Source: Candidatus Eiseniibacteriota bacterium (GTDB lineage: Bacteria > Arandabacterota > Arandabacteria > Arandabacterales > Arandabacteraceae). From it: DNA of 38,836 nucleotides. Shown here one piece after another: positions 1 through 38,836 of this stretch; positions within the stretch are counted from its first letter, which is position 1, and every line of letters begins with the position of its first letter. Position numbers and translations under genes: made by a program. The stretch is from positions 1-38,836 of the forward strand of contig JBDRNT010000015.1 in NCBI GenBank assembly GCA_043810925.1. Reading direction: 5' to 3'. The notes under the pieces were generated by a model that saw only the letters and a program-made list of their open reading frames with translations, did not search any database and was not told the origin of the DNA.

Positions 1-669
1 CAACCGATCCTCGATGTAGGGCGCGATGTCACGGTTGAGATCGATCCGGCAGGCATACCGCGATCTGTAGTCACCCAGGTCGACGTCATATGTCAGGTCA
101 AAGAGAGTACTCTTGATGAGCAACGTATCAACCGAATCTGATAACGACCTCATGAAGCGCGTGCGTGCCCCGGTCAATGGGCGCTTCCTCAGCAATTGCT
201 CGACAGCCTCGCTTCCGAAATGAGGTTGCTTGAGATCGGCAACGGGCCGGAACTTCGCCTTTACGACAAAGTATCCCCGCGAGCGAAGCCGATCGGCAGA
301 TGCCCGGTCGGCCTCAACCACCGTGGACGACTGAGTGGTGTAGCGTACGGCGACCCCGGTTTCACCGGCCACATCCTCCGGCACTTCGCCCGGTACTATC
401 CATAACGGTACCCGGGGCTCAGAGCCGAGTATGGTCACTGCCCCGGCCGCCAGCAGGGTGCCGGCCCTGGGCTCGGGCAGGATGACGAGCAGAGCTTCCG
501 GTGAGATCACGAGGCCCGGATATGAATCCAGGTCGCTGCTCGTAAGCATGAGATCAAACGGTGCCACAGCAATCACCGAATCGGATTCGGCACAGCCTGC
601 ACCGCCCGCCCAGATGAGAGTCAGAAGCAGGATAGTCGACGCTGATAGTATGACCTTTGCCATCCTCAT
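1..669 (-). CDS. Secreted protein, probable M28-family peptidase (5' part; runs off the window edge)
   Basis: Hand-translated minus frame is open from ATG 669 to base 1 (absent from the ORF track). It begins MRMAKVILSASTILLLTLIWAGGAGCA (signal peptide) after a GAAAGGG RBS. The last visible residues SVDTLLIKSTLFDLT..RSRYA..YIEDRL resemble the start of M28 catalytic domains; metal ligands are not in the window. Confidence 0.55.
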   Translation of the reverse strand, partial: MRMAKVILSASTILLLTLIWAGGAGCAESDSVIAVAPFDLMLTSSDLDSYPGLVISPEALLVILPEPRAGTLLAAGAVTILGSEPRVPLWIVPGEVPEDVAGETGVAVRYTTQSSTVVEADRASADRLRSRGYFVVKAKFRPVADLKQPHFGSEAVEQLLRKRPLTGARTRFMRSLSDSVDTLLIKSTLFDLTYDVDLGDYRSRYACRIDLNRDIAPYIEDRL

Positions 670-703
670 TGCCCTTTCGGCTGAATTTCGATCATTGTTA
701 CCA

Positions 704-2596
704 TCAAATCTTCAGACTGTAGTAGAACATAAACGCCGATCTGTCGTCATCACTGCTGTAGGCCGTCCGTCCATACTTGGCAGTCAGGCCACCGAACGCC
801 TCTCCCCGAAGGGATACGATACTGTACCATCTTGTACCGTCACTTTTCAACATCTCCAGTGTGGGGTAGTAAGGGAGCCCCGGTTCATACTGGTATATTC
901 TCGACGCATAGTCACCTATTGTAAAGACACTGACACCGGCCTTGACCTCCGCGATCTTGCCGATACCGATACCGCCGTCGAGTCTGAGCAAGTCTGACGA
1001 AGAGCGCTCACGTCCTGTGCCTGCATCTGTTTCCGCGCGGAGTAACTCATAGCGCGCCCTCAGCCACATCGACCTCGTGACCTCATACCGAGCATCCAGC
1101 CGGCTCCTCAATCTCATCTTTTTCTCGGTCAAGTCGCCCTCGCCTTCCGGAGGAGTCTCACTTCTTAGAAGCTTCTCGCCAAGTGACAGGGTCAGATCAC
1201 CGGCGCTCCACTCGAGATTTAAGAAAGACTCCGAACCTGAAGGGTCCGAAACGGCTCCTTCCTTCCCGCGCTTGCGGTGGAGATCACTTCCGATGGCTAC
1301 CCGGCCGGCGGGAATGGGCTTGAGTGTGAGCTGCGCAAAGAGACCACGTTCACCGGTACCTACACCCGAATAGAAAGCGAAGGGTCTGGCATGAAGACTA
1401 AGAAACCTGTCATCGTAGAGCCTCCCCAGCATCAACAGGCTCACCGGTGACCTGTCAAAGGCAAGCCCGCCGAGCATGGCTTCCCGGCCTTCCCGCGTCG
1501 TCGCCACTTCCGCAAAGAGCATGCTTTCGCTGCCGGAAAGTGACAGGTCCACGCTCCCGACGAGGTTACCGTGCCGTGAGAGCGCCTCCGGCGTACCGCG
1601 GCTGAACTCCGGGCTGAAGTCCCGGCTGAAGTCCGCGTACGACAGGTTGGCCCTGATACCGAGCACGCCGCCGTCATAGTCCGCCGCAAACGCAAGCAGG
1701 TCCTCCCGAAGCGCATCCTCTCCCTCAAGGTCACTTGTACTCACATGGTAGCCTGTCTGTTTGAGCGTCTTGACCCTGCCATCCTCATCAAGACCGGCAT
1801 CGAAGTACGAGCGCGATACCGCAACACAGACTGCCAACCTCCGCCCTTCGAGCTTGAGTCCGGCTCCCTGCATCGTGAAGTTCTCATCAACCGAGGTGTA
1901 GGGCTTCAGCCGGAAATCACCCCGGCTGAATCGCCACGGGCTGACGGTGGATGGCGAATGCCCGTACGGGTTGGAAAAGACGAGACCGTGGCCGGAAGCA
2001 AGCGTGAAATTACCTGCGACTGCTTCCCCCCATCGCCATCGACCGGTAAGATAGTAAGATTGGAAATCATTGAGACTCGATTCATCCCTGTCCTTTTCAA
2101 CGACGAAACCGCCCTCCTGGTCGTTCCACCCTAGGCCGAACCGCAGGTAGGTCTTGTGCTTCCTGTAGGAGCTGGAAACAGGTGACGATATGATTCTCAT
2201 GCGGGCCAGACCGGTGACTGGTGACACCAGTTTTCTCGGCGACCGCACGGTCACGAAAGGCCGGAGGAGATCGACCATACGCTCGTCGATGCCGGCTATC
2301 TTTGTCAGGTCGTCCGGCGACCGCAACTCACCCGCCAAAGCGAGAGCCACTATGCGATCGGCAAGAAGCGGGCTTATCCACGGTAACCTGCTTATTTCTT
2401 CCCGGTCGGCATCGAGCAGATTGACGGGTTCCTTAACAGCTGCATCAAGCAGGTTGATCAGCTCAAGATAGTCTTCTTCATCTTCCACATCACCCAGCAT
2501 ATTCTCGAAAGGATCGACCGGCGTTGCCACCGCGACCGGTACGGCGGTCGCGACGGCACACACCACAACGCCGAGAGCCAGCGATTGAAGCCGCAA
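704..2596 (-). CDS. Helix-hairpin-helix (ComEA-like) domain outer-membrane beta-barrel protein
   Basis: Signal peptide, then PVNLLDADREEISRLPWIS..A..IV..SPDDLTKIAGI (ComEA-type HhH), then beta-strand-rich sequence ending FMFYYSLKI. TTG at 2596 chosen as start, just after the upstream stop; the ORF track start is 2641. Confidence 0.75.
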   Translation of the reverse strand: MRLQSLALGVVVCAVATAVPVAVATPVDPFENMLGDVEDEEDYLELINLLDAAVKEPVNLLDADREEISRLPWISPLLADRIVALALAGELRSPDDLTKIAGIDERMVDLLRPFVTVRSPRKLVSPVTGLARMRIISSPVSSSYRKHKTYLRFGLGWNDQEGGFVVEKDRDESSLNDFQSYYLTGRWRWGEAVAGNFTLASGHGLVFSNPYGHSPSTVSPWRFSRGDFRLKPYTSVDENFTMQGAGLKLEGRRLAVCVAVSRSYFDAGLDEDGRVKTLKQTGYHVSTSDLEGEDALREDLLAFAADYDGGVLGIRANLSYADFSRDFSPEFSRGTPEALSRHGNLVGSVDLSLSGSESMLFAEVATTREGREAMLGGLAFDRSPVSLLMLGRLYDDRFLSLHARPFAFYSGVGTGERGLFAQLTLKPIPAGRVAIGSDLHRKRGKEGAVSDPSGSESFLNLEWSAGDLTLSLGEKLLRSETPPEGEGDLTEKKMRLRSRLDARYEVTRSMWLRARYELLRAETDAGTGRERSSSDLLRLDGGIGIGKIAEVKAGVSVFTIGDYASRIYQYEPGLPYYPTLEMLKSDGTRWYSIVSLRGEAFGGLTAKYGRTAYSSDDDRSAFMFYYSLKI

Positions 2597-2598
2597 TT

Positions 2599-3390
2599 TC
2601 AGCCGCCCCTGAGGTGAAAAACGACTATCTCCGGTCTGCACAGGAACCGGAACGGGAAGATGCCCGTGCCGACACCCCTGGTGACACTGAGGTACGTGTG
2701 ATTCAGATTGAAGAGTCCGGCCATGTACTTGCTTCTGTTGGCATAGGGCACAAGACCGACGACGGCTGCAATCCCGATATGACCGCCGTGCGTATGCCCG
2801 GAAAAGACCATGTCCGCACCCAGATATTCAAGCTCCCGGAGGAGCCTGTCGGGATGAAAGTGGCTCATAACAAAAACAGGCTTGGTGTGTGTGATCCCCT
2901 CGAAGGCGTCTGCCGTGTTCTCACGGCCCGATACGGGGTCATCGATACCCACAAGCACGAACGGGCCGCAATCAACGTTCTCGTTCATGAGGATTCCGCA
3001 GTTGAGTGTGTCCCTCGTGATCCTTCCCCAACGCATCGCGCTCAGGATCTTCCCGTCGGCGTTACCGGGAACAAGATAGATACCATACCTCGCCCTCAGC
3101 TTTGCCAGGAAGGTCAAGCCACTCGACAACACGGCCCCTGAACTGAACAGATCACCCGTGATGAAGATGTAGTCGGGATCGATCTCCTCTATCCTCCTGA
3201 TTGTCTCGCGTTCCCTCCAGCCGAACCTATGCGTGTGGATGTCGGCGATCTGTACGATCGTGAGTTCCCTCACACCGAGACCGTCGATCGTGAGATCGTG
3301 CGTGGTCTGCGATATCCAGTACGGTTCGATAAGACCTGAGTAACACAGCAAAACGCCGAAGAGGATCAGGATGTAGAATCTTTTCTTCAT
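2599..3390 (-). CDS. Calcineurin-like metallophosphoesterase (YkuE/YaeI-like), membrane-anchored
   Basis: N-terminal TM plus IEP; motifs ADIH, TGDL, GNAD (canonical GNHD), SH, SGHTHGG, RGVG..P.R..C.PEI. Confidence 0.88.
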   Translation of the reverse strand: MKKRFYILILFGVLLCYSGLIEPYWISQTTHDLTIDGLGVRELTIVQIADIHTHRFGWRERETIRRIEEIDPDYIFITGDLFSSGAVLSSGLTFLAKLRARYGIYLVPGNADGKILSAMRWGRITRDTLNCGILMNENVDCGPFVLVGIDDPVSGRENTADAFEGITHTKPVFVMSHFHPDRLLRELEYLGADMVFSGHTHGGHIGIAAVVGLVPYANRSKYMAGLFNLNHTYLSVTRGVGTGIFPFRFLCRPEIVVFHLRGG

Positions 3391-3633
3391 AGCACTCCTG
3401 TAGTAGATGAGATGCTAACACAGCCTTGAGTATCCGGTCAACACGGGGCAGAGTGGAGGAATGGGTGGAGGTTACGGCGCGGGAACCTTCCACCCTTGTC
3501 ACCATCCCCCCAGTCTTATCATTACAAGTTCCGTGCCGGCCCGGTCTGCGGAGATAGACGACCGATTCCAAAATCTTCACAAACCTCATCAAACCGGTGT
3601 CGGTATCCTGACATGTGTGTCAGCGCCGGAACA

Positions 3634-4512
3634 CTAATCCCACGTCCATGCGCCGCCAAACTCGTGTGTCGCTCCCAGATCCGGCACCACGCTCGCGGCA
3701 ACATCGACCATCCCGTGTCCGAGACGCAGACCCACACCAAGGCAGAACTCCTGCGGGTAGGTCCTCAAGCCCGTTCTCAGGACGAGTCCGCCGGCGAATG
3801 ACCATTCCACACCGGTGGCAATACATGTCTGGTGACCACTCTCCTTTTGCACCTCGATGCCCCACCCGAGGCACCCTGCAACAGGAAAGCCAAGACCAAG
3901 CGTGATCGATGTTGGAAACATGTCGCCGCTTTCGGAAAGACCCAGTGCAAGAGGGTTCTTAAGCCCCACAGAGATGGTCATATTGTCCCGGACATCGGTC
4001 GCAAGACCCAGATCGCAAAGCCAAACCATATCCATCTGCTCCCCGTCGAATTTGACCGTTCCCAGTCTTACGACCGGAAGACACCGAAGCCTGCCGAGTC
4101 TGAAGCCATGTGAAATCAGAAAGGTCTCCTCAACGTATGAGAGGACCTTGAGTCTCTGGTACGATGTCGACAGTTGGTGCGTCTCATCCCCCAGTTGGAC
4201 AGATACCCAGATTGCCCCGAAATCAATCTCACTCATACCGAATGGTTTGAAACCGTAGCAACGGACCGAACCCGACCCGGCAGATCCCCAATCATCCCCA
4301 TAGAGCACGCTGTGTGTTCCCTCTACCCGGCCGAGAGCCAGACGCGTAGCGGCACCTCTTTCCGCAGGTGACACCGGATCGATTTCAAACGAGGCAAGGC
4401 AGACAGTCATCGGCAGCAGACCGATGGCCAGGAACATGCCGGCCAGGGTGATGGCTCCTGTGACGCCCGCCCGCCCGGATAACGTGTTGGCCTTCGCGCA
4501 TCGATTCATCAT
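3634..4512 (-). CDS. Putative outer-membrane beta-barrel protein (PorV/PorQ-like)
   Basis: Signal peptide; GVEW..LVLRTGL..G.G....VD.A....LG.TH pattern; aromatic C-terminus AWTWD; ATGA overlap with the upstream gene. Confidence 0.6.
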   Translation of the reverse strand: MMNRCAKANTLSGRAGVTGAITLAGMFLAIGLLPMTVCLASFEIDPVSPAERGAATRLALGRVEGTHSVLYGDDWGSAGSGSVRCYGFKPFGMSEIDFGAIWVSVQLGDETHQLSTSYQRLKVLSYVEETFLISHGFRLGRLRCLPVVRLGTVKFDGEQMDMVWLCDLGLATDVRDNMTISVGLKNPLALGLSESGDMFPTSITLGLGFPVAGCLGWGIEVQKESGHQTCIATGVEWSFAGGLVLRTGLRTYPQEFCLGVGLRLGHGMVDVAASVVPDLGATHEFGGAWTWD

Positions 4513-6215
4513 CGTCTTACCAGAACTGCGGGGGACCTGGCCCGGTAGGTCCTGTCCGAGGCTGTCGCCTTCGCTTCCAGGAGAACCAGGTAGGCCCCCA
4601 TTGCCTGACGTGATTCGTTGTCGTCCCTTCCATCCCAGAAGGTGGTCCGCGACGTCTCGACGACCTCGCCATCAATCAGCCTCTTTACAAGCCTTCCGCT
4701 TAGATCGAATATGCTCAGCCGCACGAGGCACGGCTCGCAGAGTCTGGCGGCGATCGCAAGCAGATCGTCTTGCCCGTCTCCATCCGGACTGAACGCCGAG
4801 GGACTCAGGGTGAGTATGCTGCCGTCTCCGGGAAGATGGAATGAGACGCTGTTCGCCCGGCCGGGGCTACCGCTCGTATTGCCATAGTGCGGGGACCAGT
4901 TCGATGAACTCGATGACGGTCCGCGAGGATCGATACGCTCGAATGATATACCGGGTCTGCTCCATCGCGTACGATAGGCGACGGAATCGACCATCGTGCC
5001 CCGGGCATCCCTGACAATGATCATGTCGGCGAAGTCAAGAGGACCATCGACGTCATTGAGCGTCGGCCAACCACCACTGGGTCTTAAGAAACATCCGCGG
5101 TCCAGGTCAGGATGTGCCACCGCGAATACCTCCACGTCCTCGACCAAGACCAGCATGTCGCCCCGTGAGAGCATAAGGTCATCCCCAACCAGCTTTCTCT
5201 TGGTCCCCCGGTGGTCTTCAAGTGTCCAATCCCGGATACTGATGCCTGAAGTACCGTGAGCGAAGATTTCTATCCACTCGCACTCGGTGCCAGTCGGTTT
5301 GAACATCACCTCGTTTATCACCACGGGGGGCGGCGGAAGCACTATGCTGGTTGACACGCTGTCGTTCCAGTGCCATCTGTCGAGGGCTTGCCTGTGCCAG
5401 ACACGGATCGTATGGAGTCCCTCTCCCGGATGGGGCAGTCGGACGACTACCTTGACTTGCTCTGAGGGCTCAAGGGCGTCCGGAACGTGGATACTGTCAA
5501 GGAGTGCCCCGAGTGCTGCGCTGACGGTCGCGTCGCCGCACACCTCGATCCCGCTGTTTACGAGCATGCAGGCGATATCGATATCCGCTCCGGAGGTTGA
5601 GGTGTACCGCGAGAGACCCGCCTTTTCGATCGCAAGGTCAAAGGGAGGATGATTGAAGTCGCCCGGTGACGGGACTTCGAGCAGGCGGAAGTCTTCGGAG
5701 TTAAGATCCCGATCCGACCCGTCCGGATCACGACCGATGCTCACACCCGAGTGTGCACACGTCGCGGGAGAACCTTCATAGTATTCCTCGTAGACGAGAT
5801 CTCCCCACCCGACCACATCCGCACTCCCGTCGGGGGCGACAAGCCGGCACCCGTCCGGTCCGTTTTGAAGATCGAGTGCCGTCACAAAGTCCGGAGGAGG
5901 CAATACGAGGTCCTCGCCGATGACGAAGAAACCACGAGCCTCTACGGTATCGGTCCCCAAACCCGTCCACTCGTGTTTCCACCGGTTCTCGTAGGCACCG
6001 TTTCCCGTCTCGAACATCCAGCCTTGAAGACACACCGGCTCGAGTGCGCAGTTGAACAGCTCTGCGAATTCGTACCCCGTGTCCGAGCCATCCGGATCAT
6101 AGAGCACTTCGTTTATCACAACACGCGGCTCAGCACCGATATCTGAAGACAAAGCCAGGAAAACAAGAGCGGCCAGTGAGGCCGCTACCAGCGGAACAAC
6201 TTGTCCTCGTCCCAT
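4509..6215 (-). CDS. Secreted lamin-tail-domain protein (two LTDs, Ig-like domain, C-terminal FlgD-Ig/T9SS-like sorting domain)
   Basis: Two VVINEV[LM]..P...E[FW].E repeats, SPG..N motifs, and C-terminal FSPDGDGQDD..IFDLSGRLVK..WDGRD...GAY. ATG 6215 follows GGAGG. Confidence 0.8.
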   Translation of the reverse strand: MGRGQVVPLVAASLAALVFLALSSDIGAEPRVVINEVLYDPDGSDTGYEFAELFNCALEPVCLQGWMFETGNGAYENRWKHEWTGLGTDTVEARGFFVIGEDLVLPPPDFVTALDLQNGPDGCRLVAPDGSADVVGWGDLVYEEYYEGSPATCAHSGVSIGRDPDGSDRDLNSEDFRLLEVPSPGDFNHPPFDLAIEKAGLSRYTSTSGADIDIACMLVNSGIEVCGDATVSAALGALLDSIHVPDALEPSEQVKVVVRLPHPGEGLHTIRVWHRQALDRWHWNDSVSTSIVLPPPPVVINEVMFKPTGTECEWIEIFAHGTSGISIRDWTLEDHRGTKRKLVGDDLMLSRGDMLVLVEDVEVFAVAHPDLDRGCFLRPSGGWPTLNDVDGPLDFADMIIVRDARGTMVDSVAYRTRWSRPGISFERIDPRGPSSSSSNWSPHYGNTSGSPGRANSVSFHLPGDGSILTLSPSAFSPDGDGQDDLLAIAARLCEPCLVRLSIFDLSGRLVKRLIDGEVVETSRTTFWDGRDDNESRQAMGAYLVLLEAKATASDRTYRARSPAVLVRR

Positions 6216-6276
6216 CCACCACCTCCACCATCTCAACATATGCCATAACCCGGCTCCGAAGTCAACCCCAAACCCA

Positions 6277-7340
6277 CTGGGGTCAGAGCTAAAAAAGTGA
6301 CTTCCCCTGGGGTCAGAGCTAAAAAGTTGCGCTGCCTGAGATCACAGAGGCATCCACATCTTCCAGAGACTGTCGATATTTCGGACGTGACTGGTATGAG
6401 TTATGCAATCGATCACACGCGGTATGGCTCGACCAATACGCATAGAGTTTCCCGGAGCTGTCTATCATGTAACGTCACGAGGCAACCAGAAGCAGCGGAT
6501 CTTCCTGAATCGGAGGGACTTCAGTTCGTTCCAGTCAGTACTCGCGACTGTTGTCGAGACGCACAAGTGGGTAGTCCACTCACACTGCCTCATGCCAAAT
6601 CACTACCACCTTCTACTCGAGACTCCGGAAGGAAAACTCTCAAAAGGAATGAAATATCTCAACGGCGTCTACGTTCAGGCCTTCAATAGAAGACATGAAC
6701 GTGTTGGGCATGCACTTCAGGGCAGATTCACTGCAATCCTCGTTGAAAGAGAAAGCTACCTCCTTGAGTTGTGTAGGTATGTTGTACTTAATCCGGTAAG
6801 GGCAGGTCTCGTTTCAAAGCCCGAGAACTGGACGTGGTCAAGCTATGCCGCCACCATGGGTCTTGCGCCAAGACCCCGCTTTCTTGAAATCGACTGGGTG
6901 CTGAGCCAGTTCGGTCGGGATGCAGGCAGTTCCCGCAAGGCGTACCAGAGATTCGTGCTGGCGGGGCTTAAAGGCGGTTCTCCCTGGGATGATCTCATTG
7001 GCGGTGTGCTCATGGGCCGTGAGAAGTTCATCGAGGAAATGCGTCCGCATTTCAAAGAAAAGGAATCAGACCGGGGTATCTCTCGTTCCGAGAGATTTGC
7101 CGCGCGCCCCTCGCTAGAGCGAATATTCAGGAGAGCACGAGTGTGGCCGAAATGCGAACGAGCAATCCGTGTGGCCCGCGAGGGCCATGGATACACACTT
7201 AAAGAGATTGCAGCATTCCTCGGGGTTCATCGGTCCCTCTTGATACGGGAACTCCGAAAATCCCAACCCGGCAAGAAATCCTGAGCACGCACCAATCGAG
7301 CTCTGACCCCCAACTTGTCACTTTTTTAGCTCTGACCCCA
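6277..7340. mobile_element. RAYT locus bounded by tandem REP-like inverted repeats
   Basis: Perfect 24-bp inverted repeat tggggtcagagctaaaaaagtgac (6278-6301) / gtcacttttttagctctgacccca (7317-7340), with inner second copies at 6307-6327 and 7299-7310, enclosing a Y1 transposase gene. Confidence 0.85.
6424..7284 (+). CDS. REP-associated tyrosine transposase (Y1_Tnp HUH family) with C-terminal HTH
   Basis: MARPIRIEFPGAVYHVTSRGN, HUH motif LMPNHYHLL, QGRF, catalytic-Tyr region RYVVLNPVRAG, WSSY, and C-terminal GYTLKEIAAFLG. Confidence 0.92.
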   Translation: MARPIRIEFPGAVYHVTSRGNQKQRIFLNRRDFSSFQSVLATVVETHKWVVHSHCLMPNHYHLLLETPEGKLSKGMKYLNGVYVQAFNRRHERVGHALQGRFTAILVERESYLLELCRYVVLNPVRAGLVSKPENWTWSSYAATMGLAPRPRFLEIDWVLSQFGRDAGSSRKAYQRFVLAGLKGGSPWDDLIGGVLMGREKFIEEMRPHFKEKESDRGISRSERFAARPSLERIFRRARVWPKCERAIRVAREGHGYTLKEIAAFLGVHRSLLIRELRKSQPGKKS

Positions 7341-7346
7341 AGGGGG

Positions 7347-8384
7347 TTAGAAGAAGCCGGTGACTTTTTGGCCGCAGTACTTGCACCTGTTGTCGGCGAT
7401 GTTGTTGGCGATCACGCTGAAATGATAGCGGCCTATCACGACATTCGAGCACTTGGGACAATAGGTGTTCTCGCCGGGATGCCCCGTCACGTTGCCGATG
7501 TAGACATAGAGCAGGCCGACATCCAGACCGATCTTCCGAACCCGATCGAGGGTTTCCAGGGGTGTACACGGGATGTCGGAGAGTTCGAGATAGGGGAGGA
7601 ACCGCGTAATGTGCCAGGGGGTCCTCTTGCCGAGTCGTGAGGCTATCCAGGTGGCGAGCCGTCCCAGCTCGATCTCGCCATCGTTGAGACCGGGTATCAC
7701 ATTGGTCACCACTTCCACGTGCATGTTCCACTTGCTCTTTGCCCTCAGCGTGTTCTCAAGAATGGGTTCGAAGTCGTCTACGCCGGCAACCTTCCGGTAA
7801 AAGTCCCGTGAGAAACCCTTGATATCGACCCTGAAGACATCAAGATAGGGCCCTACTAAATCAAGGGCCTCTTTGGTCATGTAGCCGTTTGTGACATAGT
7901 TGGTGTAGAGTCCAGCCTTTTTGGCCAGTTTGCCCACCTCGATCGTGTATTCAAGCCACATGGTAGGTTCGTTGTAAGTCCAGGATATGCCCTTACATCC
8001 TTCCTCCTTCGCGAGCGATATGACTCTCTCGGGCTCGACGTACTCGGTCTTCCCGCTCGGCACTTCGCATGGCTTGTCATGAGCGATCTCCCAGTTCTGA
8101 CAACCGCTGCATCGCAGGTTGCAGCCGAGACTGCCGAGCGACAGCCATTTCGATCCCGGCAGGAAATGGAAGACCGGCTTGGCCTCAATCGGCGCGATCG
8201 TCTTTGTGGATACCTCGCCGTGTGTGACAGCGTATACCCTGCCCCCGCGGTTCTTCCTCACGGAGCAGTGACCACAACCACCGTCGGCAATCACGCATCT
8301 GCGTTGACAGATACCGCACCGTGCGCTTCCATCCTGCAGGGTGTCATACAACACGGCTTCAATTTCAGGCATTGGCAGCTCCAT
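7347..8384 (-). CDS. amrS: AmmeMemoRadiSam system radical SAM enzyme (PFL-activase-like)
   Basis: N-terminal CxxCxxxC..G.C.VR.N; PIEAKP; GCNLRCSGCQNWEI; TYNEP; TNGY; YVYIGNV; C-terminal CPKC..CKYC. Confidence 0.9.
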   Translation of the reverse strand: MELPMPEIEAVLYDTLQDGSARCGICQRRCVIADGGCGHCSVRKNRGGRVYAVTHGEVSTKTIAPIEAKPVFHFLPGSKWLSLGSLGCNLRCSGCQNWEIAHDKPCEVPSGKTEYVEPERVISLAKEEGCKGISWTYNEPTMWLEYTIEVGKLAKKAGLYTNYVTNGYMTKEALDLVGPYLDVFRVDIKGFSRDFYRKVAGVDDFEPILENTLRAKSKWNMHVEVVTNVIPGLNDGEIELGRLATWIASRLGKRTPWHITRFLPYLELSDIPCTPLETLDRVRKIGLDVGLLYVYIGNVTGHPGENTYCPKCSNVVIGRYHFSVIANNIADNRCKYCGQKVTGFF

Positions 8385-8416
8385 CCAGCATGATCATCCG
8401 GTAAAACCCTCCACAT

Positions 8417-9310
8417 TTATCGGTGTTTCCCCAAACGGCCCGTGTCACGGCGACCTCGACGATGCTCCAGCACAACCTGACCCACGCTGTCCTTTCTCAA
8501 GAAACCGGCCTGGTCTATGAGCCCGGCAAATCCTCGTGCCGGAACTGCGGCGGAACAGAATTTCCCGCCGTGCTCTTTCGCAAGATAGATGCAGTTCCGG
8601 GCAAGCACCTTTATCGCCCCAGGATCGCCGTCGACGAAACCAAGCGTTGTCGATTCTTCATTCTCCTCATACGGATAGACGGCGACACCGCTAAGCCGGC
8701 CGGACCTTCTCATTACCATCACCCGACGTTGTCTGATGTATCCGGCCAGCAGATCCCTGCTCATCTCTCTGAAGATCCAGCCTTCGGCTATCTGACCCGA
8801 CGAGAGCCTGAGGAATCGTGATTGCATGATGAAGTCATAGACACGATCGGCATCACGCCGTGCCGCCAGATCACCCCTGGGTGTTCCCTTTCTTGATTTC
8901 CGCCAGTAATACCGAAAGCAGGCGATCGCCTCAAATCCGTACTTCTTCCCGATGCGGCGGCTGGCCCGGTTGTCGGCACCGGTACAGAAACGCATGAACC
9001 TGGGTTTGAACTTCTTCACCGTACGCATGACTTCCTCGTGCATGGCATCAGCAATGCCGGCGCGCCGAAACCCGGGATCGACTCTGAGGCCCTCAAGCCA
9101 GATCTCACCACGACCGAAATCGGTCACCTTGCCCAGCGCGACGGGCGCGCCTTCGAACTCGGCGACGATGAGTCTCCCCTTCGGGTCCCGAAGCCACCTC
9201 GACCATACTCTCGGAATGTAGTCACCATATTCGGGCCAGGTCTTCTTACAGAATTCGAAGACCGGCTCTCTGTCGCCGGCACGCGCATCTCTCAGCCGGA
9301 GTCCTTTCAC
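8417..9310 (-). CDS. GNAT-family N-acetyltransferase
   Basis: DYIPRVW, WLEGLRVDPGFRRAGIA (acetyl-CoA motif A), N.AS....K.GF. GTG start at 9310 follows AAGGAG. Confidence 0.8.
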   Translation of the reverse strand: MKGLRLRDARAGDREPVFEFCKKTWPEYGDYIPRVWSRWLRDPKGRLIVAEFEGAPVALGKVTDFGRGEIWLEGLRVDPGFRRAGIADAMHEEVMRTVKKFKPRFMRFCTGADNRASRRIGKKYGFEAIACFRYYWRKSRKGTPRGDLAARRDADRVYDFIMQSRFLRLSSGQIAEGWIFREMSRDLLAGYIRQRRVMVMRRSGRLSGVAVYPYEENEESTTLGFVDGDPGAIKVLARNCIYLAKEHGGKFCSAAVPARGFAGLIDQAGFLRKDSVGQVVLEHRRGRRDTGRLGKHR

Positions 9311-9341
9311 GAACGAGCTCCTTGTATCCGGACCGCCCCCA

Positions 9342-9575
9342 TCACTCCTTGCCCAGCAACTCCCCCAGGCGCTCCTTGTCGAAACCGACAACTATCTGCC
9401 CGTCGATGTTGATCACGGGTACTCCCCTCTGCCCCGATATCTTGAACATCTCATCCCTCTTGGCAGGATCGCTGGATACATCCGCATCCTGGAATGAGAC
9501 TCCCTTCTCGTCAAGATAGCTTTTGACCATCTTGCAGTAAGGGCAGGTAGGTGTGGAGTACACTATTACACTCAC
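9342..9575 (-). CDS. Glutaredoxin-like protein (YruB/NrdH family), probably with its own start
   Basis: VYSTPTCPYC..K.YL, GQRGVPVI, IVVGFD. Internal GTG at 9575 is preceded by AGAGGGGG. Confidence 0.85.
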   Translation of the reverse strand: MSVIVYSTPTCPYCKMVKSYLDEKGVSFQDADVSSDPAKRDEMFKISGQRGVPVINIDGQIVVGFDKERLGELLGKE

Positions 9576-10286
9576 TTCGGACCCCCTCTTTCCTTTTTTT
9601 CGTCCCGTTCCTTCACAGACAATCACGAGTTCTCCTTTCGGAGGTCTGCCCGTGTACTTGTCTATGAAAGAGGATATGCTTGCTTTCTCTATGTCTTCGT
9701 GCAGTTTCGTCATCTCCCGGGCCACCACACAGCGTCTGTCACCCAGAATGTCTTTCATGTCACCGAGTGTCTTGAGCAACCTGTGGGGCGCCTCGAAGAA
9801 CACCAATTGTCTCACATCATCGGCAAGATCCCTGAGCCGCCGCCGCCGCTTCGAGTTCTTACGGGGAAGGAAGCCTTCGAACACGTATCTTGGTTCATCC
9901 ATACCCGAAACCGAAAGTGCGGCGACAACCGCGCTTGCACCCGGCACCGGCACGATCTTGTATCCGGCCTTCCACACGGCTTCGACGAGCTGTCGTCCCG
10001 GATCGGAAATTCCCGGCGTGCCTGCCTCCGTAACAAGTGCAACGCTTCTCCCCTGCCCCAGCGCATCAATGATGCGTGGAATCACCCGGCGGGAGTTCTC
10101 CTCCCTGTAGCTTATTACGGTGCTTTTGATGCCATGATGGGAAAGCAGGTTCCTGGTCTTCCTAACATTCTCAGAGGCTATGAGATCCGCCTTCGTAAGG
10201 GTTTCGAGCGCCCGGAAAGTGATATCCTTAAGGTTACCAATTGGGGTTGCTACTACAAACAGAACGATGTCTTGCTGGTGAGCCAT
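9342..10286 (-). CDS. rsmI: 16S rRNA (cytidine1402-2'-O)-methyltransferase RsmI, as sequenced fused in frame to a glutaredoxin
   Basis: VVATPIGNLKDIT.RA, EAGTPGISDPG, VPGASA, FEGFLP, FEAPHR, REMTKLHE, KGELVIV. There is no stop before the glutaredoxin domain. Confidence 0.9.
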   Translation of the reverse strand: MAHQQDIVLFVVATPIGNLKDITFRALETLTKADLIASENVRKTRNLLSHHGIKSTVISYREENSRRVIPRIIDALGQGRSVALVTEAGTPGISDPGRQLVEAVWKAGYKIVPVPGASAVVAALSVSGMDEPRYVFEGFLPRKNSKRRRRLRDLADDVRQLVFFEAPHRLLKTLGDMKDILGDRRCVVAREMTKLHEDIEKASISSFIDKYTGRPPKGELVIVCEGTGRKKGKRGSEVSVIVYSTPTCPYCKMVKSYLDEKGVSFQDADVSSDPAKRDEMFKISGQRGVPVINIDGQIVVGFDKERLGELLGKE

Positions 10287-10301
10287 CCTGTTACGGCGTG
10301 T

Positions 10302-10505
10302 CTACCCGATGTGCCCGCTGAGCATAAGATGCTCAAGAAGCCGCTCCTGCTCTTCCGCAAGCTCCTTGGCCTGCACGAAGTCACCCTTCTCCAGAGCAGC
10401 CTGCATCTTGGTATCTATCCTCTCAATCTTGCGGGCCAATGATCTGTCGGGTTTGCTGTTGGACTTCTTCTGTTTCGGTTTCTTCAGATCTCTAGCATTA
10501 GGCAT
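10302..10505 (-). CDS. Small basic protein with a UVR (UvrB/C)-like motif
   Basis: Fills the gap between recJ-like and rsmI in operon orientation. IDTKMQAALEKGDFVQAKELAEE resembles the UVR coiled-coil motif. Confidence 0.5.
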   Translation of the reverse strand: MPNARDLKKPKQKKSNSKPDRSLARKIERIDTKMQAALEKGDFVQAKELAEEQERLLEHLMLSGHIG

Positions 10506-10529
10506 GCCGATTCTTCAAAACCCCCCTTC

Positions 10530-12194
10530 CTACTTCGCTTTTTTCCAGTCCATGACCTCTAACACCCTGACACCTCCCTCACCGAGAAAACTCACGACCA
10601 AGTTCAGTTTTTCTCCCGCTTCCCAGTCGACCTGCGAGGCAAAGTCATTTCCCGACAGATTAACCTCGCCCAGCTTCAACGTCCCATCAATCGTTTTAAG
10701 CATACTCTTGTGTAATGATTCAAGCAGAAAAATCGGCCTGCCGTGTTCCTGGCCGAAAGGTTCAAGGCAAAGCAGCGATTTCAGGTTGTCCATATTGACG
10801 TCGTCGGGCTTCAGCCGATCGTCGATGACGATCTCTCGCTCGATCACCGATGGATCGATTTTGGCTTCAAGGTAGTCAATGAAACTCTTCCTGAAAGCCT
10901 CTACCTTTGACCGCTCTATCGAGAATCCGGCGGCCTGCTTGTGCCCTCCATACCCCATAAAGTACTGCTTGTTGGCCGCAAGTGCATCGACCAGATCCAC
11001 TCCCTTGGGCGCCCTCGCCTCGCCCACTCCCGTATCACCTCTCATGGATATTATCACAACCGGTTTGTGAAGGTTGTCCGTCAGCCGCGACGCGCAGTAA
11101 CCGACGGCCTTGCTTGGAAGCCGCTCTTCAAGGAGTACGATTACCTTTCCCGAGCTGACGTCCATGCCTGACATGTGGCTGACTACCTTATCCAGGGTTC
11201 GCCTCGCACGCTCCCGTTTTCGTTCACACTCCGTCACCAGAGATGTGAGAATGTCCTCGGCATCATCACCTTCACCCGAAAGCAGAAGCTCACATCCGAG
11301 ATTGCCACCCTCATGCGAGCGGGAACCACCAACGATCGGCACCATCTTTCCCAGCACCTCTGTCATGGTGGGGTGATCGTCCAGCCATATGTGGGATCTA
11401 AGCGTCACAAAGGGAACCAGCCTTCTGGTCATGATCTCCTTGGTCCCGTTGTGGACCAGTATCCTGTTCTCGCCAAGAAGAGGCACTCGATCCGCAAAAC
11501 TGCCGAGGGCAGCCATACCGAGCAGCCCCTCAAGCGACGGCGGATTCCCGATCTTGCGGTAGTGTTGCGCAAACGCCTCCATAAATCTGTATGCGACACC
11601 GCAACCGGCGAGCTCCCTGAAAGTGTATGCGGTATCATGGCGTTTGGCATTGACAACCGCTACGGCGGGCGGGAGTTCGTCCGGAGGTTCGTGGTGGTCT
11701 GTCACGATAGTGTCTATCCCGAGAGACTTCGCATACGCGATTTCGTTCTTGCAGCTCACGCAGCAATCCACTGTCACAATCAAGGAAACGCCGGACTTTT
11801 TGAACCTGTCTACAATCTCGTTCGAAAGGCCGATTCCCTCTGTGGGGGAGTCGGGTATGTAGTAAGAGACGTCCGCACCCATCTCCTTGAGCGGCCCGAA
11901 GATGATCGTGGTTGCCGTAATGCCGTCAACGTCGTCGTGGCCCAGCACCATTATGGCTTCATCATTGGATACTGCAGCGGTGAGTCTTTCGAGGGCGGGC
12001 TCTATGTCCGGCAGCAGCATCGGATCCTGTAGATCGGACATACTGGGGTTGAGGAACTTCCTGGCATCGGTCTCACTTGAGATTCCGCGTGCGACCAGAA
12101 CCTTCGCGGTAATATTCGAGATCCCCAATCCATATTCAAGCCTCTTGGCGGATGCGGAATCTACAGGTCTTATCTTCCAGTGGGTCTTTGCCAT
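10530..12194 (-). CDS. recJ: RecJ-like DHH/DHHA1 single-stranded-DNA exonuclease (divergent motifs)
   Basis: L..RGI, L.DP.LLPD, DVDG, TVD, TDHH, LAGCGVA, AD.VPL.GENR, GGHKQAAG, LEPFG. Confidence 0.82.
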   Translation of the reverse strand: MAKTHWKIRPVDSASAKRLEYGLGISNITAKVLVARGISSETDARKFLNPSMSDLQDPMLLPDIEPALERLTAAVSNDEAIMVLGHDDVDGITATTIIFGPLKEMGADVSYYIPDSPTEGIGLSNEIVDRFKKSGVSLIVTVDCCVSCKNEIAYAKSLGIDTIVTDHHEPPDELPPAVAVVNAKRHDTAYTFRELAGCGVAYRFMEAFAQHYRKIGNPPSLEGLLGMAALGSFADRVPLLGENRILVHNGTKEIMTRRLVPFVTLRSHIWLDDHPTMTEVLGKMVPIVGGSRSHEGGNLGCELLLSGEGDDAEDILTSLVTECERKRERARRTLDKVVSHMSGMDVSSGKVIVLLEERLPSKAVGYCASRLTDNLHKPVVIISMRGDTGVGEARAPKGVDLVDALAANKQYFMGYGGHKQAAGFSIERSKVEAFRKSFIDYLEAKIDPSVIEREIVIDDRLKPDDVNMDNLKSLLCLEPFGQEHGRPIFLLESLHKSMLKTIDGTLKLGEVNLSGNDFASQVDWEAGEKLNLVVSFLGEGGVRVLEVMDWKKAK

Positions 12195-12204
12195 ATCTCA
12201 GTTC

Positions 12205-13251
12205 TTACCAGGTCGACGAAAACACCTTTTCAAAAACGGATATTGCCTTCGTTACATCCTCATCATCAATGTCAAGATGCGCGACTGCTCTTATCGTCGT
12301 TCGCCCGAACGGTACCACAAGGACACCGTTCTTCTCAAGCAGTAATATACTCTCATCAACACTCATACCGCTTTTTCCAAGATCGATGACTATGATGTTG
12401 GTCTGCACCGTGTCCAGGTCGATGTCGATCCTGTCTATCTGCGAAAGACTCTCAGCAAGTCGTCTCGCCCGACGATGATCCTCTCCAAGGCGTCCCACAT
12501 TGTGCCGGATCCCATGGATGCCTGCGGCTGCAAGTATACCGACCTGTCTCATCCCACCACCGAGCAACTTGCGATTCCGCCTTGCGCGAGCGATGAATTC
12601 ACGTCCGCCCACCAGCATCGAACCGATCGGCGCCCCCAGACCCTTTGAAAGACAGAACATCGTAGAATCACACAGCGAACAGTACTCTCTTACATCTATA
12701 CCCGACGCGGCTGACGCATTGAAGATTCGAGCTCCATCAAGGTGAATCCTGAGTCCCCTGTCCGTCGCGAGATCCCGTATGCGCTGCATCTCCTCAATCG
12801 GATAGACCATCCCGCCCTTGCGGTTGTGCGTGTTCTCAAGACAGATCAACCTGGTTATCGGAAGATGTTCGTCGTCGGGCCTGATTGCTTCCTCTATCTC
12901 TACAGCCCGAAGCATACGGTTGTCGGTCCTAATCGGCGCCAGCTGCACGCCCGAAAGCACCGCCGGCCCGGCCGTTTCGTAGTTGTAGATGTGTGAATCA
13001 TAATCTACGATCGCTTCGTCCCCCCGCCGTGTATGCGTGAGAATCGCGACCTCGTTTCCCATCGTCCCGCTTGGAACATAAAGACCCGCCTCGGTGCCGG
13101 TGATTTCAGCTGCAAGGCGTTCAAGCTCCTGGACCGTCGGGTCATCCTTGAAGACATCATCACCGACGACCGCTTCTGCGATTGCTCTTCGCATCTCGGG
13201 TGTCGGCCGTGTTACGGTATCGCTTCTCAGATCGACCGGATCGTGTGGCAT
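12205..13251 (-). CDS. ltaE: Low-specificity L-threonine aldolase
   Basis: [55 protein letters not shown] (PLP Lys), GGGMRQ.G. Confidence 0.95.
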
Positions 13252-13283
13252 TTTCACTCCCTGATCTCAACACTGACACCGGA

Positions 13284-13312
13284 AGTATAATGACCGGCTC
13301 TCATTATGTCAA
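13284..13312 (-). promoter_or_regulatory. sigma70-type promoter for ltaE and downstream genes
   Basis: Minus strand TTGACA-N17-TATACT about 30 nt upstream of ltaE. Confidence 0.65.
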
Positions 13313-13349
13313 CGCGACGTGTCACAGCGGGGGTGGCCCCGAGACAATC

Positions 13350-14294
13350 TCAGCGGCTGCGAATCTCGTAGGTGTAACCGCCACTCACAGGCGAGCTCTC
13401 ACCGAGGTGTCTCATGACGTACTGGCCGCAATTGCTTCCGATCAGGTTCTCTTCGAGCTCACCGATGCTCACGATCACCTCGAAGCCCGCCTCGCGGATA
13501 TTCGTGACAACGTCGTAGCGCTTCTCTTCGTTGAGGGGCTCGATGTAACTGGCCAGCCCATTTGAGCGCGCCTGGTACGTAGGATTGACCGGTGTCAGCT
13601 TTATCAGGAACTTCTCCGGGTCGAAGTACCTGAGAAGGACGTCCGGATCAAGTGGCATTCCGTCGGCCAGGGCCGAATTCAGTGTTATCTTTCTGTCACC
13701 TTCCTCATGGAAAGCCAGCCCGTAAGCTGAGATCTTCTTAAGACTCCACTTGCGCACAGGGACCAGTCTGTCCCGGAGCCGGGTATCCGTGGTGTGAATC
13801 GACATCTGGAGTTGGAACCTCCCGCCCGAATAGAGGTTCGTCTTTATGTCCATCAACCTGTCGAAGAAACGCTCGCTTCCCGAGGGGGCGACCGAAGAGA
13901 CGGAGGGCATGAGGCCGGGTGCGCGATAACGGTCCGGAAGTTCCTCGAGGACATCAAGCACCGCAGGGTTCAGTGAAGGCTCGCCCATCCGTGCGAATTG
14001 CACCTTGAATTTCTCTACATCCACTTTCCGGTCAGGATACCGGGCATCCACCAGGTAGTCGATCTGAGATGTGATTTCGCTTCTCGTCAGCCTGCCTGCG
14101 TAGTACCCGCCCGCATCACACATCAGACAACCGACGGGACAGCCGAACATGGTGGATACGATCAACACCCATTTCTTGGTTCGGGGAAGCGGCGGCTGCA
14201 GCGATTCGACAAACTCGATGTACCTGCCGTCCCTTATCTCCGCTATCGAAGCAACAGCTATGTCATCCTTGCCGGCCGATCCTACGATCCTCAT
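13350..14294 (-). CDS. Radical SAM protein, RlmN/Cfr-like, function unknown
   Basis: GCPVGCLMC (CxxxCxxC), MGEP, LQMSIH, LTPVNP, C-terminal SNCGQ; lacks the RlmN N-terminal domain. Confidence 0.85.
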   Translation of the reverse strand: MRIVGSAGKDDIAVASIAEIRDGRYIEFVESLQPPLPRTKKWVLIVSTMFGCPVGCLMCDAGGYYAGRLTRSEITSQIDYLVDARYPDRKVDVEKFKVQFARMGEPSLNPAVLDVLEELPDRYRAPGLMPSVSSVAPSGSERFFDRLMDIKTNLYSGGRFQLQMSIHTTDTRLRDRLVPVRKWSLKKISAYGLAFHEEGDRKITLNSALADGMPLDPDVLLRYFDPEKFLIKLTPVNPTYQARSNGLASYIEPLNEEKRYDVVTNIREAGFEVIVSIGELEENLIGSNCGQYVMRHLGESSPVSGGYTYEIRSR

Positions 14295-15217
14295 CTACCG
14301 ATCTCCCTGAGCTTCCCGGCGATCACCATGGCGGCGACCATTCCGTCGCCGACCGCTATGGCCGTCTGGCGCATGCTACCATGGCTGACATCTCCGATCA
14401 AATGCAGAAATCCCTCGCCTTGTCTGATCGCCCCCGTTCCCGCCGACTGTTGTGACATGAAGCCCAGGTCCGGGTACCTGCCGATAGCGATTACCAGATG
14501 GTCGGCGACGATCTCAAGAGCACCACCAGGGTTCCGGCAGCCAAGTGCGAGCCTGGGGCCATCGGCACCTTCAATCGCTGTGACCTCCGTCTCCGGGACA
14601 AATGATATCCGTGGCGACATCGCAGCCCGCTCACTGAGGAGTGGAAGACATCGAGGCTCATACCCTCTACTGAGAATGGTCACGTCGTTGTGTTTCCCCA
14701 GACTCAACGCATAGTCAAAGGCTGCGTCACCGGCCCCGACGATTGCGATAGCCTTACCGCGGACCGACCTGATTGGATCTATCTCATATGTAACTCGGTC
14801 ACTGAGTCCACGCGGGATCGGCACCGACGCCAGCATGTTCGGCCTGGTGCCGGAAGCTATGATCAGACTCATCGACCGAGTGTCACTGCCTCCGGCTCTC
14901 ACCAGAAACCGGTCGTGCTCGACATCAACCATTGTGACCTTCTCAAAGACGACTTCGATCCCGAGCACGGTCAAGTGCCTTCTCATCAACGCAACGAGAT
15001 CGACTCCGGATATGCCCTCGGGAAACCCCGGGTAGTTCTCCACCAAGTGAGCGTTGACCAGGAGCCCGCCCACCTTTCCCTTCTCGAAGACCACCGGTTC
15101 CAGACCGGCACGCTTGAGTTGAATTGCAGCGGCCATTCCTGCAGGCCCACATCCCACGATCACAACATCCGTGACCTTGGGGTCAGGTCTTGAGATTAAG
15201 CGTTTTGGCACTGTCAT
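14291..15217 (-). CDS. NAD(P)/FAD-dependent oxidoreductase, TrxB fold without the redox CxxC
   Basis: IVGCGPAG, GG....VENYPG, IASG, IVGAGDAA, IGDV, RQTAIAVGDG. Start is uncertain (15217 or 15238) because a REP-like arm overlaps it. Confidence 0.85.
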   Translation of the reverse strand: MTVPKRLISRPDPKVTDVVIVGCGPAGMAAAIQLKRAGLEPVVFEKGKVGGLLVNAHLVENYPGFPEGISGVDLVALMRRHLTVLGIEVVFEKVTMVDVEHDRFLVRAGGSDTRSMSLIIASGTRPNMLASVPIPRGLSDRVTYEIDPIRSVRGKAIAIVGAGDAAFDYALSLGKHNDVTILSRGYEPRCLPLLSERAAMSPRISFVPETEVTAIEGADGPRLALGCRNPGGALEIVADHLVIAIGRYPDLGFMSQQSAGTGAIRQGEGFLHLIGDVSHGSMRQTAIAVGDGMVAAMVIAGKLREIGR

Positions 15218-15280
15218 TCGCGGACTTCGCCACCTCATCAGACTTCCGGGGTTATATCTTATCTCAAGACCTGACCCCAA
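15177..15280. repeat. REPIN-like element (perfect 20-bp inverted repeat)
   Basis: ttggggtcaggtcttgagat (15177-15196) / atctcaagacctgaccccaa (15261-15280); shares the TGGGGTCAG core with the RAYT flanks. Confidence 0.8.
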
Positions 15281-17173
15281 CTATATCAGGGTGCGGTTGG
15301 CGCCCTGTCTTCGTGTGATACCGAGCCGGTCGAGACGCTCAAGCAGCGGTACGGCGTACTTCCTCGAGGTGCCCAGCACACCCTTAAGATCACTCACGGT
15401 GGCCTCACCGTGCTCCCTGAGGTATTCCTCGATCCGGGACCTGGCTTCTTCGATCGCAGTGCTGTGCACGACAAGACCGGGTTCCAGCCGTGTGATCTCA
15501 CCATCATTGATGAGAAGCGTGATCACTTTGCGTACCGTCTCCGCCGGGACCCCGCTGCCGGTCTCAAGGTCACGTTCGGACGGAGGCTGGAACAGCCTGG
15601 CCTTGAGCTGACCTACCACCACTGACCGCGCCCTGACTTCATCCTGACTCAACTTCACATCACCGCTACCCGCCCTCACCCTGCCCTTCTTGCTGAAGAC
15701 ACGGTTTCTGTCCTCAAGACGCCCGAGCACCCAGTTGAGGAAGGCCATCTCCACGGAACCGAGTTTCTCCCTTAACTCCTCCTTGGGCATTCCCCAGATC
15801 AGCCGTTGTTTGGCCTGGTAGGACTCAAGTGTTTCCTCGATCCTGCCCTCGAGTTCGGCCAGCACATCAGCGTGTATGTATAGCCCCGGCGAGGGTTCGA
15901 ATATCTTCGCGCTATCTTTAAGATCATGAATGGCGGTCTCGATCTCGCTTGAGCCACGATTCAGTCTGAGCCGGAGCATGTCAAGTCTCGTCCCCAGCCC
16001 TGAGGCCTTGATGTGCCCCTCGACTATCTGCTTCATATCTGCGGTCGCAAGCAACGTCAGCCAATCCGAGATACCCTTATCACGCTTCCTTCGTCTTAGG
16101 GGCGAAGGGTCCAGCACGGTCCCGCCACCGATCGTCCTCATCGGCGAATAGGTGCGCAGTACGAACAGGTCGCCGAATCCGGCCACCAGCGGGTCCTCGA
16201 GTCTCACCTGAGCGAAGCACTTCTCTCCGGGCCGGAGAGCCTCACGCCCTATCAGGAAGATTCTTCCCATGACCTCACTGGCCCCGAGATGAAACCTGAT
16301 CCTGGCCTTGTGCTTGAGTACCCTGGGAGATGTCGCAAGGATGCGGACCTCCGCATCCAGGACCCGCGTCGACGTGAAATCTCCCGGAGAGACAACGCAG
16401 TCGCCGCGCTCGATCTCATGTTTGTTGACACCGTGGACACCCAGCGCCGTCCGCTGACCGGCATACGCGCTGTCGACGTGCGATCCGTGGACCTCGACAC
16501 TCCTGACACGTACAGGTTTCGGGCCCGGCAGGATTTCCAGCCGGTCCTCCTTGGAAACGGTCCCCGCCCAGAGAGTACCGGTAACCACCGTACCGCGTCC
16601 CGTCATGGTGAAGACCCGATCGACGGGCAGCCGGACCGCTGCCCCGATCTTGCGTTCCTCGATCCCGGCCACGGCCTCCTCAATCGCCTCGCGCACCGCC
16701 TTCACGCCATCACCGGTCCTGGTGGAGGTCGCGACGAGCGCTGCCCCCTCAAACCGTGTTTCCTTGATCAGGTCCTCGACTTCCTCCCTGACCATGTCGA
16801 TCATCTCGGCGTCCACAAGATCGCTCTTCGTAAGCGCGAAGATCGCGGTGCTCACTCCCAGGAGTGATATGATGTCGAAGTGCTCCCTGGTTTGCGGCAT
16901 GATGCCCTCATCGCAGGCCACGACAAAGAGCACCAGGTCGATCCCCCCGACCCCGGCCAGCATGTTCTTGATGAACTTCTCATGACCGGGCACATCAACG
17001 ATCCCGACCTTGAGGTCGCCTGGAAGATCGATATGGGCGAAGCCGAGATCGATGGAGATGCCCCGGGCTTTTTCTTCACGAAGACGGTCGGTGTCGATAC
17101 CGGTCAGGGCCTTTATCAGTGCGGTCTTACCGTGATCGATGTGACCGGCCGTTCCCAGAATCACTCGTCTCAC
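15281..17173 (-). CDS. selB: Selenocysteine-specific elongation factor SelB
   Basis: [41 protein letters not shown], and C-terminal winged-helix [20 protein letters not shown] overlap with murA. Confidence 0.95.
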
Positions 17174-18423
17174 TCGGGGACCCTCGAAATATCAGCCCGA
17201 AGACCGCTCAGTTTCTCTTCGATCGCTTCATAACCGCGGTCAATATGATAGACCCTCGAGATGTGGGTCTCACCGTCGGCCACCAATCCGGCAAGGACAA
17301 GGGCTGCGCTCGCCCTGAGATCGGTTGCCATCACGGGTGCGCCGCTCAGTTTTCTCGCGTAACCCACGTGCGCGGTATTGCCTTCTATCTTTATATCTGC
17401 GCCGAGCCGTCTGAGCTCGGGTACATGCGTGAACCTGTCCTTGAAGATGGTCTCGCTGATCACACAGCTTCCCCGTGCAACGGTCATCAAGGCCATGTAC
17501 TGGGCCTGCATATCGGTCGGGAAACCGGGGAAGGGAGATGTCAGGACATCCACCGACTCGATTCTGCGCCGGCCTTTGACATGTATCCGGCTCCGCGTTT
17601 TCTCAATCGTCACGCCGCACTGGCGCAGCTTCCGGGTGATCGCATCCACATGCTCGGGAATGCAGTTTTCGATCACAATGTCTCCCGCCGTAATCGCGCC
17701 CGCGATCATGTAAGTACCTGCCTCGATCCGGTCGGGTATGACTTTGACCTCGGCCGGTGAGAGATTTTCGACACCTTCGATCTCGATGGTCTCCGTACCG
17801 GCACCCTTGACCTTTGCGCCCATGCGGTTCAGGAAGTCGGCCAGGGCCGTTATCTCCGGTTCTCTTGCGGCATTGGCTATCACGGTCTTACCCCGGGCCC
17901 GCGACGCCGCCATCATGGTATTGGCGGTCGCACCCACGCTCGGTATCGAAAACCTTATGGTATTGCCCTTGAGTTTCCCGGCAGTGGCCACTATGTAGCC
18001 ATGGTCTATCTCGACCTTCGCCCCGAGCTCATGCATCGCCCTTATGTGAAGATCGACGGGTCTGGGACCCCAGGCGCATCCACCGGGCAGCGAGACCCTC
18101 GCCTTACCCGACGAAGCCAGTAACGGACCAAGGACATAGACGGAGGCACGCATCGTCCGCACCAGCTCGTACGGCGCCTCGTGACCTTTCACACTGCTCG
18201 TATCCACCCTGATCGTGCGACCGCGCTGACTGACTTTGGCCCCGAGCCCCTCAAGAACCGACTTCATCGTCATCACGTCCGCAAGATTCGGCACGTTTTT
18301 TATGACAGACACGCCGCGGGTCAGCAGGCATGCCGTCATGACCGGCAGCACAGCGTTCTTGGCTCCACCGATTCTTACATTTCCTTTGAGCTTTCGCCCG
18401 CCCTTGATGACTATCTTGTCCAC
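17170..18423 (-). CDS. murA: UDP-N-acetylglucosamine 1-carboxyvinyltransferase
   Basis: GAKNAVLP, MRAS, LPGGCAWGPRPVDLH, SVGAT, AAREPEI, PDRIEAGT, PGFPTDMQAQ, TDLRAS, HIDRGYE. Confidence 0.97.
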   Translation of the reverse strand: MDKIVIKGGRKLKGNVRIGGAKNAVLPVMTACLLTRGVSVIKNVPNLADVMTMKSVLEGLGAKVSQRGRTIRVDTSSVKGHEAPYELVRTMRASVYVLGPLLASSGKARVSLPGGCAWGPRPVDLHIRAMHELGAKVEIDHGYIVATAGKLKGNTIRFSIPSVGATANTMMAASRARGKTVIANAAREPEITALADFLNRMGAKVKGAGTETIEIEGVENLSPAEVKVIPDRIEAGTYMIAGAITAGDIVIENCIPEHVDAITRKLRQCGVTIEKTRSRIHVKGRRRIESVDVLTSPFPGFPTDMQAQYMALMTVARGSCVISETIFKDRFTHVPELRRLGADIKIEGNTAHVGYARKLSGAPVMATDLRASAALVLAGLVADGETHISRVYHIDRGYEAIEEKLSGLRADISRVPE

Positions 18424-19296
18424 CTAAGATTGCCTCCCGATAACGACTCTGTCCTTGCCGTTGAGATCCTTTATCACTTCAATCCCTTGAAGTCCCACAC
18501 TCTCGAACGTCTCTGCTACGGCTCCGGCCTGTGTCTCGCCGATCTCGACGCCGACGATCCCACGTCTTGTTAGTATAGACGCAATACGGGGCAACATGCT
18601 TTCAATGAACTCAAGACCGGTGTCCCCGCCATCCAGTGCGATCCGCGGTTCGTGGTCCCGGATCTCGGGCTCGAGGTTTTCGATTTCGGCACGCCCCACA
18701 TAAGGCGGGTTGCACGCGATCGCATCGAACCCGTCATCGCGGTCCCTCCCGGAAAAGCCCCCCAGGGGGCTCAGTCCACTGCCAACAACAAATCGGGTTA
18801 TGTCATTCACACCGTTCAGTATAGCATTTTCTCTCGCGATTTCCACAGCAAGCGGTGATATGTCACTGGCGATGACGAGACCGGCCCTGAAGTGATGGGC
18901 AAGCGAAACGGCAATTGCCCCCGAACCCGTACCCAGGTCGAGCATCAAATGAGGCTCGAGTGAATCCATCTCTATCCGTTCTATCATCGTGTCGACCAGA
19001 ACCTCGGTCTCGGGTCTGGGTATAAAGACCCCTTCCTTCATCTTAAATGTGAGGGACATGAATTCGCACTCACCGGTGATGTACTGGAGGGGGACCCGCG
19101 TCGCGCGCTTGCGGGCGAGATCAAGCACGATGGTCTCTTCAGTGGGTGAGAGCTCCCTCTGAGGCTCGAGGTAGATGCCGCTCCTTGGAATCTTGAGGAC
19201 GTGTGACAAGAGGAGTTCCGCGTCGACCCCGGGAGACGGGACACCCGCAACCTCGAGCGACTGCCTGACTGACCTGAGGAGCGAGGAGAGATTCAA
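18424..19296 (-). CDS. prmC: Release factor glutamine methyltransferase PrmC/HemK
   Basis: PLQYITG, VFIPRPETE, LDLGTGSGAIA, NPPY, EPRIALDGG, EIG..Q. TTG start at 19296 inferred, just downstream of prfA. Confidence 0.93.
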   Translation of the reverse strand: MNLSSLLRSVRQSLEVAGVPSPGVDAELLLSHVLKIPRSGIYLEPQRELSPTEETIVLDLARKRATRVPLQYITGECEFMSLTFKMKEGVFIPRPETEVLVDTMIERIEMDSLEPHLMLDLGTGSGAIAVSLAHHFRAGLVIASDISPLAVEIARENAILNGVNDITRFVVGSGLSPLGGFSGRDRDDGFDAIACNPPYVGRAEIENLEPEIRDHEPRIALDGGDTGLEFIESMLPRIASILTRRGIVGVEIGETQAGAVAETFESVGLQGIEVIKDLNGKDRVVIGRQS

Positions 19297-19315
19297 CCTT
19301 TGAACTTCCTCAGAG

Positions 19316-20386
19316 TTATAGACCGGCGGTCTTGAGCCTGGTCTCGGTATCATGGGCGGCAAGGGCATCGATGATCTGGTCGATGTTTCCATCCAGGATC
19401 CCTTCAAGTTTGTGCACGGTCAATCCTATCCGGTGATCCGTCACCCTTGCCTGCGGGAAATTATAAGTACGTATCTTCTCGCTTCTGTCCCCGGTGCCGA
19501 CCTGTTGTTTTCTGTTTTCGGCGCGCTCGTGTTCCTGGTCCTGTCTGGCTTTGTCGAACAGTCTCGATCTCAGGACCTTGAGCGCTTTCGCCCGGTTCTT
19601 ATGCTGCGATTTCTCATCCTGGCACTGGACCACGATGCCCGTCGGCAGATGCGTTATCCTGACTGCAGAATCCGTAGTGTTAACGCTCTGGCCGCCGGGA
19701 CCGGAAGACCTGTAGACATCCAGCCGGATCTCCTCAGGTTTTATGTCGATATCGACCTCACCCGCCTCGGGAAGTATGGCGACCGTCACCGCAGAGGTAT
19801 GAATCCTGCCCGAGGATTCCGTGACCGGGATCCGCTGAACCCGGTGGACTCCGCTCTCATACTTGAGCCTGCTGTAGGCCCCCTTACCTTCGACGAGGAA
19901 GATCACTTCTTTGAATCCACCGACACCCGTGGGATTTGACCCTAAGACATCGGTTTTCCAACCGCGCTCTTCGGCGTACTTCGTATACATCCTGAAGAGA
20001 TCGGCAGCAAAAAGCGCTGCCTCATCTCCACCGGTCCCCGCCCTTATCTCGACAATCGTGTTCTTCTCATCACTGGGATCTCTGGGGAGAAGCAGCCCCT
20101 TCAGTCCGGCCTCAACAGTCTCACACTTCTCACGAAGCGTCTCGAGCTCGGCCCTTGCCATGCTTATCAGTTCCTTGTCATCAGAGGAGTGGAGTATCTC
20201 TTTAGCTTCCTTTATACCTTTCGCTATCTGCTCGTATTCGTCCGCCTTCCGTATGATATCCTCAAGGCCGCTTCGCTCTCTGGAGTACTTGAGCAGGAGA
20301 TTCCTGTCCTTGACGACTTTCTCATCCGCGAACAGCCCGCCCAGTTCCTCGAACCTCTCACGGGCCCTTTTGACCGCATCCCACAT
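19316..20386 (-). CDS. prfA: Peptide chain release factor 1
   Basis: [25 protein letters not shown] (PxT motif of RF1), [21 protein letters not shown]. Confidence 0.97.
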
Positions 20387-20388
20387 AA

Positions 20389-21279
20389 TCAGGCACCCGC
20401 CTCCGGATCCAGAGCGTTCTTAAGCGCATCGAGGGCAACCTCGATCTGATCGTCACTCGGCTCTCTCGTTGTGAATCTCTGCAGCGCGAGTCCGGGGGCC
20501 ATCAGGACTCTCATCAGAACCCCACCGGTCTGTTTTCCCGCCAGTCGTATCAGCTCATAGGATATGCCGCCTATCACCGGGACGGCGCACAGCCTCAGGA
20601 ACCTTTGCCTCAGGTCATCCGGTCTACCCATGAATATGAATACGATCACACTTATCACCATGACGACGAGAAGAAAACTCGTTCCGCACCTGTTATGTCT
20701 CGTCGTGTGCTTCTTGACGTTCTCAACGGTGAGATTCTCTCCGGTCTCGAAGCAGTGGATGGACTTGTGTTCGGCCCCGTGATACTCGAAGACCCGGCGC
20801 ATGTCTTTCCACAGGTTGAGCACCATGAGATAGGTGAAGAATATCGCCAGCCTGACCAGCCCGTCCACGATGTTAAAAGCAACGCTGCCCTTGGCCCCGA
20901 CCAGATTGGCGATCACAAGCGGAAGATAGAAGAACAGAAGCAGTCCTGCGCCGAGGGCCACCACCACCGTGAGGCCCGCCGAGAGTGATGTCTTCCACCC
21001 CCGCTCCTCCTTTACCTCTCCTTCACCGGCGGAGACCACCTCTGCAGAGAACGTCAGACACTTGATACCGAGGTACAACTGTTCAAACAGGTTCACCGCG
21101 CCCCTTAAAACCGGAAGACCCAGCACCTTGTTCCTCTTCGAAAGCGCGACATAGGGTTCGACACGTGAGACGATCTCCCCGGTGGTTCTCCTCACACTTG
21201 TGGAGATACGACTGGGTGATTTCATCATCACCCCCTCGATAACTGCCTGTCCCCCTATCGTGGCCTTCTCAACTGGCAA
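20389..21279 (-). CDS. DUF1385 (YqhQ-like) membrane protein
   Basis: [37 protein letters not shown]; usual position between rpmE and prfA/prmC. Confidence 0.9.
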
Positions 21280-21289
21280 AAGCGGTCAC

Positions 21290-21517
21290 CTACTTGTCAT
21301 CTTCTTTCTTTTCTTCTTCCTTGATTCCGTACTTCCGACGGAACCGCTCGACACGCCCTGCGGTATCGACCAGCTTCTGTTTGCCGGTGAAGTATGGATG
21401 GCAGCTTGAACAGATTTCGACCCGGATCTCCGGTGTCGTCGACCTGGTCTCGATCACACTGCCGCAGACACAGACGATCTTTGTCTTCACATACTTAGGA
21501 TGGATTCCCTTCTTCAA
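21290..21517 (-). CDS. rpmE: 50S ribosomal protein L31 (zinc-binding C+ type)
   Basis: [39 protein letters not shown] start follows AAGGAGGT. Confidence 0.96.
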
Positions 21518-21661
21518 CTTTACCGACCTCCTTCTGCTTGCCATCTCGCCGTAGCGTGAGCGAAGGCGGATATCCGTCTTTGCCGGGGCTTCGGCGAGAT
21601 ATCGCGGATAAACGTCGGGGCGGCATAAGCCGCCCTTTCGCTTCACTGCGTCCGGCCTAAT

Positions 21662-22909
21662 CTAAGTGTTCATGGCTTTCAGGAACAGCTTGTTGGTCTT
21701 GGTCTTCGAAATCCTCTGGACGAGGAATTCCATCGCTTCAACCGGGTTCTTGTCACTCAGGAACTTTCTCAGGATCCAGACCTTATTGAGTTCCTCCGGC
21801 GCCAACAGCAGCTCCTCCTTACGAGTACCCGACCTGTTGAGGTCGATGGCGGGGAATATCCGCCTGTCTGCTATCTTCCTGTCCAGGTCAATCTCCAGAT
21901 TTCCGGTACCTTTGAACTCCTCGAAAATCACGTCGTCCATCCGGCTCCCGGTCTCAATCAGTGCAGTCGCCATAATCGTCAGGCTGCCACCCTCCTCGAC
22001 GTTCCTCGCGGCCCCGAAAAAGCGTTTGGGCCACTGAAGCGCATTGGAGTCAATTCCACCGGAGAGGATCTTGCCGCTGTGAGGGATCACCGCGTTGTTT
22101 GCCCTCGCCAGCCTGGTGATGCTGTCCAGGAGAATCACGACCTCGCGCTTATGCTCGACAAGCCGTTTGGCCTTCTCCATGACCATATTGGCCACCTGTA
22201 TGTGCCTCGTCGGCGGCTCATCGAAAGTCGAGCTTATCACCTCACCCTTGACATTCCTTTCCATATCGGTGACCTCTTCAGGCCGCTCGTCTATCAGGAG
22301 GACAATCAGCTCGATTTCAGGGTGATTGGTCGTTATTGCATTGGCCACGCTTTGAAGCAGCATGGTCTTACCTGCACGCGGGGGGGAGACGATCAGGCCT
22401 CTTTGTCCCATACCTATAGGTGTGAAAAGATTGCATATCCGGGTGGATATGTCCTTCGGGTCCCATTCAAGGTTGATTCGGTCAAGCGGATAAAGAGGTG
22501 TCAGGTTGTCGAAGAGAATCCGCTCTTTGGCAACCTCGGGGTTTTCGAAATTGACGGCCTCCACTCTCAACAGGGCGAAATACCTTTCGTTGTCTTTCGG
22601 CGGCCGGACCTGCCCTGATACTGTGTCCCCGGTGCGAAGAGCGAATTTCTTTATCTGTGAGGGGGAAACATAGATGTCGTCGGGTCCAGGCAGGTAGCTA
22701 TAGTCCGCCGAACGCAGGAAGCCGTAGCCGTCATCAAGTATTTCAAGAACGCCCTGCGAGAAGATCAGTCCGTTCTTCTCGGTCTGGACCTCTAGAATCT
22801 TAAAGATCAGCTCCTGTTTCCTGAGACCACTCACTCCCTGAATATCAAGTTCCTTCGCAACTTTGAGCAGGTCGGAAATGGTCTTGGTTTTCATCTCGAC
22901 AATATCCAT
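21662..22909 (-). CDS. rho: Transcription termination factor Rho
   Basis: [67 protein letters not shown]. Start is 22909 or 22930. Confidence 0.97.
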
Positions 22910-23166
22910 GTTATCGACCTCTTGAGTCATTTCATCCACCTCTCCGGATATGTAGGATTTGAATCTCCATGTCATCGCCGGTACGCCGGCACACTTGGAA
23001 TGGGTCTTGTGGTGAGCGTTTCATCTGGTAAACTCTGCCCTGTCTACTCCTGATAACGGCTGGATTTGCCGTCAACATGCTTCAGTCAGACTGAGGCTTT
23101 TCCTAAGGGTCGGGTTTCAATTAACAGAACGACTCAACAGGAATGTGTACTCCGAAACTCCATCTA

Positions 23167-23195
23167 ATGCTAAACAACACAAATCACAATGTCAA
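23167..23195 (-). promoter_or_regulatory. sigma70-type promoter of rho
   Basis: Minus strand TTGACA-N17-TAGCAT, about 250 nt upstream of rho. Confidence 0.65.
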
Positions 23196-23208
23196 GTCAA
23201 TTAAGACG

Positions 23209-24249
23209 TTATTCTCCTGAGAGCTCCTTGGCGCGTTCGAACTCCGCCATCGCCTCCGTACTCCTACCCATCTTGCCGTATGTCGCTCCAAGCATCTCGT
23301 GAAGCTCGGCTGTCTCTTCGATCTCAAGCACTCTTTCGAAGATCGATACCGCGTCCTCGTATTGCTCTATCTTGATATAGGAAACACCGAGGTTGTACAT
23401 GGCATCCCTGTAAAGTTCAGGATTGTCCTGCTGAGAAAGCCCTGCGGCCTTCTGAAAACCCTGGGCCGCATCAGCGAAATTCTCAAGGCTGAAGTACGAC
23501 GCACCTATCTGATAGTGAAGCGCAGCATCATCAGTCCTGGTTTCGGCAGCTTTGTTATAGTACGTAAGCGCTTTTTCGAATTCCTTCTGGTTGAAATACA
23601 TGTCCCCGAGCGAGAAGAGACCGTCGGTATCGTCCGGGTCAAGTTCTACCACCTTGGCAAAAGCCTCACCGGCCAGATCGTACTCGCGCCTCGACTGGTA
23701 AGTTATGCCCAGGTTCCGCCAGGCATCAACGGATTGCGGGTCGACCTCGACGGATCGTTTGAAAGCACCGAGCGCTTTGTCCTCCTGCTTGAGCATGGAG
23801 TAGGCAACCCCGAGGTTGATGTGTCCCTTGGCATAACCCGGCTCGACTGCCACGGCGTTTTCGAAGTACGCCACAGCTCCTTCATAGTTCATCGTGGCAT
23901 TCTCCGTGATGCCCTTGTTGTAATTATCGACAAAGAAGGCATGCTGGTTGTTGTAGACATCTTCCTTCCTGTCCTCCGGGGCGGTGGCCTGAGCATCCGC
24001 GAAGGCCTTTTCCGCCTCCGCATACTTCTCCTGCATGGCCAGGGACATTGCCAGGATCAGATGGGCTTCCCAGTTGTCGGGCTCATCCATGACGGCCTTC
24101 TTCGCGAAAGCCTCCGCCCTCGCATAGTCCGCATTCTTGTAGTAGTACACCTTGGCGCTCGTGAAATTGGTCGATCCTCCGCACCCGATTACACAACAGG
24201 AGATAGCAGCCAGCAAAGCCGCAACCAGTATAATCTTAAGACCACGCAT
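23209..24249 (-). CDS. Tetratricopeptide-repeat lipoprotein
   Basis: Lipobox-like VIGC after a hydrophobic leader; repeated NLG..Y....A...F..A...P units; AAGGAGG RBS. Confidence 0.85.
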   Translation of the reverse strand: MRGLKIILVAALLAAISCCVIGCGGSTNFTSAKVYYYKNADYARAEAFAKKAVMDEPDNWEAHLILAMSLAMQEKYAEAEKAFADAQATAPEDRKEDVYNNQHAFFVDNYNKGITENATMNYEGAVAYFENAVAVEPGYAKGHINLGVAYSMLKQEDKALGAFKRSVEVDPQSVDAWRNLGITYQSRREYDLAGEAFAKVVELDPDDTDGLFSLGDMYFNQKEFEKALTYYNKAAETRTDDAALHYQIGASYFSLENFADAAQGFQKAAGLSQQDNPELYRDAMYNLGVSYIKIEQYEDAVSIFERVLEIEETAELHEMLGATYGKMGRSTEAMAEFERAKELSGE

Positions 24250-24850
24250 GTCATCCTCCTTAAGACAGAACTCAATCCAAGTGGACTATTATATACCTGA
24301 GACCGATTGTCAAGCTAAGATGAACACTAAGAGCTAATGTAGCCACAACCTCCCGCCGATCTCCCCTGATGGAGGTCGTCATGAGGAATGGGCAACGAAC
24401 GAGTGCTCATATCCATGGTACACGCGTACCTTTCGAGCACGCATATACCGCTGTGATGCTTGCACCCTTTGACTTTTCCTCAAACGGGGGTCAACCGTCA
24501 CAAGCGCCGCAAGCCCATCCAATATCGTGCGCTCCTCCAAAGAATCGGAATGAGGCCACGGGGATTCGCACACACTACGAAGGAGATCGTTTCCCCTACC
24601 GTGCACACCAGAGTTCCAACCTGAAACTCTGCAGGCCTGACAGGCCGCTCGCAACATTCTCAGGCAAGTGCACGGATGCCGTTGCCACTGCGGGAGCACT
24701 CCAGCCAGAGTTCCCGTTTGACGCAAGACGCCGCTCTCTATCTGCAAGCACCTCCAGCTTGGGCGAGCTTTATCCTGCACTGTGCAATCAGCAGGGTAAG
24801 GAAGGGTGTAGAAAAGAGTCGGCAGTCTCCTTCCCCCGTGGCCTTTCTTA

Positions 24851-24931
24851 TGGGTGGGGTCTTTTGCAGATCACAAGCGTCCCAGCGAGTTTGCGTGCCG
24901 GGCTCGCAGGTAGAACATCTGACCCCACCCA
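24851..24931. repeat. Degenerate REP-like inverted pair
   Basis: tgggtggggtc (24851-24861) / gaccccaccca (24921-24931); the right arm reads tctgacccca as in the RAYT flanks. Confidence 0.45.
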
Positions 24932-25022
24932 ACCCCCACCCCACCGAAAGCGGATCGGGGCGGGCCGGTTCGACACTGAACCGGATTGCCGGGTGTGCTG
25001 ACAGCTGACACCAGAGGTCGTC

Positions 25023-28000
25023 GTGAGATACTTGTGCAAGAATATACCCGGTACCCTGGCTGCATTCGCGGTGGTTTCGGGGATCTATCTGACAACTGAA
25101 CTGGCCCGGTCTCCACAGTTAAGTCATGGACCATCAACCCGCCTTGTAATCGCGGCCGCCGTGCAACTGGCGGTCCTCATTTTCTTGTGTATCACTGTTT
25201 GGATGACGCTGCGCAGGCACAGGCACCGTGAGATCGGCGTCAAGCGAGACCTCGATCGCGTGGGAAGTTACATCGAGACAGCAGGGGCGGCGATCGCCGT
25301 GATCGATGGCAACGAGCGAGTCACGTTCATGAATACCGAGGCCTGCGCAATCCTCGGTCGCGACAAGCACGAAGTCCTCGGCAGGAACTGGTTTGACGGT
25401 TTCCTTCCGGAAGAGACCAGAGAAGACCTGAGAACCGCTTTTCAGTTGATTATAGACGGCAGAACCGAGCTGGATAAGACCGTCGAGTACCCGGTGCTCA
25501 CGCGAAACGGCGAGACAAGGCTGATGGCATGGCATCGCACTCTGCTGCGTGACGAGAGCGGCAAGATCGTATCAGTACTGAATCTGGGCGAGGACATCAC
25601 CGAGCGGAAGCGGACCGATGACTTGAATGCCATCCTCCGTGAGCTGGGAATGGCGCTGAGCACCGTGTCCAACCTCGAGTATGGACTCAAGGTGTGTCTC
25701 GAAGCCGCTCTTGGGGCGTCGGGCATGGATTGTGGAGGCATCTGCCTCATCGATGAGACCTCGGGGGCCCTTGATCTGGTGTTTCATCAGGGCCTATCAC
25801 CGGAATTCATCAACAGTGCCTCACATTTCGACGCTGATTCGAAAAACACCAGGATCGTGATGGCCGGAAAACCGGTCTATACAACGCACGGGGCGCTCCA
25901 GGACGTGTTCGGTGTGCATCTGGCCGAGGGTGAGAGGCACGAGAGGCTTAAGGCTCTGGCCGTGATTCCGATGAGCTGCGAGGGACGGGTGATCGGTTGC
26001 GTGAACGTCGCGTCACACAAATTCAGGGACGTTCCAGTGGGATCGCACGCGGCGCTCGAGACCATCTCTGCGGAGATCGGCAGTGCGATCGTGCGACTCA
26101 GAGCAGAGCGGGCACAGCAAGAGAGCGAGCAAAGGTTCCGGGATCTGGCTGAAAATGCAAGTGAATGGATCTGGGAGGTCGATGCGGAGGGCAGGTACAC
26201 CTACTCGAGCCCGCTCGTTAAGAAGGTGCTGGGTTACGGGCCGGAGGAGGTACTCGGAAAGCACTTCTATGATTTCTTTGTCCCGGAAGAACGTGAGTTC
26301 TTAAAGCAAGCGGCGTTGGCCGTGTTCGCCAGCAAGGAGCCTTTTCGGGCGTTCGTCAACCGGAACATCCACAGGAACGGAGAGGTCCGGTGGCTTTCAA
26401 CAAGCGGTGTGCCCATTCTCGACAGCGATGGCAACCTGCGTGGTTACAGGGGCATAGACACGGATATCAGCGAGCGCAAGTGGGTCGAAGACGAGTTGAT
26501 TTGCCTTTCAAGCGCGGTCAGAGCATCGATCGATGCGATCGTGGTGAGCGATGTCCAGGGGAAGATAACCGAGGCCAACGACGCAGCTCTTTCTATGTTT
26601 GGCGCCGGTCACAGAAGCGACCTCATCGGTATGAACGCACTGGACCTGTTCGCTCCCGAAGATCGTAAGGAAGCCGCCGCCGGGCTGGATACGACCTTCA
26701 AGACCGGATACACAAGGGCCAAGGAGTATGAAATCATAACGCTCGCCGGGGCGCGGATCCCGGCCGAGATAACAACAAGTGTCATGAAAGATGTGAACGG
26801 GGAACCCACAGGTATTGTCGGCGTAGTCCGGGATATCACGGAACGCAGGCAGACCGAAAACGCGCTCAGGGAAAGCGAAGAGAGATATCGCGATCTCTTT
26901 GAGAACGCCAATGATCTAATTCAAAGTGTTGCACCCGACGGGCACTTCATATATGTCAACCGCGCATGGCGAGAGACGCTGGGCTACAGCGAGGAAGAGG
27001 TCGGGGGACTTAACTTGTTCGATATCATTGATCCGGACTGGCATGAGCACTGCAGACAAGTATTCGAACAGGTGATGTCCGGTGAGCCGGCCTGTTACAT
27101 CGAGACGGTGTTCATTTCCAGGGACGGCCGGAAGATCATCGCGGAAGGTAGCGCAAGTTGCCGAACACAGGACGGCAAACCTGTCTCTACCAGAGCGATC
27201 TTCCGTGACGTCACCACGCGCAAGTACGCCGAAGAGGCATTGCGACATTCGGAGCGGGATCTCAGAATCAGGAACGCAATTGCGCACGTCTTCCTCACAG
27301 CCCCCGAGAATGAGGTATTCACGGAGGTCATGAAGATCGTCCTGAAGGCGGTCAACAGCACCCACGGGCTCTTCGGATACATCTGTCGGACCGGTGATCT
27401 CGTGTGCCTGTCAGTCACCAAGGGGATTGTGAAAGAGGACCTGACGCTCGATGTGGGTGCAATTCTGCCGCGCGAGAAGTGGTCCGGCATCTGGGGAAGG
27501 GCACTAACGGAGAAGAGACTGGTGTGCTCCGGCCCGGCCGCAGATATCACTGAGGACCGGGCCCCCGTCTGCAAGACTGTGGCCGCACCGATCATACACA
27601 ATGACCGGGTGATCGGCTTGATAATGGTCGCCAACAAGCCGGACGACTACGACGACGATGACGTCAGACTGCTTGAGACGACCGCAGGCAACATCGCACC
27701 GATCTTACATGCAAGACTCGAAAGGGATGGCGAGGAAGACGCACGGAAACAGGCAGAGAAAGATAAGGCGGGAATACGCGCACAGCTGATCCATGCACAG
27801 AAGATGGACGCAATCGGCACTCTGGCCGGCGGCATCGCTCATGACTTCAACGACCTGCTGTCCACAATTCAGGGTTGCAGCGAGCTTGCGTTGCAGAAGA
27901 CCTCGGAGGAAGATCCCGTCAGGAATGACCTGGACCAGATACGTGAAGCGACCCAGCGTGCCGCCGATCTCGCCAGGCAACTGTTGCTTTTCAGCCGTCA

Positions 28001-28942
28001 GCAGCCGATGGAGACGTCGCTTATTGATCTCAATAAGGTGACGACAAACATGCTGGAAATGCTTGGCCGTCTCATCAGCGAGAACATTGAGGTCGATTTC
28101 CATCTTGACCCCGACCTGCCTGTGGTGCGCGGCGACAGGTCCAACATGGAACAGGTGATAATGAATCTCGTGCTCAACGCCCGCGATGCGATGCCGGGAG
28201 GCGGCAAGATCATCATCACCACCGAGAGTGTGACCCTGGATGAAAATCAATGCGCTGTCCTCGCCCAGGCGACACCCGGCAAGTACGTTTGCATCACGGT
28301 CACCGATGAAGGGATCGGCATGGACAGCGACACCCTCGAGCACATATTTGAACCCTTCTTCAGCACCAATGTAGCCGGAGAAGGCGCAGGGTTGGGTCTT
28401 GCGGTTGTCCATAGTATAATCCAGCAGCACGAAGGCTGGATAGACGCTTACAGTGAGCCTGGCAACGGCGCGACATTCAAGGTCTACTTCAAAGCTTTCT
28501 CGGCAACCATAGAGGAGAAGCACCGGGAGAAGTCATCGTTGAAGAATTACCAGGGCAACGGCGAGACTATCCTATCGTCGAAGATGAGGAGAGCGTCCGC
28601 CGGTTGGCTGCGAAGATATTCAGCTCCAGCGGTTACGTGACGACGGATGTCCCCAGCGCGGAAGATGCGTTGGATCTCTTCGAGAAGCAAAGCGGAAACT
28701 TCGATCTTGTCTTCAGTGACGTTATGCTCCCGGGAAAGAACGGAGTCGAGCTCGCCGATGAGCTACTCACGCGTAAGCCGGACCTTAAGATTCTGCTCAC
28801 AAGCGGACACCTTGATGATAGAGCTCAGTGGTCCATAGTCTGCGACAAAGGCCTCAAGTTCCTGCACAAGCCCTTCACCGTGCTCGACCTGCTTCAGGCG
28901 GCAAAAGAGGCACTTGTGCCGGCCGGTGTGGGCAGCGAGTAG
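25023..28942 (+). pseudogene. Hybrid multi-PAS/GAF sensor histidine kinase with a frameshift before the receiver domain (pseudogene or sequencing error)
   Basis: TM-PAS-GAF-3xPAS-GAF-HisKA (GGIAHDFND)-HATPase in 25023..28640. The receiver (IVEDEESVR..DLVFSDVMLPG..KPF) continues in another frame to 28942, with the break at about 28573. Confidence 0.85.
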
Positions 28943-29130
28943 CCATCAACGCAACACCCACCACAACTAAAGAACAAGGTACGCGCCGACGATAGCTATT
29001 ATGAGGACCTGTGAAGCGGTCGGATCACAAAGATACGTTGAGGATCGGCGAGTGAGTATGACGCCGCCATCGCTGACGGATACGGCGCCGCAGCCTGGGG
29101 CTCGTGAATAACCCCGGCCGAGTGAGGATG

Positions 29131-29436
29131 GGAGGTTCTGGGCATGTGTGCGTTAGTGGCTGTGTCCAGGGCATTGCTGCACCAGGCACTAGTGATCTGC
29201 ACAGGAGGTCGTCGGTGGTGTGCAGATCGTGGCCGGGGTGCAACTGCGTTATACCATGTCCCGCACAGGAGGTCGTCAGTGGTGTGCAGGACGGTATCAA
29301 AGACGTAGCCACTCTTGCCGTTCCCATACGGGAGGCGGCCACCCGGTATAGGAACATCTCTCTGTCGCCAGTGACAAGGTTGGGCACCTTATCGTTCCTG
29401 GCTCCTTCCCCTTTACCTATCAAACCCAGAACCTCC
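29131..29436. ncRNA. Candidate large structured ncRNA with twin hairpins
   Basis: 12-bp closing helix (29131-29142/29425-29436), inner helix (29155-29166/29302-29313), two 10-bp stems with near-identical 15-nt loops (29194-29228, 29258-29292), and further hairpins. No convincing protein is encoded. Strand is uncertain. Confidence 0.55.
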
Positions 29437-29581
29437 ACAGTCTCTCCTTAAAACACCTGAAGGCACAATCGAAATCGCTTCCCCTTTGAGAAAGCCATCT
29501 CAACTGTGCCTTCGACTTGTAAGTCTAAAACCTACCCGGCAAGGCAAGTCAAGTTTGTATCATGAACCAATGTCAGTCAAG

Positions 29582-29631
29582 TTATCGGCGTCTGCTCTGA
29601 CGACTTTAGCTAATTGTCTGATCTTCGTCAA
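29582..29631 (-). promoter_or_regulatory. sigma28 (FliA/SigD)-type promoter overlapping a sigma70-like promoter, copy 1
   Basis: Minus strand TAAA-N15-GCCGATAA (exact consensus), preceded by TTGACG-N17-TAAAGT. Confidence 0.75.
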
Positions 29632-29684
29632 GCGCTGAGTCCTCTTGCCTCTTTTGACACTGTCATGAGCCATCATCAATCAAC

Positions 29685-29734
29685 TTATCGGCGCGCGCCG
29701 CCGTGACTTTAGCTGATTGTGCGATTTTCGTCAA
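29685..29734 (-). promoter_or_regulatory. sigma28-type promoter overlapping a sigma70-like promoter, copy 2
   Basis: Same architecture 103 bp away: TTGACG-N17-TAAAGT and TAAA-N15-GCCGATAA, with diverged spacers. Confidence 0.75.
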
Positions 29735-29797
29735 GTAGAGACTATGCTTGCCGGCTTTGACAGGCGATTGCGGGTTATGGCAGTGTAGCCGGATCCG

Positions 29798-30538
29798 TCA
29801 AACCTGCTCTTCGAGTATGGCTTCGAGCCGCTGTCTGAGCTCCCCGAGTTCCTTTGACTTAAAGGAACTCTTGGTTTTCTTAAGGCCCTCGACGGTTTCC
29901 CTTAAGACCCCAATCAGGGTGTTCATCCTCGGACAGTCGAGCAGATGGCATACGTTCTGGTCATCCGTCAGTTTTGCAAGAGCCTCGGTGACATTCTTAA
30001 GACTGGTCAGGCTCAGGACAATGTTGTTGAGTGTCACGGTAACGAATGACTCGACAGGCACGAGACCGATACCGGCTGGGTTGTCCTTAAGCACCACTCT
30101 CATTCGCTCGAGCTTACCATGCCATTCCTGCAAGTGATTCTGAGTGCTCTCAAGCGCCTGGTAGACTCTGGCTCGCTCTACCGCCTCGTTCACATGAGAG
30201 ATCAGCTCGCTGAAATCGATGGGCTTGACCAGGTAGGCCACGACCGGAAGACCGATCGCCTCGATTGCCGATCCCATCGACGGATATCCCGTCACCAGGA
30301 TGACCTGAAGGCCGTGGCTTTTCTCCTTCACCTCTTTGACCAGCTCCAGTTCCGGATTCCCCGGCATCTTGATATCCGCAACAAGCAGGTCATACCGGTT
30401 CTCCCGAAGCTTCTGGGCGGCCGAAGGGCCGTCGGGTACACAATCACAGTAATAACCCTCCCTACGCAGGAGGTCGGCGGTCGAAGAGAGGAACACATCC
30501 TCGTCATCTGCAATAAGAATCCTCCCCAACTCCTCCAT
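29798..30538 (-). CDS. Response regulator (REC plus unrecognised helical C-terminal domain)
   Basis: ILIADDED, DLLVADIKMPG, LVTGYPS, YLVKP. ATG 30538 follows AGGAGG. Confidence 0.88.
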   Translation of the reverse strand: MEELGRILIADDEDVFLSSTADLLRREGYYCDCVPDGPSAAQKLRENRYDLLVADIKMPGNPELELVKEVKEKSHGLQVILVTGYPSMGSAIEAIGLPVVAYLVKPIDFSELISHVNEAVERARVYQALESTQNHLQEWHGKLERMRVVLKDNPAGIGLVPVESFVTVTLNNIVLSLTSLKNVTEALAKLTDDQNVCHLLDCPRMNTLIGVLRETVEGLKKTKSSFKSKELGELRQRLEAILEEQV

Positions 30539-30539
30539 T

Positions 30540-33500
30540 TCAGACCTCCTCTGTTTGCTTCCCGATCGGGAGGGAGACGGTGAAAGTGGTTCCCGTATCC
30601 GACGCGCTGTCGAAGGCGATACTCCCACCCATCATCTCAGCCATACCCCTGGACACCGATAGACCCAACCCCAGACCGTTGACTCCGGTCCTGTCCTTGG
30701 TGGTAAAGAACGGCTCGAATACGCGATCCGCGATCTCTTCGGGTATGCCCGGACCCTCGTCACGCACACGTATGACAGCAGTGTCTCCCTCCACCGCAGC
30801 GCTCACCTCGACCGCATTCCCCGGCTGTGATGCTTCTATTGCGTTTCGTATAAGATTATACATTATCTGGTCAACATATCCACCCGGCAATGTTGCCGTG
30901 ATCGGATCCTCCGGGGCGTCAAGACTCAGAGTCACCTCCGCCGCACGGCTGGTGCTCTCAAGTATCGCCACCACGTCGGTTATGGTCTTGGATATCGAGA
31001 CTTCCGTGTCACCGGCCCTCCCCGGTTTGTAGAAGTCAAACATTCTGCGCACTATACCCGCTATCCGGTCTATCTCGCCCTCAACCCGTCCGGCGTATGC
31101 ATAGTGCGGATGGTTCTTATCCATTATGTCCTTAAGCAAAAGAAATGAGTTCTTTATTCCGCCCAGGGGGTTGTTGATCTCGTGCGCTATCCGCGCGGCC
31201 ATCCTGCCCGTAGCCGCCAGTTTCTCGCTCTCCGCACGCTGGTGCTCGAGCTCATGGATACGCGCCGTGCGCTCCCTGACCATGTCTTCCAGGTCCTCGC
31301 TGTAACGGCGTATCTGCTCCTCGCCCCGCCGGAGAGCTTCCTCGGCGCGCTTTCGCTCGGTAATATCAACCAGAATGCCCAGAATCGATTCAATCTCCCC
31401 ACCGTTACTCCGAAGAGGTCTGACCGAGAGATCAACCCAGATAAGAGCGCCGTCCTTCCTGAGGTAACGCTTCTCCACACGATAGCCATCCAGCTTGCCT
31501 TCAATGAGCATTTTGAGATTGGCCCGGCTCATTTCCAGATCGTCGGGATGTGTGTGCTCCATAACAGCGTTACCGACAAGTTCGCCGGGTTCGTACCCGA
31601 GCATGGTGTGAGACCTGTCATTGGCAAGTATGAGTCTGCCGTCGCGACCCACGAGCACCATCCCGTGTGATGCATTGTCGAAGACCCCTCTGAAGCGCGC
31701 CTCTCTCTCCTGCAGGGCTTTCTCAGCCGTCCTTCTCTCCGTGAGATCTCTGATGACCAGTATGGCGCTGCCGGTAACCCCACTTTCGTCTGAAACCGGA
31801 CCCATGTTGGCGGAATACCAGATCTTCCTGCCCTTCGGGTCCACTGCCGAGTAGTCGACAATCTGTGGCTTTCCCGTATCAAACGCCACTTCAAGCGCTT
31901 CCTCAAACCTCAGGTGGTATTCCGCCGGGATCCAGGCGAAAACCGAAGTACCGATTATGTCATCCATCGATACTCCATCGTAAAGGCGGTTGGTGAAGAG
32001 GATTCGGCCCTCCCGGTCGAGCTGGACTATATAGTCGGGGGCATGCTCGGTGAGGGACCTGAACCGGTTCTCACTCACCCCCAAAGCCGTCTCCGCCCGG
32101 AGTCGTGTGATCGCATTACCTATCGCGGTCGCGACAGTCTCAAGCGACTCGCGCGACCAGCCGGGAACCTGTTCAACGGTGTGCGAGGCAACGTTGATGC
32201 AACCGATGACCCTGCCTTCACGCGTTATTGGCAGCACGGCGATGGCACGCAGTCCCGCGGCGGCCTGGGCACGGCCGAGCGGCACCCCGAGTCTAGCATG
32301 TTCGGTGTACACCGGCTTCCCCGCCATCACCAACTTGAAGTTCGCGGCACCGGGTTTAAAGTGAGACACCGCCTGGATGAATTCAGGTGAAAGTCCCTGG
32401 TGGAAGGCCAGCTCCAGCGCGCCTGAGGCCTGATCAACCAGGTAGATCCCGCCACAATCCATATCCGATACCTTAAGCGCAGCATCGAGACATAGTCTGA
32501 GACCCTCCCTGAGGTCGGATATGGTGCTCAAGGCCAGGCCGAGATCCCGAAGAACCGTGCTCAGAATTCCGAGCCGTTTGCGCTCGGTGATATCGCGCGT
32601 GATTGCTTGAATGGCGTAGGTCTCATCATCCTTCTTAAGAGGTGATGCAAAAATCTCAATCCAGCGCATCTCACCATCCTTCCGGACGATCGTCCCCTCC
32701 ACCGGGCCCAGTTTCTCACCACTTTTAAGACGCGCCAGCATAACACCGTCTTCTGCGAAGTCGTCTTCGAGCACCACTCCGAGTTCCCCGAACGTCTTCC
32801 CGATCAAGTCGCTACTGGGTAACCCCGAGATTTCTTCCGTTGCCTTGTTCCTGGCCAATATCGTCCCATCGAGACCGAGGATAGTGATGGATTCCGGAGA
32901 CGACCCAAACAGGGCCCTCAGTCTGTCCTCGCTCTCACGGAGAGCCTCCTGCGTCCGTATGGATTCGGTCATGTCCTTGCCGATAAGAAGCACCTCGGCC
33001 GGCTCTCCATTCTCATCACACATCACGGTGGCACTGCCCATGAGATTGAGCAAGTTCCCATCCTTCGTAACAACATTCATCATCCGGCCGCTTATCGAGC
33101 CGTGCCGCATCACATCCTTGTGAAAGACTTCCCACGCGTCAGGGACATGGTCCGGTACGAGAATGTGAGCGAAGTCCTTGCCTATCAGCTCGTGAGCTGT
33201 ATAGCCGGTGGCCTCGACATATGCCTGGTTGGCCATCTTCAGTTTCCCTTTGAGGTCAACGACTACAATCAAATCCGCGGAACACTCCAGCGCCCTCGCC
33301 AGCTTCGCCTGCTCTGCTGCGGCCCGCTCCTCTGCCCGCTTGCGGGCACTGACATCACGCATGATGCAGTGGGTGTGCCTGAACCTGCCGTTTTCATCAT
33401 AGGCCAGCCTGCCATCAAAGCTGACACTCAAGTGGGAGCCGTCCTTGCACCTCACTTCGAATTCAACGTCGTGGACGGTTCCCTCGCGTTTGAATTGCTC

Positions 33501-33794
33501 GAACCTCTTCTTGAAGTGCCTCTGATCCTCCGGTCCCAGGAGATCGCCAAACCACTTGCCGATCACGTCCCCGCGGGCGTAACCCAGCACATCCATCCAT
33601 GCGTGGTTCACCTTGAGAATGCGACCCTGGCTATCCAACGAGTGGTACGCAAGGGGAGCCTCATCAAAGAGCAGCCACGTCTCTTCCTCGCTCTCAACCA
33701 ACGCCTTCGTGGTTCCCTTGAGGCCCTCGACCATTCTTTCAAGCTCGCTGATCCGGTCCCGTAACCGAGCCGGTTCATCTTTCGGTCGCTCCAT
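30540..33794 (-). CDS. Cytoplasmic multi-PAS/GAF sensor histidine kinase
   Basis: About five PAS/PAC repeats and one GAF; IAHEINNPL, NLIRNAIEA, DEGPGI, FEPFFTTK, GLGLGL. Start 33794 inferred. Confidence 0.92.
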   Translation of the reverse strand: MERPKDEPARLRDRISELERMVEGLKGTTKALVESEEETWLLFDEAPLAYHSLDSQGRILKVNHAWMDVLGYARGDVIGKWFGDLLGPEDQRHFKKRFEQFKREGTVHDVEFEVRCKDGSHLSVSFDGRLAYDENGRFRHTHCIMRDVSARKRAEERAAAEQAKLARALECSADLIVVVDLKGKLKMANQAYVEATGYTAHELIGKDFAHILVPDHVPDAWEVFHKDVMRHGSISGRMMNVVTKDGNLLNLMGSATVMCDENGEPAEVLLIGKDMTESIRTQEALRESEDRLRALFGSSPESITILGLDGTILARNKATEEISGLPSSDLIGKTFGELGVVLEDDFAEDGVMLARLKSGEKLGPVEGTIVRKDGEMRWIEIFASPLKKDDETYAIQAITRDITERKRLGILSTVLRDLGLALSTISDLREGLRLCLDAALKVSDMDCGGIYLVDQASGALELAFHQGLSPEFIQAVSHFKPGAANFKLVMAGKPVYTEHARLGVPLGRAQAAAGLRAIAVLPITREGRVIGCINVASHTVEQVPGWSRESLETVATAIGNAITRLRAETALGVSENRFRSLTEHAPDYIVQLDREGRILFTNRLYDGVSMDDIIGTSVFAWIPAEYHLRFEEALEVAFDTGKPQIVDYSAVDPKGRKIWYSANMGPVSDESGVTGSAILVIRDLTERRTAEKALQEREARFRGVFDNASHGMVLVGRDGRLILANDRSHTMLGYEPGELVGNAVMEHTHPDDLEMSRANLKMLIEGKLDGYRVEKRYLRKDGALIWVDLSVRPLRSNGGEIESILGILVDITERKRAEEALRRGEEQIRRYSEDLEDMVRERTARIHELEHQRAESEKLAATGRMAARIAHEINNPLGGIKNSFLLLKDIMDKNHPHYAYAGRVEGEIDRIAGIVRRMFDFYKPGRAGDTEVSISKTITDVVAILESTSRAAEVTLSLDAPEDPITATLPGGYVDQIMYNLIRNAIEASQPGNAVEVSAAVEGDTAVIRVRDEGPGIPEEIADRVFEPFFTTKDRTGVNGLGLGLSVSRGMAEMMGGSIAFDSASDTGTTFTVSLPIGKQTEEV

Positions 33795-33907
33795 AGGTTT
33801 CACTTCCTGTGCCGGAGGTAACCAAGCAAGTAACACAGACATCCTTGTTCTGTGCCGCAAAGTGGCTTGTCAGGGAGAGAATAGCAGCATCCGCAGCATT
33901 GTCAAGC

Positions 33908-36151
33908 TCACATCATGACCTGCGGATCCACATCTATTGCGAATCGGGCCCCTTCATCAAGGGCTTTCGATCTGAGCTCACTCAGACAGGATCTTGCGAA
34001 CTGCGAGAGTCTGCTGGTCCTTTCACCTTTGAGGATGAGGTGCCATCTGTAGACATTCCTGATTCTGGATATGGGAGCTCTCGACGGGCCGATGACATCC
34101 AACGTTCCCTTCAGGTTCCCGCTGTGATGCATCGCCAGACCCGCAAACTGCTTCGCCGCCCCGCGCGCGGAGGCCTCCTGTCTGGCCTCCACCACGACCC
34201 GTACAAGGCCGGCAAACGGCGGATAGCGAAGCTCTTCCCTGAAAATGATCTCCTCCCCATAGAACCCTTTGAAATCATGGTTGGCCACATGGGACAGAGA
34301 ATGATGGTCAGGGTTAAAGGTCTGTACTATGACCTTGCCGGGGATATCCCCGCGTCCGGCCCTGCCTGCAACCTGGGTGAGAATCTGAAACGTACGTTCT
34401 CCCGATCTGAAGTCCGGCAGGTTCATGGAAACGTCGGCGCATACCACAACGACCAGACCCACGCGCCTGAAGTCATGCCCCTTGGCAACCATCTGGGTTC
34501 CAACAAGAAATCTGACAAGCCCGCTTGAGAAATCCGTAAGGAGGTCTTCGGCGGAACCTTTCTTCCGTGTGGCATCCCTGTCAAACCGGGCACAGGAGGT
34601 GCCGGGGAATCTCTCTGCAATGTAATCTTCGATCTTCTGCGTACCCGACCCCACATACTCGACATGTGTTCCGCCGCACCCGGGGCACTGGTCCCAGCCT
34701 CGCTCCGTATATCCACAGTAGTGACACTTGAGTTGCTTTCCCCCGAGATGATAGGTCAGCGACACATGACAGTTTCTGCATCTGGGCACAAGTCCGCAGT
34801 CGCGGCACTGAACGTAGTTGGAGAAACCCCTCCGGTTCAGAAACAGGAGAACCTGTTCGCTGCGTTCAATTGAATCCGCTATCGCCGCCTCGGCTTCCTT
34901 TGAAATCGGAGCCGGATCTTCGCACAGACGCATGTCCACGACGCTTACCTCAGGCAACTCTCCCCCGGATATTCGCTCGGGCAACTCAAAAAAGCCGTAC
35001 TTCCCGCTGAGTGCATTGTGATAAGTCTCCAGGGCCGGGGTCGCACTGCCCAGGATCACGACCGCACCGGCCCTCCGTGCGCGGACCATCGCAACATCGC
35101 GGGCATTGTAGCGCGGAGAGTCCTGCTGCTTGTAGGAGGTATCGTGCTCCTCATCAACTACGATCACACCAAGATCCTGAAAAGGCGCGAAAACCGCCGA
35201 CCTTGCGCCTACGACCACGTCTATGCTGCCGGCCATTATGCTGCGCCAGGTGGCGAAACGCTGTGCGTTTGAAAGCCCGCTGTGAAGAAGGGCCGATCTC
35301 TCGCCGAAACGCGCTCTCACTCGTTCCATGATCTGGGGCGTCAGTGCTATTTCAGGCACAAGGTAGATCGCCTTTCTTCCACTCTTCAGAGCCTGATCGA
35401 TACACCGCAGGTAAACCTCGGTCTTGCCGCTCCCGGTGACCCCCAGCAGGAGGAAGTTCCTGGATTGCTTCGCATCGATAGCAGATCGTATTCCATCGAA
35501 CGCAGCCTGCTGGTCGGGCGTGAGCTCGAACCTGTCATCCGAAGCGTCCCGGCCGGCGTAAGTGCCGATGTCATCGGCAGACTGCCTGGGTATCCTTCGC
35601 TTCCGTGCCACCACCTCATGGACGACCTGACCGTCCTTCTCCAGGGCCTCGAGGTGCTCGGCAACGTGACCCGATCCGACCCTGCGCTTGATGGTATCTA
35701 TGCCCAGCGGCTTACCGTCCTTTAAAATCTCTATGATCTCGGCCCGCTCGGGGTGTGTGGCCTTCATGATCTCCAGCTCGAGATCGCCCGGGTATCCACT
35801 TATCCGGTAAACGCGTTTGAGTTTGGGTTGTGGCGGCGACATGACGGCTGCGACCTCGCCGACCGGCGCAACATAGTAGTCGGATATCCATGCGGCAAGT
35901 TCCATGAGCTCCTGATTGAGCACGGGGGAATCATCCGTAATCTGCCTGATCGCCTTCAGCCCCCGCCGCGTGCCGGCGTCGCGGTAGAGTCGCCACACCA
36001 TGCCGGTCACGACCTTGCGCCGTACCGGAATCGTCACCCGCATGCCGACCTGGATCGTGTCCTTAAACTCCTCGGGAACGAGGTAGGTTAGCGTTGTGTC
36101 TATTGGCAGGGGAACCGCGACCTCAGCCTTCAATACCTCTTTCAAGTGCAC
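33908..36151 (-). CDS. priA: Primosomal protein N' (PriA helicase)
   Basis: GVTGSGKTEVY, VPEIALTPQ, GARSAVFAP, DEEHD.SYKQ, LNRRGF, four CxxC zinc motifs, GTQMVAKGHDF, QVAGRAGR. GTG start at 36151 follows GGAG. Confidence 0.96.
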   Translation of the reverse strand: MHLKEVLKAEVAVPLPIDTTLTYLVPEEFKDTIQVGMRVTIPVRRKVVTGMVWRLYRDAGTRRGLKAIRQITDDSPVLNQELMELAAWISDYYVAPVGEVAAVMSPPQPKLKRVYRISGYPGDLELEIMKATHPERAEIIEILKDGKPLGIDTIKRRVGSGHVAEHLEALEKDGQVVHEVVARKRRIPRQSADDIGTYAGRDASDDRFELTPDQQAAFDGIRSAIDAKQSRNFLLLGVTGSGKTEVYLRCIDQALKSGRKAIYLVPEIALTPQIMERVRARFGERSALLHSGLSNAQRFATWRSIMAGSIDVVVGARSAVFAPFQDLGVIVVDEEHDTSYKQQDSPRYNARDVAMVRARRAGAVVILGSATPALETYHNALSGKYGFFELPERISGGELPEVSVVDMRLCEDPAPISKEAEAAIADSIERSEQVLLFLNRRGFSNYVQCRDCGLVPRCRNCHVSLTYHLGGKQLKCHYCGYTERGWDQCPGCGGTHVEYVGSGTQKIEDYIAERFPGTSCARFDRDATRKKGSAEDLLTDFSSGLVRFLVGTQMVAKGHDFRRVGLVVVVCADVSMNLPDFRSGERTFQILTQVAGRAGRGDIPGKVIVQTFNPDHHSLSHVANHDFKGFYGEEIIFREELRYPPFAGLVRVVVEARQEASARGAAKQFAGLAMHHSGNLKGTLDVIGPSRAPISRIRNVYRWHLILKGERTSRLSQFARSCLSELRSKALDEGARFAIDVDPQVMM

Positions 36152-36191
36152 AGATCTCCGGAAGTTTACGGAAAACCGAAAAACCGCCGCT

Positions 36192-36220
36192 ATTATAACC
36201 AAATGGGGTCAGGCTTGCAA
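36192..36220 (-). promoter_or_regulatory. sigma70-type promoter of priA, overlapping a REP-like arm
   Basis: Minus strand TTGCAA-N17-TATAAT; the spacer contains ctgacccca. Confidence 0.55.
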
Positions 36221-36318
36221 TCCTGCTATTCAGACCGCTGGTGCGTCTTTCGCTCCGCAAGCGAATGCCTTTCCTGAGCAAGGCGGACCAAGAGATGTGT
36301 CGGCGTTCGGAAGAGTGT

Positions 36319-37470
36319 TCAGATGTCGAGGACGGGGACGGGTGTTTCCTGGTATACCGCGGCCAGGACCGGTCCCATTGCCAGAAACTCTCTGGCCACA
36401 ACCGGATCGAATTCCCGGCCGATGCTCTCCCTGACCATCAGGAGCGCCTGCTCGGACGAGTAGGCCCGGCGATAGGGTCTGTCGGAGGTCAGTGCGTCGA
36501 AGAAGTCAACCACAGCCGATATCCGGGCAAGAAAGGGTATCTCCTCATCCCTCAGGCCATCCGGGTAACCGGTCCCGTCGAAACGCTCGTGATGGCCTCT
36601 CACTATGGGTCGGGCGCCCTGAAGGAAGTCCACGCGCTCTATGATGCGCTCGCCGATCACCGGATGCTTCTTGATCACCTCGTACTCGGCTTCAGTCAAG
36701 CGACCGTTCTTGTTGAGGATTTTACCGCTGATTCCTATCTTACCGATGTCATGCAGTGTTGCACCGTACTGGAGATTTCGTATGTCTGTCTCCGATACTC
36801 CGAAGCGCTCTGCCAGTGTTATTGCGAATTGCGTTACCCGCTTCGAATGTCCTCTCGTATACGGGTCCTTTGCCTCGATGGCGGCGGTCAGCGCCTCAAC
36901 AGTGGAGAAGTAATTCTTCTCGATGCGGCTCACGAGCTGCGTGTTCTCCACCGCGGTGGCGGTCACACTTGCAACAATCGAAACGATTGCCAGCACATCG
37001 GACGAAACATCGGCGAACTCCTTCAGGTATATCGTCAGTATCCCGGTCTGGCGGGTGCCTGATGTGAGCGGGAGCGCTATCAGGGACTGGAACTTCTCCT
37101 CGGCCACGTAGGACGGGAATGAGAACTGGGTGTTTTCACCGATGTCATGAAGAATACTTGGCTTGTTCGAAAGCATGGCTTCCGAAGCGAAACTCCCGGA
37201 GGCCATGATCCTGCTGCCGTAGATGATCTCCTGCTTGAACGTTTCGCCTCGCTTGAGCAACAGGAGCTCCTCTGTGAGGTTATTGAGTTTGAGCGACACG
37301 GCGTCGACCCGAATAAACGGGCCGAGTGCTTCTGCGAGTTTCATAAGCGGGGCACTGAGGTCAAGACTGGTGAGTATGTCCCTGGTGCTCGTCAGAAGAC
37401 TCGCCGCACTCGAAGTATCATAATGGAAGACGCTCTTGTGGCCTGACCTGGAGTTGTCTTTCTCCTGCAT
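36319..37470 (-). CDS. GAF + HD-GYP cyclic-di-GMP phosphodiesterase
   Basis: EAKDPYTRGHSKRV, LHDIGK, KHP.IG, HHERFDGTGYP, D.FDALTSDRPYR. Confidence 0.92.
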   Translation of the reverse strand: MQEKDNSRSGHKSVFHYDTSSAASLLTSTRDILTSLDLSAPLMKLAEALGPFIRVDAVSLKLNNLTEELLLLKRGETFKQEIIYGSRIMASGSFASEAMLSNKPSILHDIGENTQFSFPSYVAEEKFQSLIALPLTSGTRQTGILTIYLKEFADVSSDVLAIVSIVASVTATAVENTQLVSRIEKNYFSTVEALTAAIEAKDPYTRGHSKRVTQFAITLAERFGVSETDIRNLQYGATLHDIGKIGISGKILNKNGRLTEAEYEVIKKHPVIGERIIERVDFLQGARPIVRGHHERFDGTGYPDGLRDEEIPFLARISAVVDFFDALTSDRPYRRAYSSEQALLMVRESIGREFDPVVAREFLAMGPVLAAVYQETPVPVLDI

Positions 37471-37479
37471 GGGAGGGCC

Positions 37480-37851
37480 TTACCTCTTCATCATTCCTTC
37501 GACCCTCTCGATCAGCCTTCCGGGGCTGAAGGGCTTGACCACGTAGTCATCGGCCCCGGCTTCCGTACCCAGCTTCCTGTCGACATCCCTTCCCTTGGCG
37601 GTGAGGAGAATAACGGGAATGTCCTTGGTCTTGGGATCCGCTTTCAACTTTCTGCAAGCCTCATATCCGTCCATCTTGGGCATCATTATGTCCAGGACGA
37701 TTATGTCCGGCTTCTCGTTCCGCGCTTTCGCAATGGCCTCTTCGCCGTCGGCCGCCGTAACAACCTCGTAGCCCTCGGCACCGAAACTGAAATTGAGAAT
37801 ATGCTGTATGTACTCCTCGTCATCAACTACGAGTACCTTGCCGCGCGACAT
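37480..37851 (-). CDS. Single-domain response regulator (CheY-like receiver)
   Basis: VLVVDDE, LDIMMPKMDG, LLTAK, YVVKPF; 123 aa. Confidence 0.92.
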   Translation of the reverse strand: MSRGKVLVVDDEEYIQHILNFSFGAEGYEVVTAADGEEAIAKARNEKPDIIVLDIMMPKMDGYEACRKLKADPKTKDIPVILLTAKGRDVDRKLGTEAGADDYVVKPFSPGRLIERVEGMMKR

Positions 37852-37870
37852 AAGCTCACCTCCTGATGTC

Positions 37871-38836
37871 TTAATCCGCCACTGAAAGGGCTTCCTGTGT
37901 GCGCTCCTTCAGTATCTCCGTAAGGCTCTCGACGACCCTTGGGTCGAACTGAGTGCCGCTGCAATGCCTTAACTCTTCCAGAGCTCCGTGCACCGACATC
38001 GCAGACCTGTAAGGACGATCACTTGTCATCGAACTATAAGCGTCCACTACTGCGAGTATCCGTGCGCCGATGGGGATCGATTCTCCGGACAGACCTCCGG
38101 GATAACCTTCGCCGTCATAGCGCTCGTGATGGTGGAGGATCACCTCCTTGACCTGATCCAAGAACTCGATCGGCCCGACTATGTCGACTCCTTCTTCAGG
38201 ATGCTTCTTAACACTCTCATACTCACCTGCTCCCAGCCCGCCGGGCTTCCTGAGGATCACCTCGCCCACCTTCACCATCCCGACGTCATAGATCCGGGAC
38301 ACATACTGAAGCAACCGCACTTCCTCATCACGAAGCCCCATCGAATGGCCCAACTCAACCACCAGCGCGGTCAACTCCTCACCTCTCTTGGTGTGAGGGA
38401 GCCTCCTCGCCTCGATGAGGCACTGGAGCGAATTGGCGATCGAGCCGAACTCACTTCTGATCCCCTCGTAATCTCTTACCTTGTCGAGTACCGCCGTCAC
38501 CCGGTCGGCGAGGATCTGCAGAATCTCCGCGTCATCATCGCCAAACGGCATCAGGTCGATCCTGTTGGTGACATTGATCACCCCGATCACCTTGTCTCCA
38601 TCCTTAAGCGGAACGCTGATGACCGACCTGGTCTCATACTGGGGCCGGTCCTTGCGCTCGAACCGCTCGTCAACGTCGATATCATGAATCAGTACGGGGG
38701 TACCGGTCTTTGCCACCCAGCCCGCGATACCCTCCCCCTTCTTGACGCGGGCGTCCTTCATTATTCTTTCATCGAGCCCCATCGCGGCACTGACATAGAG
38801 ATCATCGCTCTCGCCGTCGACAAGCATCAACGAGGC
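37871..38836 (-). CDS. GAF + degenerate HD-GYP protein (N-terminus beyond the window)
   Basis: GAF (GEGIAGWVA..G.P; SVPL..GVINV) followed by an HD-GYP fold with YDVGM, HHERYDGEGYP and DRPYR. Confidence 0.85.
   Translation of the reverse strand, partial: ASLMLVDGESDDLYVSAAMGLDERIMKDARVKKGEGIAGWVAKTGTPVLIHDIDVDERFERKDRPQYETRSVISVPLKDGDKVIGVINVTNRIDLMPFGDDDAEILQILADRVTAVLDKVRDYEGIRSEFGSIANSLQCLIEARRLPHTKRGEELTALVVELGHSMGLRDEEVRLLQYVSRIYDVGMVKVGEVILRKPGGLGAGEYESVKKHPEEGVDIVGPIEFLDQVKEVILHHHERYDGEGYPGGLSGESIPIGARILAVVDAYSSMTSDRPYRSAMSVHGALEELRHCSGTQFDPRVVESLTEILKERTQEALSVAD

Follow-up and report, generated by a model that had tools for sequence, protein, structure and literature searches.

A probable new non-coding RNA family of Eisenbacteria with twin loops that mirror the ribosome-binding sites of kinase operons

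Analysis of the window, by which is meant the whole 38,836-nt stretch of DNA studied here, revealed an element of about 300 nt that is a real, conserved and probably abundant non-coding RNA of a new family. The element carries two hairpins whose loops mirror the ribosome-landing sequence of kinase genes, and the RNA most likely switches off the translation of these genes. Its job is most likely of a known kind, that of a small RNA (sRNA) with an anti-Shine-Dalgarno (anti-SD) loop; unusual are the private, co-evolving SD extension, the large closed fold and the coupling to a second RNA. It would be the first regulatory RNA to be reported from Eisenbacteria, an uncultured phylum, and a literature search found no relevant precedent. 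If this reading is true, the element provides a clear natural case of an sRNA seed and the ribosome-binding sites of one promoter class changing together between genera, and an extended SD can act as the address label of a regulon.

Structure, conservation and expression of the twin-hairpin domain

The following features of the domain were identified (positions are those of the window; sequences are given for the RNA strand).

29131..29436, minus strand (favoured): twin-hairpin RNA domain closed by helix P1, delimited by fold z score, conservation edge and an RNA-library contig
29425..29436, minus strand: 5' arm of P1, GGAGGUUCUGGG, located with the repeat finder; it resembles the target ribosome-binding site
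29131..29142, minus strand: 3' arm of P1, CCCAGAACCUCC, a third ACCUCC element, bound in the helix (mean unpaired probability 0.002)
29258..29292, minus strand: hairpin 1, with the loop CCACUGACGACCUCC at 29268-29282 (loop unpaired probability 0.947)
29194..29228, minus strand: hairpin 2, atop a longer stem, with the loop CCACCGACGACCUCC at 29204-29218 (loop unpaired probability 0.956)

Direct reading and the repeat finder both returned the perfect 12-bp outer helix that had been described in an earlier sequence-only reading of this DNA, namely, the inverted repeat GGAGGTTCTGGG/CCCAGAACCTCC at 29131-29142/29425-29436 (12 nt, 100% complementary). A second inverted repeat, GATCTGCACA/TGTGCAGATC at 29194-29203/29219-29228 (10 nt, 100%), has its arms 15 nt apart. 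The direct repeat GCACAGGAGGTCGTC[G/A]GTGGTGTGCAG at 29199-29225 and 29263-29289 (27 nt, spacing 64) is identical at 26 of 27 positions (96%), which is the figure given earlier for the conserved loops and upper stems. The lower stems had been said to differ and still pair. This statement is fully true for the minus strand only because hairpin 1 has a C.A mismatch on the plus strand; in this hairpin (gtcccgcaca/tgtgcaggac), the corresponding minus-strand position forms a U.G wobble. On the plus strand, the helix agtggctgtgtc/gacgtagccact is 12 bp long and includes two wobbles; its minus-strand form is interrupted by a 2x2 internal loop that separates 7 bp from 3 bp. Further hairpins, expected from the earlier reading at 29317-29339 and 29350-29399, have their counterparts in the minus-strand fold at about 29320-29355 and about 29367-29402.

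Both strands were folded and compared with shuffled sequences. The minus-strand fold (-138.5 kcal/mol) reached a z score of -5.93, with 0 of 100 shuffles as good, and the plus-strand fold (-129.1 kcal/mol) reached a z score of -1.79, with 4 of 100 shuffles as good. The element had previously been assigned to no known RNA family, and a search of the whole window with the Rfam 15 covariance models (tmRNA, RNase P, 6S, SRP, riboswitches, Csr/Rsm and alpha-r14 included) agreed with this, returning 0 matches at the gathering score. At E <=10, the region 28900-29850 gave two sub-threshold matches only, mir-8536 (26 bits, threshold 100; on the hairpin of the upstream RNA R1 described below) and sR33 (14.7 bits, threshold 37), neither of which lies on the twin hairpins.

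A search for R1 combined with BLAST revealed orthologues with a shared architecture in 5 of the 13 genomes of the family, representing four genera, and in 0 of the 5 other genomes of the phylum. They comprise the genome of the window (G000), G001 from the same genus (g1), and G007, G008 and G010 from three other genera. The sequence of G001, the sole other species of the genus among the genomes compared, is 90% identical over 630 nt. The identity of G000 and G001 is about 96% from the proximal promoter exactly to the outer end of P1 and collapses within a few bases beyond it. In G007, G008 and G010, the orthologous regulator gene is followed by a sigma-28-like -35/-10 pair, R1 (~105 nt) and then a structured region that contains hairpins with GACCUCC in their loops. 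Comparison of P1 in G007 (GGAGGCUUUGGG/CCCGGAGCCUCC) with P1 in G000 revealed compensatory and wobble changes, and P1 in G010 (GGUGGAGGUUCCUC/GGGGAACCUCCGCC) covaries with that of G000. Both g1 and the genus of G007 have retained the large 5' sub-domain as well as the long composite stems. A short paralogue (P1 and one hairpin, ~134 nt), the hairpin stem of which shows a G-C to A-U double change, is present in G000 (C161) and G001 (C138). The loops are the constant part of the structure because G008 lacks P1 and the 5' sub-domain yet retains both hairpins, and G010 (P1 and one hairpin) and the paralogues retain one.

When the domains of G007 and G010 were compared by BLAST with the 18 genomes of the phylum, no further orthologues came up. 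A match in G005:C23 was rejected as an orthologue, as it falls in ribosomal protein genes. Twin CCUCC-loop hairpins were absent from all 62 metagenome loci in which 300 nt or more follow the regulator gene.

A metatranscriptome of groundwater (run X1) shared roughly one tenth of the words of a 3-kb query. A 292-nt contig of this run covers 29130-29421 at a depth of 43 with no differences to the window, and a 205-nt contig lies in the kinase gene at a depth of 3.9; therefore, the abundant piece coincides with the P1-bounded domain. Contigs of RNA libraries are unstranded, and DNA can be present in such libraries; the X1 contig supports a discrete abundant species and gives no direction. The X1 contigs lie off R1 (29444-29554) and the promoters, and runs X5 and X6 are without a contig on the domain, absences that are uninformative. 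Run X3, which may be DNA, yielded only pieces 90-95% alike, which represent relatives. The proposal of a non-coding RNA that presents the same loop twice, made in the sequence-only reading, is thus supported by the absence from Rfam, the conservation, the copy number, the lack of a coding signal (the last two are described below) and the RNA-library contig.

Promoters, neighboring genes and the upstream RNA R1

The region upstream of the domain on the minus strand contains the following features.

29801..30538, minus strand: gene of an orphan response regulator with a receiver and a helical C-terminal domain, usually trailed by R1 in other lineages
29685..29711, minus strand: distal sigma-28-type promoter, TAAAGTCA-n11-GCCGATAA, within a 103-nt tandem duplication of the promoter unit (repeat finder)
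29582..29608, minus strand: proximal sigma-28-type promoter, TAAAGTCG-n11-GCCGATAA (pattern match)
29444..29554, minus strand: R1, a small hairpin and a long terminator-like hairpin directly upstream of the domain (model R1, 102.7 bits)

Gene annotation displayed the two convergent kinase/regulator units that had been noted as flanks of the element. Three plus-strand genes point towards the element: one of 206 aa that belongs to no known family (24381-25001), a PAS/GAF histidine kinase (1205 aa, 25023-28640) and a receiver ORF (28604-28942). On the minus strand, a 1106-aa PAS/GAF kinase and the receiver protein listed above do so. A retron, considered in view of the inverted repeat arms, was rejected, the neighbors being kinases and regulators and not a reverse transcriptase.

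The strong promoters reported earlier on the minus strand are present; they are better read as sigma-28-type (TAAAGTNN-n11-GCCGATAA) than as sigma-70-type promoters. The sigma-28 (FliA/WhiG) consensus is given as TAAAGTTT-n11-GCCGATAA in the available account (PMC2859248). Both minus-strand promoters conform to this consensus and match it much better than that of sigma-70. A simple promoter scan had classed both promoter copies as sigma-70-like. G000 possesses a gene for a FliA/WhiG-family sigma factor (271 bits, cut-off 189.6), and this factor may use the two promoters. A search of the G000 assembly (91.7% complete) for flagellin domains returned none.

The small hairpin of R1 is framed by GCCUUGYCGGG...CAAGUCGAAGGC and is followed by the long hairpin, which usually has a terminal U-run. 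The long hairpin begins with AAGGC, which is also able to pair with GCCUU further upstream, and this alternative pairing would allow a choice between terminator and anti-terminator. A pattern scan of one genome per species revealed 51 R1 loci, and the R1 model gave 44 matches (E <=1.6e-5) in 36 of them. The loci are spread across many phyla and often hold two to three copies. R1 is rare: in a broad sample of 133 genomes from other phyla, 1 genome contained it. Of 80 metagenome loci fetched by the regulator protein alone, several of which end too early to show R1, 38 have an R1 that starts within 300 nt downstream of the regulator gene (hand count). In 68 aligned matches, 94.5% of the cells were paired (shuffles, 79.9%), 21 of 27 pairs had changed on both sides, and the covariation score was 0.473 (shuffles, 0.224; slid registers, <=0.10), figures that are flattered by an alignment fitted to the model. 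Rfam contains no R1 family that matches in the window and gave 0 matches in nine R1 loci of other phyla; supplementary motif lists might name R1. Sequences upstream of R1 often fit the sigma-28 pattern. The genes downstream of it, judged by eye from their N-termini, include further members of the regulator family and genes like those of chemoreceptors, CheW and CheA, with a gas-vesicle protein encoded farther along. R1 is a well-supported structured RNA absent from Rfam, and it is a candidate new regulatory RNA or attenuator because it occurs in many phyla, with sigma-28-type promoters and with one response-regulator family.

The C-terminal half of the regulator is all-helical. Its predicted model has a mean pLDDT of 82.5, with lower values in the C-terminal half. 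Pfam and NCBIfam searches found nothing beyond the receiver, an ANTAR domain was found in 0 of 59 members, and sequence matches in the PDB cover the receiver portion only. The receiver dominates the Foldseek matches; among these are EutV and Rv1626, two ANTAR regulators, with poor overall superposition.

Loop sequences and the ribosome-binding sites of a kinase regulon

The two minus-strand loops of G000, both GACGACCUCC, exactly complement GGAGGUCGUC, the extended SD that heads several PAS/GAF histidine-kinase/response-regulator operons with sigma-28-type promoters. Throughout g1, the loops read CCACYGACGACCUCC and are predicted to be open (unpaired probability ~0.95); the loops in the genus of G007 contain ..GGUGACCUCCA.., and those in the genus of G008 contain ..GAUGACCUCCA... 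Two sites in the window are of particular relevance.

24334..24383, plus strand: proposed target, consisting of a sigma-28-like promoter, 8 nt, GGAGGTCGTC and the ATG of the 206-aa gene (pattern searches)
25013..25025, plus strand: ribosome-binding site AGAGGTCGTCGTG of the 1205-aa PAS/GAF histidine kinase, with one mismatch to the loop complement

The 206-aa gene is the head of the kinase-regulator operon that converges on the RNA. In the 3.85-Mb genome G000, GGAGGTCGTC occurs 21 times (about 7 expected by length alone), and 2 of the 21 copies are the RNA locus itself. Several copies immediately precede start codons, exactly 8 nt after sigma-28-like -10 boxes. Four such sites lie in the hybrid kinase/regulator cluster on C161, which also houses the paralogue. 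Genome-wide in G000, TCGTC follows GGAGG at 8 of 2104 SD-plus-start-like sites.

A non-circular search of the five genomes was performed with the pattern CTAA-n16-20-CGA-n11-GGAGG-n3-9-RTG, in which the bases after GGAGG were left free. In G000, 7 sites were obtained, four of which are GGAGGTCGTC; GGAGGTCGTT and GGAGGTTGTC, with one change each, are also among them. The pattern retrieved GGAGGTCACC at 5 of 6 sites in G007 and GGAGGTCATC at 4 of 4 sites in G008. The reversed-pattern control gave 0 sites in G000, 2 in G007 and 0 in G008. The loops of G007 are GGUGACCUCC (twice), and its sites are GGAGGUCACC. G008 has one loop GAUGACCUCC, which pairs with its sites GGAGGUCAUC, and one loop GGUGACCUCC. 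The loop sequences track the sites in each genome, and therefore, loop and site change together in three genera. The contiguous complementarity of loop and site amounts to 11 nt in G000, 12 nt in G008 and 15 nt in G007 (AUG included).

In these three genera, a matching site is also located upstream on the strand that converges on the RNA (G000, 24371; G007, C2:37063 and 38538; G008, C83:49543). The contig that bears the RNA holds 8 of the 15 GGAGGTCAYC-start sites of G007, one of which is the hairpin of the RNA itself, against 0 in the control. The tail of the 16S rRNA reads GGAUCACCUCCUUUCU. The sites deviate from its complement at positions 7-8, where the loops match the sites in full, and the difference at positions 7-10 would let the RNA select this regulon and not all mRNAs. 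An accessible region that is complementary to the SD and start region and covaries with it, as in the anti-ribosome-binding-site (anti-RBS) class, was found over 10-15 nt in 3 genera.

The match is less extensive elsewhere. The genome of G010 (85% complete) gave 2 sigma-28-like sites, 0 of which match its loop, and G001 (86% complete) gave only one matching site, found with a second pattern. No evident promoter-linked target was found among the 15 occurrences of GGAGGCAGTC, the complement of the paralogue loop. In a duplex-energy ranking of 13134 SD-plus-start candidates, the proposed targets were not at the top; the method is naive and non-specific and puts unrelated G-rich sites first.

On balance, the evidence leans towards a trans-acting anti-RBS RNA that represses a sigma-28-type kinase/regulator regulon. 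A minus-strand RNA would start at the two sigma-28-type promoters, read through R1, with which it is most likely co-transcribed, and then be trimmed down to the domain enclosed by P1; this helix, together with the compact fold, would protect the ~300-nt product. The two open 15-nt loops would pair with very short 5' leaders (~10 nt, beginning at the SD), and this pairing would block the 30S subunit or initiation on the kinase and regulator operons. P1 would represent an internal copy of the loop-site duplex that masks the third ACCUCC. With one sigma factor driving both the regulon and its repressor, the circuit would form a feed-forward brake.

Alternatively, the domain might be a stable RNA with another role, for example, a protein-binding scaffold or a processed product of read-through at the R1 terminator that reports the activity of R1 or of the response regulator. 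In that case, a shared origin would account for the match of loops and ribosome-binding sites as a by-product: the hairpins would have arisen as copies of a 5' leader. This reading is unlikely and still carries some weight: the 5' sub-domain and the composite stems conserved in g1 and in the genus of G007 are unneeded for simple antisense, the third ACCUCC is hidden by P1, and the linkage to R1 and the orphan regulator gene is tight. However, common descent by itself does not hold loops and sites in register when both have changed in three genera, and the loops being the constant part of the structure also speaks against this reading.

A broader scheme, which is speculative and rather improbable, would connect the anti-RBS RNA with R1. 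R1, driven by a sigma-28-type promoter, would serve as an attenuator of wide distribution that the neighboring orphan response regulator reads via a new RNA-binding output domain, and in this Eisenbacteria family it would gate the 300-nt anti-SD RNA. The regulon and this RNA would share the genus-specific SD extension (GUC/ACC/AUC after GGAGGUC), and the whole sigma regulon would be silenced at the ribosome while other mRNAs are left alone. The twin-loop RNA and R1 are both short, self-contained and testable in a heterologous host.

Strand assignment and comparison with known systems

The strand had been left open in the sequence-only reading. The z scores, the promoters and the wobble pairs now lean to the minus strand, which is the RNA with good, though not high, probability. 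Repeat shuffles gave minus/plus z scores of -6.2/-1.7 for G000, -6.3/-1.8 for G001 and -2.9/-1.2 for G010; for G007, G008 and the paralogues, the two strands scored about the same. The position of R1, within ~30 nt upstream of the domain on the minus strand in 5 of 5 orthologues, favors the minus strand. Four differences between G000 and G001 lie in minus-strand helices, and each of the four exchanges A-U and G-U and keeps the pair. The P1 wobbles of G001, G007 and G010 and wobbles in three hairpin stems are A.C mismatches on the plus strand. An automatic count of wobbles beside the helices common to both strands gave 22 versus 22. RNAalifold analysis of G000 and G001 revealed pair-keeping partners for the differences on either strand, with minus versus plus energies of -135.4 versus -119.7 for the main copy and -48.8 versus -66.5 for the paralogue. 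The R1 hairpin ends in U6 in G007, G008 and G010 and resembles a strong terminator ~20-30 nt before the domain, for which no promoter of its own was found; the U6 end is plus-leaning or neutral as to strand.

The main rival of the anti-RBS reading is a plus-strand RNA, and it is judged to be quite unlikely. Such an RNA would form the untranslated 3' end of the kinase-regulator operon that converges on the element. Its loops would show copies of the ribosome-binding site of the regulon (CAGGAGGUCGUC...), not the complement, and the RNA would serve as a decoy that titrates a site-binding factor, most plausibly CsrA. CsrA recognizes GGA in hairpin loops, and its dimer binds two sites, as in the case of CsrB/RsmZ. 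The sequence of the plus-strand loops, CAGGAGG, resembles the CsrB repeat CAGGA(U/A/C)G. Of the 5 genomes with the RNA, 4 also have a CsrA gene, which in G000 lies 2.3 kb from the FliA/WhiG gene, and a search of the same 5 genomes for Hfq returned none. The domain of G008 begins at the stop codon of the converging regulator gene, an arrangement that is plus-leaning or neutral, and in both G000 and G001 the paralogue lies ~20 nt past the stop codon of a hybrid kinase gene and differs in its other flank. The helix P2 (in g1) and the P1 helices of the paralogues pair better on the plus strand, and the equal z scores of G007 and G008 and the unstranded contig are compatible with it.

On the other hand, the plus-strand fold of G000 and G001 is barely above shuffles (z -1.8), and no terminator or promoter was found on that strand. 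GGA is displayed by two hairpins only, and known CsrA sponges have many GGA hairpins. The identity of 10-15 nt that reaches the start codon shifts in step in three genera; a covarying match of this length is unneeded for the site of a conserved protein because CsrA sites are short. Few hag-type functional CsrA proteins are predicted in Eisenbacteria, according to a model prediction only (PMC13443453, in the part available).

That the region is not an RNA gene is highly improbable: a 137-codon ORF (29025-29438) with an upstream AAGGAG spans it, but the 14 differences between G000 and G001 (3/5/6 by codon position; 6 synonymous and 8 non-synonymous) reveal no codon-level conservation, no protein similarity was found in any frame between g1 and the genera of G007 and G008, a Pfam search of the ORF gave no family, and a mobile repeat such as a MITE does not fit one full copy and one short paralogue in both G000 and G001 with no dispersed copies. 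All six frames are equally "conserved" within g1, and the identical hairpin tops fall in different reading frames of the ORF. The sequence-only reading had named codon-level conservation and dispersed copies with target duplications as signs against an RNA; a search of the G000 genome gave a single match for the element, and the hairpin motif occurs three times in G000 and three times in G001 (two at the locus and one in the paralogue). This copy number rules out a dispersed repeat.

Among known systems, CsrB/RsmZ would be comparable if the plus strand were the RNA, with regard to the repeated GGA-loop hairpins and the presence of a gene for CsrA. The element differs from them in its two hairpins, the weak plus-strand fold in g1, the long covarying match to the sites and the absence of an Rfam Csr/Rsm match. 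Sigma-28-dependent sRNAs of enterobacteria and Campylobacter (FliX, MotR and CJnc170, among others) combine a flagellar-type sigma factor with feedback on its regulon, as outlined in the available accounts (PMC10578931, PMC11187230). The targets named there are flagellar genes, whereas here, no flagellin domain was found and the proposed regulon consists of sensor kinases and regulators. RNAIII of Staphylococcus, a large multi-hairpin RNA, is described as using C-rich loops (UCCC) to seed pairing with the ribosome-binding sites of several mRNAs (PMC4615179). As far as this description goes, it is a looser analogue that shares the C-rich loops; its sequence and fold are unrelated, and the element presented here has a complementarity of 10-15 nt to the sites of one promoter class.

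The closest comparison is with the cuckoo family (alpha-r14; RSs0680/CcsR and NfeR1) of alphaproteobacteria. Its members are reported to have two to four adjacent hairpins with the anti-SD loop CCUCCUCCC on stems that vary by compensatory change, and NfeR1 silences the mRNA of the two-component kinase gene ntrB via its loops (PMC4615179, PMC10746234). Several hairpins with the same anti-SD loop and the proposed pairing to ribosome-binding sites are common to both, as judged from these partial accounts. The loop of the cuckoo RNAs differs from (G)RYGACCUCC, which is genus-specific, and the hairpins described here are nested in a ~300-nt fold with a closing helix of 12-14 bp that hides a third motif. 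The sigma-28-type promoter and the private SD extension have no counterpart in the descriptions available for the cuckoo family; the phylum is another one, and there is neither sequence similarity nor an Rfam match. On this reading, the twin-loop RNA would work like the cuckoo/NfeR1 sRNAs and would stand apart from their family in loop motif, size, architecture and phylum.

A structured RNA beside the twin-hairpin domain

Analysis of the minus strand directly upstream of the twin-hairpin RNA revealed a separate structured RNA, R1, followed further upstream by a duplicated promoter and a regulatory gene:

29444-29554, minus strand: R1 structured RNA, ~105 nt
29560-29762: tandem duplication of a whole promoter unit
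29801-30538, minus strand: response regulator with a C-terminal half of ~130 aa

R1, which is also present in loci L020-L070 and L108-L187, consists of a small hairpin and a long terminator-like hairpin and has no Rfam entry. Covariation in R1 is strong, and its phylogenetic distribution is scattered over many phyla. It is usually located just 3' of a gene from one orphan response-regulator family and is usually preceded by a sigma-28-like promoter. In six metagenome loci (L147, L155, L131, L150, L119, and L117), R1 is followed on its 3' side by more terminator-ended non-coding stretches and then by a gene whose product has the N terminus MAVEKxIGSSSLVEVIDRILDKG, a putative gas-vesicle protein GvpA.

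The promoter-unit duplication has a 103-nt period and 74-81% identity, takes in ~25 nt of transcribed sequence, and is common to the source genome and another species of the genus (G001). The C-terminal half of the regulator is helical, with conserved CxLLxCP and KSKxxFKSKELxxLR motifs, and gave no matches among the Pfam, NCBIfam, and PDB sequence families; metagenome contigs yielded 424 relatives.

Sigma-28-like transcription units

Stereotyped transcription units were located at two places:

24334-24383 of the window
71051-82609 of contig C161 in the source genome (G000)

They stand in front of genes for PAS/GAF hybrid kinases and regulators. A sigma-28-like -35/-10 promoter is followed by exactly 8 nt, GGAGGUCGUC, and the start codon; the predicted leaders must be only ~10 nt long. 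Despite these units, no flagellin gene was found in the source genome. Nor was a flagellin domain detectable in this genome, which has FliA/WhiG-family sigma and CsrA genes, 2.3 kb apart (G000:C36:35006-38160).

On C161, a short ORF of ~43 codons (L012 1093-1222, minus strand) lies 5' of a 447-aa PAS kinase. It carries a sigma-28-like promoter and GGAGGTTGTC and stands back to back with the one-hairpin paralogue RNA.

The receiver ORF beside the 1205-aa kinase

28604-28942, plus strand: receiver ORF

This ORF begins at position 15 of the receiver-domain profile and shares 37 nt, in a different frame, with the 3' end of the ORF for the 1205-aa kinase. Together, the two resemble a hybrid kinase that a frameshift, either real or assembly-derived, has split. 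On C161, the kinase paralogues are unbroken hybrids.

Follow-up and report, generated by a model that had tools for sequence, protein, structure and literature searches.

The locus and its features

The window, the whole stretch of 38,836 nt analysed here (contig JBDRNT010000015.1, genome G000), carries a response-regulator gene, two tandem sigma-28-type promoters, a structured leader (R1), and a domain with twin hairpins (H1 and H2), all best read on the minus strand. The RNA locus is present in 5 of the 18 genomes of a small phylum (G000, G001, G007, G008, and G010). It lies behind the same response-regulator gene in the four relatives, and an orthologue of this gene was found in exactly the five genomes with the RNA locus. 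A search with the C-terminal part of the response regulator matched no known family. In the sister species G001, this locus lacks the neighbouring kinase and receiver (25023-28942) but keeps the RNA and both predicted target sites. The features are as follows.

29798-30628, minus strand: response regulator of 276 aa upstream of the RNA, a receiver followed by a C-terminal part without a known family
29685-29711, minus strand: upstream sigma-28-type promoter, TAAAG-N14-GCCGATAA, the first of a tandem pair in a direct repeat of ~100 nt
29582-29608, minus strand: downstream sigma-28-type promoter, TAAAG-N14-GCCGATAA, predicted start near 29572
29448-29579, minus strand: R1 5' leader of ~130 nt, identified with the covariance model R1
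29459-29513, minus strand: terminator-like hairpin of R1, followed by AGGUGUUUU here and by runs of U5-U8 in most relatives
29128-29440 (ends approximate), minus strand: structured 3' domain of ~310 nt with the twin hairpins, recognised by fold z-score, identity with G001, and RNA contigs
29425-29436, minus strand: 5' strand of P1, the long-range helix that closes the domain, GGAGGUUCUGGG, pairing with 29131-29142
29258-29292, minus strand: hairpin H1, the first along the RNA, with a 10-bp stem that includes one U.G pair and the loop CCACUGACGACCUCC at 29268-29282
29194-29228, minus strand: hairpin H2, 10-bp stem, loop CCACCGACGACCUCC at 29204-29218
29131-29142, minus strand: 3' strand of P1, CCCAGAACCUCC, where the segment that is conserved and covered by RNA contigs has its 3' edge

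On the plus strand, the H2 stem is formed by 29194-29203 and 29219-29228 and the H1 stem by 29258-29267 and 29283-29292, with the 15-nt loops reading GGAGGTCGTCGGTGG (29204-29218) and GGAGGTCGTCAGTGG (29268-29282). The minimum-free-energy fold of the minus strand leaves both loops unpaired. A search of the whole window against Rfam 15 at the gathering score returned 0 matches, and at E ≤ 10 the interval 28800-29900 gave chance-level matches alone (mir-8536 and sR33).

A structured domain recovered in RNA libraries

Short contigs from RNA libraries cover only 29130-29425 (29130-29421, 29137-29402, 29139-29334, and 29154-29425). They derive from four studies, comprising three RNA libraries and one labelled "RNA? 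(probably DNA)", and carry no strand information. Flanking genes within 1.7 kb had no cover in the four runs compared, although such contigs cannot prove absence. The contigs stop short of both the R1 leader and the 5' strand of P1. Identity between the domain and G001 is ~98% as far as 29125, with none beyond. The domain forms a large, multi-branched fold held by a long-range GGAGG/CCUCC helix, and P1 is kept with changes in G001, G007, and G010 (alignment columns 12-23 with 320-331). We propose that the twin hairpins are part of a non-coding RNA, abundant and so far undescribed, of this uncultivated bacterial group.

We infer that the domain is transcribed from the minus strand. Its fold z-score is -6.4 on the minus strand versus -1.75 on the plus strand, and the sense z-score is better than the antisense in 5 of 5 homologues. 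Eight distinct single-sided substitutions at paired positions, collected from G001 and three RNA-library variants, comprise on the minus reading five exchanges between Watson-Crick and G.U pairs, no A.C pair, and three other mismatches; the outer A-U pair of H2, for example, becomes G.U in G001 and in two of the library variants. Every pair of P1 is kept on the minus strand (G.U or U.G in three cells), whereas the plus reading gives three A.C or C.A cells. Other measures do not point the same way. In G007, G008, and G010 the raw folding energies of the two strands are close, the antisense being lower by 2-5 kcal/mol; RNAalifold on a poor four-sequence alignment gives -47.9 for plus versus -36.4 for minus; and P1 of a paralogous RNA holds one A.C mismatch on the proposed sense strand.

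Sigma-28-type promoters and the R1 leader

The pattern TAAAG-N14-GCCGATAA has three matches in the G000 genome, two of which form the tandem pair. Consensus geometry places the predicted transcription starts near 29675 and 29572. The pair also fits TAAA-N15-GCCGATAA, a pattern for FliA regulon membership, which makes the locus a putative member of that regulon, and FliA is encoded in G000 (C36:35006-35680, 271 bits, above the cut-off). Between G000 and G001 both -35 boxes and the downstream -10 box are identical and the spacers differ, while the upstream -10 box of G001 is GCCGGTAA, one base off that of G000.

R1 consists of a variable hairpin, an invariant core (CCUUGNCGGGYAGG...CYURCAAGUCGAAGG) whose column invariance owes partly to how the search pattern was built, and a long hairpin. 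Its sense strand folds far better than its antisense in 4 of 4 genomes (-53/-28, -57/-43, -63/-52, and -55.5/-31 kcal/mol, the G000 values being -53.0 and -28.4). Among 31 sequences, 95.9% of 651 cells were paired, and two-sided changes occupied 49 cells compared with 13.8 in shuffles, none of 500 shuffles equalling that number. A U run follows the R1 hairpin on the minus strand in G007, G008, and G010. A CCUU/AAGG anti-terminator was also considered: of 30 sequences, 19 form the extending flanking pair and 7 form both, which leaves the extension unsupported.

R1 is carried by 32 further metagenome loci whose GC contents span 39-72%; sigma-28-type promoters often precede it, and two-component genes mostly follow it. 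Receiver, PAS, or kinase proteins account for 7 of the 10 downstream ORFs tested, and the gene behind R1 is co-oriented in 7 of 10 other lineages tested. Rfam gave no relevant match for nine further R1 loci. Among the 32 loci the twin-loop domain was not found besides near-copies of G007 and G008 and the cut locus L064. R1 thus appears to be a widespread RNA motif without an Rfam family and a candidate new cis-regulatory RNA class; its conserved structured core and terminator upstream of co-oriented genes are the anatomy expected of a putative riboswitch or attenuator.

The twin-loop domain sits behind the terminator-like hairpin of R1, so that read-through or processing must be assumed. Since this hairpin resembles an efficient terminator in three genera, the 3' domain would need read-through or another promoter, and none was found.

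Predicted target sites and their covariation with the loops

Two sites in the window are complementary to the loops.

24334-24383, plus strand: target module 1, a sigma-28-like promoter CTAAT-N16-GCCGATCT, 7 nt, then TGGAGGTCGTCATG, with 11 nt complementary to the H1 loop
25013-25025, plus strand: target site 2, AGAGGTCGTCGTG, running into the GTG start of a 1205-aa PAS/GAF histidine kinase, with 10 nt complementary to the H2 loop

These are the matches on which the earlier note had built its proposal that the twin loops are antisense to Shine-Dalgarno (SD) and start regions. Both 15-nt loops exist, as do the matches at 24371 and 25014, the latter running into the kinase GTG start, and the further motif copy that it placed inside a coding sequence near 4660 is found at 4659-4668 on the minus strand. 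The predicted duplexes have energies of -23.7 kcal/mol (module 1 with H1) and -20.7 kcal/mol (site 2 with H2). The first site (GGAGGTCGTCATG, 24371-24383) had been taken for a ribosome-binding site (RBS) leading into ATG 24381; the site is present but serves no conserved gene as its RBS. An ORF of 207 aa at 24381-25001 is unlikely to be a real gene: it has no Pfam match and its G001 counterpart is 89 aa, with a long alignment indel. Site 24371 instead follows the sigma-28 -10 box by ~7 nt, where a transcript is predicted to have its 5' end. G001 keeps the boxes and the site of module 1 with a different spacer, and keeps site 2 as ...GTCATG where the kinase is absent. A suggestion that the one base differing between the loops follows the first base of each start codon holds in G000 and fails in G001, where both sites read ...GTCATG and the loops stay C and U. 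Likewise, the core CCUCCU is common to the loops and to the genome's own 16S 3' end (GGATCACCTCCTTTCT, C95), but the supposed mimicry of the 16S anti-SD amounts to nothing beyond GGAGG complementarity, and other genera carry GGUGACCUCCA or GAUGACCUCCA.

The sites belong to a stereotyped module: a sigma-28 -10 box, ~7 nt, YGGAGGUCNNC, then directly the start codon. Three such modules occur in G000, one in the window (24357-24383) and two at hybrid kinases on C161, and perfect loop complements of 10-11 nt are found at 24371, 25014, C161:82572, and C161:73355. Genes behind the sites include an 872-aa PAS-kinase-receiver protein, a 633-aa GAF-kinase-receiver protein, and a 1089-aa hybrid kinase (G008); sites in G007 precede, among others, a membrane kinase and a receiver protein. 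Two comparisons of downstream genes between genomes gave no support for orthology: TonB-dependent receptors behind G000 and G007 sites are 33% identical over the plug domain, which fails to support orthology, and a 151-aa ORF behind a G008 site has no homology to the 633-aa kinase of G000. The earlier note's reading of the RNA as a sigma-28-driven antisense regulator of the neighbouring kinase is supported in part, by two perfect sigma-28 promoters, by the SD/start complementarity, and by its covariation between genera, but the target is not specifically that kinase, because the kinase is lost in G001 though the RNA and sites are kept, and equally good sites lie at the two hybrid kinases on C161. 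The idea of an anti-SD antisense regulator is thus largely supported as a prediction from sequence, with a predicted action on a regulon rather than just on the neighbouring kinase.

GAGGTCGTC occurs 103 times in the 3.85-Mb G000 genome and the 10-mer GGAGGTCGTC 21 times, counting both strands; the latter falls within 45 nt after 4 of 24 sigma-28-like promoter matches, where by our own arithmetic ~0.002 cases would be expected. A genome-wide RBS count places TCGTC after GGAGG in 5 of 1525 crude RBS-like sites (rank ~13 among 5-mers), a weak enrichment and weak as a generic RBS feature. The target duplexes range from -20.7 to -24.2 kcal/mol versus a mean of -16.3 (standard deviation 3.6) at 1524 GGAGG-type RBS-like sites, which is just 1.2-2.2 standard deviations better than the average site, and stronger predicted duplexes occur elsewhere, for example -35.3 kcal/mol within a carboxylase gene.

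Complementarity between loop and target covaries between genera, as the earlier note had asked to be checked. The stems covary among relatives and vary in sequence (CUGCACA, GAGCAC, CCCCGC, CUCAC, CCGCGG, and CCACCCUU), while the loops retain GACCUCC, preceded by GAC in G000 and G001, by GGU in G007, and by GAU or GGU in G008. Matches to CGATM-N6-10-GGAGGTCRYC number three in G000 (all GTC), two in G001 (GTC), six in G007 (five ACC, one GTC), and three in G008 (ATC), and the reversed-pattern control gave 0 matches in these four genomes. Triplets of module and loop thereby correspond as GUC/GAC (genus 1), ACC/GGU (genus 7), and AUC/GAU (genus 8). Of the 14 modules in the four genomes that have both the RNA and matches, 13 agree in triplet with the loops of their own genome; these counts are not independent in that sites of one genome may share descent. 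One G007 site complements a loop along 16 nt (TGGAGGTCACCAGATG). G010 (85% complete) carries the RNA and has 0 module matches, and 13 genomes in which the RNA was not found yield 9 module matches, mostly GCC or GTC. A paralogous RNA is present at G000 C161 and G001 C138; for its loop, GACUGCCUCC, no matching sigma-28 module was found.

Alternative explanations

An alternative is plus-strand transcription, in which the domain might, for example, form the 3' UTR of the convergent kinase operon or have an unseen promoter, its loops copying the start module and acting as a decoy for CsrA, another RNA-binding repressor, or the 30S subunit. We regard this as unlikely, although several observations fit it. 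Because every copy of loop and site is found on one DNA strand, their covariation is explained equally well by identity and by complementarity. CsrA is encoded in G000 (C36:38011-38160, 82.6 bits) adjoining a flgM-like gene, and a search of this genome (91.7% complete) did not find FliW. CsrA sponges of the CsrB/RsmZ type are described as having repeated hairpins with loops resembling SD-overlapping target sites (PMC4894983), a likeness that the present loops share; they differ from those described there in that the plus strand would be required, just two such loops occur, and GGA is not enriched. The 11 GGA that the earlier note had counted on the plus strand of 29000-29360 in favour of such a sponge are confirmed, but the sponge itself has little support, the conserved domain (29125-29445) having 7 GGA per strand versus ~6.2 expected; two of the 11, with most of the non-conserved 29000-29124, lie in or beside a 90-nt repeat insertion absent from the G001 locus. 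The raw energies and RNAalifold in the more distant homologues and the A.C pair of the paralogue also do not favour the minus strand, a transcript from the G001 sigma-28 module would run directly into the domain, and the R1 terminator would on this view be no more than the end of a distinct small RNA. Set against these points, the substitution pattern, the P1 wobbles, and the z-scores favour the minus strand. No conserved sequence, whether resembling a promoter or not, is found on the plus upstream side, where the similarity between G000 and G001 ends at 29125 and G000 has the repeat insertion, and neither a protein nor a ribosome would be expected to read 12-16 contiguous nt including the spacer. 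The co-orientation of the gene downstream of R1 in most other lineages tested makes the 3' domain a likely co-oriented cargo of R1.

It is also improbable, in our estimate, that the RNA is a genuine minus-strand transcript whose loops serve protein binding, tertiary contacts, or pairing with its own GGAGG, the likeness to the modules reflecting shared descent or gene conversion. A large multi-branched RNA with a long-range helix is unlike most seed-type sRNAs, the loops could pair with GGAGG stretches inside the RNA itself (29425-29445), strict co-occurrence is seen with the response regulator, whose C-terminal domain is of no known family (5 of 5 genomes), and the target duplex energies are not extreme. 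This account has to accommodate three genera with three triplets, each matched between the loops and several dispersed modules. Moreover, the hairpin stems and promoter contexts have no mutual similarity, so that simple duplication fails to explain a match that stops at the loop borders. That the region codes for protein, or that the pattern arose by chance, is scarcely credible. The 137-aa ORF at 29025-29438 (minus) does have a good SD, AAGGAG, ahead of its GTG; however, neither it nor the ORF at 29104-29451 (plus) has a Pfam match or a conserved frame, it enters the 90-nt repeat, and relatives, among them G008 and G010, have unrelated ORFs over the region, with the conserved motif falling in different frames. 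Chance is excluded by the promoter association and the reversed-pattern controls.

Comparison with known regulatory RNAs

Staphylococcus aureus RNAIII and sRNAs of the RsaE/RoxS type block initiation through C/U-rich anti-SD loops, with the seed repeated in more than one loop. The RNA described here resembles them in its pyrimidine-rich loops complementary to the SD of several messages and in its repeated seed, and by analogy the same outcome would be expected. It has no sequence or structural homology to them (no Rfam match), its seed reaches through the spacer to the start codon, its predicted targets share a sigma-28 promoter-SD module at the extreme 5' end, and its host is an uncultivated small phylum. 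In riboswitch-gated sRNAs of the EutX/Rli55 type, a leader terminator precedes a functional ncRNA body and read-through decides the output. A terminator-bearing leader likewise stands ahead of an ncRNA body here, but R1 has no known ligand or protein, and its conditional termination is suggested by its anatomy.

UhpU, MotR, FliX, and FlgO, sigma-28-dependent sRNAs of Escherichia coli, are described as UTR derived, with targets among which are flagellar regulators and messages for ribosomal proteins, in some cases inside coding sequences (PMC10578931). As presented in that report, they share with the present RNA the addition of post-transcriptional control to the flagellar sigma regulon; the present RNA differs in having its own promoters and leader and a predicted action at the SD and start of sensor kinases, with no homology to the sRNAs described there. 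Campylobacter jejuni CJnc170 (FlmR) is reported to be FliA dependent, 47 nt long, and unprocessed and to feed back on the flagellar hierarchy, and CJnc230 (FlmE) directly represses translation of its targets (PMC11187230). FliA dependence and direct translational repression by CJnc230 are the parallels, whereas the RNA here is ~300 nt, structured, and predicted to be directed at kinases, not flagellar genes, and has no homology to either as they appear in that account.

Proposed mechanism and implications

We consider it fairly probable that the twin hairpins carry, in their loops, the two seeds of a new minus-strand ncRNA that represses sigma-28-dependent kinase messages. Under this trans-pairing model, FliA (sigma-28) polymerase would start at either tandem promoter, near 29675 or 29572 by consensus, and make the 130-nt R1 leader first. 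Read-through transcripts would extend into the ~310-nt domain, which may accumulate as a discrete RNA after processing. The loops (CYGACGACCUCC) would pair along 10-11 nt, and up to 16 nt in another genus, with the extreme 5' end of sigma-28 messages predicted to begin with YGGAGGUCGUC followed directly by AUG or GUG, most of which encode hybrid histidine kinases. Since the duplex covers both the SD sequence and the start codon, it would be expected to block translation initiation, as in the analogous systems. Sigma-28 would in this way activate the kinase messages together with the RNA that represses them, an incoherent feed-forward loop that the R1 terminator could gate. A further and more tentative idea, which we think doubtful, is a two-layer device in which R1 is a conditional terminator (a riboswitch or protein-responsive attenuator) gating, in this bacterial family, no protein gene but a twin-seed sRNA that silences sigma-28-driven hybrid kinases. 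If so, signalling genes across phyla would come under the control of an orphan riboswitch-like class, and here R1 would control an entire kinase regulon by way of an RNA intermediate.

The trans-pairing model would provide a small-RNA regulon inferred from sequence for an uncultivated phylum of 18 species-level genomes, on kinds of evidence (cross-genus covariation of seed and target and a discrete environmental RNA) usually reserved for model organisms. The module, with its sigma-28 -10 box, 7 nt, SD, 5-nt spacer, and start codon, would yield near-leaderless messages whose whole 5' end one loop can cover. The model would also place sensor kinases, not flagellar parts, under a post-transcriptional control linked to the flagellar sigma factor, and suggests that entry into the motile state may re-tune the signalling repertoire through a feed-forward loop.

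A structured RNA locus between two convergent operons

The coordinates singled out in the earlier note (29204-29282) take in two hairpin loops, from where one starts to where the other stops, and the loops differ by one base. Both hairpins sit within an 855-bp gap separating two convergent operons. Folded as a whole, this gap reaches -261.7 kcal/mol on the minus strand (z -7.1) versus -212.6 kcal/mol on the plus strand (z -0.4). No Rfam 15 match was found across the whole window at the gathering score, and at E<=10 the stretch 28800-29900 returned only chance-level hits.

Features of the gap and its flanking operons
25023-28640, plus strand: PAS/GAF histidine kinase, 1205 aa, operon on one side of the gap
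28604-28942, plus strand: receiver ORF, after the 1205-aa kinase
30540-33860, minus strand: kinase, 1106 aa, operon on the other side
29798-30628, minus strand: response regulator, 276 aa, after the 1106-aa kinase
29711-29685 and 29608-29582, minus strand: sigma-28 promoters TAAAG-N14-GCCGATAA, consensus match
29579-29448, minus strand: leader element R1, 130 nt, ending in a long hairpin (29513-29459) and then AGGUGUUUU
29436-29425 with 29142-29131, minus strand: 12-bp closing helix (GGAGGUUCUGGG with CCCAGAACCUCC) of the twin-loop domain, about 310 nt
29194-29228 and 29258-29292 (plus-strand coordinates): twin hairpins, each a 10-bp stem and a 15-nt loop

The promoter region is a direct repeat of about 100 nt, each copy carrying a perfect sigma-28 promoter of a form matched just three times in this genome (G000), which encodes FliA (271 bits). 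The tandem duplication (29640-29740 versus 29540-29640) comprises a TTGACG box, a CTAAAG box, and GCCGATAA, with a TGGnTCATGA motif downstream; G000 and the same-genus genome G001 share it, and the other genera have a single copy. The minus-strand fold of the twin-loop domain contains several hairpins, the twin hairpins among them. The receiver ORF overlaps the kinase end in another frame, and its profile match begins at position 15; together they may be one hybrid kinase that a frameshift has split.

Conservation of the locus

The phylum is represented by only 18 species-level genomes; the response regulator was found in 5 of them, exactly the genomes with the RNA locus. G001 is 90% identical to G000 over 29753-29123 and near-identical from about 29530 to 29125, where similarity ends. 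In three other genera (G007, G008, and G010), the same arrangement lies behind an orthologue of the response regulator: a CTAAAG box, then the leader, and a hairpin followed by U5-6, after which come two hairpins in G007 and G008 and one in G010. The stems vary across genera (GAGCAC/GUGCUC, CCCCGC/GCGGGG, CUCAC/GUGAG, CCGCGG/CCGCGG, and CCACCCUU/AAGGGUGG), and despite these changes GACCUCC is present in every loop. The closing helix also covaries (GCGGAGGCUUUGGG with CCCGGAGCCUCCGC in G007; GGUGGAGGUUCC with GGAACCUCCGCC in G010). Because the genera carry unrelated ORFs across the region, which take the conserved motif in differing frames, conservation is at the RNA level.

Just past the end of the G001 similarity, G000 carries a 90-nt multicopy repeat (29029-29118; G000 has 4 copies and G011 at least 12) that G001 lacks at the locus. 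It resembles a small mobile or REP-like element, separates the receiver gene from the RNA, accounts for much of the nonconserved stretch 29000-29124, and holds 2 of the 11 GGA triplets counted in the earlier note.

The twin-loop domain has a single-hairpin paralogue in G000 (contig C161, about 71290-71440, plus strand; loop CCACCGACUGCCUCC) and G001 (contig C138, L018:1495-1610; loop CCACCGACUACCUCC). This paralogue is convergent with a 633-aa GAF hybrid kinase gene, mostly missing in G001, that itself bears a sigma-28/GGAGGTCGTC module. None of the sigma-28 modules matches the paralogue loop; one complementary site is the RBS-like GGAGGCAGTCGTG at C170:19201 (minus strand).

Loops and predicted target modules covary

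The predicted target is a module of a sigma-28 -10 box, about 7 nt, YGGAGGUCNNC, and a start codon. All 18 genomes were searched with CGATM-N6-10-GGAGGTCRYC; the reversed-pattern control gave 0 matches in RNA-bearing genomes and 2 over all 18.

Modules and loops in the RNA-bearing genomes (triplet is that after GGAGGTC)
G000: 3 modules; GTC (3); both loops GAC-GACCUCC
G001: 2 modules; GTC (2); both loops GAC-GACCUCC
G007: 6 modules; ACC (5), GTC (1); both loops GGU-GACCUCC
G008: 3 modules; ATC (3); loops GAU-GACCUCC and GGU-GACCUCC
G010: 0 modules, no triplet; one loop, GAC-GACCUCC

The covariation of loop and site in relatives that the earlier note suggested looking for is evident: the triplet is complementary to the loops of its own genome in 13 of 14 modules, which amount to three genera as independent observations, since sites within one genome may be related by duplication. 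The longest site-loop matches are 16 nt in G007 (one site) and 12 nt in G008. With three genera matching out of three and these extended matches, chance is a difficult explanation for the sequence agreement. The module also turns up outside the RNA carriers: the 13 genomes without the RNA give 9 module-like matches, mostly with GCC or GTC.

Predicted target sites in G000

Both loop matches reported earlier (24371 and 25014) are real. Site 24371 lies 7 nt past the sigma-28-like -10 box of a promoter, CTAAT-N16-GCCGATCT, and thus at a predicted transcript 5' end; the promoter boxes are kept in G001 with a different spacer, and the ORF behind the site is not conserved. Two hybrid kinases on C161 (872 and 633 aa) begin with the module (CGATA-type box, 7 nt, YGGAGGTCGTC, and ATG or GTG), and a fourth GGAGGTCGTC lies 33 nt past another sigma-28-like promoter, before a YfiR-like gene and a TonB-dependent receptor. 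In all, 4 of the 24 sigma-28-like promoter matches are followed within 45 nt by a 10-mer occurring just 21 times in the genome. Predicted duplexes range from -20.7 to -24.2 kcal/mol versus a mean of -16.3 (SD 3.6) for a crude set of 1,524 GGAGG-type start regions, and several unrelated sites beat the predicted targets. The best duplex with loop 1 (-35.3 kcal/mol) involves CAGGAGGTCGTCAG at G000:C172:45892 (minus strand; L063), inside a 607-aa gene assigned by eye from its translation to a carboxylase family; chance is the probable explanation, a target within the coding sequence the other.

The neighboring kinase, proposed as the target in the earlier note, cannot be the only purpose of the RNA. 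In G001 the region homologous to 24200-25030 abuts the RNA with both sites still there, and the kinase and receiver are absent. The suggestion that the variable base of each loop matches its own start codon likewise fails in G001. The 3.9-kb kinase-receiver segment (25023-28942) is missing at the syntenic place (L044). Between the two sites, 24384-25012 (about 640 nt) alternates blocks highly identical to G001 with variable stretches and a long indel, and could represent an extended, structured 5' UTR, or some other noncoding RNA, of the kinase transcript.

Presence in public RNA libraries

Sequence words of the stretch recur in 20 public runs from 19 studies, and 10 of these runs are recorded as RNA. 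Four (three RNA libraries and one labelled "RNA? (probably DNA)") were compared against 28500-30200, and each yielded one short contig confined to the twin-loop domain.

Run contigs
29130-29421: 100% identical, depth 43
29137-29402: adapter letters on both ends
29139-29334
29154-29425

Flanking genes within 28500-30200 were uncovered in all four, save for one unrelated 38-nt piece. Because contaminating DNA should have given coverage of the flanks as well, we read the domain as a discrete, comparatively abundant RNA from contigs that are blind to strand and exact ends. They contain neither the leader nor the 5' strand of the closing helix, so that processing or a separate origin must be assumed.

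The R1 leader recurs across metagenomes

An exact pattern for the R1 core, CCUUGNCGGGYAGG-loop-CCUGCAAGUCGAAGG, recovered R1 in 32 metagenome loci (L064-L095; GC 0.39 to 0.72), the invariance of the core columns being partly imposed by this pattern. Behind the core come a terminator hairpin, which covaries, and a U run. Across 31 aligned sequences, pairing holds in 95.9% of 651 cells, versus 29-48% in slid controls, and both sides have changed in 49 cells versus 13.8 in shuffles (0 of 500 reach 49). Thirteen of the 32 loci have a sigma-28-like promoter upstream, and 7 of 10 tested co-oriented downstream ORFs encode receiver, PAS, or kinase proteins. R1 sits before a co-oriented gene in most lineages, which supports reading the twin-loop domain as its co-oriented cargo. 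R1 has no Rfam match, and a search for an anti-terminator gave none demonstrable. The arrangement suggests a conditional terminator, and R1 may constitute a new class of cis-regulatory RNA or sRNA. A diverged copy (L029:1300-2052 in G007:C1, with R1 at 1486-1625; and L028 in G011:C116) lies behind a CTAAAC...CGAT promoter-like site; downstream of it come a 128-aa protein without a known family and a PAS histidine kinase.

Strand and proposed mechanism

The leader is clearly minus-sense: its sense/antisense folds are -53/-28, -57/-43, -63/-52, and -55.5/-31 kcal/mol, and U runs follow the hairpin on the minus strand. For the twin-loop domain the evidence is good but indirect, and makes the minus sense very probable. 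The z-score favors it in all five homologues, and of eight distinct substitutions that alter one side of a pair in G001 or in three run variants, five exchange Watson-Crick and G.U pairing, none gives A.C, and three give other mismatches; three wobble cells of the closing helix become A.C if read on the opposite strand. Against the minus sense, raw fold energies are about equal for both strands in G007, G008, and G010, RNAalifold prefers the plus strand on a weak alignment, and the paralogue closing helix has one A.C on the proposed sense strand. The strand bears on the main rival, in which the RNA would be plus-sense and act as a decoy by presenting module copies. This rival accounts for the loop-site covariation equally well but contradicts the substitution pattern, lacks a conserved upstream region (no conserved sequence on that side between G000 and G001), and requires a factor reading 12 to 16 contiguous bases. 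In its CsrB-like version, the sponge offered as an alternative in the earlier note, it gains from the presence of CsrA in the genome, where FliW was not found, but GGA is not enriched in the conserved part. The csrA gene (84 aa; within L030, G000:C36:36511-39660) is flanked by a STAS-domain gene and by an 87-aa ORF that resembles FlgM by eye and has no Pfam hit; fliA is about 2.3 kb away.

The best-supported reading is that sigma-28 would drive a leader-gated, processed RNA whose two loops would pair in vivo with sigma-28-dependent kinase messages, over the stretch from SD to start codon at their 5' ends; pairing would block initiation and create an incoherent feed-forward loop. The anatomy, the conservation, the covariation of the stems, the occurrence in RNA libraries, and the covarying loop-site complementarity are shown; use of the promoters, read-through or processing, the strand of the twin-loop domain, in vivo pairing, and the sign of the effect are inferred. 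The anti-SD antisense idea is supported in part, and well so at its core; regulation of the neighboring kinase as its sole purpose is not. We take the mechanism to be that of anti-SD loop sRNAs of the RNAIII/RsaE kind, which resemble this RNA in mechanism and share no homology with it.

The regulon logic, a sigma-28-dependent sRNA, is also that of Escherichia coli UhpU, MotR, FliX, and FlgO (PMC10578931) and Campylobacter jejuni CJnc170 (PMC11187230), and the RNA is homologous to none of these. Full-text searches of a collection with few subscription journals turned up neither such an RNA nor the leader motif. The twin-loop RNA is a new RNA family with a mechanism of known kind, and the analysis also yielded an undescribed leader motif as a by-product.
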